This document shows positions 1-64,000 of a DNA stretch of 64,000 bases, piece by piece. How positions within the stretch are numbered: the first letter of the stretch is position 1; each line of letters begins with the position of its first letter. The notes beneath the pieces are model-generated. The model worked only from the letters and a program-made list of their open reading frames with translations, was not told where the DNA came from and did not search any database. Location: positions 52,163 to 116,162 of the forward strand of contig JBHLPF010000002.1 in NCBI GenBank assembly GCA_048939765.1, given 5' to 3'. Source of the DNA: Promethearchaeota archaeon. Its GTDB lineage: Archaea; Asgardarchaeota; Thorarchaeia; Thorarchaeales; Thorarchaeaceae. The position numbers and the translations under genes are program-made.

Positions 1-175
1 CTATGTAGGATCCTTTCCCCAAAGCCTCAGCTACGAAAATGAGGTAAAACGTTGTTGAAATGCTTATTGCAGCAGTCATTGATGTGGATAAGATGATGAA
101 TCTAGCTGCTAGCCTGACAACTTCTGGATTGTCATCCGGCAGGCCAAAGTAAGAGGTGATCCTACTCAAACGCAA
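1..175 (-). CDS. Membrane protein, probably MFS-type transporter (5' part; runs off the window start)
   Basis: Manual translation from TTG at 175: MRLSRITSYFGLPDDNPEVVRLAARFIILSTSMTAAISISTTFYLIFVAEALGKGSYI, open to the window edge. It has a hydrophobic first helix and a purine-rich RBS upstream. Confidence 0.5.
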   Translation of the reverse strand, partial: MRLSRITSYFGLPDDNPEVVRLAARFIILSTSMTAAISISTTFYLIFVAEALGKGSYI

Positions 176-315
176 GCCCCCTTCTCTCTAATGATAAGGT
201 CCCGCCTAATATGTGAAACCAATTGCTTTTCTGACCTTGGAACAACCTTGAATCGGTCGGTATCTTTAAGTGTGACACACAGACATCTCGGACTCCAAGA
301 CCGGTGTGAGAAACA

Positions 316-720
316 TTGAGTGACGAGATTCCCGAACGAAGCGAAATTATACGATCTACAATCATCACGATTATTCTTACAGTGGTACTATTGAGTGTGG
401 GATTAGCACTATGGGCATGGTCTTCTCCAGAGGTCATCGAAACCGAATTGAGTCCTATTGACGTGCTCAACGACATTAATCCATTTCTTGCTCCTATCAT
501 TGAGATACTTGTCATGTCTGGCATGTTTCTCTTTCTCACAATCACAGTGGTCAATATTCGTCTCTATCTGACTCAAATCCGAGCAGGATGGACGGAGCTG
601 ATTCTCCTTCTCATCGTAGTCTTTGTGATGACCTTCCTGATGTTCGAATCTGGTGTTGCAATAGTCACACTGTTGCTCTCATTGGCAATCGTTGTGTATC
701 TATACATGTTGCAAGAGTGA
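316..720 (+). CDS. Hypothetical integral membrane protein (about 4 TM)
   Basis: 134 aa ORF with four hydrophobic segments; no family recognised. Confidence 0.7.
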   Translation: MSDEIPERSEIIRSTIITIILTVVLLSVGLALWAWSSPEVIETELSPIDVLNDINPFLAPIIEILVMSGMFLFLTITVVNIRLYLTQIRAGWTELILLLIVVFVMTFLMFESGVAIVTLLLSLAIVVYLYMLQE

Positions 721-910
721 ATCTCTACATTCACACCAGAAGCTTTATGAGTCTAGGTCAACGAAGGCCATTTGAGCCTAGAATGCAGAAATGCCGAGGG
801 CTGGGAAAATAAAGGAGTTTGACAGTATCTATTCGGAATTGTCAGGCGTTGCCCACTATGAGGCTCTGGCTTCCGGATTGATACAGGTTGACTACTTGGA
901 GGAAAGCACC

Positions 911-1651
911 GTGTTTGGTTTACCCGGACAAGGCTATGATATGTCTACAAGCATTTTCAGTCCTGAAGGACGAATCTTCGCAGCGGAATATGCCAAGAAG
1001 GCAGTCGAACAAGGAGCCACGTCAATTGGAATCCTTGTTAATGAAGGGATTATCCTGCTCGCTGAGAAGAACATAAAGGAACTTCAAGAACCAGACAGCA
1101 TTGAGAAGATCTCTAAGATTGATGATCACATTGGTGTGGCAACATCTGGTCTTATGGCTGATGCTCGAAAACTAATACAGGAAGCCCGAATCAAGGCTCA
1201 GTCATATTGGCTAACATACGAGGAGCCTATTCCTGGAGAAGTGCTAGCTGAGCACATCTGTGATGTGAAGGCTCAGTTCACTCAGGGAGGTGGAGCGAGA
1301 CCCTACGGTGTTGCAATGATCATCGGTTCTATGGACCATGATGATTCGCCAAGGCTCTTTGTGACGGATCCGGTGGGTACATACTGGGGATATTTGGCTG
1401 TAGTAATTGGTCGAGGAAGCGCAAGAGCTGGAGAGTACTTAGAAGGCAAGTATGATCTTAGTAAGAAACAGACTCTTGATCAGGCCATACAACTTGCTCT
1501 CGAAGCACTTCGTCAAGCCACCGAAGCGGATCTCTCTGCTGACAATGTAGAAATCGCCAAGATTCCTGTCAGCACCCGGAAATTCGAGAAGCTCAGCAGA
1601 TCTGATACGCAGGCCATCTTGGATCCCTCCAGTACAAAGGCGAATGAATAG
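911..1651 (+). CDS. psmA: Proteasome alpha subunit
   Basis: GYDMSTSIFSPEGRIF...EYA N-terminal alpha signature, EKISKIDDHIGVATSGLMADAR, GGARPYGV. Start moved to GTG 911 to match the usual MF.P..GYD N-terminus. Confidence 0.95.
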   Translation: MFGLPGQGYDMSTSIFSPEGRIFAAEYAKKAVEQGATSIGILVNEGIILLAEKNIKELQEPDSIEKISKIDDHIGVATSGLMADARKLIQEARIKAQSYWLTYEEPIPGEVLAEHICDVKAQFTQGGGARPYGVAMIIGSMDHDDSPRLFVTDPVGTYWGYLAVVIGRGSARAGEYLEGKYDLSKKQTLDQAIQLALEALRQATEADLSADNVEIAKIPVSTRKFEKLSRSDTQAILDPSSTKANE

Positions 1652-1668
1652 GAGTGGACTGCCGCTTG

Positions 1669-2391
1669 ATGGGTTCAGGGAAGAAATCCGGCGAAAAATG
1701 GCTTGAACTTGATGCTGTCGTCATTGGAATTCAAAAGGGCCACCTGCGATTTGAGATATTTGTTGATCCGGACCTGGCCTTTGAATTCAGACGAGGCGAA
1801 GACATCCCGATCGAGGAAATCTTGAAGAGTTATGACCTATACGAAGATGCCAAGAGAGGAGAACGTGCATCTGATGAGCTTGCAGAAGAGGAGTTTGGGT
1901 CGTCTGATGTCTTTCAGATAGCGCCAATTATACTCAAGGATGGAGAGTTCAGACTCACCCATGAGCAGCGCAACCAGCTTGTAAAGGAGAAGACCGAAGC
2001 AATAATCGAGAGCATCTCTAAGCGGGCAATGAATCCGCAGACAGGGCATCCTCATCCGCCTGACAGAATTAGGCAGGCTATGGAGGAGGCAAAGGTCCAT
2101 GTCGACCCCTTCATCAAGGTGGACGAACAAATCCCCGGAATTGTGAAAGCTCTCTTGGTGATTATCCCTATCTCATTTGAGAGTGTCAAGCTTCAGATCA
2201 CTCTTCCAGCAGCCTTCTCAGGGAAGGGCTACAATCTAGTTGCAAATGCTGGACTAATCAAGTCCGAGGCGTGGGCACAGAACGGGGAATGGTCTGGCAT
2301 GGTTGAAATCCCTGCATCAAAACGACAAGAACTCTATGATGATCTGAACAAGCTCTGCAAAGGACAAGTAAGGATAGAGACCGTTCGATAG
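1669..2391 (+). CDS. sdo1: Ribosome maturation protein SBDS/Sdo1
   Basis: RFEIFVDPD, NPQTGHPHPPDRIRQAMEEAK, IIPISFE motifs; canonical position between psmA and rrp4. Confidence 0.95.
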   Translation: MGSGKKSGEKWLELDAVVIGIQKGHLRFEIFVDPDLAFEFRRGEDIPIEEILKSYDLYEDAKRGERASDELAEEEFGSSDVFQIAPIILKDGEFRLTHEQRNQLVKEKTEAIIESISKRAMNPQTGHPHPPDRIRQAMEEAKVHVDPFIKVDEQIPGIVKALLVIIPISFESVKLQITLPAAFSGKGYNLVANAGLIKSEAWAQNGEWSGMVEIPASKRQELYDDLNKLCKGQVRIETVR

Positions 2392-2435
2392 CGGTTGAGA
2401 ATATTGATGATAACAATTTGAAATGAGGGAATACA

Positions 2436-3377
2436 TTGGCTGTATACTTTCAAAAACGAGAAGTAGTGGTCCCGGGGCAATTATTGGCCGAAGGCAGATA
2501 TCGTGCCTCTTTTGGGACCTATGACGACGGAGATAAGATATACTCCGCATTGGTAGGCCTCGCTGAGCTGCGGGGCAATACTGTAAAAGTGGTTGCACTT
2601 GAGGGGGTTTATATCCCTCGCGAGGGCGACCTGGTCCTCGGAACCATTACAATGGTGATGGGGAATAACTGGAAGGTGGACATCGGAGGGCCATACCTCG
2701 CATCTCTTCATGCAAATAATGCTCTACGACGGCCATATGATGACGATATCAGCAGATACATGGACATAGGTGATGTTATTGCTGCTGAAGTAATTGCATT
2801 CGACAGGGTGACAGGACCTTTCCTCGGGATGAAAGGAAGAGGGCTCAGGCGTCTGGATTCCGGAATGATTCTTGAAATCCGCCCGGCAAAGATTCCTCGC
2901 GTGATTGGAAGACGGGGATCGATGATCAACATGATTCAGGACATACTCAAAATCCAGACTATGGTTGGTCAGAATGGCCGGATTTGGATTCGCACACCCA
3001 ACACTGAGGTCATGCGTCTAGCAGTAAAGGCGTTCAAGATGATTGAAGCCCAGGCACACACATCGAAGCTCACCGATCGTGTGAAGGCGATGCTTGAGGA
3101 GGAAATGGCCAATATTCGTGGTGATGAGCCTCTAGAGGATATGCCCGATGAGTCGATGGAGATGGAGGATTCTGAGGAATCTGAAGGCTCTGGCGAACCT
3201 GTTGAAGAAATCAAAGAGGAGGACACGGCTGAAGGTGAGGAGCCAGTGGTGACTGAAGAGCCTCTTGAAAATGATGTTGCTGATGAGGCAATTGAAGACT
3301 CACCTGAAGATGTTAAAGAAGAAGAAACCGAGTCCGAAGAGAATGATAGTGAAACTACGGAGGAAGTGAGTGAATAA
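2436..3377 (+). CDS. rrp4: Exosome RNA-binding subunit Rrp4, with long acidic C-terminal tail
   Basis: VVVPGQLL, YIPREGDLVLG (S1), KIPRVIGRRGSMI and GQNGRIW (KH); operon context. Confidence 0.95.
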   Translation: MAVYFQKREVVVPGQLLAEGRYRASFGTYDDGDKIYSALVGLAELRGNTVKVVALEGVYIPREGDLVLGTITMVMGNNWKVDIGGPYLASLHANNALRRPYDDDISRYMDIGDVIAAEVIAFDRVTGPFLGMKGRGLRRLDSGMILEIRPAKIPRVIGRRGSMINMIQDILKIQTMVGQNGRIWIRTPNTEVMRLAVKAFKMIEAQAHTSKLTDRVKAMLEEEMANIRGDEPLEDMPDESMEMEDSEESEGSGEPVEEIKEEDTAEGEEPVVTEEPLENDVADEAIEDSPEDVKEEETESEENDSETTEEVSE

Positions 3378-4189
3378 TGAGTCCAGAAGTGAAACCTGAC
3401 TCCTTGCTTAACGCTGAGGGCCTACGAGTTGATGGCAGAAGACTAGATGAGCTAAGGCCAATTCAAATGGAGGTTGGAGTGCTCAAGACTGCTGATGGTT
3501 CAGCCTCTATAAGGCAAGGCAAGACCTACATCATGGCAGCAGTCTACGGTCCACGAGAGCTACATCCTAGACATTTGACGTTGAATGATCGTGCATATCT
3601 TAGAGTTGTCTACAGAATGGCCACGTTCTCAGTTCCAGACAGAAAGAGACCTGCACCATCTCGACGAGAACGTGAGATCTCGATGGTCATTGCTAATGCA
3701 CTGCAACCAGTATTGTTCTTGGAGCAATATCCAAAGGCTGTGATTGATGTATTCATACAAGTCATTCAAGCTGATGGTGGCACAAGATGTGCTGCCATTA
3801 ATGCAGCTTCGCTTGCATTAGCTGATGCAGGAATCCCGATGAGGTCTCTTGTTCCTTCTGTTGCCGTGGGCAAAGCTGAAGGTAAACTAATTGTGGACCT
3901 TGGTGATGAAGAGGACAAATACGGGCAGGGTGATGTTCCACTAGCCATTCTTCCTGATACAAATGAACTGACACTATTGCAGCAGGATGGGTCATTCACA
4001 CGTGAGGAGCTTGTTGAGGCAATGCAGATGGGAATTAACGCCTGTAAATACCTGCATGAACTGCAGAAAGACGCTCTGAAGCGGTCGTACTCAAAAAGGG
4101 CTCCTGAGGATGATGACGAAGAGATGGACGACTACGATGACGACCTTGAGACTGACCTCGGCGAAGCCGAGATAATGGAGGATGAGTAG
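3377..4189 (+). CDS. rrp41: Exosome catalytic subunit Rrp41
   Basis: RVDGRRLDELRP, AVYGPRELHPRH, SRREREIS, QADGGTRCA, DLGDEEDKYGQGD RNase PH motifs. Confidence 0.97.
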   Translation: MSPEVKPDSLLNAEGLRVDGRRLDELRPIQMEVGVLKTADGSASIRQGKTYIMAAVYGPRELHPRHLTLNDRAYLRVVYRMATFSVPDRKRPAPSRREREISMVIANALQPVLFLEQYPKAVIDVFIQVIQADGGTRCAAINAASLALADAGIPMRSLVPSVAVGKAEGKLIVDLGDEEDKYGQGDVPLAILPDTNELTLLQQDGSFTREELVEAMQMGINACKYLHELQKDALKRSYSKRAPEDDDEEMDDYDDDLETDLGEAEIMEDE

Positions 4190-5018
4190 AATGACTGATT
4201 TCAGCTCAGAAATCATCAGCCACATTGACAGGGGCTATGTTGCAGACCTGCTGAACAAAGGTGAAAGGGTTGACGGTCGAGCCTTTGACGAATATCGAGA
4301 AATTGTCATTGAACCTAATCCCGTGGCTGCAAAGGCAGAAGGATCTGCAATTGTACGGATTGGCGGCACATCTGTCGTTGCTGGCGTGAAGGTACTGACA
4401 GGAGCACCCTATCCAGACACGCCCGATGAAGGTGTGACAATGGTAACAGCTGAAATGGCACCCATGGCTTCTCCTCTATTCGAGTTGGGTCCCCCAAAGG
4501 AACCCGCCATCGAACTGGCAAGAGTTGTTGACAGAGGAGTCCGTGAGTCAGAGACAATGGATGCCAAGGCCCTTTGCATTAAGCCAGGGAAGCTTGTGTA
4601 TATGGTCTTTGCAGATGTCTATACACTCGAATATGATGGCAATCTGATTGATGCATCATCAATAGCGGTTAATTCTGCGCTAGTCGGAACCAGGTTTCCA
4701 GAAGTCAAGCTGGAAGATGATAAGGAAGTAGCCACTGGCAAGATGCTCGCTCTGCCTCTTCAGAATATGGCAATAGAACATACTGTTGCTAAAATTGGAG
4801 AGCACCTAGTCATCGATCCTGTCATCAAGGAAGAGATGGTCATGGATTGCCGTCTAACCATGGCGGTTGACAAAGACGATAACTTCACCGCTATGCAGAA
4901 AGGTGGAGGCGTAGGCCCTATGTCGCTCGAGATGATTGACCATTCAATGGGCATGGCTCTTGAGAGGTCAAAAGAGATTCGAGAGCTCATAGACGAAGCA
5001 ATGAAGTCCGCAGAATAG
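4182..5018 (+). CDS. rrp42: Exosome subunit Rrp42
   Basis: RVDGRAFDEYR, PYPDTPDEG, IELARVVDRGVRES, DGNLIDA, AMQKGG. Confidence 0.97.
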   Translation: MSRMTDFSSEIISHIDRGYVADLLNKGERVDGRAFDEYREIVIEPNPVAAKAEGSAIVRIGGTSVVAGVKVLTGAPYPDTPDEGVTMVTAEMAPMASPLFELGPPKEPAIELARVVDRGVRESETMDAKALCIKPGKLVYMVFADVYTLEYDGNLIDASSIAVNSALVGTRFPEVKLEDDKEVATGKMLALPLQNMAIEHTVAKIGEHLVIDPVIKEEMVMDCRLTMAVDKDDNFTAMQKGGGVGPMSLEMIDHSMGMALERSKEIRELIDEAMKSAE

Positions 5019-5113
5019 GAACAGATGCGTGTCTCAGTCAATCTGGGATACGCTCTCTTCTCTTCACCGATAGATATGCTAATAAGCGAAATCGTTGGGC
5101 GACTGATAGACTC

Positions 5114-5135
5114 GGAGCGCCAAGTCAGGCGCTCC
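5114..5135 (+). promoter_or_regulatory. Perfect 8-bp GC-rich hairpin in the leader of rpl37ae
   Basis: GGAGCGCC-aagtca-GGCGCTCC, ending 27 nt before the TTG start. Confidence 0.5.
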
Positions 5136-5162
5136 TAATGACCACACCAGGAGAATACCGGT

Positions 5163-5570
5163 TTGGGAAGAAAGACAAAGAAAGTTGGCAGCACTGGAAG
5201 ACTTGGTGCTAGGTACGGGGCGAAACTACGACGCAGAGTGCTTGATATCGAGAAACGTCGTGCTGAACCGCAGCGTTGCCCGTCCTGTGCCACAAGAGCC
5301 CTCACCAGAGAAGCTGTTGGTCTGTGGAGCTGCAAGAAGTGTGGTCTGAGTTTTGCTGGCGGAGCATATGTTCCATTCACAGATGCAGGTAAGGCTGCTA
5401 AACGTGCCATTGCACAGAGGGTTTCAGGTGACTTTCTTGCCTTGAGAGACGAAGACGAAATCGTCGACCCTTCTGAGTTCCTTCCTAACATTGAGGAGGA
5501 AGTGGCTGTAGCAGTTTCCATTGATGATGAATCGGATGTTCCCGTTGAGGAACCTGAGGCTAGTGACTAG
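5163..5570 (+). CDS. rpl37ae: 50S ribosomal protein L37ae (eL43) with acidic C-terminal extension
   Basis: TKKVGSTGRLGARYGAKLRR, CPSC...WSCKKC zinc finger, AGGAYVP. Confidence 0.95.
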   Translation: MGRKTKKVGSTGRLGARYGAKLRRRVLDIEKRRAEPQRCPSCATRALTREAVGLWSCKKCGLSFAGGAYVPFTDAGKAAKRAIAQRVSGDFLALRDEDEIVDPSEFLPNIEEEVAVAVSIDDESDVPVEEPEASD

Positions 5571-5594
5571 CCGCTAACAGGGCAGTGAACTGCA

Positions 5595-6158
5595 TTGCCC
5601 CAAGCATTGATCACCACATCCCGAAAAACATCAAATCGAGTTCGCTCTTTTGTACGCGATCTCTGGTCTGTTCTACCCGGCACTGAAAGGTTCAACCGAG
5701 GAGGGATGAGTATCGATGAGTTGCGGTCAAGAGTGAAACAATCCGGTGCGAAACTCGCCCTCATCGTTACAATATGGAAGGGCAATCCAAGAACTATCAG
5801 GTTTCTATATCCGCACGGTGATGATGCACTGGAAGTCAGAGTGGAGAGTGCTGCGCTTAGAAAAGAAGTTACGGGGAATAAGGCGCCTAGAATACAATCC
5901 CTTTATGGTGTAACTGTTGAAGAGAATTGTACACAAAATGCCCGAGAGTTTGCTTCAGCTATTGCATCAATGCTTGGGACTGATGTGAAGAATGAACCAC
6001 AGCCAGTGATTCTAGACGAAGCGGCTTCTGGCATGGTCGAGATAAGAGTTACCGACCTTCGCGGAGGCAAACTCCTTTGGACATTTTATCATGCGCATAA
6101 TGGACTGGAGGTAGGTCCACGCATTCGAATTTCAAAATTCTGGAGAGGATTGTCCTGA
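5595..6158 (+). CDS. Brix-domain ribosome biogenesis protein (Imp4-like)
   Basis: LITTSRKTSNRVRSFVRDL, NRGGMS, KGNP, C-terminal VGPRIR; exosome operon position. Confidence 0.9.
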   Translation: MPQALITTSRKTSNRVRSFVRDLWSVLPGTERFNRGGMSIDELRSRVKQSGAKLALIVTIWKGNPRTIRFLYPHGDDALEVRVESAALRKEVTGNKAPRIQSLYGVTVEENCTQNAREFASAIASMLGTDVKNEPQPVILDEAASGMVEIRVTDLRGGKLLWTFYHAHNGLEVGPRIRISKFWRGLS

Positions 6159-6190
6159 TACGACAAGGACGGGCCATTATCGAAATCCCA

Positions 6191-6418
6191 ATGGAATCAG
6201 AAGAAATCGCCGAAACAATTCGTTCTGCATTAGATCCTGAGACAAACTCAGCTCCATCAGATAGAGCTCGTGCTGCAGTGATTATACGCGGCTCAGTCCT
6301 AGTCATTCAAATCTCATCTAGTGACTTGACTTCTTTAAGGGCTGCAATGAATTCGTATATCGCATGGGTTTCAGCGAGTCTTGAAACGATTAATGCAGTC
6401 CTAGGCCAAAATCCTTAA
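6191..6418 (+). CDS. pcc1: KEOPS subunit Pcc1
   Basis: ALDPE, DLTSLRAAMNSYIAW motif; canonical position before prefoldin beta. The true start may be upstream (CTG 6155). Confidence 0.88.
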   Translation: MESEEIAETIRSALDPETNSAPSDRARAAVIIRGSVLVIQISSSDLTSLRAAMNSYIAWVSASLETINAVLGQNP

Positions 6419-6470
6419 GTCGCTTACCAGATGGCGCAGGCGAAGTTAACCTCGCAATTAGAGGGAGTAG

Positions 6471-6839
6471 ATGCATATGGCACAACAGATACCACCAGAA
6501 ATTGAACATGAGATTATGAAGCTTGAGAATATGCGGCGTCAGTTCGAACAGCTAATGGCCGCAATACAGACCAGGCAGTCTGAATTAAGGGAATCAGAAA
6601 TCACGCTTGAGGAATTGAAGAAGCAGCCTGATGATACAGTCACATACAAGTCTGTTGGCCAAATCATGTTTCAGGTTGACAAGGCACAACTCCAAGAGGA
6701 GCTGACGAGCAGAGTCAGTGACCTCAAGATTTGGCTGGAAGCCAAAACAAAGGGCGCTGAAAAGGATCGAAAAGAGATTGAAGAGTTAACAAAGAAGATT
6801 CAGCTCGATATCTCCACGCGAAACCTAAAGGTTCAGTGA
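6471..6839 (+). CDS. pfdB: Prefoldin beta subunit
   Basis: QIPPE start, coiled coils flanking the TYKSVGQIMF hairpin. Confidence 0.93.
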   Translation: MHMAQQIPPEIEHEIMKLENMRRQFEQLMAAIQTRQSELRESEITLEELKKQPDDTVTYKSVGQIMFQVDKAQLQEELTSRVSDLKIWLEAKTKGAEKDRKEIEELTKKIQLDISTRNLKVQ

Positions 6840-7147
6840 ATCATATGTGTCCCACACCAACTGAGATTGGATTACCCAGTCTCAATGCTCGGCTGATAGA
6901 GAGTCTTGCGGAGGATTGTGAGGACGAGATAACCAAATTCATTCTTGGCAAGATTCCTAGGAAGAGCGTGGCAGAAATCTCTGTTAGTTGTATTCTAGAA
7001 TTCGATGAAGAGCTTGACGTCGACATCCAGATTGACCTTGAGCAGAGCTATGACACTGGGGACAACCTTGATGAGATTCTGGATGCTGCGACGCGATATG
7101 GTACTGAGTGGTTAGAGAAGCGCCTAAAGGAGCTGAAGGCAACTTGA
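6836..7147 (+). CDS. DUF3194-like protein
   Basis: EIGLPSL...LAE, acidic 103 aa protein in the conserved slot between prefoldin beta and DHH in archaeal superoperons. Confidence 0.7.
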   Translation: MNHMCPTPTEIGLPSLNARLIESLAEDCEDEITKFILGKIPRKSVAEISVSCILEFDEELDVDIQIDLEQSYDTGDNLDEILDAATRYGTEWLEKRLKELKAT

Positions 7148-8142
7148 GCTCTAGATCTCTTCTTGCTGAATCATCGAACCCCCTGATATTGGGTCATCAG
7201 AATGCAGATCCTGATGCAGTGTGTTCCATGGTTGCAGTAAAAGAGCTCTACCTCGCACTACGCCCGGATGGCAACGTGACGCTCGTGTGTGATGATGTTA
7301 GCCGCTTATCCAATCAGGTGTTGAGTCATTTCTCATTAGATGTTGCTATTTCTGATTATTCAGAGGACACACATGATTTTGTCATCCTCTTGGACACAAA
7401 TAGTGAATTTCAGCTGGGCCCTCGAGTGAGAACCCTTCTCACAGACCCTACGAGAACCCTTGCTATTGATCACCATGAAGAGACTGCGGATTTGTCATCA
7501 ATTGCAACGCACCAGATAGTGGATAGCAATGCCTCATCCACATGCGAGCTCGTCATTGGCCTATATGATGACCTGGGAGTCCCAATATCGTCCAACGTAG
7601 CCAATCTGCTTCTTACAGGCATGATTTTTGATACTCGTCGTTTCTTCCACTCCGGACGCGAGTCTCTTCAAATGGCTGTGAAGCTCATCGACGCAGGTGC
7701 TGACTATGACTCGTGTGTAAGAGCATTGGTCATCAAGCCGGACCGATCTGAGAGAATCGCTAGACTGAAAGCTGCCGGACGATTGCAGGTTCACGATATG
7801 GGTGGTTGGATAGTCGCTGTTTCCAAGATAGGCGCCTACGAGGCGAGTGCATGCAGAGCCTTGATTGAGATTGGTGCGGATGTTGCTATTGTTGCAGGAA
7901 AGACCACAAAGGGGGTCGTTAGATTCAGTTCTCGGAGCAGTCGTCACTTCTCCTCGGAAACTGGCGTCAACCTTGGGACTGATGTAATGGAGCCTATTGG
8001 GGAACTCATAGGGGGCGAAGGCGGGGGACACGCTAATGCAGCAGGGGCAAATGGCACAAAGAATCGAAGTGAGGGGCTGGCAAAGGCAATTGAGCTTCTC
8101 CAATTGGCAATAGAGAAAAGCACAGGAGAGAAGGTAGGCTAG
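7144..8142 (+). CDS. DHH-family phosphoesterase
   Basis: HQNADPDA, ILLDT, IDHH, FDTRRF, GGGHANAAG motifs; TTG start overlapping the upstream stop. Confidence 0.93.
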   Translation: MSSRSLLAESSNPLILGHQNADPDAVCSMVAVKELYLALRPDGNVTLVCDDVSRLSNQVLSHFSLDVAISDYSEDTHDFVILLDTNSEFQLGPRVRTLLTDPTRTLAIDHHEETADLSSIATHQIVDSNASSTCELVIGLYDDLGVPISSNVANLLLTGMIFDTRRFFHSGRESLQMAVKLIDAGADYDSCVRALVIKPDRSERIARLKAAGRLQVHDMGGWIVAVSKIGAYEASACRALIEIGADVAIVAGKTTKGVVRFSSRSSRHFSSETGVNLGTDVMEPIGELIGGEGGGHANAAGANGTKNRSEGLAKAIELLQLAIEKSTGEKVG

Positions 8143-8149
8143 GAGGCAT

Positions 8150-9001
8150 TTGTCGATGGCCTTGGTCGAGTTTGCAGATTTCAGTTTCAAATACTTGGGA
8201 GCTGATTTTCTTGCTCTACGCAAGGTCAGTGTTTCAGTCAATGAAGGGGAATATGTTGTTATAACGGGCCCATCGGGATGCGGAAAAACAACTCTGTGCC
8301 GAGCTATCAATGGGCTAGTCCCGCATTTTCATCGAGGATATATTGCAGGAAATGTGTACGTAGACGGACACAATACACGCGAAGCAACAGTTGCCCAACT
8401 GGCATCCACGGTAGGCTTGGTTTTTCAAAATCCAGCCAACCAACTGGTCACATTGAATGTAGAGAAAGAGATTGCCTTTGGACCTGAGAATCTCGGTGTG
8501 GAGCCACAGGAGGTCAGGAATCGAGTTGAGGAGATTATTGATCTTCTGAATCTTGAACATCTGCGAGATAAACATCCACATGAGATGAGTGGTGGCGAAC
8601 AACAGCGACTTGCTATGGCTGCAACATTGGCACTCAAGCCTAAAGTCCTGGTGGCTGATGAACCAACCTCAAATCTTGATCCAAAGAGTGCTGAACTGAT
8701 TCTAGAAATCATTGCTGAGCTTAACAAGCGAAATGGAATGACGGTCATTCTTGTGGAGCATAGACTTGATCTAGTGGCCAAGGATGCATCTAGAGTAGTC
8801 CTGATGGATAGGGGGCAGATTGTGGCTGACGGGCCACCCCGAGACATTCTGCCCATGGACATCTCTATGGAAATTGGAGTAGGGGTTCCAAAAGCAACCC
8901 AAGTTTACAGACGACTTCAAGCCAAGGGAATAGAACTAGGCCGAGTTCCTCTCACTGGTGAGGAGCTTGCGACTTTAGTTGGGGAGGTGCCCCATCAGTG
9001 A
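8150..9001 (+). CDS. ecfA: ECF transporter ATPase (EcfA)
   Basis: GPSGCGKTT Walker A, VFQNPANQL, MSGGEQQR signature, DEPTSNLD. Confidence 0.92.
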   Translation: MSMALVEFADFSFKYLGADFLALRKVSVSVNEGEYVVITGPSGCGKTTLCRAINGLVPHFHRGYIAGNVYVDGHNTREATVAQLASTVGLVFQNPANQLVTLNVEKEIAFGPENLGVEPQEVRNRVEEIIDLLNLEHLRDKHPHEMSGGEQQRLAMAATLALKPKVLVADEPTSNLDPKSAELILEIIAELNKRNGMTVILVEHRLDLVAKDASRVVLMDRGQIVADGPPRDILPMDISMEIGVGVPKATQVYRRLQAKGIELGRVPLTGEELATLVGEVPHQ

Positions 9002-9825
9002 TAATTGTGGAGGACGTGCATTATACCTATGATGGTATCTATACTGCTCTCCAAGGAGTGTCCTTGCAGATTGAGAAGGGTGAAAGAGTTGCCATTATGG
9101 GAACCAACGGAGCAGGAAAAACGACTCTAATCAAGCATATGAATGGGCTTCTTCGACCTCAGCAAGGAAGAGTGATTGTGGATGGTATCGATGCGAAATC
9201 TCTCTCTATCGCTGAGCTCTCGAGGACTGTTGGTCTTGTCTGGCAGAACCCTGACCACCAGCTGTTTCTTGATAGTGTCAAGAAGGAGATTGAGTTCGGA
9301 CTGAAGAACCTTGGCTTCACCACAGAGGAGGCTGAGGAAAAGTGTGTCAAGACACTTCAGGATCTTGGACTGGAAGGATTTGCAGAGAGATCTCCCTTTG
9401 CTCTTTCCGGAGGCGAAAGAAAGCGAGTCGCATTAGCAACTGTATTGGCGACGGAGCCGCAGGTTCTTGCACTAGATGAACCTACTATTGGACAAGACGC
9501 TCACCAGAAAGAACGACTTGCTCGCATGTTGATCGATCTCAACGAGCGAGGGCGCACAGTTATTGTTGTGACTCACGATGTTGAGTTTGTTATTGAAAAC
9601 TTTCCACGAACCATCGCAATGGCTGAGGGACGAATTGTTGCAGACGGTTCGACTGGGGCAGTCTTGAGTCATGATGATGTTCTGGAACGCTGTTCTCTGA
9701 CACCTCCACAGTTGACAGTGGCAGCACGGACACTTCACAGAGTCTTTCCACAGGTACCTGCGCGTCTATCCCTGCTATCGGAATTGGAGGAAGCGGTCTC
9801 TGAGATACTCGGAGGTACGACGTGA
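8998..9825 (+). CDS. ecfA: ECF transporter ATPase (EcfA')
   Basis: GTNGAGKTT, WQNPDHQLF, SPFALSGGERKR, DEPTIGQD. Confidence 0.92.
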   Translation: MIIVEDVHYTYDGIYTALQGVSLQIEKGERVAIMGTNGAGKTTLIKHMNGLLRPQQGRVIVDGIDAKSLSIAELSRTVGLVWQNPDHQLFLDSVKKEIEFGLKNLGFTTEEAEEKCVKTLQDLGLEGFAERSPFALSGGERKRVALATVLATEPQVLALDEPTIGQDAHQKERLARMLIDLNERGRTVIVVTHDVEFVIENFPRTIAMAEGRIVADGSTGAVLSHDDVLERCSLTPPQLTVAARTLHRVFPQVPARLSLLSELEEAVSEILGGTT

Positions 9826-10595
9826 TGTCATTTCTTGAGGTGTTTCAGTATACGCGCCAGGCCTCTCTGGTCCATGACCTAGACCCACGGTCAAAAATGA
9901 TGTTGACTCTCACTCTTGCCGTTATATCTCTCCTCTTTCTGGACATTGTTCCACTGCTGATTATTCTAATCACAATGGTTCCTCTTCTCATTGCAGCTAA
10001 ATCCCTCCGAAGATGGGCACGTAGCATGAAGGGGATGTCCTATCTATTGCTCTTCATTGTCATCTTTAACACACTACTCTCAAATGTTTCAAATCCATTC
10101 TCGCATTCAATAGCATTGGCCATCAGGCTTCTTGCGTTGATGACTTCCTTCTCCATCTTCTTCTTGACTGTGCATCCAGACCAACTTGCGCAATCCCTGA
10201 TTCAGATGCGGGTTCGTTTCGAGTTTGCATTTGCTATGAGCATGGCTATGCGATATGTTCCCACACTTGGACAAGAGGCTTATGCAATCATGGATGCGCA
10301 GAAGGCCCGCGGGGTGGAGCTGGACAAAGGCAACATTCTGAAGCGCATTCGCAATATAGTGCCAATCATTGTTCCTCTGATTATTGTTTCAATACGAAGA
10401 GCCTTGTCTGTGGCTGAGAGCATGGAATCGAGGGGATTCGGAGCAAATGAGAACAGAACATACATGGAGCTTTTAAGATTCAGAAGGAGGGACTGGGCGG
10501 TCCTGCTCGTATCACTTCTCGTGCTAGTCTGTGGCATCTATGTGAGGTTCTTTGTTCCACTTCCATCCTGGATGTTGTTCCAGCTACCATTCTAA
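9822..10595 (+). CDS. ecfT: ECF transporter transmembrane subunit EcfT
   Basis: LDPRSK, RYVPT, AQKARG and MESRGF (X-R-G motifs), TM helices. Confidence 0.92.
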   Translation: MMSFLEVFQYTRQASLVHDLDPRSKMMLTLTLAVISLLFLDIVPLLIILITMVPLLIAAKSLRRWARSMKGMSYLLLFIVIFNTLLSNVSNPFSHSIALAIRLLALMTSFSIFFLTVHPDQLAQSLIQMRVRFEFAFAMSMAMRYVPTLGQEAYAIMDAQKARGVELDKGNILKRIRNIVPIIVPLIIVSIRRALSVAESMESRGFGANENRTYMELLRFRRRDWAVLLVSLLVLVCGIYVRFFVPLPSWMLFQLPF

Positions 10596-10670
10596 CGCTT
10601 AATGGTTCATATGGATTTTATTTATCTAATCCCACACGTAATTTCTGGGGTGCTTCAGTAGGTGAGGAGC

Positions 10671-11255
10671 TTGTCTAAGAAAAAGTCTACCGGACTCACG
10701 AAGAGAAGGAAGTATACGGTCAAGAATCTAGTTACTGATTTGAAGAAGATAGGGTGCTCTCCTAGAGTTCTTGACAACATCGGTCGCGAAGTAGTCTATT
10801 TTGAATGGACTCAAGCTCAACACTTGTTGGGAGAGGACCATCCAGTCACCACGAATTTAGAATCACTTCTAGAGTTTATGCAAGGTGGCTGTGAGAAACA
10901 ACTTGTTGAGGGTGAACTATGGCGTGCTGCTGACACTCCTCAGTCCGCACTCAATGACGCAATAAAGGGTGCACCAGCGGAGTTTCTATCCTACCAATTC
11001 GTTCGTTCGTCAGATCACGTCCATGAAGTTCTTGAAGCTGCCAAGAAAGAGCGTAAGATGGAAATCAAGACCTACAAGGAAATTGAGAAAGGTGTGAGAA
11101 AAGAAATCAAGGCAGACCCAGATAATCCTGACCTTTGGAATAAGCTACGGCTTGTCCTCTGGCTTGTCGGAAAGCACAAGGAATCTAGTGAGGCCTTCAA
11201 GAAGGCAAAGAAGCTTGGCTGGGACAGTGCCACAAGTGCCTTTGTTGCTCTCTAG
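10671..11255 (+). CDS. Hypothetical protein with C-terminal TPR-like repeat
   Basis: DPDNPDLWNKLRLVLWLVGKHKESSEAFKKAKKL resembles one TPR; GGTGAGG RBS before TTG 10671. Confidence 0.7.
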   Translation: MSKKKSTGLTKRRKYTVKNLVTDLKKIGCSPRVLDNIGREVVYFEWTQAQHLLGEDHPVTTNLESLLEFMQGGCEKQLVEGELWRAADTPQSALNDAIKGAPAEFLSYQFVRSSDHVHEVLEAAKKERKMEIKTYKEIEKGVRKEIKADPDNPDLWNKLRLVLWLVGKHKESSEAFKKAKKLGWDSATSAFVAL

Positions 11256-11281
11256 ACGAAGTCTGATGATTAGTGCATATT

Positions 11282-11307
11282 GATTCATCTCATCCGAATG
11301 ATGAATC
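11282..11307. repeat. Intergenic inverted repeat
   Basis: GATTCATC-10 nt-GATGAATC, downstream of the TPR gene. Confidence 0.4.
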
Positions 11308-11364
11308 CAGAGGTGAACGATACAATCATTGGGCGGCTTTGTCAATGTTTCAATGACGCTCATC

Positions 11365-11916
11365 ATGACTCGAATCCTACATCTCATGAGGCACGCAGAA
11401 ACAGAAATTGATCCTAATATTCCAGCATCTGATTGGCAGCTCACTGAGGATGGCCTTTGCCAAGCAGAAGAACTTGCTTCGGTGGGCATCTTTTCTGGTG
11501 TGGATGGCATCTTTTCATCAACTGAAAGCAAGGCGTTGCAGACGGCACGCCCTTTTGCTGACAGGCTCGGAATTGAGATTATGGAATACTCTGAGTTCAG
11601 AGAGCTTAACAGAGGAACCGAAATGCTCTCTGATACGGAATACTTACACTCTGTGGAGGGGCTTCTGAATAGATCTGATGCCGTACCTGGCTGGGAGTTA
11701 CGAGAGCATGCCATGAATCGTTTTCAAACAAGGCTAGAACGAATAATGAACAAGGGTGATTTCAGAGAGGGTCTTCTCATTTCTCATGGACTTGTTCTCT
11801 CAATGCATTTCGCAGATCTCTTGCAACTTGATGATGTCTTCTCAAGATGGAAAAGACTGAGATTCTGTGCGTGGGGAACAATTCAAGCCAATCTGGTCAT
11901 CAAGGATATAGTCTAA
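11365..11916 (+). CDS. Histidine phosphatase family protein (phosphoglycerate mutase-like)
   Basis: LMRHAET (RHG motif), KALQTA, FRELNRG, LISHG. Confidence 0.88.
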   Translation: MTRILHLMRHAETEIDPNIPASDWQLTEDGLCQAEELASVGIFSGVDGIFSSTESKALQTARPFADRLGIEIMEYSEFRELNRGTEMLSDTEYLHSVEGLLNRSDAVPGWELREHAMNRFQTRLERIMNKGDFREGLLISHGLVLSMHFADLLQLDDVFSRWKRLRFCAWGTIQANLVIKDIV

Positions 11917-12043
11917 TCGCCTATTTCCGAACCAGTGCATTCGGATTCTTGCTTTTTTCATAGCCTAGCTCGCACAAACAGGAATCTTGTATCTCCCGAG
12001 CATAGATATTCTTTCCATGAGTTATCTTGTAATGGGAAAAGAG

Positions 12044-12520
12044 ATGACAGATCCCTCAGAACTGATCAAGAGATACGAACAAATCATTGAAACTCCTGCG
12101 AAGGAGCTGAGATTCAATGAGCACGGTGAATCAGTGGCAATACTTTGCCAGTCTGAATGGGTTCGTATTCTTGTGATTCAGCGTCAAGATACTGCCAATC
12201 TGGTTTCAATTGAGGTTGAACTGTCACTTCCTGCGCGAAGCACAAAGGCGTCATCAGGTATTCGCGAAAAAGGTGATTTGAAAGAAGCAGATACAAAGGT
12301 GCTTGCAGATCAGGTTATAGAGCACCTTCGTTATATGACCCTTCTCCAAGATGAAGGATTCACTCTTGAGCTAATTGGACAAGAGTGCCTCTGGACTGCG
12401 TCCAGAGACCTTCAGGAATCCCCCCGTCAGGAATTTTTCGAATTACTTACTCCTCCTTCCGAATGTGTTCCATGGAGCGCTGAGAATTCTGTCATCTCCC
12501 CATTCAAATATGCATCATAA
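12044..12520 (+). CDS. Hypothetical protein
   Basis: Clean ORF with protein-like composition; start uncertain (11987-12044). Confidence 0.65.
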   Translation: MTDPSELIKRYEQIIETPAKELRFNEHGESVAILCQSEWVRILVIQRQDTANLVSIEVELSLPARSTKASSGIREKGDLKEADTKVLADQVIEHLRYMTLLQDEGFTLELIGQECLWTASRDLQESPRQEFFELLTPPSECVPWSAENSVISPFKYAS

Positions 12521-12539
12521 AGTGAAAGGTGGTTAGAAG

Positions 12540-12794
12540 ATGACTATGGAGTTGCCTATGAGTGCGCTGATAGTACTCGATTTTCTTACAAAGAGAGGCC
12601 CCCACTCGCCTAAAGTGATAAGCAAGAAGGCCAACCTTCCACTTAGGACGGTTTCCTTTGCCCTACGCCACTTGCGAAAGGGCCAACTATGTCGCAGAAT
12701 TCCAAATCTCAGTGACATGCGTCAGCCCCTATATATCGCTGACATTGAGCGTGCTAGAGCGGTCTTTCTCAGGCACGGCAGAGTTCCAGTATAA
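12540..12794 (+). CDS. Small winged-HTH DNA-binding protein
   Basis: LTKRGPHSPKVISKKANLPLRTVSFALRHL...IPNLSDMRQPLY, a MarR-like small archaeal wHTH pattern. Confidence 0.8.
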   Translation: MTMELPMSALIVLDFLTKRGPHSPKVISKKANLPLRTVSFALRHLRKGQLCRRIPNLSDMRQPLYIADIERARAVFLRHGRVPV

Positions 12795-12843
12795 GCCCCA
12801 CAAGGCATGCCTGCGCGCGTAGGCGCCCGGCCTCATGTGGGGT
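12795..12843 (+). terminator. Long GC-rich stem-loop followed by a pyrimidine tract
   Basis: GCCCCACA/TGTGGGGT outer stem, AGGC/GCCT, GCCTGC/GTAGGC inner stem, then CATTTCCTCTTTTCT. Confidence 0.5.
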
Positions 12844-12938
12844 CATTTCCTCTTTTCTGATCAGTCAATAATCCAAAGAGACGACTTGTTTATGAGGAAG
12901 TGCATATTGAGAACCTTGCTACAGGACGTGATACTGCG

Positions 12939-14951
12939 ATGATTGATGTGTCCAAGGCGATGGCCATAAAGCTCCCTCAGGAGCTACCGCCACATCCTGA
13001 ATTTGATGCACAATACAGGCGAGCACCGAATAGAGGATATACTCTATCCGAATCTGATACTGTGATAGCTCTCAAGAATGCTCTCAGATATGTTCCAGCA
13101 AATCTTCACGAGACTCTCGCTCCAGAGTTCTTGGATGAGTTGATGACCAGAGGGCGGATCTATGGGTACCGCTATCGTCCTCCAGGGCCCATCAAAGCAC
13201 TGCCCGTTGATGAATACAAGGGAATCCTAGAGGCCAGAGCGCTTCAACTAATGATTGATAATAATCTGGACTTCGATGTCGCTCTGTATCCCTATGAACT
13301 TGTGACTTATGGAGAGAGCGGGCAGGTCTGCCAGAACTGGATGCAGTACAGGCTCATCAAGCAATACCTAGAAACAATGACAGATGAACAGACACTCGTA
13401 GTCAGTTCAGGCCATCCCGTCGGCCTGTTTCCCTCTCGCAAACTTGCTCCTCGTGCAATCACGACAAACGGACTCATGGTGGGTATGTATGACACGCTTG
13501 AGAGCTTTCACAGAGCTGCAGCTCTAGGAGTTGCGAATTATGGGCAGATGACAGCTGGAGGTTGGATGTATATCGGTCCTCAAGGCATAGTCCATGGGAC
13601 CTACATCACATTGCTCAATGCGGGACGGCTGTATTTGGGACTGCCTGAGGACCAAGACCTTCGAGGTCGAACCTTTTTGACCTCTGGATTAGGAGGGATG
13701 AGCGGTGCCCAGGCGAAAGCAATTGAGATTGCAGGTGGCATAGGTATTATTGCAGAAGTGGACAAGAGTCGCATTGAGACCCGTCATGAACAAGGTTGGT
13801 TAAGCAAGTATTCTGCTAATCTAGCGGAGATCTTCGAATGGGTCGATGAATACAAGGAGAAGAGTGAGCCCGTTTCAATTGGCTACTATGGAAATGTTGT
13901 CGATCTATGGAGGTATGTTGAAAACAATGAGATACCGATTGATCTCTCGTCAGACCAGACATCCTGTCATGATGTCTATAACGGCGGGTACACTCCCCAC
14001 GGACTGACCTTTGAGCAAGGACGAGAGCTCTTGAAAACAGATCGAGCAGAATTCAAAGTCCTTGCTGACAAATCATTGAGGCTGCAGTTTGAGCTCATCA
14101 GGAAGATGACAGAACGCGGCTCATACTTCTGGGACTACGGTAACAGTTTCTTGAAAGCAGTATTCGACGCTGGTGTGACAGCCATTGCTAGGAATGGCGA
14201 GAATCCTGACGACGGTTTCATATTTCACTCCTATGTAGAAGATATCATGGGACCGATTTGCTTCGATTATGGGTATGGCCCATTTCGGTGGGTATGCCTG
14301 AGCGGCAAGCATGATGATTTGATCAAGACAGACCAGGCTGCTATGTCTTGTATAGACCCAACAAGAAGAGGTCAGGATAGGGATAATTACGTCTGGATTC
14401 GGGATGCTGAGAAGAATGCATTGGTTGTCGGCTCTCAAGCCAGAATTCTCTACGCTGATGCAGCTGGAAGAGTCAAGATTGCGTTGGAGTTCAATAGGAA
14501 GATTCGCGAGGGTGAGATAGGCCCAGTAATGATGGGGAGAGACCATCATGACACAGGTGGCACAGACTCTCCATTCAGAGAAACCGCAAACATTCGCGAT
14601 GGCAGTAATGTGACAAGTGATATGGCTCATCAAGTCTGGGCTGGGAACGCAGCCAGAGGGATGACCCTCTGTGTCCTTTCAAATGGGGGTGGCGTGGGTA
14701 CCGGGAAGGCCATCAATGGCGGATTCGGCCTTGTGCTTGATGGAAGTGAGAGAGTAGACAACATTATCCGCCTTGGTCTTGATTGGGATGTGATGGGTGG
14801 AGTTGCTCGACGGGCATGGGCTAGAAATGACCATTCGATTGAAACTGCGATTGAATGGAACAGGTTGATGAGCGACAGAGGTCAGATCACTCTGCCTTAC
14901 GTGCCAGAAGAAGGACTTGTCGAGAGTATTGTGAAGAAGAAGCTACAATGA
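12939..14951 (+). CDS. hutU: Urocanate hydratase (long, UROC1-type form)
   Basis: YPYELVTYG, GQMTAGGWMYIGPQGIVHGT, GLGGMSGAQ, SDQTSCH, GRDHHD, DSPFRET; about 670 aa. Confidence 0.97.
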   Translation: MIDVSKAMAIKLPQELPPHPEFDAQYRRAPNRGYTLSESDTVIALKNALRYVPANLHETLAPEFLDELMTRGRIYGYRYRPPGPIKALPVDEYKGILEARALQLMIDNNLDFDVALYPYELVTYGESGQVCQNWMQYRLIKQYLETMTDEQTLVVSSGHPVGLFPSRKLAPRAITTNGLMVGMYDTLESFHRAAALGVANYGQMTAGGWMYIGPQGIVHGTYITLLNAGRLYLGLPEDQDLRGRTFLTSGLGGMSGAQAKAIEIAGGIGIIAEVDKSRIETRHEQGWLSKYSANLAEIFEWVDEYKEKSEPVSIGYYGNVVDLWRYVENNEIPIDLSSDQTSCHDVYNGGYTPHGLTFEQGRELLKTDRAEFKVLADKSLRLQFELIRKMTERGSYFWDYGNSFLKAVFDAGVTAIARNGENPDDGFIFHSYVEDIMGPICFDYGYGPFRWVCLSGKHDDLIKTDQAAMSCIDPTRRGQDRDNYVWIRDAEKNALVVGSQARILYADAAGRVKIALEFNRKIREGEIGPVMMGRDHHDTGGTDSPFRETANIRDGSNVTSDMAHQVWAGNAARGMTLCVLSNGGGVGTGKAINGGFGLVLDGSERVDNIIRLGLDWDVMGGVARRAWARNDHSIETAIEWNRLMSDRGQITLPYVPEEGLVESIVKKKLQ

Positions 14952-15015
14952 ATATCATTGTACCATAACCAAAGAGTATTAACTATTGTTTCCGCTCCAA
15001 AGCTTGTTGTTGAAA

Positions 15016-15684
15016 TTGAGCGGATGGACAGGTGCCTATAAGACTACGCCCCCTTGGGACATTGGTCGTCCACAACGGGCTGTCGTTGACCTTGTTGATA
15101 ACCGAGATCTATCAGGAAGAATCTTGGATGTAGGTTGCGGGACTGGCGAGAATGCGATTTTTCTGGCCGCAAATGGCTTCGATGTTGTGGGCATAGACTT
15201 CACTCCTAGAGCAATCGAGATAGCACAAGTGAAAGCCTTCGAGAGGGATGTGGACGTCGAATTCCTGGTGGGTGACGTGTTGGAACTGGACTATTACTTC
15301 CGCGAAGCTGAGTTTGATGCAGTGCTTGACTCGGGGCTTTTCCATACTCTGACTGATGAGGAACGACCGCTCTACGTCGAACAGGTTGCCAGAGTCTTGA
15401 GGTCTAGAGGGTCATACTTCATGTTAAGCTTCTCTGCAAAGCAACCTGGAATGACCGGACCAAGAAGGATGAGTGTGAGAGAAATCACCGAGTCTTTCCA
15501 AGACAGATTCCATCTCAACTACATTCGAGATGTGATATTTGAGTCAAATGTACATGATTCTGGTGCTAAGGGCTATCTGACCTCCGCAACTCGACTCTCA
15601 AGTGAGAGGTCGATGAAGAATGCCTCATATAGGTCAGATTATGAACGGTCTTTCCTCTGGCGAACCCGGGAGTACAGTCAGTGA
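15016..15684 (+). CDS. Class I SAM-dependent methyltransferase
   Basis: PPWDIGRPQ, ILDVGCGTG, LDSGLFH. Confidence 0.9.
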   Translation: MSGWTGAYKTTPPWDIGRPQRAVVDLVDNRDLSGRILDVGCGTGENAIFLAANGFDVVGIDFTPRAIEIAQVKAFERDVDVEFLVGDVLELDYYFREAEFDAVLDSGLFHTLTDEERPLYVEQVARVLRSRGSYFMLSFSAKQPGMTGPRRMSVREITESFQDRFHLNYIRDVIFESNVHDSGAKGYLTSATRLSSERSMKNASYRSDYERSFLWRTREYSQ

Positions 15685-15835
15685 ATCCTAGTCTTTACCA
15701 GTCAGTCAAAATCAGATTAAACTTGATAATGTGATGCATCAGATTAATGCATTGCCACGTTGACGCATTCTCCGGTAATTACTAAAGCAGGACCACCATG
15801 TCATAGAAAAGGGCACGGGGTCACGAGGTGAATCC

Positions 15836-17368
15836 ATGACTGTGGCTATTGATGGCATTAGTCTAACCATCGAGGATGTTGTGAAGGTGGCTCGCCATGA
15901 TGAGCCTGTGGAGCTATCCGAAGCTGCGCTAGACGGTATTCTCAGTAGCAGAGATGTAATCGAGAAGGCCGTGAAGGAGGGTCGCACTGTCTATGGTGTG
16001 AACACAGGCTTTGGTGACCTTTCCAATGTCTGCATAGACCCTAAGGATCTAGCAAAGCTGCAAGTCAATCTTATTCGGAGCCACTCTGCTGGAGTTGGCC
16101 TTCCCTTCTCCATTGAAGTAGTGAGAGGAATGATGCTTTTGCGTGCCAATGCTCTCGCGAAGGGATTCTCTGGAGTACGATTGGATGTCATTGAGATGCT
16201 AATTGACATGCTCAATGCAGGAGTGACCCCTGTGGTTCCACAACAAGGATCTGTTGGTTCTAGCGGCGACCTTGCTCCGCTTGCACATATGGCCCTAGTC
16301 TTGATTGGTGAGGGTGAGGCATATTTCAAGGGTGATCGAGTTGCGGGAAGAGATGCTCTAAGCCGAGCTGGAATCACGCCCCTGGTTTTACAGGCCAAGG
16401 AAGGAGTCGCTCTGATAAATGGGACCCAACCAATGTGTGCCATTGCTTCATTAGTCGTACATGATGCATTAGCTCTTCTCAAGGACGCATGTATTGCAGC
16501 CTCAATGAGTCTGGAGGCACTAAAGGGAACACGTGCAGCACTAGATGAGCGAATTCACCGAGTGCGTCGCTACGAAGGACAGAGTGACGTCGCCCGCACA
16601 ATGCTTGAGATACTCAGAGACAGCGAAATCAATCAATCTCATGCAGACTGTGGCATAGTACAAGATGCATATTCACTGCGCTGTGTTCCTCAGGTTCTTG
16701 GCGCATCTCTAGATGCACTAAGATACGCTCAAAACACGCTTGAGATTGAGATCAACTCGGCAACCGACAACCCTCTAGTGTTTTCCGAAGAAGGCGATGT
16801 TGTTTCTGGAGGGAATTTCCATGGTCAACCAATTGCATTGGCGATGGACTTTGTGGGCATTGCTCTGTCTGAGATTGCTAACATCTCAGAGCGAAGGGTG
16901 AATCGACTTGTTAATCCGAGTCTGAGTGGTTTACCCGCATTCTTGACAACTGAAGGTGGACTCGAGTCGGGAATGATGATTGCCCAGTACACCGCGGCAG
17001 CACTTGTTTCAGAAAACAAGGTTCTAGCACATCCAGCAAGTGTTGACTCTATTCCCACAAGTGCTGACCAAGAGGATCATGTGAGCATGGGCACCATCTC
17101 AGCCAGGAAGGCCGCAGAGATACTTGGCAATGTGAAGAATGTCATTGCGATAGAATATATGTGCGCTGCACAAGGTCTTAGTCTACTATTGCCTCTACAA
17201 CCGTCTGAACCTCTCAAACTGGCATTTGGCGCAATCAGAGAAACCGTTCCGCAGCTAGATGACGACAGACCATTACACATTGATATTGAAAGGATTCGAG
17301 AAATGATCGACTCTGAAACCATCGTAGCGAGTGTTGAGAAAGTCACGGGAACTCTACTGGAGGGTTAG
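15836..17368 (+). CDS. hutH: Histidine ammonia-lyase
   Basis: YGVNTGFG, NLIRSH (His-specific SH), GSVGSSGDLAPLAH, QDAYSLRC, GGNFHG, QEDHVSMG; lies with hutU and hutI. Confidence 0.95.
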   Translation: MTVAIDGISLTIEDVVKVARHDEPVELSEAALDGILSSRDVIEKAVKEGRTVYGVNTGFGDLSNVCIDPKDLAKLQVNLIRSHSAGVGLPFSIEVVRGMMLLRANALAKGFSGVRLDVIEMLIDMLNAGVTPVVPQQGSVGSSGDLAPLAHMALVLIGEGEAYFKGDRVAGRDALSRAGITPLVLQAKEGVALINGTQPMCAIASLVVHDALALLKDACIAASMSLEALKGTRAALDERIHRVRRYEGQSDVARTMLEILRDSEINQSHADCGIVQDAYSLRCVPQVLGASLDALRYAQNTLEIEINSATDNPLVFSEEGDVVSGGNFHGQPIALAMDFVGIALSEIANISERRVNRLVNPSLSGLPAFLTTEGGLESGMMIAQYTAAALVSENKVLAHPASVDSIPTSADQEDHVSMGTISARKAAEILGNVKNVIAIEYMCAAQGLSLLLPLQPSEPLKLAFGAIRETVPQLDDDRPLHIDIERIREMIDSETIVASVEKVTGTLLEG

Positions 17369-17443
17369 CGCATGGCATTCGTCAAGCTTTATCTGGTTTT
17401 CAAATAGTATCTTGTTTTGTATCCAGAGGTGTGTGAACCAGTC

Positions 17444-17896
17444 TTGAAAGGTCTGACAAAAGCCATGGAGCAGTACCTTGAGTCAATATATGAGCTGCAG
17501 CAAGAACATGGCTCTGCAAATGTGACTGATATCGCTGAGATGAGGGGTGTGAAGGCACCCAGCGTAACATATGTTCTTCAGAAGCTCAAGAAGATTGGAC
17601 TTGTAAACTATGAGCGTTATCGTAGTGTCAGTCTGACACCCAAGGGAAAAGAGATAGCAGAGAACCTCGATCGCACTCACAAGACCATCAAGTGGTTCTT
17701 CTGTATGATCGGCATAGATGATGAGATTGCGGATGATGACGCCTGTGAATTTGAGCACATCGCAAACCCCGAAACAGTAGAGAAACTCACGCAATTCGTG
17801 GATTGGGTGAAGGGCGCTCCAAAGAGCCCGAGGTGGCTTGAGCATTTCAAAGAGTACCAGGAATCAGGAACTCGCTCTGAAGAATGCCTGTCCTAG
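17444..17896 (+). CDS. DtxR/MntR-family metal-dependent transcriptional regulator
   Basis: EQYLESIY, VKAPSVT, LTPKG, DACEFEH. Confidence 0.92.
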   Translation: MKGLTKAMEQYLESIYELQQEHGSANVTDIAEMRGVKAPSVTYVLQKLKKIGLVNYERYRSVSLTPKGKEIAENLDRTHKTIKWFFCMIGIDDEIADDDACEFEHIANPETVEKLTQFVDWVKGAPKSPRWLEHFKEYQESGTRSEECLS

Positions 17897-19158
17897 GGCC
17901 CTAGCTTAGTGTGGACAACCTCGCCATTTGCAACAACTGTATGTATCAGATTGACTCCGAACCTCCATGATAGATACTCTGGATTTGGACAGTCCAAGAT
18001 TAGGATGTCTGCCCGCTTTCCTTGTTCTATGCTTCCCAGTGTTTCACTTCTTCCAAGAGCATGAGCCGCATTTATTGTGGCTGCTGAGATCGCTTCTCGT
18101 GGATGCATCTTCATCTTGTAGCAAGCCAAGGATATTGTGAAGAACATAGACTCGTTTGCGCAATTTGGATTGAAGTCAGTGGCGAGTGCCACAGGAAGCC
18201 CCATTTCTATCATCTTGCGGGCATCGGCGTATTCGGTATCAAGACTGAATGCAGTTCCAGGTAGCAGGGTAGCAATGGTTCCAGCTTTACGCATGGATTC
18301 CAAATCATCATTGGAGGCCATCAGAAGATGATCTGCGGAAACTGCCTCGACTTCTGCTGCAAGGCCTGCCCCTCCAAGTTGGACAATCTCGTCTGCATGG
18401 ACCTTTAGCTTCATGCCCTTGGCTTTTGCTGCTTGAAGAATCTCTCTCGACTGCTCCACACTGAATACACCGTCTTCACAGAAAACATCGCAGAACTCTG
18501 CCAAATTCTGTTTCGCGACAGCTGGAATCATTTCGTTCTTTACAAGGCCGACATAGTCATCAACCCTGCCCCTATACTCAGGAGGAATCGCATGAGCTCC
18601 CATGAAAGTTGATACAAACTCTGAGGGCAACTTGTTTCTCAATGTCCCTATAACACGGAGCATCTTCAATTCATTCTCTACATCGAGTCCATAGCCGCTC
18701 TTGGCCTCAATTGTTGTGGTCCCAGATGCAAGCATACTCTCAGCATATGAGAACGCATTGGAGATGAGTTCGTCTTCAGACGCTGATCGAGTCGCTTTCA
18801 GGGTGTTCAATATGCCTCCGCCCCCCTCCAGTATCTCCATGTAGGTCCTGCCGGCAAGCTTCATGGCGAAGTCATTCTCTCTTGAGCCTCCAAACACTAG
18901 ATGCGTATGACTGTCGACGAAACCTGGAATTGCTAGCATATTGGGAAACTCGATTGGTGGGAGTTTAGGCTCGTCACTGAGGCTCGACATGACTTCCTTA
19001 GTCGTTCCAACCGCTATAATCTTCCCATCTTGAATGGCAACAGCTCCATCCTCAATTATAGACAACTCTTTCAGCGTTTCTCCTGTCTTTGGCGCGCTAG
19101 TATGTCCCGCAAGCGTGGCAAGTTGAGCGATGTGGGAGAGGACAATGTCCGGTTTCAT
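17893..19158 (-). CDS. hutI: Imidazolonepropionase
   Basis: PGFVDSHTHLVFGGSR, EAKSGYGL, DVFCE, HADE, ATDFNP. Confidence 0.96.
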   Translation of the reverse strand: MKPDIVLSHIAQLATLAGHTSAPKTGETLKELSIIEDGAVAIQDGKIIAVGTTKEVMSSLSDEPKLPPIEFPNMLAIPGFVDSHTHLVFGGSRENDFAMKLAGRTYMEILEGGGGILNTLKATRSASEDELISNAFSYAESMLASGTTTIEAKSGYGLDVENELKMLRVIGTLRNKLPSEFVSTFMGAHAIPPEYRGRVDDYVGLVKNEMIPAVAKQNLAEFCDVFCEDGVFSVEQSREILQAAKAKGMKLKVHADEIVQLGGAGLAAEVEAVSADHLLMASNDDLESMRKAGTIATLLPGTAFSLDTEYADARKMIEMGLPVALATDFNPNCANESMFFTISLACYKMKMHPREAISAATINAAHALGRSETLGSIEQGKRADILILDCPNPEYLSWRFGVNLIHTVVANGEVVHTKLGP

Positions 19159-19286
19159 ATCTATTCACAATGAGTGACGAGTATCTCCCCCCTAAATCTA
19201 CGTTGCGCTGAAGAGTTTCTCAGCAGTACTGTTAATATGGAGGAAGTACACTGAGCTGCAAAGCCCGTGCGGGGTTATGGAGTAGA

Positions 19287-19868
19287 ATGGAGTATCTAAT
19301 TCTCACTTGGGATGACGTCTACAATCTCACGCTTCAGCTTTCGGAACGTGTTGTTGAGAGCGGCTTCAAGCCTGATGTAGTGGTAGGAATAGCAAGAGGT
19401 GGTTGGATACCAGCCAGGGTGCTTTCCGATGTCCTGTATGCAGATAGTCTCCAGAATATCCGCATTGAATACTACAGTGACGTAGGTCAGAAAGGACGCG
19501 AGCCTAAAATCACCCAACCCATCACAGGATCAATGGAGGGCAAGAGCGTATTGCTGGTGGATGAGGTCGCCGACACAGGAGACAGTCTCTATCATGCAAT
19601 CGAACATGTTCAGGACTTGGGAGCGGCCGACGTGAAGACAGCAGTCCTACACTGGAAACCTTGGTCGAGAGTCAAACCAGATTTCTTCATGGTGCAGACC
19701 GAGAGGTGGACAGTATATCCCTGGGAAATGCGGGAGTCAATCATTGCGTTGGTAAAGGTGTTCAAGAAGGAAGATCCTTCAATGGACCTCAAGCAAATTC
19801 GCAATAAGCTCGTCTTCGAGGTGGGATTCCAGCCCACTGTCGCAGACTATTTCATCAAGAGGCTCTAA
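19287..19868 (+). CDS. Type I phosphoribosyltransferase (archaeal purine salvage type)
   Basis: GIARGGWIPA, LLVDEVADTGDSL PRPP loop, YPWE. Confidence 0.92.
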   Translation: MEYLILTWDDVYNLTLQLSERVVESGFKPDVVVGIARGGWIPARVLSDVLYADSLQNIRIEYYSDVGQKGREPKITQPITGSMEGKSVLLVDEVADTGDSLYHAIEHVQDLGAADVKTAVLHWKPWSRVKPDFFMVQTERWTVYPWEMRESIIALVKVFKKEDPSMDLKQIRNKLVFEVGFQPTVADYFIKRL

Positions 19869-19877
19869 AGTATAGAA

Positions 19878-20471
19878 GTGTGGATGGATGTGCGCCTGGA
19901 AACACTGACCTATAAGGATGAGGTCTTTCATGTAGCCGTTGGGGAACTCGCCAATGTCAGCTGCTTGAACAGGGAGGAAATTGTTTCCTTGTCGTCTGAG
20001 CAAATTGAAGGAATTATGGCAGTACAACTGCTTGATTCGACTCTTGTAGCTGGAGCGTTGCACCTTCTCTCAGCTGCACAAAATGCGTTGAATGCTTGGA
20101 AGGGAAATTATGCGATTTCAAGAAACCTTGCCGTTGAGATACTACTCTATACTTCGGGTCAACATCAAATCGGAGTTGCATTAGACAAGCTAGGCGTCAA
20201 TGATGAAACAACATCCATTGCTGCAGTTGTCTTGGCCTCAGATGAAAGTAAACTGAAGCGTCACGTTGACTACCTCATCGATGAGATTGGGCCTGTAGTT
20301 CAGCACCCTTTTGCTCCCACAGAGGAACGGATGCAGCTCATAATGATGCACTTTGGAATTAATGACGCCGAAATCACTGCGGTTTCAACTTCAGAATCAC
20401 TTGAAGCAAGATATCAGGCTCTTTCAGGCTGTGTGATAAGCAGGGTATCCATGGTTGCCCTTGAAGCGTAA
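19878..20471 (+). CDS. cgi121: KEOPS subunit Cgi121
   Basis: QLLDSTLVAG...HL, SRNLAVEILLYTSGQHQIGVAL..LG. Confidence 0.88.
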   Translation: MWMDVRLETLTYKDEVFHVAVGELANVSCLNREEIVSLSSEQIEGIMAVQLLDSTLVAGALHLLSAAQNALNAWKGNYAISRNLAVEILLYTSGQHQIGVALDKLGVNDETTSIAAVVLASDESKLKRHVDYLIDEIGPVVQHPFAPTEERMQLIMMHFGINDAEITAVSTSESLEARYQALSGCVISRVSMVALEA

Positions 20472-20478
20472 CTCAGAA

Positions 20479-21012
20479 CTAAAACATATCATCTCGCATG
20501 GTCATAATCGAGAGAATGTCCTCATTTTGGCTTAGAATAGAGACCCCTGTCCATTCACCCACGATCTCAATCCACACAGTCTTATCAGGCTGGTCCAGGT
20601 TCACCCGTCTGGAAATCACAGCAGCCGCAGCATTCACTATCTCCATGTGTTCCAATTCAGTATGGCGCCGCCTCACAGTCACCCTGAATGAGTCACTCTC
20701 ATCTATCTTATAGCTCAATTCCTTTGTTGCATTCACTATGTTTTCTATTGATGTTGATACACATTTCTCAATTGGTGTGAATCGGATCGCGAATCGAAAT
20801 TGATAGGCGTTTTCTAGGGCGAACTCCTTCAATCTGTGAACAACCTCAAACGGATCTAGAGTAGTTAATGCGGCAAGCAGGCCAGAGATTGGTGTTTGGT
20901 ACACTCTAAGCTCGGCATCTTCCAAGAGGTCGCCAATGAAGTACTGTACTTCGGATTTTGCAGCTCTTTCCCGATCTCTAGGGCAACCCACAAGTAGATT
21001 GTAATTGTGCAG
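20479..21012 (-). CDS. Stand-alone THUMP-domain protein (Tan1-like tRNA adaptor)
   Basis: YNLLVGC, SFRVTVRRR, VNLDQPDKTVWIEIV. Start probably CTG 21012 after GAGG; the called ORF start (21078) overlaps sua5. Confidence 0.85.
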   Translation of the reverse strand: MHNYNLLVGCPRDRERAAKSEVQYFIGDLLEDAELRVYQTPISGLLAALTTLDPFEVVHRLKEFALENAYQFRFAIRFTPIEKCVSTSIENIVNATKELSYKIDESDSFRVTVRRRHTELEHMEIVNAAAAVISRRVNLDQPDKTVWIEIVGEWTGVSILSQNEDILSIMTMRDDMF

Positions 21013-21022
21013 ACCGTTCGCC

Positions 21023-21727
21023 TCACATTTCTGGATAGATGATACGATTTGTCCAGAGTCGCAATGCATCTGAATCAATTCTAAGGCTATCTGTTATCCT
21101 CTCCACACTCAGACTCCCCTCTCGATAGACCCTAATGTTCAATGGCCCTTCAGTTCCAGTTTCTTCTACTCCCAGAATTGTTGAGTTGGCATTTGCAGAG
21201 GATGGTCCGCCATCAATATAGAGGTCCACCTCATCTCCCAACTGCTCTCTTGCTGAGGATACTGTAAAGGGAGATTCGCCGCCGCTCAGATTTGCACTTG
21301 TGCCAACTATTGGCACTCCTAATTCCTTGGCAATCCTTCGTGGAATGAAATGATCGGGGACTCTTATCGCTGCGGATGTTCTGCCGCCAGTAATATAGTC
21401 TGGAATTGTGTCCTTTACCGTCACTATTAATGTCAATGCGCCAGGCCAGAAGAGTCGTGTTAAGACCCTCTCTAGATTTCCAAAGTGATGATACCTCTCA
21501 CATTGGCGAATGTCTGAAAATAGAAGCGGGACCCCGACTCCCCTATCTCTTTTCTTTGCTGCAATCAAGCGTTCAAGTGCCTGTTCTTGCATGGGGTCAC
21601 AGGCAATGCCGTAGCTCGTATCCGTCGGATAGACTACCAGCCCACCTTCCTGAATGACTCTTACTGCCTCCTGAATAACGGGGTCACAGCCCTCCTCATC
21701 CTTGACAGTAAGGACTCTAGATGTCAA
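21023..21727 (-). CDS. sua5: L-threonylcarbamoyladenylate synthase (Sua5/TsaC, single domain)
   Basis: VVYPTDTSYG, AKKR, FWPGALT, IRVPD, GTSANLSG, STI, REG. Confidence 0.93.
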   Translation of the reverse strand: MTSRVLTVKDEEGCDPVIQEAVRVIQEGGLVVYPTDTSYGIACDPMQEQALERLIAAKKRDRGVGVPLLFSDIRQCERYHHFGNLERVLTRLFWPGALTLIVTVKDTIPDYITGGRTSAAIRVPDHFIPRRIAKELGVPIVGTSANLSGGESPFTVSSAREQLGDEVDLYIDGGPSSANANSTILGVEETGTEGPLNIRVYREGSLSVERITDSLRIDSDALRLWTNRIIYPEM

Positions 21728-21770
21728 GATTAGTTACCATCTCCTTTCCTTACAAACACTGATATGAACC

Positions 21771-22838
21771 ATGCTATTTGGCTGGGTGAAAGGAGGAATA
21801 TGCATACACGCAGTAATTCTGGCTGCTGGCCGTGGTTCGCGAATGGGTGTCCTAAGTGACTCAATACCTAAGGGACTCATCCCTTTGGCAGGCAAGGCAA
21901 TTCTAACACGGCTACTTGATGTTTTGGTTGAGTCTGGAGTACATTCTATACATGTGGGGATTGGTTGGAAACATGACCTCTTCACGAAGCACTTGCATGA
22001 CGTCGCTAATTCCTACTCCACGCACATAGAGGCGGTTCAGGTTTCATCAATCGAGAGGGGCCCTCTTCATACTCTATCTACAGTCCTCGATGATTATGAT
22101 GATGAACCATTCCTGATATGCCCAGTCGATTATGTTGTTTCGCCATCCATAGTCGAACAACTCATAAAGGCACATGAGAGTGGTGGGAACTCTCGCATGC
22201 TGACAATCAGTGTAACATCGGAGTCGTCCAATGAATCCCCGACGTATATTCGTGATGGTGGCTTGGTTGCTGGCATAGGAACGCCCCTGATGGAGTTCAA
22301 TTCGGTTCATCACAGTGCTATGCTTGTGGCGGCCAATCCGGCCTCAATCAGTCATTTTCGAGCTGCTCATGCATCAGGCGAGAAGACCGTGGTAGCAGCC
22401 ATAAATCAAATGATATCTCAACGAATGAATGTTTATGCAGCTAAAGTGGCTGGGAAGTGGGCAGATATCGACTCGCTCCCAGACCTTCTTCGTGCAATGG
22501 AGCTGATTCTGTCTGAACAGGTCGAGCCAATCGAGGGCTGTATCATTGTCCCACCTGGTGATACCATTGAGATAGGCGATTCTTTCGAAATCTCATCGGG
22601 AACACTCATTGCATCCGGTGTGACCATAACTGGGCCAGCATTCATAGGTCCTGCATGCAGCCTTGGAGAGAGATGTAGGATTGGTCCGAGCGTGAGCATG
22701 GAGCATGATACAAGACTTCCCAAAGAGGTCACTATCGAAAACTGCCTATTGTTCAATTCAGCCCGAGTCAAGGCGAGAACTCAGGTCAAGGATGCTATTG
22801 TGTTTGGCAGCAAAATCATTACCAAGGAGAGTGTATGA
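21771..22838 (+). CDS. Sugar-phosphate nucleotidyltransferase with C-terminal left-handed beta-helix
   Basis: AVILAAGRGSRMG...IPKGL, WADID, hexapeptide repeats ITGPAFIGPACSLG. Confidence 0.88.
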   Translation: MLFGWVKGGICIHAVILAAGRGSRMGVLSDSIPKGLIPLAGKAILTRLLDVLVESGVHSIHVGIGWKHDLFTKHLHDVANSYSTHIEAVQVSSIERGPLHTLSTVLDDYDDEPFLICPVDYVVSPSIVEQLIKAHESGGNSRMLTISVTSESSNESPTYIRDGGLVAGIGTPLMEFNSVHHSAMLVAANPASISHFRAAHASGEKTVVAAINQMISQRMNVYAAKVAGKWADIDSLPDLLRAMELILSEQVEPIEGCIIVPPGDTIEIGDSFEISSGTLIASGVTITGPAFIGPACSLGERCRIGPSVSMEHDTRLPKEVTIENCLLFNSARVKARTQVKDAIVFGSKIITKESV

Positions 22839-23466
22839 TATCTCACCAAGCAAATTCAGAGTTAGAGGCATTTTCAGAAGTGCTGTCACTGCGGTCGCAA
22901 AACCGCTTGTGAAGCGTAATGTGAAACCTGACTCGATCACCTACCTCACAGTCCTGATGGCTCTTCTCGCTTTCCTTGTATTGACCATTATGAATTCCCA
23001 GCCTATCTATGGGTTGCTAGTGTTTTTCGTAGGATTTCTGGACGGTGTTGATGGAGTAGTAGCAAGAGAGGGGAATCTGACTTCAAAAGCAGGAGCACTT
23101 ACTGACTCATTCATGGATAAAGTATCTGAAGCAATCCTACTTTTTGCCATCGCTGTGGCTTTTGAATCATCATCATTCGCTGGAATTTCAATTCCACTCT
23201 GGGTGCTTGTTTGCATAACCGGATGGCTCCTGACCAGCTATAGCAGGTCACGCGCAGCAAGTCTGGGAGTGACGGACCTTGATGTGGGATTAGGCGCGAG
23301 GTCAGAGCGTCTACTCACACTGGTCATTTTTGCCATGCTTAGCTTTGTCATATGGGGTCTTATAGTCGTGACAATCATGGGTCTCTTAACTGCAGCCTAC
23401 CGATTCTATCACTATAAGCGAGATCTTCTTACTACGAGTGATGAGCCTCAGGGCCATCACATTTAA
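22831..23466 (+). CDS. CDP-alcohol phosphatidyltransferase
   Basis: DGVDGVVAR-x7-GALTDSFMD signature, SYSRSRA, RSER; TM helices. Confidence 0.92.
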   Translation: MYDISPSKFRVRGIFRSAVTAVAKPLVKRNVKPDSITYLTVLMALLAFLVLTIMNSQPIYGLLVFFVGFLDGVDGVVAREGNLTSKAGALTDSFMDKVSEAILLFAIAVAFESSSFAGISIPLWVLVCITGWLLTSYSRSRAASLGVTDLDVGLGARSERLLTLVIFAMLSFVIWGLIVVTIMGLLTAAYRFYHYKRDLLTTSDEPQGHHI

Positions 23467-23500
23467 GAGCGGAGCGCCGACAGGCGGCTTCATCATATTG

Positions 23501-23932
23501 ATGGAGCCAATGTTCATGCCTAAGTTCAGAGCTGATCATTACCTGATAGCGGAGTTCGCAGAGATTAAGGATACAAAGACCTCGGGCCAATTAGTTCTTG
23601 ATGCGCTAAAGGAGCTCCCAGAATTAAGGGACCTGGCCATAGTGTCAAAGAGATTGGAAGGTAAATCCTGGTCGGAAATCCTCGGTCGAATCGACATCCC
23701 TGCTGGTTCCAAGGCCTTCTGGGCGATGATTAAGAAAGATGTGTCTGAAAGGGAGCCCTATAACTTATTCATCAGGTTTGATATGAATGCAGAGGCAGAG
23801 AATATCGAGATGGCACGGGCAAGTGTAAAGAATTGGCTTGAAACCGAAGTAGTTCCTCGCATTAAATCCAAGACCTCAGTGAAAAAGATTGAAGTGCTAC
23901 AACCAAACGAAGTCTTCATGCCAGCGCTGTAA
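23501..23932 (+). CDS. Hypothetical protein
   Basis: Clean ORF with soluble protein composition; no family recognised. Confidence 0.7.
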   Translation: MEPMFMPKFRADHYLIAEFAEIKDTKTSGQLVLDALKELPELRDLAIVSKRLEGKSWSEILGRIDIPAGSKAFWAMIKKDVSEREPYNLFIRFDMNAEAENIEMARASVKNWLETEVVPRIKSKTSVKKIEVLQPNEVFMPAL

Positions 23933-23935
23933 ATG

Positions 23936-24946
23936 TCACTCATCTTGAATCTTGATGAGGAAGATCTTGTTCCCTATTGCCTGTACAATTTCATTTCTTG
24001 AATCCCCAGTAACATCACCAAAAGCTACTTGCGACTCAGCAGATTTTGAGGCGGTCTTTAGAGCAGCCTCCTCAACAAGCTCAATCCCATTGAAACCTAG
24101 CAAGAGAATTGTGGAGTCCAGCAAGCTCAGGAGAATCTGTCCCGCAGCGGTGTCTTTAAGTATTCTACCCATTCTCACTGCTGTCACCGGAGCCGGGGCT
24201 TTAATTTCAAGAACTTTTTCCAGAGTCTGTTGTTCCACTCTTAGGAGTGTGATTGTACGCTTGTCTGACACACAGACAATCTCGTCATATCTTCCGCCTG
24301 CAATATTACCAGTGGCAATATGATAGACCTCCTTTCCCACCTTCATCCTCCATACTTCATGAAGCCTATCATCCGCATATTGATACACGAAGATGTTGCC
24401 AGTCTCATCCCCGAAAACAAATCTGCTGTAGGGAACATTCTCTATTGATAGTCTTCGCATAGAAAGAACAGGATTATCGACTACCTTGTGGGCCAGCTTG
24501 TCCAGAACCACGTCAAACCATCCGTAGCATCTAAGGGCTTGGTCAGTTGTAGATACTATGACTTCTGCGCTCTTGTCACTAAGCACATTTGCTACTACCA
24601 GCGAGGTAGGAATGGCTCCTACAGGGATGGAGCTCTTCACTTGGAGCTTGTTGTCCATGAACACAAGCAGCCGGAGCTGGTTGTCAAGCCCTGCTACAAC
24701 AAAGTCAGGGGTTCCATTTCCCAGAACATCTCCAACATCCAATGCAGCTACTGGTGGGAGGTCGCTTGTGTTTGCTATCTCCTCAAGCCTTGGCCTCTTA
24801 CCTTTTGTCAACTCAAAGACCCGCAGATCCCCGTTCATAGTGGATACCACAACATTCGCTCTTCCACTGCCCGTGAGATCTACAACTTCGAGTGATGTGA
24901 CTCCTTCTTTGAAGGAGTGCTCGGTTAGTAAGCTAAGCTTGGTCAT
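23936..24946 (-). CDS. FG-GAP/VCBS-like repeat beta-propeller protein, no signal peptide
   Basis: Repeats DLTGSGRANVVV, GDVLGNGTPDFVV, ANVLSDKSAEVIV, GNIAGGRYDEIV, GDVTGDSRNEIV; GAGG RBS before ATG 24946. Confidence 0.8.
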   Translation of the reverse strand: MTKLSLLTEHSFKEGVTSLEVVDLTGSGRANVVVSTMNGDLRVFELTKGKRPRLEEIANTSDLPPVAALDVGDVLGNGTPDFVVAGLDNQLRLLVFMDNKLQVKSSIPVGAIPTSLVVANVLSDKSAEVIVSTTDQALRCYGWFDVVLDKLAHKVVDNPVLSMRRLSIENVPYSRFVFGDETGNIFVYQYADDRLHEVWRMKVGKEVYHIATGNIAGGRYDEIVCVSDKRTITLLRVEQQTLEKVLEIKAPAPVTAVRMGRILKDTAAGQILLSLLDSTILLLGFNGIELVEEAALKTASKSAESQVAFGDVTGDSRNEIVQAIGNKIFLIKIQDE

Positions 24947-25100
24947 CTGGCACTGACCTCGTGAGAAGAGGCGCTGTGAAGCAAAAACTCCGTTTCCCTG
25001 ATTTAAGAGTTGCTCCAACAAGCTTCGAATCTTTTCAGCCGGATCGCTCAATCCAACTGATGCGTTTAAGATGACCTTTGCGGGATATGAAGATGAATAT

Positions 25101-25652
25101 ATGATGGCTGAGAAAACGCGAAAACCACTCCTTACTGAGGAATACTGGACTTCTACAGAATATGAAGTCCAATCTGAGATCCAATCGTTCATAGATGAAT
25201 TTGGTGCTTTTACACCCGAGTGGTTTGTAGACATCAAGTTTCATCTGCTGCGTGAATCAGGACTGACAAAGGAGAGTAGAAATGAATTATGCAGACTCTC
25301 AATTCACGCAAGTCTTTGTCCTAAGTGCGATTTTCTCTATGTTGCCAAAAGGTGTCTTCTTTGGAGCAGACTGTTTCGGATAAACCCAAGGATTATCGAA
25401 CGTGCACCACCTTGCATTCAGGAAGCATTCAAGAACAACCGGATAAAGATAGTCGCAGATTTTCTAGTCGTTGCTAACCTCATCGACCCTCCTTTCTATA
25501 AGGTGCGATCAGCCCCGTGGTGCAAGACCCTGCGAGGGTGGGGTTATTGCACTCCTGATGAGTATTGTGAGGCAATGGCGCGCGAGAATACACTGGAGTA
25601 TAGTGCCGCGCGTGAGAGGGTTAAGAGATCCAGGGACTTCTCCCCCGAGTGA
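25101..25652 (+). CDS. Cys-rich protein resembling the Fe-S C-terminal domain of primase large subunit
   Basis: PPCIQ...PWCKTLRGWGYCTPDEYC...NTLEY parallels the PriL PPC...PxCxxxxxxGxC..D..C...PLxY pattern. Confidence 0.6.
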   Translation: MMAEKTRKPLLTEEYWTSTEYEVQSEIQSFIDEFGAFTPEWFVDIKFHLLRESGLTKESRNELCRLSIHASLCPKCDFLYVAKRCLLWSRLFRINPRIIERAPPCIQEAFKNNRIKIVADFLVVANLIDPPFYKVRSAPWCKTLRGWGYCTPDEYCEAMARENTLEYSAARERVKRSRDFSPE

Positions 25653-25761
25653 AATGCTCTCTATCATAGTCATTGCTTAAATAACGGGGGACTATGGAAT
25701 ACGCAGGTGAAAGGAGATTATACGTGGAGATAGTGCGGCCATCCAAGACCTTGATGCAGAA

Positions 25762-27249
25762 ATGGCTGAATTGATTCGACTGACAGGTTTTCGTGAGCAC
25801 ACCATTTTGGAAGCCAAGTCCAAGAAAGGTGCTGCTTGGGATGAAATCCAAGGTAAGATAGAACGACGTAAACGGCTTTGGTCTGTAGAAGAAAAACACA
25901 CTCGGCAGAAAGCAATCCAGGATCCGGTGCATGGTGCTATCCTTTTTGCACCCTGGGAGTTGGATATCTTGTCAAGCATTGAGATGCTACGGTTGCGTTT
26001 CGTGAAGCAACTCGGTCCGGCTCATCTGGTGTATCCCGGGGCAACGCATACTCGTTTCCTTCACTGCATTGGAACTAATTTCTTAGCGCAGAAATGCATA
26101 CGAGTCGTCAACTATTGCGATGACTTGGATGACGCATGTTTTCACCCACTTTCCGACCTATTGGATGACTACCAGCAGAGAGTATTCCGTGCGGCGGCGC
26201 TTCTTCATGATGTTGGCCATCCTCCAACATCACACACTATTGAGTATGCATTGGAGAGTTGGGCTGGAATTGATCATTTGGATTTGGGTGAGTATCTTAT
26301 CAAGCATAGTAGTCTCTCAGATATATTGAAGGATCATGGTATCGAACCAAGAATTGTTGTCGATGTATTCAGAAGAAAAGCAAAAGATCCTGTTTGGATG
26401 CTGCTGTCAGATTTTCTTGACCATCCTTTGGATATTGACAAGACAGACTATCTGATTCGAGATGCTCATTTCAGTGGAGTCCAGCTTGGCATATTTCCCG
26501 CTGAGCGTGTTATGTTGACCAACCGAGTTGTCAGAAATCGAGATGGCAACTATGAAAGAGCGTTCATGCTAAAAGCCCTCCATTCTCTGGAGTCGCTAAT
26601 TATGAGTAGGAATTGGATGTTCAGCGACCTCTATCTTCATCATGCTGTGAAGCTGGCAGAAGCAATAACATCTAAGGCCACCTACTTCCGGCTTCAAGAG
26701 GAAGACCTCTCTAGAACTGAATGCTTTGGACTCTTCACGCGAATGACTGATGCTGACCTCTATCTGTGGTTCAAGAATTCTGGGATTGAATTTGTGAGGG
26801 ACTATGCACGGAGAATCAGACACAGGAGGATGTTCAAAGTGGTCCTAGCAAGGTCCCTCTCATCATTTGAAGAAGCTTCGAGAGATGCATTACTTGCAAC
26901 TCTGACAGATATTGAGAAACTAATAGATATTGAATCGGAGGTTGCTGGAGATATCGGAAAAGTCATTGTTGATGTTGTGAATCCTAAGCTGGGCGAAGAT
27001 ATCCTCGGCAAGATTCCTCTTTTGGTAGGAGGAGAAGGTAGCAGCCTTGATACAGTGACTCTTGACTCCATCGAAGAGGGCCAACCCCTAATGCAGATCC
27101 TCAATAAACAGAAGCATACAGCGCCGGCAGTTCGTGTCTACTCCGACCCCCAAGACGCAGCCGGTATTCGTAAGAGATTCTTTCAGATGTTCTCTGCAAT
27201 TCCAGGTGCAAAGGATTTGCGCAATGAATATGACATGACAGAAGCCTAG
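25762..27249 (+). CDS. HD-domain phosphohydrolase, SAMHD1/dNTPase-like
   Basis: IQDPVHG, RLRFVKQLG, YPGATHTRF.H, LLHDVGHPP.SH, DIDKTDYLIRD, LYLHH. Confidence 0.9.
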   Translation: MAELIRLTGFREHTILEAKSKKGAAWDEIQGKIERRKRLWSVEEKHTRQKAIQDPVHGAILFAPWELDILSSIEMLRLRFVKQLGPAHLVYPGATHTRFLHCIGTNFLAQKCIRVVNYCDDLDDACFHPLSDLLDDYQQRVFRAAALLHDVGHPPTSHTIEYALESWAGIDHLDLGEYLIKHSSLSDILKDHGIEPRIVVDVFRRKAKDPVWMLLSDFLDHPLDIDKTDYLIRDAHFSGVQLGIFPAERVMLTNRVVRNRDGNYERAFMLKALHSLESLIMSRNWMFSDLYLHHAVKLAEAITSKATYFRLQEEDLSRTECFGLFTRMTDADLYLWFKNSGIEFVRDYARRIRHRRMFKVVLARSLSSFEEASRDALLATLTDIEKLIDIESEVAGDIGKVIVDVVNPKLGEDILGKIPLLVGGEGSSLDTVTLDSIEEGQPLMQILNKQKHTAPAVRVYSDPQDAAGIRKRFFQMFSAIPGAKDLRNEYDMTEA

Positions 27250-27262
27250 AGCAATTTGCCTA

Positions 27263-27946
27263 TCATCCCATGATAGCAGGTACCAACGCTTTGACCATTT
27301 TGAACCCATGTTCAATGTAGACAATGCCATAGATTGCTTCCACAAGGGTTCCCTTATCGTGGTCCATCTCAGTCTTACTAGGACTATCTGGGTCAAAATG
27401 GATACGTTGTTCATAGAGGCCCCATGAGTCACAGACTTTCGCCAGATGCTCATTGCTCACAACGTCAGCCCGCCGCTGAGTCAATGTACCTACATCTACA
27501 GCTCTAGGAGTCCAAATATGATGCAACACCGCCATTGAAATTGCCGCATCACCCACAAGTGCTAATGATTGAGCCATCTCACTAAGGGACAGAAGTACCG
27601 CGTAGTCTTCATTCTCAAGTGGACACCTTTTGTCATTGACAAGATGAACCTCCATTTCACTGAACAGGTTCTTGGTACTTGGTTGGAACATAGCAACCTG
27701 CAGAAGTTCCGGCTCTACTATTGAAACGCCTAATGCCTTCTCAATTCTAGGTCTAAGCCTAGTCCGAATCATGTGCAGGGATTCAATGATTTGGGAGAGC
27801 TGTCGACCCCATTTCCTGGTCTTACGTAGCATTCGTGTGCTGTTGGAAGGTATTGTCGTTTCGACATCTTTGACAGTCTTTGCTATTACCTTTAGGGTCC
27901 TTTCAAGCCCGATCGGCTCCCATGAAAGATCACGGCCGTCTGTCAT
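27263..27946 (-). CDS. RNase III-domain protein (Mini-III-like, no dsRBD)
   Basis: LALVGDAAI, GTLTQRRADVVSNEHLA, GTLVEAIYGIVY; the ORF ends right after the catalytic domain. Confidence 0.8.
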   Translation of the reverse strand: MTDGRDLSWEPIGLERTLKVIAKTVKDVETTIPSNSTRMLRKTRKWGRQLSQIIESLHMIRTRLRPRIEKALGVSIVEPELLQVAMFQPSTKNLFSEMEVHLVNDKRCPLENEDYAVLLSLSEMAQSLALVGDAAISMAVLHHIWTPRAVDVGTLTQRRADVVSNEHLAKVCDSWGLYEQRIHFDPDSPSKTEMDHDKGTLVEAIYGIVYIEHGFKMVKALVPAIMG

Positions 27947-27953
27947 TAATGCT

Positions 27954-28766
27954 TCAACCCCTTGGCAACACTCTGGTTATGATATTGTCTCCATCCTTGT
28001 GCCTCACAAATATAGCACTCAGTGAGTAATGCATAGCCAATAGTGAGAGTGCAAGCACAATCAGAGGAGGTCCTGTTGAGAGATCAATAACAAGGTCATA
28101 TTGTGTGATGTTGTCTGTTATTATGTTCTCAATCTCCCGCTGTGTGAGCATGACATCACCTGGAATATTCGTGTCATAGTTGCCTGCTGAGTCGACAGGC
28201 AAATCATGCCACTGTATCTCCCATTTTGGTTCAGCCTTCTCAGGCAGGTATCGTGCCAGGTCTCTTGATGAGCCTCTAGCAAAAGTCCTGTCTTCAACAA
28301 TGACATGAAGAACTCTGACATCGAAATCTTTCTGGTCATTTAGCCATGTGATGAACGGTCTCTGATCTTCTGGACGTGACATCGAGGTTATGAGAGCAAC
28401 CGGTCGTGTTATTCCTAGTACTCTTCTCACTGGTTGGATAGCCCATGGCACTAAACCAAAGAGTCGAATTCGTGAACTCTTCCTGCTAGTGATTATCTGG
28501 AGGTTCTCAAGATGTTTCGTATTATGATACAGATGTGGATCGGTGACATTAATCGCTTGTATCTGCTTCTTGGTGAGCTTGCGCTTCTCATCTCTTGCCC
28601 TATCCATCTCTTGAGTCTGCTTGAAGCGTTTGATTGCCTCTCGCAGTTCTATCCCTGTCTTTGGGCCCCCTTCCAGAAGGTCCAGGATTATTCTCCTGGC
28701 GTCTATCTGAATCTCCCGACTGATGACCGTGTCTGCTGTTTCCCAGAACATCGTTTCGCGCCACAT
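27954..28766 (-). CDS. Transcriptional regulator, N-terminal winged HTH plus C-terminal CARF-like Rossmann domain
   Basis: RRIILDLLEGGPKTGIEL...LYHNTKHLENLQII (wHTH); VALITSMS, VLHVIV, LVIDLSTGPPLIVLALSLLA, AIFV (CARF strand/helix order). Confidence 0.7.
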   Translation of the reverse strand: MWRETMFWETADTVISREIQIDARRIILDLLEGGPKTGIELREAIKRFKQTQEMDRARDEKRKLTKKQIQAINVTDPHLYHNTKHLENLQIITSRKSSRIRLFGLVPWAIQPVRRVLGITRPVALITSMSRPEDQRPFITWLNDQKDFDVRVLHVIVEDRTFARGSSRDLARYLPEKAEPKWEIQWHDLPVDSAGNYDTNIPGDVMLTQREIENIITDNITQYDLVIDLSTGPPLIVLALSLLAMHYSLSAIFVRHKDGDNIITRVLPRG

Positions 28767-28986
28767 TAACTCAAAAACATATATCATATATATATTCCGT
28801 CTATGTAATGGTGTTTTATACACTGATAATTAATACAAAACTATGCTTAATGATGTATATATGGCCATTTGAGAGGCATTTTAAAGCTAGTAAAAGCGTC
28901 AGACATATAAGACCTATGTATATCTCGTATCAATCGAATATACCTTAGACTTCTATTTGAATTAAAGAGACCAAGACAGAATAGCC

Positions 28987-28994
28987 TTAAATAT
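28987..28994 (+). promoter_or_regulatory. Putative TATA box of the actin promoter
   Basis: TTAAATAT preceded by purine-rich GACAGAATAG, about 100 nt upstream of the actin ATG. Confidence 0.5.
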
Positions 28995-29095
28995 GGTCGG
29001 AAGACAACTGTACATCAGCCTAGAGTTCCATGAACTCTGAGTTAGAATCTAGGTTCTGAGATCTACTCATTAACCGAAAAAGAGGACCGAAAAAA

Positions 29096-30235
29096 ATGGC
29101 TGAAGACGAGTTTCTTGGCGCGAAGCCCATTGTCATTGACAACGGCACTGGCCTTAGCAAGAACGGATACGCCGGCGAAGATCAGCCACGGAGTGTTTGG
29201 CCCACACTGATTGGATATCCAAGATATGAATCAATCATGACCGATGTTGACCACTATACCAGAGACTACTACATCGGTGAGGAAGCCATCAACCTGCGTG
29301 GTGTTCTGCGACTGGTCTATCCTATCACACATGGTGTGATTGATGACTGGGACGCTATTGAGAAGATATGGAGCTACACGTTCTATAATGACCTCAAGGT
29401 AGACCCGAGTGAGAACCCAGTCCTACTGACTGAAGCACCATTCAACCCACGTGAGAACCGTGAGAGAATGGCGTCAGTGATGTTCGACAACTTTGGTGTT
29501 CCAGCAGTGTACGTTGCCACACAGGCAGTGCTTTCGCTATACGCGTCCGGAAGAACGACGGGGTTAGTTATTGACTCTGGAGATGGTGTGACGCACATTG
29601 TCCCAATCTACGAGGGCTTTGCTATCACACACGCCATCAAGAGGATCGACCTCGCAGGCCGTGACATCACCGAGTATCTGCGTAGACTGCTTAGACAGAG
29701 GGGTTACTCCTTTGTAAGCGGTGCAGAGAAAGAGATTGTCAGAGATGTCAAGGAGAAGCTATGTTATGTAGCCCTTGATCCTGAGAGAGAACGAACCGTT
29801 GCCGACAAGGCAGGTGTTGACAAACCATACATGCTACCGGATGGTGAGGTAATCACTGTAGGTGCAGAAAGGTTCCAGGCACCAGAGTTGTTCTTCAACC
29901 CAAGCGCGATCGGTCTTGACACCCAGCCTCTAGACGACCACATTGTTGAGTCAATCAAGGCATGTGACGTCGACCTGCGACGTGACCTGTATGCCAATGT
30001 TGTGTTGTCCGGCGGTTCGACCATGTTTCCAGGACTCAAGGAGAGACTCCACAAGGAGATCACCGAGCTAGTCCCAGAGAACATCGAGGTCAGAATCATT
30101 GCTCCACCCGAGAGACAGTACTCTGTCTGGATTGGTGGAAGCATCCTCGCCTCGCTGAAGACCTTCCAGAAGATGTGGGTTTCCAGAAAGGAGTTCGAGG
30201 AAGCAGGACCTGAAGTCATTCACAGGTGTATCTAG
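29096..30235 (+). CDS. Actin (Asgard actin)
   Basis: [89 protein letters not shown]-terminal HRCI; 379 aa. Confidence 0.98.
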
Positions 30236-30245
30236 ACCAACAGTC

Positions 30246-30276
30246 TCTGAAGGTAGGGCTGCAACGCCCTCCTTCA
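30246..30276 (+). terminator. Stem-loop 3' of actin
   Basis: TGAAGG(T)AGGGC-tgcaac-GCCCT-CCTTCA followed by pyrimidine-rich CTTCTATTTCTCT. Confidence 0.55.
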
Positions 30277-30379
30277 AACTTCTATTTCTCTGGACTCCAT
30301 TTTATCGCAAATGAGCTTATTATGCAACCCGCCTTCTTTGACATGCGTCAATGACCCACTGAGGCTGAGGTAGAGGTCC

Positions 30380-30847
30380 GTGACATATACTAAGAAAGAA
30401 TTGAGGAACCACCTTAAGGATTTAATAAAAGGAAAAGCTGACTTGGCGAACTTCATATTTGAATACCAATCTGGACATACTGCATATTATTCGCGACTCA
30501 GAATCACTGTGACCTCTGATAAGATCGTACATTGGAAGATACCGAAAGGAACACCAATCGATATCAAGCAAGAAACTAAGGCCGCAAAAAAGAGAGAGAT
30601 TGCGTTTTCTGATGATATGCTGGCCGCATTCATACAGGAGTTGGTAAAGCAGAAGATATGGGACTTGGAGAACTGTTCAGAAAGAGCGCTCCCTAATGCT
30701 GCAGTGCTCACATTCTCGATTAGGGACGGAGATAATCTAGTGTTTGAGCAAAAGGTCTGGGAGAGTTGCAGATTTGACGACAAGACGACAAAGGAACTGA
30801 TAAGAACTCTCGCTTCAAACATTCCTCTAGATTGGCCCCCTCCATGA
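30380..30847 (+). CDS. Hypothetical protein downstream of actin
   Basis: 155 aa ORF, GAGG RBS before GTG, ends in WPPP. Confidence 0.75.
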   Translation: MTYTKKELRNHLKDLIKGKADLANFIFEYQSGHTAYYSRLRITVTSDKIVHWKIPKGTPIDIKQETKAAKKREIAFSDDMLAAFIQELVKQKIWDLENCSERALPNAAVLTFSIRDGDNLVFEQKVWESCRFDDKTTKELIRTLASNIPLDWPPP

Positions 30848-30867
30848 GTCTATTAGAAGCAACAGCG

Positions 30868-30897
30868 TCTGAAGAAGGGCTTTGCCCTATCTTCAGA
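30868..30897. terminator. Stem-loop between convergent genes
   Basis: TCTGAAGA-AGGGC-ttt-GCCCT-A-TCTTCAGA. Confidence 0.55.
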
Positions 30898-30941
30898 TTT
30901 CTAATGTATTCTGAGTTATCGCTCTCGCAATATCCAAGACA

Positions 30942-31574
30942 TCATGCTGTTAGTAATCTTTCTTGAGATGTCCCAATAAGATAACCGCCATAGCTAATTA
31001 TCCATGCTAGAATTGGATAGATAGCCCAGCGTTCCATTGATCCCTTTGGCATTCCGAAGAAAGTCACTGTCGAACCAGACGGAAGGCCGAGGTACGGGAA
31101 AAAGACTATTGTCAATGAAAGTGACATGAGTCCAAGTATGAGCGCAACGATTGACATTGGAGCTTTCTGATAGGAGTATGAAGCAATCGTTCCTAATCCC
31201 CCAAAGAGAATCGCGATCAAGGTAAATATGCTATGCATTGGCTGAAGGTAGCCGGGGAATATGCCTACTCCCATTGCACCAACTCCAGTCATAGCCAGCA
31301 AAGCTGGTAGGAGTCTTCTCTCTTGGCACCTATTTAGGAAGAACGCTCCGGCAAAGACAAAAACGCCCAGAATGAAAACTGATAGATTATAGAGCCAGGC
31401 GGTTGGTCCAATTCCCAGCTCACTGACATAATCGATGCGACTACTATATCCATCATGCCATGATTCCGCAGCAAGAATTCCCAGGAACCATTGAACGCCT
31501 CCAATCAAGAAGGAAGCGCCACTCAAGGTTTTCCCATCATATCTATTTTGTATTGAGTTACCTGACTGTGACAT
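30942..31574 (-). CDS. DUF998-like membrane protein
   Basis: YSSRIDYVSELG, GVGIFP...H, GSMER pattern, about 5 TM. Confidence 0.78.
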   Translation of the reverse strand: MSQSGNSIQNRYDGKTLSGASFLIGGVQWFLGILAAESWHDGYSSRIDYVSELGIGPTAWLYNLSVFILGVFVFAGAFFLNRCQERRLLPALLAMTGVGAMGVGIFPGYLQPMHSIFTLIAILFGGLGTIASYSYQKAPMSIVALILGLMSLSLTIVFFPYLGLPSGSTVTFFGMPKGSMERWAIYPILAWIISYGGYLIGTSQERLLTA

Positions 31575-31675
31575 GTTATTTCACAGGAACCGACAAGTAT
31601 TGAACGAATATAAGAAGTGGATATTCTTTGAACCACATAGTGGTTTGCACCACAAACTTGCCTGCAGGCAGCTCA

Positions 31676-33322
31676 CTATCTGCGCAGCGGCTTGAAGCTC
31701 AAGACGAATGAGTGGGCTCCATTTTCACCAATTTTCCGGAATTCGATGCTCCCACCATAATAGGTCATTAGGATTTTCGCAGTGAAAATTTCAAGTCCCA
31801 GATGTTTTCTATCGGGGATAATTCCACTTGTTATGGCAAGCTCAGCGTCACTAGGCAAAGTCAATCCTTTGCAGGCGATAATGATCTGGACTCTGTCCTT
31901 GTGAGATGCAATATTCAATTTTAGGGGATCATCGGAATGGAGATTGCGTAGAATGAATCTAAAGAGGCAAATGAAGACCAAATCAAGAAAGTCGTCAGCT
32001 ATGACTTGCGTCTTGCTGTTGCCTTCTAGGATAAGACCATCAGGATTTGCCCCAAGTGTGTCAACTACTTCATCATAAGCCTTTTTGATCATGTTCGACA
32101 GGTGAACTGGCCACGTTCTGGAAACCTCGTTCTCCTTTACTCTTAGTAATGCTGCAACTTGTCTATTGATTACTATCGCCTCGCCGGATAGGTCCTTTGC
32201 AGTTTCTTGGGGCTTGGAGAGGAAATCAGGATCGATTGACGCCGAGAACAGATCAAGATACGTTGTCATCCCTTGAAGAAGGTTACCTACTTTGTGGGCC
32301 CAGATATTGAGATAGAACTCAGTTTCTCTCTTGGCTTGCTCAAGCTCTTCTGTTCTTATTCTCACAGCTTCTGCCAATTCCCTGCGCGGCTCGATTATAT
32401 TGGAGATGAGCATAGCCACAGCTATTATTGCGAAACCCGCGTTAATTCCCCAGAACCAGAGTAGTTCTGCCAGATGAAATGGATTAGTTTGCACTGCGAA
32501 AGTCATAATAGAACTGACCCAGAGGATTAGTGCAAAGAAGTAGGCAAGTGTGATGCGGCTTTTCTCCTTCTTCCACGCAAAATAACTCTTTGCTAGCATG
32601 CCTGCGATTGTAGCCAAAGCCACAAAGAGGATGACCAATGCCAGCGGTGTAATCCCTGAGAGTCCTTCTCCGGTCGGAGACGTGATGAATACTGGCTCGG
32701 GACTAAGAAGGAACCAGAATAGCACAAAGGGAATCAAGCATAGTCCCCAGGCTACAGAAGCAATCTCCTGCCTCTTAGTCGCCATTGATTTCTTCTCTAT
32801 TGAGCCAAATAATAGGAATGGAATAAGAATGAATGCGAACGCAGTTATGATGGTTCGGTTTCTTTCTCGGTCGGCAAATGATGACCAAGATACTGATGAT
32901 GGATTTGTGACGAGATGAAATAGCATGAAGATGATGCCATCAATCACAATTAGCATGAGAGCAAGGTCTCTGAAATCTCTCTCCTGCAGATAATTCACTA
33001 GTGAATATGCCACGAGTGTGCTGTTCACTCCCATGCCTATTGACAGAAGCATGATGAGTCCCAAAAGAAGGGTTTCTGGAGCCAGAACGATTTGCGAGAA
33101 GCCGAATAAATGACATAGTGCAATAGGCGAGAGCGCAAAGAGGAAGAGAATGGTGATCAATCTCTCATTGAGCTTTCGTGGCTCATCGCCTAGCAACCAG
33201 AACATCCTCTTTTGCTTCAATGGAATTGGCAAAGAAATGAAGCCTATTAAAGCAATGTCGGGGGAAGGAGAGGAAATCTGTTGAGCTAGAAAAGAGAGAG
33301 GATACGAGATAAGGTGTTTCAT
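31676..33322 (-). CDS. Multi-TM sensor with degenerate histidine kinase domain
   Basis: 7-8 TM helices, VRIRTEEL coiled coil, H-box WAHKVGNLLQ, VIADDFLDLVF, HLGL...YGGSI; start uncertain. Confidence 0.78.
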   Translation of the reverse strand: MKHLISYPLSFLAQQISSPSPDIALIGFISLPIPLKQKRMFWLLGDEPRKLNERLITILFLFALSPIALCHLFGFSQIVLAPETLLLGLIMLLSIGMGVNSTLVAYSLVNYLQERDFRDLALMLIVIDGIIFMLFHLVTNPSSVSWSSFADRERNRTIITAFAFILIPFLLFGSIEKKSMATKRQEIASVAWGLCLIPFVLFWFLLSPEPVFITSPTGEGLSGITPLALVILFVALATIAGMLAKSYFAWKKEKSRITLAYFFALILWVSSIMTFAVQTNPFHLAELLWFWGINAGFAIIAVAMLISNIIEPRRELAEAVRIRTEELEQAKRETEFYLNIWAHKVGNLLQGMTTYLDLFSASIDPDFLSKPQETAKDLSGEAIVINRQVAALLRVKENEVSRTWPVHLSNMIKKAYDEVVDTLGANPDGLILEGNSKTQVIADDFLDLVFICLFRFILRNLHSDDPLKLNIASHKDRVQIIIACKGLTLPSDAELAITSGIIPDRKHLGLEIFTAKILMTYYGGSIEFRKIGENGAHSFVLSFKPLRR

Positions 33323-33556
33323 TCCAGAGCGACAATTTGAGGAAGTGCCTCTATCTTGAATTGAAATCGAGCAAGACGTACATAGGAGTGCATCCAGTGT
33401 AAGACCTTGAACGCAGGGATTATGAGGTATCCACTTCTACTCCACGCCCGATGAGATTATCAGTAGTTTATTCCCAATTTTGTTTTACACACAACAGCAC
33501 TCATATTTCCACCAAGTCTGTGTCCACGTGCTACAGAGATAGAATTCAACTGACTA

Positions 33557-34576
33557 ATGCGAATAGGTGAAGATTCTATGAGACGAAGAAATCTGGCGCG
33601 TCACATGATTCGTTTCATTGGAATCATCCTTTTCATTTTTCTTTTGTATAGTATTGACTTTACACAGGTTGCCCGATTGGCACTAACACTTGATGCAGCT
33701 TCTGTTCTATTGGCGGCAGCATTGGTTGTGCCGGTTATGATTTTGAAGGGAGCTCGGTGGCATGTAACCACATCCGCGCTGGATTTGCGCCTAGATGTTC
33801 TGGAAGCAGTTGATGGTCTATGCATCGCCCAGATGATGAGCTTCGCACTGCCCGGAGCACTCGGTGACCTCGTTAGAGTTCCATATTTGAAGGGTAGAGG
33901 TAATACAACTGAGCGCTCGATAATGAGTGTGTTTCTAGATGCCGTCATTGCATCTTTTGTCCCTTATTTGGTAACCACAATTGCCATACTCGCAATACTA
34001 GAGATTGATTTTCTCTTTGCATTGGCTGTAATTGGGTCTGTAGCTATCTTTCTGTTCGCTTGCTATGTCACTTACAGAGCTTTGAAATTCTTGCTTTCCC
34101 CGTGGCTGATAGGAGTGCGGATACGGAGATTGAAGAAGAAAGGGATCCCTGGCACGCATAGTGTTGGGATCAGCGAATCCCTCCGCCTCGCAGGGTGGAA
34201 ATCACTGTTCGTAGCCCTCATGCTAGCTGGTGGGGCTTGGCTGCTTTATACAATCCAGGGTGTGCTGCTGGCAAGAGCTCTAGATATCCAGCTTCCTTGG
34301 ATTTCTGTAGCTTTGGCTGTAACAATAACTGCAATGTTTGTAACAGTACCGATTTCAATCCAAGGGGTTGGTGTGAGGGAGGGGATTCTTTTGCTCGTAC
34401 TCGGAGCAATGGGAATCGACTACGCAACGGTCATCACATTCTCAATAATCCTCATGACAATCTCTCTTGTCCCTTCCATTTGGGGATTAATAAGCTGGCT
34501 TCGAGACCCCTTCATTAGAATCGAAGAGGCAGCTATAGAAGATGCAATTCTAGAACCATCCGTTTTTGTGGATTAG
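33557..34576 (+). CDS. Lysylphosphatidylglycerol synthase TM-domain / flippase-like protein (UPF0104)
   Basis: KGARW, LPGALGDLVR, VPISIQGVGVREG; multi-TM. Confidence 0.85.
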   Translation: MRIGEDSMRRRNLARHMIRFIGIILFIFLLYSIDFTQVARLALTLDAASVLLAAALVVPVMILKGARWHVTTSALDLRLDVLEAVDGLCIAQMMSFALPGALGDLVRVPYLKGRGNTTERSIMSVFLDAVIASFVPYLVTTIAILAILEIDFLFALAVIGSVAIFLFACYVTYRALKFLLSPWLIGVRIRRLKKKGIPGTHSVGISESLRLAGWKSLFVALMLAGGAWLLYTIQGVLLARALDIQLPWISVALAVTITAMFVTVPISIQGVGVREGILLLVLGAMGIDYATVITFSIILMTISLVPSIWGLISWLRDPFIRIEEAAIEDAILEPSVFVD

Positions 34577-34582
34577 CTTCTG

Positions 34583-35119
34583 CTAGACTCCGACGTAGCC
34601 CCTTGAGGTTCTTGCAAAGCCATTCGCAATGATGGTGATTAGAAGAAATAGCAGAATAGTTGAGAAATCAGCTACAGGGAACATTACAACCACACCCGTA
34701 AGGGCCACAGTAGTCAGACCAACCACAATCTGTAGTATTCGTGCCCAAAGAGGCACGTCCCTTTCAATCAATCCAATAGAAATCCTCGCCAGTCCCATTA
34801 TCATCCATGCGATTGCAAGTAGAATCAAAATAGTTTCTTCAGGTAGTTGAATGTTGAATATGAGCAGCGAAGCAGCTCCAATCCCAAGAATCCCTGCACC
34901 TAGATTCATCGCACGCCGTGATGTCCCCTTGGCCTTTACAGCAGCAGCTCTAGCAAATCTAGCAAGCCCTACCATGAACAGTGTTATTATCAGAAGAATG
35001 AATATTGCCACGCTGGAAGGTACCAACCCTATGAGCACAAAGCTACACAGTGCAATCGAAAGTGCACCCACCAGAATATCAATCGCTCGAAGCCAATCAG
35101 GTATTATAACTTGTTCCAA
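34583..35119 (-). CDS. HdeD/DUF308-like membrane protein
   Basis: Six TM helices in two internal repeats (WLRAIDILVG / WARILQIVVG; GLARF / GLARI / GFART). Confidence 0.7.
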   Translation of the reverse strand: MEQVIIPDWLRAIDILVGALSIALCSFVLIGLVPSSVAIFILLIITLFMVGLARFARAAAVKAKGTSRRAMNLGAGILGIGAASLLIFNIQLPEETILILLAIAWMIMGLARISIGLIERDVPLWARILQIVVGLTTVALTGVVVMFPVADFSTILLFLLITIIANGFARTSRGYVGV

Positions 35120-35225
35120 AATTGAAACCTCCGATATTCAGCTCCATTTTACCAGTCTGGCTCACCAACTAGAGTCACTTCAGAACTTAGTCCTGTGAGC
35201 AGGTGGTGAAGCTAGTCATATCCGC

Positions 35226-35732
35226 TTACAATTGCTGAGCCATCTCACTCAATCGTTGGACCAGGGTGCCGATGTTAGTCCCCTCCTTTGAACTCACAAG
35301 CAAGAAGTCAATTCCGTGACGTGATGTGATATCATGGATGGCATCATAGTCCACATCCTCACAGAGGTCCAGTTTGGTTCCGACAAAGAGCTTCCTGCTG
35401 CGTGACATATTGGAGACCATTCCTACCCACTCTTCAACTGCCAATAATGACTCGAAAGATGAGCAGTCGAAGACAATCAATGCAATTTTCGCTCTTGTGA
35501 CCGCAGCTGCCTCAAAGAACTTGAATTCTTCATGCTCATCGAACTCGAAAAACGATGCTTCAATTGAGGTGAATTCATCAACTGAGATCATCCAAGTAGC
35601 AATATCTACACCCATTGTTTCGGATGAGTCAATAAAAGTACCAGAAACCAATTTGGCGATTAGCGTACTTTTGCCTGCATCGATTGCTCCAATGACTGCT
35701 AGTTTCACCAAGCCTGATTCTTCGTCTGTCAA
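35226..35732 (-). CDS. Small Rab-like GTPase with degenerate G3 motif
   Basis: G1 GAIDAGKST, G2 TMGVD, G4 TKLD, G5 SSK; G3 reads FEFDEH instead of WDxxGQ. Confidence 0.85.
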   Translation of the reverse strand: MTDEESGLVKLAVIGAIDAGKSTLIAKLVSGTFIDSSETMGVDIATWMISVDEFTSIEASFFEFDEHEEFKFFEAAAVTRAKIALIVFDCSSFESLLAVEEWVGMVSNMSRSRKLFVGTKLDLCEDVDYDAIHDITSRHGIDFLLVSSKEGTNIGTLVQRLSEMAQQL

Positions 35733-35784
35733 TTCATCAAAATGGTACGTTTTGTTTGATAAAACGTTATTTTGGACTTACGAG

Positions 35785-36939
35785 CTAGCTCTTTTCCTGT
35801 GCTGCTTGTTTTTCTTTCTCTTTATCGAGGTCTCGAACGCGCTTCTCAACTGTAGACTCTGCCTTACCTATGTTCTTCTGGATTTTGTCGATTCTCTTCT
35901 GTCTGGTCGAAATCTCTTTCTTCTGGCGATCCTGAGCAGCATGATATTCTTTCTCTGCAGCACTCCACTCCTCCTTTGCTAGACGAGCCTGCTCCTGAAT
36001 ACTCTCATAATGAATCCTCTTTACTTCCGTAGAATTTCTGCAATTCTGAACATCATTCTCAAGATGTGCGGATACAGTTCCAAGATCCGCATTTGCCTGC
36101 TTTAGTTCAAGGTGGAGATGCCTAAGGTCTGTCAGCGTGCTGCTTATCTTCTTGTCCTTGAGATATTCTGGGTCGGATATCTTCATCTCAATTACTTCTA
36201 CCTCTGGGATTACCTGTTGAGCAACAGGCACACTCGGTGGTGGTGCCGTTACTGGAGCAGGAGCTGGCGTAGTCGGAGGTGGTTTTGCTTTAGGAGTAGG
36301 AGGCTTCGGCTTGGGTGCAGGAGCAGCAGGAGCCGCGGGAGCTGCTGGAGCAGCAGGGGCGGGTGGCCCGCCAGGAGGCACACTTGTTTCTGGTGGTGGT
36401 GTAGGTGTCACAGGGGGCGCCGGCTTATCTACAAGCGACGATTGTGAGCCTAATATCCCCTCTTCAAGGTCTTTTGGTGTGGGTATGGCAGGTGCCGCTG
36501 GTTGTGGTGGAGCTCCAGGTTCTATTGCTTCTGGTTGTGTCGGCATTGGAGGAGCCTGAGCCTCGTATTCTGCAGCAGACTCCAATAACTCTCTCACTTC
36601 ACTTGCTCTGAGCATACGGGTTTCAACAATCCCCTCGTCACCTTCTTCTATTCCTACTTCTTCAGCTCTGGCGAATGCCTCTCGGGCCTTTTCAAGCTCT
36701 GATTTCATCTTTGGTGCGCTTTTTCTCACTCGATCAGTCGAAACCTCACTCGGTCTAACCCATTTGTCTTCTGTTGTAGTGCTGACTTGATTAGTAGGAG
36801 TAGATGGGGCTACTGGCTCTGGTTGCGGAGTAGCCTTAGGGGTTTCAGGTTCTGCGGTAGAAATGAGTGACGCACCACAGCGCAGGCAGTATTTTCTGGT
36901 TGGGAGGTTTGCCTTACCACACTTGGCACATGTTCTCAA
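35785..36939 (-). CDS. Zinc-ribbon + proline-rich + coiled-coil protein
   Basis: CAKC...CLRC N-terminus, central Pro/Ala-rich region, about 120 aa C-terminal heptad-rich segment. Confidence 0.85.
   Translation of the reverse strand: MRTCAKCGKANLPTRKYCLRCGASLISTAEPETPKATPQPEPVAPSTPTNQVSTTTEDKWVRPSEVSTDRVRKSAPKMKSELEKAREAFARAEEVGIEEGDEGIVETRMLRASEVRELLESAAEYEAQAPPMPTQPEAIEPGAPPQPAAPAIPTPKDLEEGILGSQSSLVDKPAPPVTPTPPPETSVPPGGPPAPAAPAAPAAPAAPAPKPKPPTPKAKPPPTTPAPAPVTAPPPSVPVAQQVIPEVEVIEMKISDPEYLKDKKISSTLTDLRHLHLELKQANADLGTVSAHLENDVQNCRNSTEVKRIHYESIQEQARLAKEEWSAAEKEYHAAQDRQKKEISTRQKRIDKIQKNIGKAESTVEKRVRDLDKEKEKQAAQEKS
36318..36366 (-). repeat. Imperfect 9-bp tandem repeat encoding (PAA)n
   Basis: Protein PAPAAPAAPAAPAAPAP; DNA units such as GGAGCAGCA, GGAGCCGCG, GGAGCTGCT on the + strand. 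Confidence 0.7.
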
Positions 36940-37069
36940 ATTTCATCATCCCCAAGTCATCGCACTCCCATCAGTAGGAAATGAATACTGTAAAGGTTTT
37001 CTGAGGAGTATTCACGCAGAATTTGTTACAAAAGTTGCATTATTTGCTTATGTGGTATCTCATTACACG

Positions 37070-37290
37070 CTATAGAAGACTCCCCCAGCGCTTCGGCGTC
37101 CCATCTAGGTCTGTGAACACACCACCTGCTTCTGTTATAATCGGTTTCAGTGGTGCAACGTCCAATATCTTCATGATAGGATCAATCATTAAGTCTACTC
37201 TCCAAGCTGCAACGAGAAAATGTCCATAGTTGTCTTGCCTGCTTGTATAGCGGCATCAACTGCAAAGTCTAGAATTCCTCTGATTTCTAG
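37070..37290 (-). pseudogene. Internally deleted inositol-monophosphatase-family (HisN-like) pseudogene
   Basis: LEIRGILDFAVDAAIQAGKTTM (N-terminal helix) is joined out of frame to YGHFLVAAWRVDLMIDPIMKILDVAPLKPIITEAGGVFTDLDG (C-terminal motif); the catalytic DPIDGT core is missing. Confidence 0.75.
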
Positions 37291-37337
37291 CGTAGCAGTG
37301 AGGCCTGCTTCTTAGTTGAGTCGAAGCATTTCTGAGA

Positions 37338-37868
37338 TTAATTCCCACTGGTCTTTGCCAGCCTTTTTAGAACCGATATTTGACCGATGTGCATGGCCTC
37401 ATGCTCCAGAATATGGAACAGTATCCATTCAATGCTCACTTCAGCGCTGCCCACGTCGACTAGAACGTGAAGATTCGAATCGTCTAGGTTTCTTAGTCTG
37501 AGAAAGACTTGACTCCGAACCGCTGCGAGTCGGTCGATATAGAACTGAAGACCTTGCTTTGTCAATTGTGCGAGCCCCTCTTCTCTCAGAGCAAATGCAT
37601 GCTTCCATTTTTCATAGTCCATCTCCTCTCCATCGATATCCTCGAAGATCCATGACCATTCTACGCCTGCTATATGAAGGAGAAGTGTGCCAATTGTTTC
37701 AACATTTTCCATGTCTGGAGAATAGTCTAGCTCATCATCTGAAAGGCCATCAACGCTCCGGAGGAGTCGCTCGCGTGTTTTGTCCATCATTGAGAACAAG
37801 AATGCAACTCGAGGAGACAAATCTCCCCGTCTATCCAGCATTATCAGTTCCTTCGACTCTTCTGACAT
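37338..37868 (-). CDS. DinB-family protein
   Basis: TIGTLLLHIAGVE..W and WILFHILEHEAMHIGQI metal-binding His pattern. Confidence 0.88.
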   Translation of the reverse strand: MSEESKELIMLDRRGDLSPRVAFLFSMMDKTRERLLRSVDGLSDDELDYSPDMENVETIGTLLLHIAGVEWSWIFEDIDGEEMDYEKWKHAFALREEGLAQLTKQGLQFYIDRLAAVRSQVFLRLRNLDDSNLHVLVDVGSAEVSIEWILFHILEHEAMHIGQISVLKRLAKTSGN

Positions 37869-37958
37869 GCCTCGGGGGTAGAGATACATGCAGATAACAT
37901 ATTGCTTCTATGGATTTCACTATTCATTTACCAGGGCGAATGCAAATCCGAGAGCGAA

Positions 37959-39047
37959 CTAGCGTGTGATCTGATAGCTCTTGACCTGTTCGTACAATCT
38001 GTTAGCGCTTCCCTTCTTCTCAAAGTGCTCTCGAATTGGTCGAACCGCCCTATCCAGATAGATGGTCATGGCATTCTTTAGGTCCAGTGGATGGAGATCG
38101 CCAGCTATGTAGCTCTTCTCCAAGTCCTTATAGGTTATGAACTCGGTGTCTCCTCCAAACTTCGGCTTTCTTTCCACAACCATGGAGTCGAATGACCTGA
38201 AGACTATGTGTTTTGCATAATCAAGTAGTGGATTGCCAACAACTTCTTTCGGGGGGCAGTATGCTCCCATTATCTTCGAACGAATCTCATCTAGTGAGTC
38301 ATGGACAAATATGCTTGAAGAGGGTTTGCTCTTGCTCATCTTCGTCTGTATCATATGCCAGTCGCGTTCCGCCTCATCAAGTCCATCGGGCTCAATTGCT
38401 CCCTCGAGATTGACCAACATATGATGGCTTATCACAACAGGTTTCCAAAGACCTAGCTTTGGACCGACTTCCCGTGCAAGTATGTTTGCTCTCCGTTGAT
38501 CCATGCCAAGCTGGGTAATGTCAGCCTTGAGGTGAAAGATATCTGATGCTTGCATCACAGGGTAGAAGTACTGTGCGACTTCTGACATCTCTCCCTCTCT
38601 TCTTCCCATGATTGTCAATGCACGCGTTGCTCTAGCCACAGTGGTGACTTTTGCAATCCTCACTACTCTCTCCCAATAGTCAATGGAGTCCATCGCATCG
38701 GATGCAAACAGGAACTCGACGCTGTTGCTAGGAACCCCAGCAGCTTTCCAGACCTCAATGAAATATTCCCCTGTAGTCTTTATTTTATCTAGGTCACCAC
38801 CCATCTTGTTATTGATCCATGCGAACCAATCAGCAAGCCAAATCTTGAATCTGACTCCGGCTTTGATGAGGTCCTTCAGCAAGAGTGGTCGATACACTCC
38901 GAATGGAAGATGTGCCATGCCTGATGGCTCGAACCCATCATAAGCAATTGGATTCTTTTTCTCTTCCAGCAATTGCCGAAGCTCCTTCTTGGTGACTATC
39001 TCTTCTCCAACTCCGGCGATTAGTTTGAAGCGTTGTTCGAGGTCCAT
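37959..39047 (-). CDS. tyrS: Tyrosine--tRNA ligase
   Basis: AYDGFEPSG, LADWFAWINNK, YPVMQASD, GMDQRRA, KMSKS, LHPLDLK; start at MDLEQR. Confidence 0.96.
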   Translation of the reverse strand: MDLEQRFKLIAGVGEEIVTKKELRQLLEEKKNPIAYDGFEPSGMAHLPFGVYRPLLLKDLIKAGVRFKIWLADWFAWINNKMGGDLDKIKTTGEYFIEVWKAAGVPSNSVEFLFASDAMDSIDYWERVVRIAKVTTVARATRALTIMGRREGEMSEVAQYFYPVMQASDIFHLKADITQLGMDQRRANILAREVGPKLGLWKPVVISHHMLVNLEGAIEPDGLDEAERDWHMIQTKMSKSKPSSSIFVHDSLDEIRSKIMGAYCPPKEVVGNPLLDYAKHIVFRSFDSMVVERKPKFGGDTEFITYKDLEKSYIAGDLHPLDLKNAMTIYLDRAVRPIREHFEKKGSANRLYEQVKSYQITR

Positions 39048-39171
39048 GCTTTGAAAAGAACATGTGATGTTCTTAACTGTTGCCCGAAGTTGAGGAGAAA
39101 GCTCCTCTAGCTGACACCTTATTACTGTACGAAGTACACTGTATAAAGCTAGGACGCAAAGCAGGAGGAAC

Positions 39172-39471
39172 GTGATGAAACACACTAAGGCTAAAGCTCC
39201 ACACCAGACCAGCACTGACTCTCCAGTACCCCAGAGAGTCTGGGGATTTGAGGGATGTGGTGCGATGTGGACATTCTATTCTGACAGAGAACAAGCCATT
39301 GAGTCTGCAATGGACAACCGAGTCCATGAGCTTGAAGTCTACGAGGCATTCTCTTTGGATAATACACGACGCCATGAGATGGGATATCCAAGCATCACAT
39401 TCAAGCAGTTTTTAGATTGCGTGAATCGTCAAACTCGTTGTGTTCCTGAGGACATAGACTGCATGGAGTAG
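39172..39471 (+). CDS. Small hypothetical protein
   Basis: Short ORF in intergenic space; the start may be later (MWTFYSDR). Confidence 0.4.
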   Translation: MMKHTKAKAPHQTSTDSPVPQRVWGFEGCGAMWTFYSDREQAIESAMDNRVHELEVYEAFSLDNTRRHEMGYPSITFKQFLDCVNRQTRCVPEDIDCME

Positions 39472-39740
39472 CTATGTGCTATGTCATTCCTTCCCTCATA
39501 AAGGTGACAAGTATCGAGTTCGCTTCAAAGAAGTCTGTTTCCGCCCTTTTTGCAGACTCTTCTGCTGCGTTTTGAGCGTCGGCTAGAGTCATCCTCTCTT
39601 ATCTTCTTATCTCCATAGATGATACTTGATATGCAATGCACATGAAGCCTGACAAATGACTTGTTCATGTTACACCTATTCCAACGGTGCAGTAGTGTTT
39701 ATAGGCCAATCCACTACTGCTCCGTGATTGGTGGCAATTG

Positions 39741-41069
39741 ATGTCTGATGCTGAATCCAGAAATCATCTCTCTGTCTTCTGGGACTTCGAGAACGTCCAT
39801 GAAGACTTTGGCACACATAGAGAGCTGACTGAGCGGATTCGTGAAGCTGGAAAAGTCGTGAAGGCTTACGCCTTTGCTGATTGGACCAATCGACGGCGAA
39901 TGGCGGAGGAGCTACATAACCTAGGCTACGACGTAATCCACGTGCCTGACAGCAGAGACAATGCTGCAGATTACAAGATGGCCGCATATATCATGGATCA
40001 TATGGTCCATTACCCTGAAACAACCTGTTATGTCATAATCACAGGTGATGGCGATTTCAAGCTCATCGCAGGAGCAATCCGGCAACGCGGGCTTGGTCTT
40101 TGGATCATAAGTAATCCAATCATCACGGCAAGTGAGCTCACTGACCTGGCAACCAAATATACTGACATACATTCTTTCAGGAGAATATCATTGGACTGTC
40201 CTGAAATCGGAGATTGCCAAGAGCGGGTTCGAAGTATTACTGAGATGAGACGCATTATGGGCGGGAAGCTTCATGATGCAATCCAGACAATAATAGAGGC
40301 AGGGAATAAACCAGGCATTGGAAATGTGAAGTATGTCATGTCTTCACTCAATCCAAGCTTTAACGAGAGAGAGCTGGGATTTCTGAGTTGGAATGAGTTT
40401 GTGAGATGGGCTGAATCTGAGGGCTATATTGTCAAGGAGGGAGAACTACCAAGCACTATTTTGAAGCTCCCCGACACACTCTCAGATGATATGTCGAAGC
40501 TCTCTGAAGAAAACAGAGAGGCCTTTGCCTTCCTTGTTCGAGTGGTCGAGGAAGGAATTGATGAAGGGCACCCCTTCACTCTACCCAAATTAAATGAAGA
40601 ACTCCAAGAAAGAGGCTTGGACATCTCAGAAGTAGGCTTCAGTAATCTACCCGATTTTGTATTCTCTGCGGAGAAGAGAAGCCTTGTCCGTGTAATGCCC
40701 TATGGAGAAGAAGAGGTAGTGGTCCTCCCGTATTGCAGGGTTGATCGAGTTCGTGAATGGTTTGAGAAGAATGTTAAACGACTCTACGGAGAGTCTGTGA
40801 ATGTTCCAAAGGATCTTTTCCTCGAAAAGATCAGAAACATGCTACTGGAGAATGGTAGCACTCTACCGCAAATGGAAGCCTTTCTCCAAGATGAGAAGAT
40901 AAGACAGGAATACCAGAGCATTTTAAACGCCAGTGATATTCCCTTTCTGCCACCATATCAAATGACCTTGACGCATGTGCTGTTGGGCAAAGGTCATAGC
41001 TGTAATGAAACCCTAGTAAAGGTCAATGAGGAACTAAGCCCTCTTGGAATTACCTTGGAATGCCCCTAA
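39741..41069 (+). CDS. NYN-domain ribonuclease with OST-HTH/LOTUS domains
   Basis: VFWDFEN, NAADYKM, ITGDGDF (NYN); PSFNERELGFLSWNEF and LDISEVGFSNLPDF (LOTUS-like). Confidence 0.88.
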   Translation: MSDAESRNHLSVFWDFENVHEDFGTHRELTERIREAGKVVKAYAFADWTNRRRMAEELHNLGYDVIHVPDSRDNAADYKMAAYIMDHMVHYPETTCYVIITGDGDFKLIAGAIRQRGLGLWIISNPIITASELTDLATKYTDIHSFRRISLDCPEIGDCQERVRSITEMRRIMGGKLHDAIQTIIEAGNKPGIGNVKYVMSSLNPSFNERELGFLSWNEFVRWAESEGYIVKEGELPSTILKLPDTLSDDMSKLSEENREAFAFLVRVVEEGIDEGHPFTLPKLNEELQERGLDISEVGFSNLPDFVFSAEKRSLVRVMPYGEEEVVVLPYCRVDRVREWFEKNVKRLYGESVNVPKDLFLEKIRNMLLENGSTLPQMEAFLQDEKIRQEYQSILNASDIPFLPPYQMTLTHVLLGKGHSCNETLVKVNEELSPLGITLECP

Positions 41070-41094
41070 AAGAATGAAAACGGAGATCACATGA

Positions 41095-42183
41095 ATGTCT
41101 GATGAAGTATACGAAAGACTTGCTGCAACTCTAGACAAAATCCCAAATGGATTTCCCCCGGTCCCAGATAGGAGTCACATCAAGCTGCTCAAGTGGATTT
41201 TCGAGGAGTCCGAGGCCGATTTGGCGAGCCAGATGAAGCTGATGGGTGAAACCATTGAGGACCTGAGTACTCGACTTGACCGGGACTCTGCGTCTCTAAA
41301 GGAACTGCTGGAAACAATGGCACGTAAAGGCCAGATTCGGGCTTGGAACTCCAGCACTGGAAGAAGGTACGCCCTAATTCCATTTGCCGTGGGAATATAT
41401 GAAGAGCAGGTGGGCAGAATGGACAAGGAGTTTGCCCAGCTTTATGAAGACTATTACAATACAGTGAAAGGTGTTGGTGACATGTTCTCTACTGAACCTC
41501 CGATCTTCAAGGTAATCCCTGTCAACAGGGCTGTAGAAACTGACCTTGAAATCTATCCGTATGAGAGGGCGGAGCATCTCATTGAAACCGCAAAATCTTG
41601 GGGTGTAAGGGAGTGTATCTGTAAGAGGCAGAAAGAACTAATGGGTGAGCCCTGCAGCTATCCGACTTCTGTTTGTATCATGATTGCTCCCAAGAAAGAG
41701 CATGCCTACGATGACGACGAGCTTACGAAAGTAGTCACCAAAGAGGGAGCTCTGAGAATCCTGAAGGATGCAGAGGAGGCTGGACTTGTTCACTGCAGCA
41801 TGAATATTCAGAGCGGTCAGACATACCTCTGCAACTGCTGTACCTGCTGTTGTGGTGTACTAAGAGGACTCACAGAGCATGAACGACCCTACGCATTCGT
41901 CAAATCCGACTTCATGATTGAGGTCGACGATGATCTTTGCACAGGGTGTGGCACATGTGTGGATAGATGTCAATTTGCTGCACTTGATGTTCCTGAGGAT
42001 ATTAGCGTCGTAAACACAGATCGCTGTGTCGGGTGTGGCGTATGTGCCATATCCTGCCCTGAGGGTGCTCTTCAACTTGTGGCACGACCTGATAGAGGTG
42101 AGAAGGTACCACCGGAGAAGTTCATGGATTGGATGACAGAGAAAGCGATTTCCAGAGGAGTCGACCCGTCAGAATTGATGTGA
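41095..42183 (+). CDS. 4Fe-4S dicluster ferredoxin-domain protein
   Basis: CICK, CNCCTCCC, CTGCGTCVDRC and CVGCGVCAISCP. Confidence 0.9.
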   Translation: MSDEVYERLAATLDKIPNGFPPVPDRSHIKLLKWIFEESEADLASQMKLMGETIEDLSTRLDRDSASLKELLETMARKGQIRAWNSSTGRRYALIPFAVGIYEEQVGRMDKEFAQLYEDYYNTVKGVGDMFSTEPPIFKVIPVNRAVETDLEIYPYERAEHLIETAKSWGVRECICKRQKELMGEPCSYPTSVCIMIAPKKEHAYDDDELTKVVTKEGALRILKDAEEAGLVHCSMNIQSGQTYLCNCCTCCCGVLRGLTEHERPYAFVKSDFMIEVDDDLCTGCGTCVDRCQFAALDVPEDISVVNTDRCVGCGVCAISCPEGALQLVARPDRGEKVPPEKFMDWMTEKAISRGVDPSELM

Positions 42184-42253
42184 ACAGCGCTCAATCCGAT
42201 AATCAGACACATGCTTTAAGAGGTCCATATGTGACTAAGGAGCGAGGCTCCTT

Positions 42254-43225
42254 ATGACAGTCCACTCTGAAGAAGGAGAAGAAAAATCACCTGCTCGGCG
42301 TCGGTCAAAACGGTACATACCGAATCTTGCCGAGTTCTACTTCGAACCCACATATGACTGGACAATAGAGGAAGCCAGAGCGCTCTATGACGCTCGTGTT
42401 GGATTTGCGCAGGGAATCGAGCTGAACACAGTATTCTATGAGGACTGCATTCAGGGTATGGGAAGGCTTCCAGAAGGTTCTATTGACTTAGTGATAGCAG
42501 ATCCTCCCTTTGGTATTGACTTCAACGGGAAAAGCAGTGTATACAACAGAGATGAGAGGCTAGTTGTTGAAGACTACGAAGAGGTGAACGAATCCTATGT
42601 TGAATTCACGAAAAGATGGATTCGTGAGCTGCCACGACTACTCAAGGATGAAGGATCTATCTACATCTTCAGTGGATGGACGAATCTAGAACCCGTTTTG
42701 AGTAGTGCAAGAGAGATCGGACTCTCAACACTGAATCATATAGTCTGGCACTACCCATTTGGAGTATTCACCAAGAGGCGATTCGTCACTAGTCACTACC
42801 ACGTCCTGCTGTTGGTCAAGAATCCAAAAAGCTACTTCTTCAACAAGATAGAACACTATCCTGAGGATGTATGGCCGGTAAAACGCAGGTATCGAGCCGG
42901 AGAAATCAAGAACAGTACTAAACTTCCATTAGAAGTGGTGAGTAGATGCATTGACTACTCCTCTAAGCCCGGAGACCTAATCCTTGATCCTTTCATGGGC
43001 AATGGCACCACAGCTGTTGCTGCAAAGACGAGCTGGAGACACTATGTCGGATATGAGATTAATGAGCGGCTTAAACCAGTGATTGAATCTGAAGTATCCT
43101 CAGTGGCTCCGGGTGAATGCTTTACACCCTATGCCATCCGTCTTCCAACAATCGATGAGCTAGCAGAGGCATATCCAAAGGCCTATCGTGAGTACCTTCG
43201 AAGAGAGAAGGAGGGGAAAAGGTAA
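42254..43225 (+). CDS. Site-specific DNA methyltransferase (N6-A/N4-C, beta class)
   Basis: IADPPF catalytic motif precedes TKLP and LDPFMGNGTT SAM-binding motif. Confidence 0.92.
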   Translation: MTVHSEEGEEKSPARRRSKRYIPNLAEFYFEPTYDWTIEEARALYDARVGFAQGIELNTVFYEDCIQGMGRLPEGSIDLVIADPPFGIDFNGKSSVYNRDERLVVEDYEEVNESYVEFTKRWIRELPRLLKDEGSIYIFSGWTNLEPVLSSAREIGLSTLNHIVWHYPFGVFTKRRFVTSHYHVLLLVKNPKSYFFNKIEHYPEDVWPVKRRYRAGEIKNSTKLPLEVVSRCIDYSSKPGDLILDPFMGNGTTAVAAKTSWRHYVGYEINERLKPVIESEVSSVAPGECFTPYAIRLPTIDELAEAYPKAYREYLRREKEGKR

Positions 43226-43284
43226 AGCCTTGTACTCAATTGCAGATGTGAAGGACACCAGAGGAATAGAATGGAGGCCAAGCA

Positions 43285-44724
43285 TTGAGTGCTGAAGACA
43301 TCTACGACCTTCTCGATAAATCAGAAGATAGGCTGGCAGATGTGAGTGCAGCGAGTGATGTCTTCGACAGACAGTTTGGTTCAGAGCTGGTCAATTGGGA
43401 GCTTAAGCTGCAACAGCAGTTCAAGCATCGGATATCTGGAGCTAGATATCACTACCATGGGTTTGTTCGATATACCTCCGTTAAGTCCCGCTTTCTTCTG
43501 ACTCCAAGTCCATGGCTGGTTGAAGGTATTTTCATCGAGCTGCCTGATGATGTTGAACCCCCAAATGAAGGTGCAAGGATTGAGGTCACAGGTAAACGGG
43601 TCGCTCTCCCAGACTACTTGGAGCGCAACAAGCCTTCTCCAGCCGCAATATTGGCTGATTCCATCGAGCTATCGACAGAAGACTATCTAGCAGACATACA
43701 TCCACCCATGAATCTCAAGGGCCTCTCTCGTCTATTGTTTGAAAATGTCGGTATGGCTGAGGCAAGCAAGCAGGTGTTCGCACGTCTATTCGTATCAAGC
43801 CCTCCCTTTCAGGAGAGTGTGGGGGGCCTTACTGCGGGAATCCAAGCAATAGCGTCCAAGCAACAGGTTCAACGGCTTATGAGGTTCATGCGTCAAATCT
43901 TGCCATCCACCTTTCGCGGAAAGTGGACCAAGACTCGGAGCGTGAGCGGCATCAGCGTTTCCACTCCTCGAATATGGAGACTGGACATTGGGCATCCTGG
44001 CAAGAAGGGAATGGAAGAGCTCTGTGTGAGTCGCCACGATAGATCTGGATTTAGGGAGGTTTCCTTGGGCGCTCTCACGACTCAAGAGACCGCGGCTTTG
44101 CCTGATGTGCCGCTTGCTTTGGCATCAGAGGACTTCTGGATTGAAACCACAAATCCGTCCGATCTAAGACTTCCGATACTGAAGTCAGCAATCACTTTCC
44201 AAATGATGGACCCCGTGATATCAAAGCGGAGTGTTGAGTCTGGCACAAAACACATCCTGTCCAAGCTTGAAGGTCTAAAGGAGAGTTTTGGGCTAGACGA
44301 CTCTGCATTTGCGAGAGGTCATATCTTGGATGCGGACGCCTATGGAAGGCCCCTCGGGGCAATACGACTTGCACGTTCCACCGCAAGGGCATATTGGAAA
44401 GACAAGATAGCGACTGCAGACATCAAACAATCGTGGGACCGAGTGCTCGAGCCTGCGTTGAAGGAATTTATGGAACTCACTCAACTCAAGAGTGAAACTG
44501 AGCGAGATTGGGGCAAGGATCGACCAATTCACAGGTTCAACACTAAGGTGCTCCGTGCTCTGAAGAAGCTGGACACTGGAGGAAGCGGATTCCTCGGTCC
44601 TACATTGGAAGATATAGCTGCGGAGGCGGACGTAGAACGACATGTTGCTGCTGAAGCGCTGGAGAGGATGAAAGATAGCGGGGTTCTCTACGAACCCCGA
44701 GTTGGCCATTATAGGCTAGTGTAA
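43285..44724 (+). CDS. MCM-like protein with OB fold, degenerate AAA+ domain and C-terminal wHTH
   Basis: IELPDDVEPPNEGARIEVTG (MCM OB), RPLGAIRLARSTARA (sensor-2 helix), GVLYEPRVGHYRLV (archaeal MCM C-terminus); no Walker A/B. Confidence 0.7.
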   Translation: MSAEDIYDLLDKSEDRLADVSAASDVFDRQFGSELVNWELKLQQQFKHRISGARYHYHGFVRYTSVKSRFLLTPSPWLVEGIFIELPDDVEPPNEGARIEVTGKRVALPDYLERNKPSPAAILADSIELSTEDYLADIHPPMNLKGLSRLLFENVGMAEASKQVFARLFVSSPPFQESVGGLTAGIQAIASKQQVQRLMRFMRQILPSTFRGKWTKTRSVSGISVSTPRIWRLDIGHPGKKGMEELCVSRHDRSGFREVSLGALTTQETAALPDVPLALASEDFWIETTNPSDLRLPILKSAITFQMMDPVISKRSVESGTKHILSKLEGLKESFGLDDSAFARGHILDADAYGRPLGAIRLARSTARAYWKDKIATADIKQSWDRVLEPALKEFMELTQLKSETERDWGKDRPIHRFNTKVLRALKKLDTGGSGFLGPTLEDIAAEADVERHVAAEALERMKDSGVLYEPRVGHYRLV

Positions 44725-44735
44725 GGGAGATATGA

Positions 44736-45326
44736 TTAGAAGGACCTCCAGAACTCGTCTGGTTCATTTCCCTCTTCGATGAGTTCTATCTCTTGAACTC
44801 CCACACGTTCGGCATCATATTGTCGGGCTAGGATTGTACCATCGAACTTCTCTCTGGCACTGGCATCTGAACCTCGCCAAACATAGATGTCATCCCATGC
44901 ATCCAGAAGAAACACGTCATCGCTTCTTAGAGAATCACGGGTCACAGGGACCTCTGCAAAGTACGTGTCATCCCCTTCGCGATGGACTCTCCAGAGTCTG
45001 TGCTCGTGGGTCTCCAGCTGCACTTTCCTCAGGATACCGGCGGTGTCTTCATCAGTCAGCCTGAAGTCATCGAAAAGCGCCTTGAACGAATCAGGTTCTT
45101 GACCTCCATCGATCCGATCAATGTCCGCATGACCTTTTCTTTCGGTGTCCTTGAAGACTGCCGATGCTGCAGTGAGGAACTTCTCATCAACTGAGGAGTT
45201 GGGACCTATCCAGAGATAGATTTTGGGACCCGCATCAACGAGATAGCAGTCACCTCTCCCAAATGCGCCCGGGTCTTTCATTCTCACCAGGCGGCCCTTC
45301 TGAATGTGGAAAACTGTTGACTCCAT
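44736..45326 (-). CDS. Two-domain gelsolin (Asgard actin regulator)
   Basis: GDCYLVDAGPKIYLWIGPNSSVDEK...GQEPDSF and DDVFLLDAWDDIYVWRGSDASAREK...EGNEPDEFW gelsolin repeats. Confidence 0.95.
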   Translation of the reverse strand: MESTVFHIQKGRLVRMKDPGAFGRGDCYLVDAGPKIYLWIGPNSSVDEKFLTAASAVFKDTERKGHADIDRIDGGQEPDSFKALFDDFRLTDEDTAGILRKVQLETHEHRLWRVHREGDDTYFAEVPVTRDSLRSDDVFLLDAWDDIYVWRGSDASAREKFDGTILARQYDAERVGVQEIELIEEGNEPDEFWRSF

Positions 45327-45584
45327 GTCGAAGTTGATGTTCTATTCTAGCCTTAAATTAACGTCAGATATATTCACTAGGACTCAGGTTCTCTTGGCCA
45401 CTTGAATATCGAGTCTTGAGCGTCGGTGGAGAGACGGCAATTCTTGCAGAGCGTTCCTAGCGATTCATTAGAATCTGAAACTCGATCTCCGATGCCCTTT
45501 GCATCATTCACTACTGAGTTCTTCCAATGGGAGAAGTTCTAAAAGCAACCAGATGTTATTGTCATGTATTAGGAGAGAACTGAA

Positions 45585-46040
45585 GTGACGAGCATCATAG
45601 AGATGCCTCCCACGATTATTACCCTCTGGCTTCATAACGCTGCTATCATTCTATCCATTGCCGTAGCTCTTGGAACAGTTAAGTGGAAGATGATGAATTC
45701 CAGAACGCTCTTTGCCCGCTTCTTTTCTGTGGAGATAACTAGTTATTGCGTGTTCTACCTATTCTACCAAATCGCCTACCTGATTTTCCCACCCTTCTTA
45801 CCAGCGAATATTTCTATGATCCCTCTGGGACTCGAAGCCATTGCAGGCGCCGGATTCCTTCTTCTGCTCCCATCTGGACTTATCGCTTTGTTGAGAATGC
45901 CAATAATCCAGATACCGCATTTTGGACCAGAAGTCGACGAGTTGGATGTTCAAAATCGTTTGGACTCAAAGCACATGGGATTCAGGGTCTATTTCATCAC
46001 AATCACAATTCTAGCCGTTCTATTCTTCCTTCTCATTTAG
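45585..46040 (+). CDS. Hypothetical membrane protein
   Basis: GGAG RBS, 4 hydrophobic segments. Confidence 0.6.
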   Translation: MTSIIEMPPTIITLWLHNAAIILSIAVALGTVKWKMMNSRTLFARFFSVEITSYCVFYLFYQIAYLIFPPFLPANISMIPLGLEAIAGAGFLLLLPSGLIALLRMPIIQIPHFGPEVDELDVQNRLDSKHMGFRVYFITITILAVLFFLLI

Positions 46041-46362
46041 AATGTGGCCAGCGAGATTCCTCACTAGCTCCTCGATCTTCTCAATCAACCCCAATAGCGC
46101 CCACTTGTATACAAGCTCCGGGGTGGCCGTGCAATAGATGTACTAGGGTCTGCATAGGTATTTGCGCAGTCGAATATCTTGCCTGACCTCTCCCCCTGAG
46201 TCGTCTGCAGAGGACCTCCACTTGGATTCCTCTCTGTGATGGTTTCTCTCAATTTTTCCTTAAGCTATCGTCAGACATGCTCACAAAGACTCCAGTTCTC
46301 TTGTCCACATGAATACCGACTCCTGAGCATCGGCGTCTAGGAACCCTTCAGAGAGAATGCTC

Positions 46363-46662
46363 CTAAAGCGCGGAACCTGCTGACGCACGAATCTCAACCT
46401 TTACTGCTACTCTGTCATGAGAATGCGGAGCAACGACGATGTTCTTGAACAGGAGTTTGGCATCGGAGTATTCCTGAAACCGTTTTGAAATTCGATCCCC
46501 TATCTCATTGAGAGAATCAAGAGACGCCGAAGCCGTAGTATAGACCACCACGATTCTGGGCTCCTCTCTGACAATCTCCACAAGTTCTTGCTCCCTGATG
46601 CTGGAGTTGACAGAATCGAAAAGAGTCTTCTCGAGCTTACCCATTATATCAGGCACCAACAA
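46363..46662 (-). CDS. Hypothetical protein
   Basis: 99 aa ORF with alternating alpha/beta composition; no family recognised. Confidence 0.5.
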   Translation of the reverse strand: MLVPDIMGKLEKTLFDSVNSSIREQELVEIVREEPRIVVVYTTASASLDSLNEIGDRISKRFQEYSDAKLLFKNIVVAPHSHDRVAVKVEIRASAGSAL

Positions 46663-46908
46663 GAACTTGTCCCACTAGGCTATAAGTCTTGAGACGCACC
46701 TCGCATTTCCCAAAATCCTTGGAGCCTCTGAACTAAGCCCCCGTCGGGTGTATTCAGTTGGTCTCAGACTTTCCAAGCCGCTTGAAAATCGACTCCTAGG
46801 CATCACTTAAGAGATGCCTGTCCTATCTCCAAAAGATGCAAAAGCACGAACATCGTTTTCACACAGACTACTGCGTATAATTGACTGACAATTGGAGGAA
46901 ACCAACTC

Positions 46909-47568
46909 GTGAGCGGTGGTATTGGAGAGGACGAGGCTTCCTCTCATCCGAATAGTCCCACTGAACAAAAGAAGTTCCTATACTCTGGGATGGTGGGGAG
47001 TTTCATTGCCAGCATTAGCTACCTCGCAGCATTAACGTACTATCTCTTGACTCTGCCGCTTGGATACTTGGACGTGAACGGCTACATGTTCCACTTTTCA
47101 TTCATATATGGACTCTTTATCCCATTCAGCGCACCACTCCTCGCGGGAGGATACTACGGTCTATCCAAGAAATATCATCAGGAGCATCTCAGAATAGCCG
47201 CTGGTATAATGACAATTCCTTTCGTCCTGTCAATCTATGGGATTGCTGTGCTGGTAGCATGGTTCAATGTCCCAGCATTCGCATTGATGCATTTCCCATC
47301 TCTATACATTATTGTCTTCAATTCGATTTTGGCTGGAATTGGGTTCCATAAGGTTCACGAACAGTTATTCAATCCCAGAGCAGTCCGAATCTATGCTCTT
47401 CTGCTCATAGGATGGAACACTATCTATTTCTTCATGCAATTCTACAACTTCATTAGCCTAAACAACATCGGGCTAATATTGTTCATTGTAATTCACCATT
47501 CTTTGAATATCATACTAGGAATCCTAGCAGCTTACATCTTTCACGGAGAGTCGCGAATGCCTTCGTGA
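46909..47568 (+). CDS. Hypothetical membrane protein (about 6 TM)
   Basis: GGAGG RBS, hydrophobic helices. Confidence 0.7.
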   Translation: MSGGIGEDEASSHPNSPTEQKKFLYSGMVGSFIASISYLAALTYYLLTLPLGYLDVNGYMFHFSFIYGLFIPFSAPLLAGGYYGLSKKYHQEHLRIAAGIMTIPFVLSIYGIAVLVAWFNVPAFALMHFPSLYIIVFNSILAGIGFHKVHEQLFNPRAVRIYALLLIGWNTIYFFMQFYNFISLNNIGLILFIVIHHSLNIILGILAAYIFHGESRMPS

Positions 47569-47628
47569 CACAGTCTGGTGCGGTTTTCATGCATGTTTCC
47601 GGACATATCTGCTATGATTTGGAGTGTT

Positions 47629-48093
47629 TCAACGAGTTATATGAAGCATGCTTATGACCCTGGTGATGAAATCAAGATTCCAGATCACCATACCAATCTC
47701 AAATGCAAATGCCAAGATCAGGATCAAATACTGTCCAGAGAATAGGACTATGTCGGGCACAAGAAATCCGACCCAGCGTCCTCCTCCCAAAATCAAGATG
47801 GCGGCTAGAATCACCATCATGAACCCACCGCATAGGAATCCCATTACTATTAAGACGCCTACCAAAACACCGCCTATGGAGAATAAGGTGAAGATCTCTT
47901 CTATGAACCGCATGAAAACCATCAATACCATACTGACCAGTAATGCAATTATCGCTGCTATTGCAGCCATATGAGGCATGAACGGACCACCAGCAATCAA
48001 TTGGAATACTATCAATGACGCAACTAAGAAAATCCATTGCGATATCTTGCTGAACCACCTATGATTCGAAAACATTGTTTCTTCGCTATCCAT
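47629..48093 (-). CDS. Hypothetical membrane protein
   Basis: Very hydrophobic 154 aa ORF. Confidence 0.6.
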   Translation of the reverse strand: MDSEETMFSNHRWFSKISQWIFLVASLIVFQLIAGGPFMPHMAAIAAIIALLVSMVLMVFMRFIEEIFTLFSIGGVLVGVLIVMGFLCGGFMMVILAAILILGGGRWVGFLVPDIVLFSGQYLILILAFAFEIGMVIWNLDFITRVISMLHITR

Positions 48094-48329
48094 TCACTTT
48101 CACTACCGTTTCTGACTATTCTTCGAAATCGAGCGGGCGTCCATATGGTTCCAAGATAAACCAGACTATTAATGCATAGAAAGCCCTATTCTGTACGAAT
48201 CAGAGCCTGTCTTTACATTCAAATGCCAATCCAAGATGATTTGTGAGGGGGTCTTCTCTCTATTGTAGAGGATTTTTATCGAGAAACTATCGACGTCTGA
48301 AACGAATTATTAGACTCTGGTGCTAATCT

Positions 48330-49133
48330 ATGCCTGAACTGCCTGAGCTTGAAGTGATCGCAAAGAGACTCAATGAGCGACTAATTGGCTCCAAGATTCA
48401 GAGTGTAAAAGTACATGACCACATTGTCATCCATAGTACAACTGCTGATGAATTTGAAGCCAGCTCGGTAGGCGAGTCGTTCCAATTCTTCAGACCCGAT
48501 GGTAAGTTCATCATAATGGAAATGGATGAACATGATTTGGTCGTAAATCCAATGTTAACAGGCAGGTTTAGGCTATTGGAAAAACACCGTACACCTACAA
48601 AGACGGATATGTTCTCCGTAAGGACTGACACTAGCACTCTATGGTACTATGACAGAAAGCGAATGGGCCGTGCCTACCTTGTGTTAAAAGGCGATTACGC
48701 AAATGTGGCCGGGTTTTCTGGAAGAGGACCTTCGGCATTGGACCCCGCTCTCACACTTGAAGTATTCAAAGATCGCCTCAGGCGACATAGAGGGCAGATC
48801 AAAAATGTCCTACGAAATCAGAGATTCGTGAAGGGCATAGGGAATGCCTACGCGGATGAGATATTGCTCTATGCAGGGATTCTTCCCTTCAGAAAGCGAT
48901 CAGCTTTGAGTGACGAGGAGGTCGCGAAACTATTCAAAGCCATAAGGGCAGTCCTAGCAAGAGTCCTCGAGATCATCTCTGGCAGAACCCTCAATGAACT
49001 AGGCACAGAGAGACGTGACTTCCTCATGATCCATAATCGAGGCGGGGGGATTTGCCCTCTCTGTGGAGGCCGAGTGTCCGAGGTCAAGGCCAATCGGTTC
49101 AAGACAAACTACTGTCAAACCTGTCAGACGTGA
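48330..49133 (+). CDS. Fpg/Nei-family DNA glycosylase
   Basis: MPELPE N-terminus, GIGNAYADEIL H2TH, CPLC...CQTCQ zinc finger. Confidence 0.93.
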   Translation: MPELPELEVIAKRLNERLIGSKIQSVKVHDHIVIHSTTADEFEASSVGESFQFFRPDGKFIIMEMDEHDLVVNPMLTGRFRLLEKHRTPTKTDMFSVRTDTSTLWYYDRKRMGRAYLVLKGDYANVAGFSGRGPSALDPALTLEVFKDRLRRHRGQIKNVLRNQRFVKGIGNAYADEILLYAGILPFRKRSALSDEEVAKLFKAIRAVLARVLEIISGRTLNELGTERRDFLMIHNRGGGICPLCGGRVSEVKANRFKTNYCQTCQT

Positions 49134-49195
49134 GACGGAATACTAATCTATCAGAAGCGCATTCCATCCTCTTGCCACCCGGAGACTGATATCAA

Positions 49196-50377
49196 ATGGA
49201 TAAGTGGGAAGAGAGCTTTCTGCGGGAGCTAGTGGAACTGGACACCAATAGTGACGAAAAGAAGAACTACTCAGGATGTGCCGATGTCGTCAAAAAGCAT
49301 TGTGAAGAGGCTGGCTTGGTGGTTGAAGTATTTGATTCCAATCATGAAGGGGTGCCTCAACCAAACATTGTTGCAACACTTGAAGCAGGTGCAAAGAAGA
49401 CTGCGCTTTTGTGCACGCACTATGATGTGGTCCCAGCAGGGGATATAGAGTCTTGGAAGAGACCTCCCTTCAAGTTTGCAATCGAGAAAGGGAAGGCATT
49501 TGGTCGTGGAGTATCTGACAACAAGGGGAACATTGTTGCATGCATCAGCGCTGCAAAAGAACTGATTAAGAAGGGGACATCGAAGATTAACTGGAAGATA
49601 CTCGTCTCTCCAAATGAAGAGATTGGAGGAGCATGGGGCATAGATTATCTGATCAATGACGAGCCGAAGATTAGGGGGGATTTTGGAATCGTTGTTGACT
49701 CAGGTCCAGAGTATGTCAGCATTGGTGCCAGTGGAATCGTTTCAGGAACCATTACTGTTCGTGGTAGTCAGGGCCACGCTGGCTATCCATTTGCATATGC
49801 CAATGCAATTCATCTTTCTATCCCATTGCTTAATGTAATGCTGGACTATGTTGATATAAGACGAAAAGTCGAATCGCAGCTTCCCGCACCTCCAGGCTCA
49901 CCTCATCAGAATCTCTGGGGAAGGTTCTCGATGACGATGTATGAATCGGGCAGCAAGTCAAATGTGATACCTGGAAAGGCTGAGATAACATTCGATTGTA
50001 GACTGGTCCCCGAAGAGGACCCTGAGGAGGTCAGGAAGAGCATTGAAGAGTTTCTAGAGAAGGCAAAGGAGGAAACCGGAGTGGAGGCCAGTATTGAGTT
50101 CAAGATGAGTGTTCATGGATGGAGTTCAGATCCCGAGAATGAATTCATCCAAAGGTTCCATAAAGCCATTAAGGAGGCAGTTGACCCTGAGATTCCGATT
50201 GCGGCCGACCTAGGTGGCAATGACGGTCATTTCTTCACGGAGGTCGGTATTCCAACCGCTTGCTTCGGGACGCTACGAGACGACAATAACTACCATGGAG
50301 TTGATGAGTTCATGCATCTCTCTGACTATGAGAGTGTGAAGGACGCACTCATCGCTTTTGCTGAGAAAGGTGATTAG
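49196..50377 (+). CDS. M20-family metallopeptidase (ArgE/DapE-like)
   Basis: HYDVVP, GRGVSDNKG, EEIGG, QGHAGYP, NVIPG, HGVDE. Confidence 0.92.
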   Translation: MDKWEESFLRELVELDTNSDEKKNYSGCADVVKKHCEEAGLVVEVFDSNHEGVPQPNIVATLEAGAKKTALLCTHYDVVPAGDIESWKRPPFKFAIEKGKAFGRGVSDNKGNIVACISAAKELIKKGTSKINWKILVSPNEEIGGAWGIDYLINDEPKIRGDFGIVVDSGPEYVSIGASGIVSGTITVRGSQGHAGYPFAYANAIHLSIPLLNVMLDYVDIRRKVESQLPAPPGSPHQNLWGRFSMTMYESGSKSNVIPGKAEITFDCRLVPEEDPEEVRKSIEEFLEKAKEETGVEASIEFKMSVHGWSSDPENEFIQRFHKAIKEAVDPEIPIAADLGGNDGHFFTEVGIPTACFGTLRDDNNYHGVDEFMHLSDYESVKDALIAFAEKGD

Positions 50378-51499
50378 ATGACAGACATTCACGACTTGGA
50401 GATTGGGGCGCCAGGGCCATTCCTCCCGCCCTATGAGAATGTGGTAAGAAATGCCAAGACAATAGACTCGTTGGGATACGACAGCATGGCTTTTCCCGAC
50501 CATTTTGCAGGATTCGTTCCTGATAGCATTTGGACTGGTGACATAACTCCTCTCTCGTTCTTCCAGGGGTCCCCCCACACATATTTTGAAATATCAGCTA
50601 TCATGGCCGCCTGTGCTGCAGCCACTGAGAATGTGAGATTAGTGTCTTCGGTCACTGAACCCATTCGAAGACACCCTATACTTCTGGCGCAGATGTTCCT
50701 CACGTTGGATCACATTAGCAGTGGTAGAGTTGTCATGGGCATCGGTGCTGGCGAGATTGAGAATATCGAGCCATATGGACTTCGATACTCGGGTCAGGTT
50801 GGGAAGCTCAGAGAAGCACTACAAATCATTCGTAAGGTATGGGAAACCTCAGAACCATTCGATTTTGATGGCAAGTTCTGGAAAATGAAGGATGCAGTGA
50901 TGTCACTCCGCCCAGTTAATCCTGAACGTCCTCCTCCTATCTGGATTGCGGCACACGGGCCAAGGACGCTCAAGATTACAGCTGAGTTCGGGGACGGATG
51001 GATACCTACACTTCTACCCCCGAAACGTTATGGAGAGATGCTGAAAGAAATAAGGAGTCATCGAAATAAGCTCGATAAGACTGGACCCTTCACAGCGGCA
51101 CTCTGGAACTGGTGCATTTTGGATGAGGAGCCTTCAGTTTGTCAGAAGTTGAAACAGCACCCAATTGCAAAGGCATTTGCTCTGCTTTGGCCTTCAGAAG
51201 AGTGGAAGCGATTGGGCTTTGAGCATCCTTTTGGCGATTTCAATGCAGCAACAGACTACGTCCCAATGCGGTACACAAGAGAACAGACACTCCAAGCTAT
51301 TGAGCAAATTCCAGACGAAATCCTTGATGAATTCTATATCTCAGGTGATGCAGAAACAATAATCAAGATGCTTGAGGAGTATGCACGCGCTGGATTGAAT
51401 CACATAATACTTTGGAACGTCACAGGTATGTTTGATCTAGAGCGAGTCAAGAGTTCCTACAATGTATTGAAGGAGATATTGGCATATGTCAAGGGATAG
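50378..51499 (+). CDS. LLM-class flavin/F420-dependent oxidoreductase
   Basis: FPDH, VTEPIRRHP, TLDHISSGR..GIGAGE, PPIWIAAHGP, GDGW. Confidence 0.9.
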   Translation: MTDIHDLEIGAPGPFLPPYENVVRNAKTIDSLGYDSMAFPDHFAGFVPDSIWTGDITPLSFFQGSPHTYFEISAIMAACAAATENVRLVSSVTEPIRRHPILLAQMFLTLDHISSGRVVMGIGAGEIENIEPYGLRYSGQVGKLREALQIIRKVWETSEPFDFDGKFWKMKDAVMSLRPVNPERPPPIWIAAHGPRTLKITAEFGDGWIPTLLPPKRYGEMLKEIRSHRNKLDKTGPFTAALWNWCILDEEPSVCQKLKQHPIAKAFALLWPSEEWKRLGFEHPFGDFNAATDYVPMRYTREQTLQAIEQIPDEILDEFYISGDAETIIKMLEEYARAGLNHIILWNVTGMFDLERVKSSYNVLKEILAYVKG

Positions 51500-52049
51500 T
51501 ATAGTTCTAGTAACGCAGAATGAACACAAGATACGTGAACTCACTCCCCTTTTCGAGGAGTACAATGTTCCCTTTGAAACAACTGACTTGGCGAAATATG
51601 AGATTCGTTCAAACAGCGTTGGAAATGTTGCAATGGATGCAGCCAAGTTTGCATATTCCAAACTCAAGCGACCCGTTGTTGTAGATGACACAGGTCTCTA
51701 TATTGAAGCACTCAATGGATTTCCAGGTCCTACTGCAGCGTATGTATTGGAGTCAATCGGCATTGAGGGAGTTCTGAAGCTGATGGAAGGAGTTGAGGAT
51801 CGAGACGCGAGCTTTGACACAGCCGTCGGTTTTGCAAATGGTTGGGTCTTCAGATACTTCATCGGCTCTGTCTATGGAGATATCACGACTGCTCCTGCTG
51901 GCGACAAAGGGTTTGGCTACGATCCAATATTCATCCCTGAAGGCGAAACCAAGACCTATGCTCAGCTATCCATGGATGAGAAGATCAGGATATCTCACCG
52001 AACTGAGGCCTTTCGAAAGTTCCTTGAATGGTACGTTGAGAAGTATTAG
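51486..52049 (+). CDS. rdgB: Non-canonical purine NTP pyrophosphatase (RdgB/HAM1)
   Basis: TQNEHKIRE, DDTGL..ALNGFPG, GFGYDPIF, SHR. Confidence 0.95.
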   Translation: MSRDSIVLVTQNEHKIRELTPLFEEYNVPFETTDLAKYEIRSNSVGNVAMDAAKFAYSKLKRPVVVDDTGLYIEALNGFPGPTAAYVLESIGIEGVLKLMEGVEDRDASFDTAVGFANGWVFRYFIGSVYGDITTAPAGDKGFGYDPIFIPEGETKTYAQLSMDEKIRISHRTEAFRKFLEWYVEKY

Positions 52050-52093
52050 CGGGTCGGAATCACTTAATAGGCTACATTATTTTACCACTCACA

Positions 52094-52861
52094 GTGGTGA
52101 TAGTGTCGGTCAGTGACGCAACTCTAAAGGCGTTGAAGGAACTGGGCCTCACAGAGTACGAAACCAATGCCTATCTGTCTATGATTTCGGGTGGGCCGCA
52201 GATGGCTGCATCTGATATCAGTTCCAAGTCTCAGGTGCCATATTCAAGAATATATGATGTGCTTGGGCGACTTGAGGAGAAGGGCTTTATAACTATCAGC
52301 AAAGGGCGTCCCACCCTCTATACAGCAAAGTCCCCGACCGAGATTGTTCAACTTGTGCGACTAGATATGGAACAGAGAATAGAACTGGCGAGCAAGCAGG
52401 TTGTGGATGAACTCCAACCCCTCTTTGAACAGGAAACAACTGCAACCACCAGAGATGTGTGGTTACTGCATGGACGGGCGTCGATTCTCGCCAAGGCATT
52501 AGAGATGCTGGATTCTTCCCGCGATTCAGTCTTGTTGTCAGTTCCAACCCTCGCCCTGGAATCTGAGTATATTTCGCCTGTAATTGACAAGGTGCTCTCT
52601 GTGAAAGCAAATATAGTGAGAGTCCTCACGTCTGGGATCGAGTCGTCTCTCAAGTCAATTATCCCTACTGGCTTTGAGGTCCGAACACGTGACAGAGTGT
52701 TTGGAGCTGGACTAGTCATCGACAACAGGCAGACACTGATTATGCTAGCGGCAAGTGACACTGAGGGAGAGTTCTTGGGAATCTATTCCTCAGCCCCTGT
52801 ATTCGCAGCGATGGCATCAGCCTACTTTGAATCCTTATGGAGTGATTCTCAGCCTATCTGA
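52094..52861 (+). CDS. TrmB-family transcriptional regulator
   Basis: LGLTEYE, SQVPYSRIYDVL..LEEKG, GRP. Confidence 0.92.
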   Translation: MVIVSVSDATLKALKELGLTEYETNAYLSMISGGPQMAASDISSKSQVPYSRIYDVLGRLEEKGFITISKGRPTLYTAKSPTEIVQLVRLDMEQRIELASKQVVDELQPLFEQETTATTRDVWLLHGRASILAKALEMLDSSRDSVLLSVPTLALESEYISPVIDKVLSVKANIVRVLTSGIESSLKSIIPTGFEVRTRDRVFGAGLVIDNRQTLIMLAASDTEGEFLGIYSSAPVFAAMASAYFESLWSDSQPI

Positions 52862-52965
52862 CCTCTCTGTGGACCTTTTTATTGGTCTATCAGAACGCAG
52901 TTCTGAGTATATTACAAACTGCTTTGGAGGTCATCCGAGTGCAGATTTCAGCGGAAGTCAAGACA

Positions 52966-54294
52966 ATGAATTTCTCTCACGATGCTATGGCCCTTCTCAG
53001 AATAGTATGTGAATTGGAGGAGAAGAAAGAGCCAGACTTGTTTCAGCACGGACCAGAGATCGATCGGCTAATCCAAATTGCTGAGAGTCATCGTGGGAGT
53101 CTGTGTATGGCTCTGAAGGCCAGACTCAATGAAGTGGAGGAGCTTGGTGGTGTGGAATCTATTACACAGAAAGATGTGTGGACACTGATTGAGGAAATCT
53201 GGCATCGCAATGTGTCAATTCTTAGTTCCACAGAGCAATCAGTCATTACAGAGAGTCTCTTTGAACCAGGAATAGGAATCAGAGAACTTGCTGTAAGAGC
53301 TGAATTGAGTTACTCACAAGCCAGACGCGCGGTCCAGCGTCTTCGAAGAGCCGAGGTTCTTCGAATCGAGGGCGCCCTTAATGCGTCCAAGTTAGGACTA
53401 GAACGTGTATTGGTGATTCTTGAAGCTCCAGAATTGGTCCTGTCTTCTCCATATATCACCAAGGCCCTCTTCGTCGATGGGTCTGAGCCACTCGTCCTAC
53501 TGGTGGCCACTCTCCCCAGTGAGAGGATAGCCGACCTTCTGGACATGATACGGTCGTTGAGAAGCACATCATCACGAGCTTCAGTTTGGAGGCTCTCTGC
53601 TGGTCAGTCGAGATTCAATGGGAAGTATTGCAAACCACGGGTCGGTTGGGAATTTGACAAGTTCCATTGGTCTACCCAGATAAGAAAGAGTGACAGTGAA
53701 ATTATTGTCAGCGACTCATCTCCCACTGAAGAGCGAATCCGCTTCACACCTGCGGACCTCAAGACCATCGACGAACTGGTCGTCAATTTTGATGCAACAG
53801 CAAATGAGATAGTTAATGCTACGGGTTTGTCCGACAGCACTGCCTTTCGGAAGAGGGCCTCGCTACTGGAGGAAAGAGTTGTCGTTCCTAGGACTCGGGT
53901 AAGAGTACCCCACCTAAAGGATAGGGTCCTTGTTCTATCAAATCCTGAATGTGCTGGCAATGTTCTAACTGCTTGGAGGCTTCTTCCGGTAACTTATCTT
54001 ACAAGACTCGTAAATCTGGAAACCACTGAGAAGAGAGTTCTCCAGATGGCTGCATTGCCTCCTGGAACCTCTGAAGGGCTCATTGAAGCTCTGGGGAACT
54101 GGATGTCTCGTGTAGATGATTATTCAGCACACATAATCTCAGCGGGAACGGAGGAGGTATTCAAGGCGGATGCGATGTTCAATCGCCGTGAAAGGACATG
54201 GAAGTGGAATCAAGGGGACTTCTTTGATGTACGTTCATTCCGTCGTACACGTCGAGAGGCTGAAAGGGGAACAATTCCTGTCGATCTAGCATAG
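52966..54294 (+). CDS. Putative regulator with two HTH modules
   Basis: PGIGIRELAVRAELSYSQARRAVQRL...LNASKLGL and DATANEIVNATGLSDSTAFRKR, both Lrp/AsnC-like HTHs. Confidence 0.7.
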   Translation: MNFSHDAMALLRIVCELEEKKEPDLFQHGPEIDRLIQIAESHRGSLCMALKARLNEVEELGGVESITQKDVWTLIEEIWHRNVSILSSTEQSVITESLFEPGIGIRELAVRAELSYSQARRAVQRLRRAEVLRIEGALNASKLGLERVLVILEAPELVLSSPYITKALFVDGSEPLVLLVATLPSERIADLLDMIRSLRSTSSRASVWRLSAGQSRFNGKYCKPRVGWEFDKFHWSTQIRKSDSEIIVSDSSPTEERIRFTPADLKTIDELVVNFDATANEIVNATGLSDSTAFRKRASLLEERVVVPRTRVRVPHLKDRVLVLSNPECAGNVLTAWRLLPVTYLTRLVNLETTEKRVLQMAALPPGTSEGLIEALGNWMSRVDDYSAHIISAGTEEVFKADAMFNRRERTWKWNQGDFFDVRSFRRTRREAERGTIPVDLA

Positions 54295-54356
54295 ATGCCG
54301 CCATAGTCACAACTCATATCTTGGTTCGTTATTGACCTGATTCGTGCGGTGGCAAA

Positions 54357-55304
54357 TTGATTGATATTGTCTTCTTGGGCACTGGCGGGTCAATCCCAAC
54401 AACTGGAAGAAATCATCCCGCGATTGTTGTTCGTCATAGCGGATGGAATCTGATGTTGGATTGTGGAGAGGATGCTCAGCGGCAGTTTGAGCTCGCTAGT
54501 CTCGGCCAAAACAAGAAGATGGCAATACTCATAACCCATATGCATGGAGACCATGTGCTAGGCTTGGGGGGCTTGCTTCTGAGATTCTCTCTTCTAGGTA
54601 GAGTCAAACCTCTTGAGATCTATGGACCACCTGAGCTAATCCCCTATGTCAAAATGAACCAAGCCACAATAAATCTTGGCACCACATTCAAGACAACAGT
54701 CTACGGCATCAGTAGTGGAATCCTATTTGATGCTGATAATCTACAAGTCCGGGCATTTGAAGTGGACCATCGCGGTCTAGCATTTGGTTATGAGCTGACA
54801 TATCAACGGCCCACTGGAGAGTTCAAACCCAAGATGGCTAAAAAGATGGGTGTGCCAAAAGGCCCACTTTGGGGACAACTGGCAGATGGCAAGTCAATCA
54901 CGCTTTCCAATGGGACAGAGATAAAGCCTGAGGACGTCACTGCCCCCAAGCCAAAGCCATTGAAGATAGTGTATTCTGGAGACACCCGAGCTTGTGACAC
55001 TCTGCGTGATTCAGCAAAGGGTGCAAACATCTTGATCTCAGAGGCCATGTATACTTCTGAGCATGCTGAACTAGCAGAGGAACGAGGTCACATGACTGCA
55101 GCTTCAGCGGCTGAGGTTGCTAAATCTTCGGGAGTTGGCCTACTGGCCCTCACACATTATAGTCCCCGATATGATAATGGCGAGCAGATATTGGAAGAGG
55201 CCCGGTCCATCTTTCCCAATACAATACTTGCTAGCGATATGATGCGAATCGCGCTGAATGCCAATGGGGCAACCACAATATCTGATCCTCGAGATTCTGG
55301 CTAA
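54357..55304 (+). CDS. rnz: Ribonuclease Z
   Basis: FLGTGG, DCGE, THMHGDH, GVPKGP exosite, SGDT, THYSPRY. Confidence 0.96.
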   Translation: MIDIVFLGTGGSIPTTGRNHPAIVVRHSGWNLMLDCGEDAQRQFELASLGQNKKMAILITHMHGDHVLGLGGLLLRFSLLGRVKPLEIYGPPELIPYVKMNQATINLGTTFKTTVYGISSGILFDADNLQVRAFEVDHRGLAFGYELTYQRPTGEFKPKMAKKMGVPKGPLWGQLADGKSITLSNGTEIKPEDVTAPKPKPLKIVYSGDTRACDTLRDSAKGANILISEAMYTSEHAELAEERGHMTAASAAEVAKSSGVGLLALTHYSPRYDNGEQILEEARSIFPNTILASDMMRIALNANGATTISDPRDSG

Positions 55305-56506
55305 AACCTCAATTTGATTGCCTTGATTGGATGCCTTGTGACCATTCTCTTCACAATGTCCTTTCGAATGTCGACGAATGGTCTTACTCCTGCCATAAAA
55401 TCGATGAGATATTCACGCATTCTAGTATCCTCGTCAATAATCTGGAGAATTGAGTCTATATTCTCGATCGATTTGTATAGGATATTTGCCAAATATCCGG
55501 CTTCAGAGAGCTCACGCAGGATGCCCCTTCTTACAATCTTTCCGTATTCCATCACATGAGATGGTTTCTTCATTTCTTCAGCCTCACAAGCAACTCTGGC
55601 AGCTATCATACCAGATTCCATAGCATATAGTATTCCTTCTCCTGATAGTGGTGAGACCAGTCCAGCAGCATCTCCTACGAGCATCGTTCTTCTGGCAACA
55701 AGTGGGGCCTTTGGTGCTCCAAGTGGAACTCTGAATGCGCTTTGCCGTGATAAATCAAATTTCAATCCTTTCGCTTCTTCCACCCTTTTCACAAAGGACT
55801 TCCAGTGGGTCTTGAGCGCCGCCGCCATGTCCATTCTGGTTCCAATTCCCACACTCAACTCATCTTTCTTTGGGAAACACCATCCGTAGCCCCATTGGAT
55901 TATTCCGAAATGGATATCGACTCCTATCGATTTCTCAGAGTCAGAAAGGGACATACAACGCTTGATTTCATCTTCTTCTACAGGAACGTCCGCAGAAATG
56001 CAGAGTCCGACTTTGTCCGATTCCCACCTATCACGCAAGCCTACTTGCTTAGCTACAACTCCATTTACACCATCTGCACCAACTAACAAATGTGCCTTGT
56101 AAGAGTCACCAACTGTTAACACTCGTATTCCTGACCGTGTCTGTTCAACGCCAACAGCTTCTGTGTCCTGAACCACCTCTACCCCGGCATCGATGGCCCT
56201 CTCCATAAGGTATTTGTCAAACTTAGGTCGCTTCACAAGATATCCTGAGAATCGCTCATCAAAGGAGAAGTCAAGGTGTGTCCCTCTTCTAGAATACAGT
56301 CGTCCTCCAGAAAAGCGCAGTTCTGTAGCAGGTTCAATATCAAAGTCTACTAAGTCTGCGACTCTATGTGTGAGAACCCCCGCACAGAGCTTAGCTCGCG
56401 GATGAACTTCTTTCTCAATCAGGAGTACATCTAGACCGCCCAGTGCGGCAGCTCTAGCACATGATGCTCCAGCTGGACCTCCTCCAACAATCACGAGATC
56501 ATGCAT
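55301..56506 (-). CDS. Geranylgeranyl reductase-family FAD oxidoreductase
   Basis: VGGGPAG, KLCAG, GADG, YGWCFPK, GDAAGLVSPLSGEGI. Confidence 0.9.
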   Translation of the reverse strand: MHDLVIVGGGPAGASCARAAALGGLDVLLIEKEVHPRAKLCAGVLTHRVADLVDFDIEPATELRFSGGRLYSRRGTHLDFSFDERFSGYLVKRPKFDKYLMERAIDAGVEVVQDTEAVGVEQTRSGIRVLTVGDSYKAHLLVGADGVNGVVAKQVGLRDRWESDKVGLCISADVPVEEDEIKRCMSLSDSEKSIGVDIHFGIIQWGYGWCFPKKDELSVGIGTRMDMAAALKTHWKSFVKRVEEAKGLKFDLSRQSAFRVPLGAPKAPLVARRTMLVGDAAGLVSPLSGEGILYAMESGMIAARVACEAEEMKKPSHVMEYGKIVRRGILRELSEAGYLANILYKSIENIDSILQIIDEDTRMREYLIDFMAGVRPFVDIRKDIVKRMVTRHPIKAIKLRF

Positions 56507-56556
56507 AGAAAATCACCAAGCGGTACCCAAGAGAAGTATCACAACAGCAATAAATC

Positions 56557-57636
56557 ATGCCAATAAGCCAATGCTCGGTGAATATCTTGCCAGAGAGCGG
56601 TAATGCCAAGGTATGTCTAATAACCACTGGGGGTACAATCTCAAGCGTATATGACCCACTGACTCAGGCACTGAGACCGGGGCTCTCTGTTCCTGCACTG
56701 CTTGAGAGTCTGCCTAAAGGCATGGGCAATGTCGAGGTTGTTCAAAGGGAGCTCTTTCAGCTTGATTCAGCTAACGCACAACCTCATCATTGGCAGGAGC
56801 TGGCTTCTGCTATCATGGACATACATGAGGAGATACCAGATCTTCAAGGCATCGTTGTGTCTCATGGTACTGACACAATGGCTTACTCTGCAGCTGCTGT
56901 CAGTTTCATGGTCAGAGACTTCGGGAAGCCAATCGTCTTCACCGGAGCGCAGATACCTGCTACCATTCCATGGAGTGATGGCCCACGCAACCTCATAGAT
57001 GCAATCAGGGTTGCCGCGTTTGGGGACATCGGTGAGACATGTATTGTCTTCAACGGTGAGATTCACAGAGGAACGCGAATCAAGAAGCTACGAGTCAACT
57101 CATATGATGCCTTTGATTCAATGGATCCCACGCCTCTTGGAGTGCTTGCGCGCGATATTGTCCTTTATGAGGGAAGAAAGAAGCGCAGTAATCTGGTTCC
57201 TAAGTTTGATACACGAATCAGCGACAGAGTCTGGCTTCTAAAGGTGTTTCCAGGACTCCAACCGGAGATTCTTCCCAAGATAACCGAAATGGGATACCAA
57301 GGTATTGTGATCGAAGGTTTTGGAGCAGGAAACATCCCCTCCGAAGAGAATGCAATTGCCGGGGCAATTACAAAGGCTGTGACTGAGGGCTGCTTTGTCG
57401 TCATCAGTTCACAGTGCGCGTTTGGTCAGGCAGACCTTTCCATGTATGAAGTCGGAAGAGTGGCTGCGGAGGCTGGCGCGATGAGTGCATATGACATGAC
57501 CTCGGAGGCGGCAGTAGTCAAATTGGCATGGATTCTTGGTAGAACTAGTAATCCTGATCAAGTGCGAGAAATGATGACAACCGACTATGTTGGAGAAATC
57601 ACTTTTTTGGGGCAGAGCGGCTACAAGGGGTCATGA
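56557..57636 (+). CDS. L-asparaginase type I
   Basis: TTGGTI, DS, HGTDTMAY, TGAQ, FGAGN, SQC, DMTSEAA. Confidence 0.92.
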   Translation: MPISQCSVNILPESGNAKVCLITTGGTISSVYDPLTQALRPGLSVPALLESLPKGMGNVEVVQRELFQLDSANAQPHHWQELASAIMDIHEEIPDLQGIVVSHGTDTMAYSAAAVSFMVRDFGKPIVFTGAQIPATIPWSDGPRNLIDAIRVAAFGDIGETCIVFNGEIHRGTRIKKLRVNSYDAFDSMDPTPLGVLARDIVLYEGRKKRSNLVPKFDTRISDRVWLLKVFPGLQPEILPKITEMGYQGIVIEGFGAGNIPSEENAIAGAITKAVTEGCFVVISSQCAFGQADLSMYEVGRVAAEAGAMSAYDMTSEAAVVKLAWILGRTSNPDQVREMMTTDYVGEITFLGQSGYKGS

Positions 57637-58412
57637 ATGTGAGGAATATGGAAATGGAGAACGCCATTCGAACCTTCGTGGAAGACTATCTTGAGAGCAT
57701 CTCCTGCAAAGGGGTAGTTGGATTCGCAGTGTTCAAGGATGTCTATGACGAGCTTATGCCTATTCAGAAGGAGAAGCTTGAGGACATAGCAGCAGACAGG
57801 TTTGATGAGCTGATGGAATCTGGATCAGTAGTTTCTTTCGGAATAGCCTATCAGGATGCCGCAATTGACGCCATAAACAAAGCAACCGATGGTGGAACTG
57901 ACTATGAGCTCTGGGACTTCTACAGCAGAGAGTATGCGCGACTGAATCGACTACTGGACCAAACCTCACACGCAGTTGCGGATCGATTCGATGGCATTCC
58001 GGTTACTGCAACTCTTCAGGGGCTCACTGACAAGGTCAAGCACGTCACTGACTACTACGGTCTCACAATTTCCCATCGTGTAGTGGCTGAGATGGCAGGC
58101 TTGGGATGGAGAGGGAAGAATGGTCTGCTCATAAATGAGAAGTTTAGTTGCGCTATTCGATTCGCCTCAGTGCTGACCACCTATCCTCTAACAGCTCCAG
58201 GAAAAATGGATTCGCAATGTGGCATGTGCCATGCGTGTGAAGATGTCTGCACATTCATCAAGAACCGCAAAAAATTGCCCGACTATAGAGAGAACTGTCG
58301 AAAGTATATCGTGCATCTCCAATCTGAAGGCCTTACACATGATGTGTGCGGCAAGTGTATCAAAGCTTGTTATCAGCAAAGCATCTTCCGCGAACAATTC
58401 AAACTAGAATGA
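57633..58412 (+). CDS. Epoxyqueuosine reductase-like Fe-S protein
   Basis: SHRVVAEMAGLGWRGKNGLL, RFASVLT, CGMCHACEDVC, CGKCIKAC. Confidence 0.75.
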   Translation: MNVRNMEMENAIRTFVEDYLESISCKGVVGFAVFKDVYDELMPIQKEKLEDIAADRFDELMESGSVVSFGIAYQDAAIDAINKATDGGTDYELWDFYSREYARLNRLLDQTSHAVADRFDGIPVTATLQGLTDKVKHVTDYYGLTISHRVVAEMAGLGWRGKNGLLINEKFSCAIRFASVLTTYPLTAPGKMDSQCGMCHACEDVCTFIKNRKKLPDYRENCRKYIVHLQSEGLTHDVCGKCIKACYQQSIFREQFKLE

Positions 58413-58419
58413 ATATAGA

Positions 58420-58528
58420 TGGCGCCCGGAATGAGATTCGAACTCATGCCTCCCAAAGGGAGAGCAGCTGCCTGGTGAATCACTGATTCAGCTCCAGGCT
58501 GCCGCCGTCGCCGCTTGGCTATCCGGGC
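58420..58528 (-). tRNA. tRNA-Ser(GGA) with 22-nt intron at 37/38 and encoded CCA
   Basis: Acceptor stem GCCCGGA/TCCGGGC, G73, CCA; anticodon stem GCAGC/GCTGC; long variable arm CTCCC-TTT-GGGAG; TTCGAAT T-loop; intron 58470-58491 forms a BHB. Confidence 0.95.
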
Positions 58529-58663
58529 TTGTCGTCAAGCATTGCCGTCGTGCTTTTCACCTTTTCCCTCGTTTCCATTTTCGAGGATATCTATATACGA
58601 AATATATCCTGACAAATTGAATGGACTATTTCAATTTCTGATTCATATTCCCTTTCCATCAAA

Positions 58664-59038
58664 TCAACTTGAATGACGGTTTCCAATGTACCCAATTGCA
58701 TATCCAAGTAGGGCTCCCCCCACACTTGCCGTCACAAATATGACATATACAATCGGAGGGATTGTAAATGGAGGGTTAGCCAAAGGCGGAATCTCGAGGA
58801 GCTTGAAGCTGCGATGCAAAAAGAAGAGCTCGAAGTTTGTGAACTCTGGATTCAATTGAAGAAAGAATGGATAGACCAATCCCATTTTCCCAAAAAGCCC
58901 AATTACAAAACCTAGCATCAATGGTGTAATGAGATAGCGCTTCTTGCCTGAAAGATATCTTCCGAATACAGCACCAATAAGACCAGACAAAAGCATCGCG
59001 GTTTGTATAGGGAAGTGGTTGCTAAAGAGGCTAATCAT
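58664..59038 (-). CDS. Hypothetical membrane protein
   Basis: Three hydrophobic Gly-rich helices. Confidence 0.55.
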   Translation of the reverse strand: MISLFSNHFPIQTAMLLSGLIGAVFGRYLSGKKRYLITPLMLGFVIGLFGKMGLVYPFFLQLNPEFTNFELFFLHRSFKLLEIPPLANPPFTIPPIVYVIFVTASVGGALLGYAIGYIGNRHSS

Positions 59039-59087
59039 CTGAGAAGCATAGCTTTGGAATTTCGAACTTCCTTCCTTGAATTCCTAA

Positions 59088-59492
59088 TTATGTATTCCAA
59101 GGCGATTCTGGGTCTATTCTTACAAAAGCCAAAATCAGATTTCCCCGTACCTCATCAAACTTGTACACTCCAAATACTAGTTCGCCATCAGCTGAGGTCC
59201 ACTCGAATCGTCTTCGATTTAGTGTCCGACGAAAGAGTCTGCGTGCGTGTTTTCTGCAGATTGAGAATAGATTCTTGTTCCGCTTTCTCTGCGAGGGACG
59301 GATCCCCCACTTTTCAAGAATGAATCTGTTTGCGAGACTGTTTGAGGACAACAGGACTGATTTCCTGTGTTGTTTATTGCTTATGGATGCCGAAAGCAGT
59401 CCCTTGAGTATGATTGGGAGGTCTGCCATTGCAGAGGGCGTGGTTCTTCTTTCGGTTTCTATACTGGTTTGGTCTGGCCATGCGTCAGTCAT
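59088..59492 (-). CDS. Basic hypothetical protein
   Basis: GGAGG RBS before ATG; Arg/Lys-rich central helix. Confidence 0.7.
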   Translation of the reverse strand: MTDAWPDQTSIETERRTTPSAMADLPIILKGLLSASISNKQHRKSVLLSSNSLANRFILEKWGIRPSQRKRNKNLFSICRKHARRLFRRTLNRRRFEWTSADGELVFGVYKFDEVRGNLILAFVRIDPESPWNT

Positions 59493-59683
59493 AACAGGGT
59501 CCTCCTGCTGCCTCGTGCTAGCTGCCAGTTGCTAGTATGTGCAATCCAATTTGAACCACACCAAAAATAGACTTGCTTCATAGTGTCGAAAATGTCATGG
59601 AAAGCGCAGCTTGATGGCAACTGTTATAAGGCAACTCCAAAAGGCGAACTAGCCTCAGACCAGTCCAGATGAGGTTATAGACC

Positions 59684-60139
59684 ATGTCCGAGGAATATCG
59701 ACATATCGTACGTGTGGCCGGTCGTGACATCGACGGTCAAGAGAATCTACTCCAGGGTCTGACCCGGATCAGTGGAGTGGGCCTTAGGCTATCAAAGGCG
59801 ATTCTCCTCCAGCTGAAGCTTAATCCTTACAGCAGATTGGGCTATTTAACGGATGACCAAATCAGTAAGATTGAGAAGATTGTTAAAGATCCTGTGGGAA
59901 TTGGACTCCCGCACTGGTATGTCAACAGGTCACGTGATCGTACAAGCGGAAGGAACCTTCATCTCACCGGTCCCGACTTGGATTTTGCCCACAGAAGCGA
60001 TATTGACCGCCTCAAACGCATCCGGTCTTGGAGAGGAGTTCGGCATTCACTTGGTCTGAAGGTGAGAGGTCAGCATACTCGGACAACCGGTCGTGGTGGA
60101 GCAGCTGTGGGAGTATCACGAAAGAAACTCAAGACATAG
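59684..60139 (+). CDS. rps13: 30S ribosomal protein S13 (uS13)
   Basis: RHIVRVAGRDIDG, GVG, WYVNR, RSWRGVRH..GLKVRGQHTRTTGR. Confidence 0.98.
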   Translation: MSEEYRHIVRVAGRDIDGQENLLQGLTRISGVGLRLSKAILLQLKLNPYSRLGYLTDDQISKIEKIVKDPVGIGLPHWYVNRSRDRTSGRNLHLTGPDLDFAHRSDIDRLKRIRSWRGVRHSLGLKVRGQHTRTTGRGGAAVGVSRKKLKT

Positions 60140-60159
60140 ATCAATGAGGTCAGGATAGA

Positions 60160-60831
60160 ATGGGAGATCCAAGGCGCCAGAAGAAGAAGTACGTGAGTCC
60201 GAAGCGTCCCTATGATAGTGACCGGTTCGAGAGTGAATTGCAGTTCATTGGTTCATATGGGCTTAGAAACAAGAGAGAACTGTGGAGACATAAAACGGAG
60301 CTCTCCCGCTACAGGAGACAAGCTCGAAACCTTCTCGCTCTGACAGCTGAAGAACGAGCCACTCTGGAGTCTGACCTTATTGGGAAACTTGTCCGCCTTG
60401 GGGCCCTCACTGGTGAGCAGACGCTGGACAGCGTACTTGACCTAACACTTGAGAATCTACTCGAGCGCAGATTACAGACCCTGGTGTTCAGAAAAGGAAT
60501 GGCTAGCTCAACACATCATGCTAGACAACTCGTGACTCATGGACATATTGCACTCGATCAAGCCAAGGTCACTACTCCCTCCCGACTTATCACAGTTGCA
60601 GAAGAAGGCCGAATCAGCTATACCACCAAGTCTCCTCTGAACGATGAATCACATCCTGCACGTATTGCAGCCTCGACGGCAGCTCAAAGGATAACTGCTG
60701 AAGATACAGAGGAAGACTTTGAGGAGGAAGAACGTGCTCCTCGAGGGCGCAGACGCATGCCTGACTCTGGAGAGTTCAGGGACTCAAAGCCAGGACCAGA
60801 TGAACGAAGGGGCAGAGGTGACAGAGATTGA
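60160..60831 (+). CDS. rps4: 30S ribosomal protein S4 (uS4) with charged C-terminal extension
   Basis: [33 protein letters not shown]. Confidence 0.98.
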
Positions 60832-61229
60832 GTAGAACGGAAGAGCGTGACAAATGGGCGGTTGCTCATATCTACGCGTCCTATAACGATACCATTGTTC
60901 ACATTACTGACATAACTGGCGCTGAAACCATCGCCCGATACAGTGGTGGGATGATGGTCAAGGCTGACCGAAACGAATCCTCCCCGCATGCGGCCATGCA
61001 AGCTGCTTTTCAGGCTGCAAGAGAAGCCAAAGACAAGGGAGTTTACGGAATTCACATCAGAGTACGCGCTCCAGGTGGCAGTGGCCCAAAGACACCAGGC
61101 CCTGGAGCCCAAGCTGCGATACGAGCACTGAGTAGAGCAGGTCTGAGAATTGGAATCATTGATGAGGTTACACCCATTCCTCATGATGGCACAAGAAAGC
61201 CTGGCGGACGTCGAGGCAGACGCGTCTAA
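60828..61229 (+). CDS. rps11: 30S ribosomal protein S11 (uS11)
   Basis: [45 protein letters not shown]. Confidence 0.98.
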
Positions 61230-61263
61230 AGCACACTCGTTTGAATCTCATATTGGTTCCTAC

Positions 61264-62598
61264 TCATGGGAAATGCCAATTATCAATTAGACTCTCCGGA
61301 ATACCCGAATTCTTGCGATTTGTCCTTTCAAGAGGCCTCGTTAAATGCCTCTGTGCTCGCGCCGGAGGGAGATAGACTTTCTCCTCTAGTTCCCTTTCAA
61401 TGGCAACTTCTTTCTTGGTACCACTGGGTTCTCTGAATCCGCACCTGATGCATTTGTAGCCCTGTCCTTTTCCAGCACTCTTCATTCTCTTGGAGCAATT
61501 GGGGCAAAGTGGATTGAGCATCTTGATTCTCTTCACCAGATTGATGGTTTCGATTCCTTCCACGTTCAAAGTAAGGCCATGCGTTCTTGAGGCTGGACGG
61601 ACTGCAGCATGAATAAACACCTGATCACCTTTTGTCAATCTGGCCACGGTTTCTCTGAACTCTCCCGTGGGCTCATAGGCAGCGCAATCGATTTGCCCTG
61701 AGCAGTCACTAATTCCGAAGATCGCGTGTCCCCCTTCAATCATCTTAGGCTCTCTCTCTATTACGCCATGCACTATTGCGGCCATATAGGGTCGTAAATC
61801 GGCGATATAGACGACATTCTTAAGATGTGCTCCTGTGCCTTGATTGCTTCTGAAGACCATCCATCTCTCAATAGCAGAGTCACTCTGGACATAGGACGCT
61901 GCAGATATCACATCCTCTGAATTCTCACCTCGTATCCCATATAGAACTGGATCAGGACCGTGAGGTGTAATAAGCGTTCTATCTCTTCCCAAGTCAATGC
62001 TAGAGAACAGCCGCTCTCCCATTACACGATTCATCTCAGCCACCGAGTCGTCATGAACACCACGCGGCTCGGCTGATGATTCCATGGAGCGATAAGCTAT
62101 GAACTCGTACGTATGATCTTGAGGAAGTCGATTCCCAACTGCAGCGAGGGCACCAATTAGACCACGCCCATTTCCATCGTAGATATGTTGGATGCTATTT
62201 CTCTCGAGTATTCGTTTAGTGATTGCAATCGGAACTGTCCGCCAAAGGGCTTTCTCAGAGAATTTGTGAACTTCTTCTGGAATTGGTCCCTCGACCAGGA
62301 CCACTCCTGGATTGGTATTTGGATAGTCCAGCTCCACATATTTCTGAATCAGTTTCTTCAATTCTGGGAGAAGGTCTGGAGCTTCTTCAGTTTCAATTCT
62401 GAATCTTAAGGCGACTGCTCCATTTCCTCGGGTTCTGAAGGGAATATTCGGGTTCAGTCGGATCAGATTCGGATAGTCTATCCATTGTGCTCCCCATTCT
62501 GTGAGCATCTCAACAACAAGACTGGCGAAGTGGGTGGTACAACCACCTCTGGGGCTATCAATGTCATCCATTCCAAGATGTATCTCTTTGGACATCAT
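61264..62598 (-). CDS. tiaS: tRNA(Ile2) agmatinylcytidine synthase
   Basis: GMDDIDS..GGCTT, LIRLNPNIPFRTRGNG, PHGPDPVLYGIRG, AYEPTG, CPNC...CIRC, HLTRP. Confidence 0.95.
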   Translation of the reverse strand: MMSKEIHLGMDDIDSPRGGCTTHFASLVVEMLTEWGAQWIDYPNLIRLNPNIPFRTRGNGAVALRFRIETEEAPDLLPELKKLIQKYVELDYPNTNPGVVLVEGPIPEEVHKFSEKALWRTVPIAITKRILERNSIQHIYDGNGRGLIGALAAVGNRLPQDHTYEFIAYRSMESSAEPRGVHDDSVAEMNRVMGERLFSSIDLGRDRTLITPHGPDPVLYGIRGENSEDVISAASYVQSDSAIERWMVFRSNQGTGAHLKNVVYIADLRPYMAAIVHGVIEREPKMIEGGHAIFGISDCSGQIDCAAYEPTGEFRETVARLTKGDQVFIHAAVRPASRTHGLTLNVEGIETINLVKRIKMLNPLCPNCSKRMKSAGKGQGYKCIRCGFREPSGTKKEVAIERELEEKVYLPPARAQRHLTRPLERTNRKNSGIPESLIDNWHFP

Positions 62599-62873
62599 GA
62601 TTTATTCGCCTGACATAGTTGGCAGATTGTCGCCTCATTTTTCTTGGTACCGTGATCTTCACAGACCAGCCGCCCACACTCGTTGCAAGCACGTGATGAT
62701 AACTGCTCCTCACAGATGAAGCATCGAGCTTCTATGCAAGTGAGACATACTCCATCAGATGCACACTCTTTACAGCTGAATGCCCCACACATATTGCAGC
62801 GTTCAAGGTCTGCACTTTCTGTGCCGCAGATTTCACAAGAACCGCCAGGAGTAAAGCGTATCAACTCGTTCAT
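62595..62873 (-). CDS. Small tandem zinc-finger protein
   Basis: Eight CxxC/CxxH pairs in 92 aa; stop overlaps the tiaS start. Confidence 0.75.
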   Translation of the reverse strand: MNELIRFTPGGSCEICGTESADLERCNMCGAFSCKECASDGVCLTCIEARCFICEEQLSSRACNECGRLVCEDHGTKKNEATICQLCQANKS

Positions 62874-62930
62874 CCTTTCCGAGAGTTGAGGGGAAGCCTG
62901 AAATCTGTTGCGCAACTACACAACACTGTC

Positions 62931-63476
62931 ATGGAGCGTAGTTCCGACTCCCCAAGAGTCATCATCTATCACGCTGCTCAGTGTGACCCAAAGAAATGCA
63001 CGGGTCTACGCTTGGGTAGAAGGAAGCGAGCTGTGATAGTAAAGGACCAACGACGAATTCCCAGAGGTGCCGTGATTCTCAACCCCGTGTCGGAAATAGC
63101 ATTCTCTCCTGCTGACCATGTATATGTGGACAGATCAGGTCTGGTTGCATTAGACTGTTCTTGGAAGCAAGCCGAGGCTGTCTTCAAGAAGTTTCGAGGA
63201 AACAACCAGAGGGCTCTTCCATACTTAATCGCAGCTAATCCAATCAATACGTACAAACCAATCAAGCTCTCAACAGCGGAGGCTATTGCCGCTGCACTCT
63301 ACATTCTTGGTGATATTGATGCTGCAAAGGACACATTGTCTATCTTCAAGTGGGGGCCTTCGTTCATTACATTGAACAGAGAATGGCTAGATTCCTACGC
63401 ATCCTGTACCAATAGCTCAGAGATTGTACAGGTTCAGACTGAGATAATGAAAGAACATCAGAAGATGAAAGAATGA
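62931..63476 (+). CDS. tsr3: rRNA aminocarboxypropyltransferase Tsr3 (DUF367)
   Basis: QCDPKKCTG, LDCSW, RALPYLIAANP.N, KLSTAEA, FKWG. Confidence 0.95.
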   Translation: MERSSDSPRVIIYHAAQCDPKKCTGLRLGRRKRAVIVKDQRRIPRGAVILNPVSEIAFSPADHVYVDRSGLVALDCSWKQAEAVFKKFRGNNQRALPYLIAANPINTYKPIKLSTAEAIAAALYILGDIDAAKDTLSIFKWGPSFITLNREWLDSYASCTNSSEIVQVQTEIMKEHQKMKE

Positions 63477-63484
63477 ATGAAGTA

Positions 63485-63834
63485 TGGCTCTGGTCCGAAG
63501 AATAGCCCCGATTCTGTTCCACCCCATCTCGTCGCCAAGTTGGGGTCTTGCGACATCAGACTAAGCTCTCTACCCTTTGCCTCCTGTCGACAATCAACGG
63601 CAAAATCTTGAGATTGCTGCCCGGTGATGGACCGTTTCAACCATTCCAGATCAGTCCTCAACAGCTTGAATTGCTGCATCATCGTCAGATCTGACCTGGG
63701 GGTGTCGTTTCTGTTTCTAGAGCGAGGTTCTCACCTCCCCGTATCAACGGGACCGGCGTCGACTTGCAGTCGGGAACTTCCTCAGCTCTTGTCCGTGGAC
63801 AAGTACCGTCAGTCGCTCTTTCGCTCCAGAGCCA
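63485..63834 (-). ncRNA. rnpB: RNase P RNA
   Basis: On the minus strand: P1 ends TGGCTCTGG/CCAGAGCCA, GAGGAAGTTCCCGAC (CR-I), ACAGAAACGAC, TGAAACGG, AACAGAATCGGGGCTAT (CR-V). Confidence 0.92.
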
Positions 63835-63877
63835 CCTGGCAGTTATGTATAAGTTCTCATAAAAAGATGGTCCAACC

Positions 63878-64000
63878 TCAATCAGTTGGCCTCTTCCTCC
63901 ACATCACCGGATATCGGCCCCTCTCCATGAATACCCGTTCAGTGACAGCTACAATTCCACTCTTCGCCTTGAGAATAGCATCAGATGTCTTGCTGCATCT
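63878..64000 (-). CDS. cbf5: C-terminus of pseudouridine synthase Cbf5 (partial)
   Basis: Manual translation ...KSGIVAVTERVFMERGRYPVMWRKRPTD*, matching the Cbf5/dyskerin GIVA...RV.M....YP..W tail. Confidence 0.85.
   Translation of the reverse strand, partial: RCSKTSDAILKAKSGIVAVTERVFMERGRYPVMWRKRPTD

Follow-up and report, generated by a model that had tools for sequence, protein, structure and literature searches.

Csa3, a CRISPR-associated protein of Sulfolobales with solved structures (PDB 2wte, 6w11, 6wxq), is a two-domain transcription factor in which a CARF domain is followed by a wHTH domain. Regulators of the RosR/SqrR/HlyU, ArsR-SmtB type (PDB 6qfd, 6o8k, 4k2e) are DNA-binding dimers that recognise inverted repeats, and they sense redox state or metals inside the wHTH dimer itself. 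The CARF motif, reportedly described by Makarova et al. in 2014, is said to follow strand beta4 and to read [DN]-x-[ST]-x-x-x-[RK]. With respect to RNase III proteins, Mini-III (MrnC/YazC; PDB 4oun, 6tnn) consists of a single RNase III domain without a dsRBD, while Drosha (PDB 5b16, 6v5b, 9asm) has two such domains in tandem as well as a dsRBD and extensive regions N-terminal to them. Here we describe a locus in which proteins resembling both groups are encoded next to an actin gene.

The locus is located in a 64,000-nucleotide stretch of a Thorarchaeota genome, here referred to as the window. It comprises an RNase III-domain gene (27263-27946, minus strand, 227 aa), a gene for a wHTH-CARF regulator of the CARF_m5 clade (27954-28751, minus strand, 265 aa) and a lokiactin-type actin gene transcribed in the opposite direction (29096-30235, plus strand, 379 aa; Pfam Actin E 1.1e-132). 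The two minus-strand genes are separated by a spacer of only 7 nt (27947-27953, minus strand) between the TGA stop codon of the regulator and the ATG of the RNase III gene, with an AGGGG run directly 5' of this ATG, and the short gap suggests that the two genes are probably co-transcribed. Open reading frames, Pfam matches and fold comparisons agree with the initial annotation on the identity of the three genes and on the 7-bp distance. The AT-rich region common to the regulator and the divergent actin gene is likewise real (GC content 0.33 compared with ~0.46 in the flanks), although its length, given earlier as about 330 bp, required correction. The regulator open reading frame extends over 27954-28823 (minus strand), and according to an alignment of 23 homologues translation begins at M25, so that the intergenic region measures 344 bp (28752-29095) rather than the 329 bp obtained with the earlier start.

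The regulator has no match in Pfam or NCBIfam. Its AF2 model (pLDDT 90, pTM 0.84) predicts an ArsR/RosR-like wHTH domain in residues ~1-114 and a CARF domain in residues 115-265. The top Foldseek matches are all CARF proteins, and the modelled CARF domain superimposes on those of VC1899/Card1, Cdn1, Can2, Csm6 and Csa3 with Z of 12-15 and rmsd of 2.4-3.0 over 121-138 residues (VIA-align). The N-terminal 114 residues match the RosR/ArsR-SmtB-type structures with Z of 11-12 and rmsd of 1.7-3.0, with the difference that the regulator has a separate CARF domain. The similarity to Csa3 is confined to the folds (CARF Z 12, rmsd 2.8-3.0 over 130 residues), as the sequence identity is ~15% and the domain order is reversed, with the wHTH first in the model. 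The PADLOC profile PDLC01987 (CARF_m5) matches the regulator with E 4.2e-21, residues 40-258 aligning to positions 18-193 of the 195 in the profile, and the orthologues from outside Thorarchaeota match the same profile with E between 1e-40 and 1e-57. By sequence, then, the regulator is a member of the CARF_m5 protein family, whose name presumably derives from the CARF classification of Makarova et al. 2020. The wHTH-CARF architecture, which had been guessed from the sequence, is now backed by the profile as well as by the predicted fold, with the wHTH at the N-terminus and the CARF fold at the C-terminus.

Thorarchaeota represent the most divergent branch of CARF_m5, with an extra basic insert in the wHTH domain and an altered CARF motif. 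The orthologues from other lineages keep D-V-[TS]-x-G-x-[KR], in agreement with the canonical D-x-[ST]-x-G-x-[KR], whereas the protein in the window reads D223-L-S-T-G-P-P without a basic residue and all Thorarchaeota homologues in the alignment read D-L-S-x-G-P-P with no K/R. Because the motif is intact in the other CARF_m5 orthologues and incomplete in Thorarchaeota, it appears that the Thorarchaeota branch lost the last residue. Without the basic residue, the Thorarchaeota CARF domain may bind no ligand at all. In the searchable full-text literature we found neither a link between the CARF_m5 clade and actin nor any description of a CARF regulator associated with actin or of a Thorarchaeota RNase III.

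The arrangement of the regulator and actin genes is conserved well beyond this genome. In all 51 species-level Thorarchaeota loci where the flank is present, the two genes are direct divergent neighbors, even though the identity of the regulator falls to 37% in these loci compared with 93-100% for actin. The possibility of chance adjacency, which the initial annotation had allowed for, is contradicted by this recurrence. Strong orthologues of the regulator were detected in 14 Asgard families, and direct adjacency to actin was found in 10 of the 13 regulator-bearing Asgard families, one of them with rearranged order. The genes are divergent and adjacent in families f2, f3, f4, f5, f6, f14, f16, f28 and f29, and adjacent yet co-directional in f17; by name, the sources bearing the pair include Baldr-, Hermod- and Freya/Jordarchaeia. 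Neighborhood conservation had been set beforehand as the test that could refute the proposed association, and the pair proved to be kept across Thorarchaeota and most other regulator-bearing Asgard classes. In Asgard families that lack the regulator, no conserved gene is located next to actin, and the genes upstream of it are mutually unrelated. Loki-type families contain weak CARF_m5-like paralogues (E 1e-6 to 1e-20), which we considered as possible hidden orthologues and rejected, as none is located near actin.

The intergenic region contains several conserved elements. An AT-repeat, TATA-like element (28776-28796, minus strand) lies ~25-45 nt upstream of the regulator ATG. Its pattern (ATATA-N7-TATAT, GGTC/TGTC core) is shared by 13 of the 27 non-redundant intergenic regions from Thorarchaeota, compared with a maximum of 3 after shuffling, and AT-repeat elements are found ~30 nt 5' of the regulator ATG in many lineages. 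It is probably the core promoter of the regulator and could possibly serve also as an auto-operator, judging from its sequence and position. On the actin side, a putative TATA box CTTAAATA (28986-28993, plus strand) is located 103-110 nt upstream of the ATG, and 36 of the 38 non-redundant intergenic regions from Thorarchaeota have CTTAAAT at a conserved distance from the actin ATG. Between these elements, at a distance of 30-80 bp from the actin TATA box, lies an imperfect inverted repeat (28905-28956) with 19-nt arms that are 74% complementary; it contains the ACATAGGTCTTATATGT element and is a candidate operator in this genus. Outside Thorarchaeota, 10 of 12 intergenic regions contain TCATCTnTAT as an inverted repeat compared with 1.6 expected, where the motif was derived from 3 of the sequences counted, and in several classes it is mostly positioned 20-35 bp 5' of the putative actin TATA box. 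In Thorarchaeota the TCATCTnTAT repeat shows no enrichment (9 of 27 regions, 5.6 expected). Palindrome enumeration across all lineages yielded just the AT-rich Thorarchaeota element, and the cross-class repeat emerged from the repeat search. Scans for terminators and sigma-70 promoters are uninformative in an archaeon.

The actin leader is ~80 nt long and conserved. It contains a 5'-proximal hairpin (29021-29039, plus strand; arms AGAGTTC and GAACTCT, 3-nt loop; MFE z -2.46) and, just 5' of the ATG, a Shine-Dalgarno-like element GAGGACCGA (29082-29090, plus strand) that is found in 30 of 38 Thorarchaeota intergenic regions. RNAalifold detected no consensus structure in a MAFFT alignment of 31 actin leaders, in which loop lengths vary and the arms are misaligned, and for this reason the hairpin was inspected sequence by sequence. 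Of 37 distinct leaders from Thorarchaeota, ~28 retain a stem that begins with a conserved AGAG(T/C)T; these stems show compensatory variants and enclose loops of 3-30 nt. RNA-library contigs cover positions 29035-30291 and hence reach at least 61 nt into the leader. No such contigs were found on the regulator and RNase III genes; the runs hold only the conserved actin of relatives and are silent on the expression of the operon.

These observations lead us to propose that the wHTH-CARF protein is a ligand-gated factor that tunes actin expression, to which Thorarchaeota added an RNase III; taken as a whole, we consider this explanation somewhat probable. A dimer of the regulator would bind the inverted repeats in the AT-rich region that it has in common with actin and would tune the actin promoter and probably its own promoter as well. 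The regulator would be gated by a small molecule in the CARF domain, which is unlikely to be a cyclic oligoadenylate made by Cas10. The regulator-actin pair is old, having formed before the Thor-, Baldr-, Hermod-, Freya/Jord- and other Asgard lineages diverged, and only in Thorarchaeota did a gene with an RNase III domain come to lie immediately behind the regulator. A bolder version of this proposal, which we put forward tentatively and with some doubt, holds that most Asgard classes outside Loki and Heimdall possess an ancient transcriptional switch, dedicated to their eukaryote-like actin and gated by a small molecule, in which a CARF factor bound to conserved TCATCTnTAT inverted repeats beside the actin promoter responds to a non-CRISPR, nucleotide-like housekeeping signal, and that Thorarchaeota supplement it with an RNA layer based on a Drosha-like, Mini-III-type enzyme. 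If so, CARF signaling would have passed from a role in defence to one in cytoskeleton control, or in the opposite direction. Very little is known about the control of actin expression in Asgard archaea, even though the cytoskeleton is central to models of eukaryote origin. As a candidate signal-controlled switch of actin, the regulator-actin pair can be put to the test: the conserved regulator is a specific candidate, the DNA elements are defined, and bench work would need recombinant protein and synthetic DNA but no culture. Should the proposal be true, it would provide a clear case of a CARF sensor outside antiviral defence and would imply a new nucleotide-like second messenger in Asgard archaea.

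A different explanation, which we regard as unlikely, is that the adjacency reflects inherited synteny, where the pair belongs to a frozen ancestral block and the regulator targets itself (along with the RNase III gene in Thorarchaeota) or acts elsewhere. Such a block could account for the genes of an NTP-transferase and a CDP-alcohol phosphatidyltransferase, which are kept near the regulator in many classes (~8 of 13 families), although they converge on it and have no promoter in common with it. It would also be consistent with the three families (the Helarchaeota families f18 and f19, and f15) in which the regulator stays with these genes while actin is located elsewhere, and with the conserved Thorarchaeota block that reaches ~8 genes on the RNase III side. 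However, actin is the most persistent direct neighbor of the regulator and is still adjacent after the inversion to co-directional order in f17, and the other side of actin is unconserved even inside Thorarchaeota. The conserved inverted repeats just 5' of the actin TATA box in several classes also argue against a passive arrangement. Another scenario treats the locus as an antiviral or CRISPR-type module, in which a CARF sensor of cyclic oligoadenylates and a nuclease effector lie beside actin by chance. The closest structural relatives of the regulator are all type III CRISPR ancillary proteins and the matching profile comes from a defence-system library, but the distribution of the genes makes this scenario scarcely credible. 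Of the 86 genomes of the family, 79 carry the regulator, as a single-copy core gene, but 10 have a match to Cas10 (TIGR02577), which was detected in 0 of the 17 genomes of the genus; moreover, the position of the regulator by actin is fixed across classes, unlike that of genes in defence islands. As the initial annotation had noted for the window, it contains no tandem array, and the whole assembly (88.5% complete) gave no match to TIGR02577, TIGR02578 or SMODS (PF18144). Unlike Csa3, the regulator lacks a CRISPR-Cas context, resides in a genome without Cas10 and adjoins actin instead of cas genes. With Cas10 missing from this genome and from ~76 of the family's 86 genomes, a cyclic oligoadenylate of CRISPR origin is an unlikely ligand, and the classical cA4/cA6 signaling considered earlier is correspondingly improbable.

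The initial annotation had suggested a two-layer circuit dedicated to the cytoskeleton, with the regulator acting on the transcription of actin and the RNase III, co-transcribed with the regulator, cutting the structured leader of the actin mRNA. The two genes, 7 nt apart, are always together in Thorarchaeota, with the RNase III gene closely downstream of the regulator in every locus that has this flank, and the leader is long and conserved, contains a hairpin with compensatory changes and is represented in the RNA-library contigs. On the other hand, RNase III and Mini-III need roughly two helical turns, and the 5-9 bp stem of the leader hairpin is far below this length, which makes it too short for a classical RNase III substrate. 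None of the other classes that keep the regulator-actin pair has an RNase III gene at this position, and the homologues of the RNase III in other Asgard families are located amid unrelated genes. The RNase III gene is therefore not part of the conserved arrangement outside Thorarchaeota and nothing ties the enzyme to actin mRNA, so that we deem the two-layer circuit highly unlikely. Of the earlier interpretation, the CARF/wHTH assignment and the conserved pairing of regulator and actin are supported, while a role of the RNase III and cA4/cA6 signaling are not. In our preferred explanation, in which the wHTH-CARF factor tunes actin, the RNase III gene is an addition to this locus confined to Thorarchaeota.

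The RNase III protein itself belongs to an Asgard family. Pfam PF00636 matches residues 126-214 with 48 bits (cut-off 27), and PF14622 also matched. The AF2 model (pLDDT 91) predicts an N-terminal helical hairpin (helices 14-31 and 37-72) followed by a single RNase III domain at ~64-226. A dsRBD is absent, as Pfam gives no dsrm match and in the model nothing follows the final helix of the RNase III domain, which ends at residue 226. The domain composition thus resembles that of Mini-III, but the sequence similarity to Mini-III is marginal and the Thorarchaeota protein, with its 227 aa, has in addition the N-terminal hairpin and an insert. In comparisons of the family profile with the PDB, the RIIIDa domain of Drosha scored best (E 8e-14) compared with E 0.15 for Mini-III 4oun, a phmmer search of the PDB with the protein gave no Mini-III match, and the Foldseek matches comprise Drosha (E 2.4e-4) and bacterial RNase III. 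Drosha is the best match among solved structures, including the helix that precedes the signature and the insert ahead of it. Of the four canonical catalytic acids (E40, D44, D107 and E110 in Aquifex numbering), two are kept in the alignment to the Drosha segments ERLEFLGD and FEA, where RIIIDa keeps the E of ERLEFLGD. Positions A129, D133, T200 and E203 of the active site are invariant in 118 homologues and are also kept in the homologues from outside Thorarchaeota. The A..GD / T..E signature is probably shared by MrnC, the active Mini-III of B. subtilis (A19..D23, T103..E106). The Thorarchaeota protein is most likely an active double-strand RNA endonuclease, although the replacement of two canonical acids counts against this; unlike Drosha it has one domain and would have to homodimerise to form the catalytic site. 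An Asgard RNase III family with no dsRBD, a two-acid site and Drosha as its closest match in sequence is relevant to how the RNase III enzymes of eukaryotes arose, and among the 57 Thorarchaeota genomes with a completeness of at least 85%, 56 have the gene.

The wHTH-CARF regulator gene lies at 27954–28751 on the minus strand, 7 nt upstream of an RNase III-domain gene on the same strand (27263–27946; protein of 227 aa). Actin (29096–30235, plus strand; Pfam Actin, E = 1e-132) is transcribed divergently, and the 344-bp region between the regulator and actin has a GC content of 0.33 compared to ~0.46 in the flanks. The three genes are arranged as described in the initial annotation, except for the start codon of the regulator: the ORF is readable from a GTG at 28823, but the 23 aligned homologues begin at MFW(E/K)T, which sets the gene at 27954–28751 and the protein at 265 aa.

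The regulator has no matches in Pfam or NCBIfam. In an alignment-based AlphaFold2 model (pLDDT 90, pTM 0.84), residues 115–265 align structurally with CARF domains, namely those of VC1899/Card1, Cdn1, Can2, Csm6, Cad1, ring nucleases and Csa3 (Z 12–15, rmsd 2.4–3.0, 121–138 residues), and residues 1–114 with archaeal RosR and ArsR-type SqrR and HlyU (Z 11–12). Together with a match to the PADLOC profile 'CARF_m5--CARF' (E = 4e-21), these superpositions identify the regulator as a wHTH-CARF protein of CARF_m5, a minor CARF clade that is already catalogued, and bear out what had been guessed from the sequence. No report of a link between the CARF_m5 regulator and actin was found in the literature searched. 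The domain order is opposite to that of Csa3, the CRISPR-associated CARF-wHTH transcription factor. The usual CARF motif is D-x-[ST]-x-G-x-[KR]; in the alignment the Thorarchaeota members have D-L-S-x-G-P-P, and the basic residue is kept in distant orthologues outside Thorarchaeota. The wHTH recognition helix, V/I-[ST]-D-x-x-L-Y-x-N, is conserved.

When 1.8 billion representative proteins were searched exhaustively with a profile of the regulator family, only 34 proteins came up, among them relatives of 212–260 aa with an identical two-domain layout. A survey of 400 phylum genomes gave strong matches in the Thorarchaeota family, where 78 of 85 genomes have them and the gene is single-copy and near-universal, and in 13 other families. 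In the largest families matches are absent (0 of 31 genomes in f8) or weak (paralogues only, in 12 of 135 genomes of f22). By source name, orthologues come from Baldr-, Hermod- and Freya/Jordarchaeia and Helarchaeota, and further relatives from Ran- and Asgardarchaeia. Weak CARF_m5-like paralogues of ~215–235 aa (E 1e-6 to 1e-20; loci L083–L094) occur in Loki-type and other families, and none was near actin in the loci examined.

Wherever the flank is present in the 51 loci fetched from Thorarchaeota, actin lies divergently upstream of the regulator and the RNase III gene downstream; actin identity across these loci is 93–100% while that of the regulator drops to 37%. In a comparison of 26 loci fetched around strong regulator orthologues outside Thorarchaeota, actin directly adjoins the regulator divergently in nine families (f2, f3, f4, f5, f6, f14, f16, f28 and f29) and co-directionally in f17. 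The regulator–actin part of the neighbourhood singled out in the initial annotation is thus conserved in relatives. Actin is not adjacent to the regulator in f15 and two Helarchaeota families, being 3.3 kb away in one such locus.

On the RNase III side, ~8 genes are conserved within Thorarchaeota, and there is no conservation on the far side of actin. The block includes a cytoplasmic FG-GAP/BBS2-BBS7-like beta-propeller protein (23936–25237, minus strand) and a 193-aa protein without a Pfam match (25071–25652, plus strand); in L079, a locus of sister family f2, the gene immediately after the regulator encodes a related propeller. A gene for an HD + HD_assoc_2 protein (SAMHD1/dGTPase-like; 25762–27249, plus strand) is convergent to the RNase III gene, the two stops being only 13 bp apart. 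It keeps this position in nearly all Thorarchaeota loci, and overlapping transcripts of the two genes would form dsRNA.

Upstream of actin, a CTTAAATA box ~105 nt from the ATG is conserved in 36 of 38 Thorarchaeota sequences, and GAGGACCGA is conserved immediately before the ATG. The position of the box implies a leader of ~80 nt. RNA-library contigs from related populations cover actin from 29035 on, including at least 61 nt of leader; these wetland and sediment metatranscriptome contigs, 88–99% identical, span 29035–30291, and one begins at 29035. The leader opens with a hairpin, AGAGTTC-CAT-GAACTCT (29022–29038, z −2.46). A stem from the same AGAG(T/C)T is kept in ~28 of 37 distinct Thorarchaeota leaders, with compensatory arm variants (e.g. 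GGAGCTT/AAGCTCC, GAGCT/AGCTC and CAGAGTC/GACTCTG), loops of 3–30 nt and, in some, an inner hairpin. The variable arm spacing disfavours a dimer operator and argues for an RNA structure.

Further elements, among them candidate operators, lie in the intergenic region. In Thorarchaeota, an ATATA-N7-TATAT element lies ~30 nt upstream of the regulator ATG; it occurs in 13 of 27 sequences, and shuffles give no more than 3. Inverted repeats that are long and perfect or nearly so are present in the regulator–actin region of Hermod (CATCTCTATCA-N10-TGATAGAGATG, L063 7835–7866), Baldr (ATCGATATAGACGAT|ATCATCTATATCGAT, L066 3062–3091), f28 (ATCATCTATAT-N5-ATAGAGATGAT, L058 7846–7872) and f2 (L079 7031–7070) genomes, and the first three have the half-site TCATCTnTAT in common. 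With at most one mismatch, this half-site occurs in 10 of 12 non-Thorarchaeota regions compared to 1.6 expected (maximum of 5 in 200 shuffles), a count that is partly circular as the motif was built from three of the counted sequences; it is not enriched in Thorarchaeota regions. It usually forms a +/− pair, placed 20–35 bp ahead of the putative TATA box of actin, an arrangement that would fit the conserved recognition helix.

The RNase III protein model (pLDDT 91) consists of an N-terminal helical hairpin (helices 14–31 and 37–72) and a single RNase III domain; a dsRBD is absent by both Pfam and the model. The best solved relatives are Drosha RNase III domains (profile E = 8e-14, Foldseek E = 2.4e-4), followed by bacterial RNase III (1.8e-5), Dicers and Mini-III (0.15). 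The four canonical acid positions are A129, D133, T200 and E203, invariant in 118 homologues. Mini-III of B. subtilis, an active enzyme, shows this pattern too (A19..D23, T103..E106), and the essential acids of E. coli RNase III are the two kept in the Thorarchaeota protein, so that activity would be expected by analogy. Among well-assembled Thorarchaeota genomes, 56 of 57 carry a member of this protein family; its occurrence in four other Asgard families is patchy, with the signature kept and unrelated neighbours. Full-length homologues from Loki-type and other families (L095–L102) have the same N-terminal helices and A..GD / T..E signature, next to varying genes (thiolase/MFS, DUF2400, Schlafen-AlbA2/DUF3800, VWA).

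On balance, these results incline us to the view that the CARF_m5 transcription factor senses a ligand through its CARF domain and controls the divergent actin promoter; it would probably control its own operon as well, with the RNase III gene co-transcribed specifically in Thorarchaeota. Inherited synteny with no regulatory link is a possible but rather doubtful explanation of the adjacency. Part of the synteny does reflect plain descent, since NTP-transferase and CDP-alcohol phosphatidyltransferase genes (21771–23466, plus strand) also stay near the regulator in ~8 of 13 families, converging on it. In many Asgard classes they lie within a few kb of it, also where actin has moved, and the three genes look like an old syntenic block. 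On the other side, the co-directional neighbours in f17 indicate that the regulator–actin adjacency outlived an inversion, and four families that lack the regulator have mutually unrelated genes upstream of actin.

The initial annotation suggested a second layer on top of regulation of actin transcription by the wHTH-CARF protein, with the nuclease cutting structured actin mRNA. The leader does carry a conserved hairpin, but it is not long enough to serve as a classical RNase III substrate, which leaves this action without support, and in the loci examined outside Thorarchaeota the RNase III gene never adjoins actin or the regulator; we regard the two-layer circuit as improbable. A defence module, with the CARF relatives of the regulator in its favour, appears very improbable: Cas10 (TIGR02577) was found in 10 of 86 family genomes and 0 of 17 genus genomes, TIGR02578 and SMODS have no match in this assembly (88.5% complete), and no repeat array lies in the window. 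CRISPR-made cyclic oligoadenylate is likewise unlikely as the signal, because Cas10 is rare and the regulator near-universal and single-copy. Among RNA genes, the window also contains an archaeal RNase P RNA (63491–63828, minus strand) and a 106-nt tRNA match, long enough for an intron (58423–58528, minus strand).
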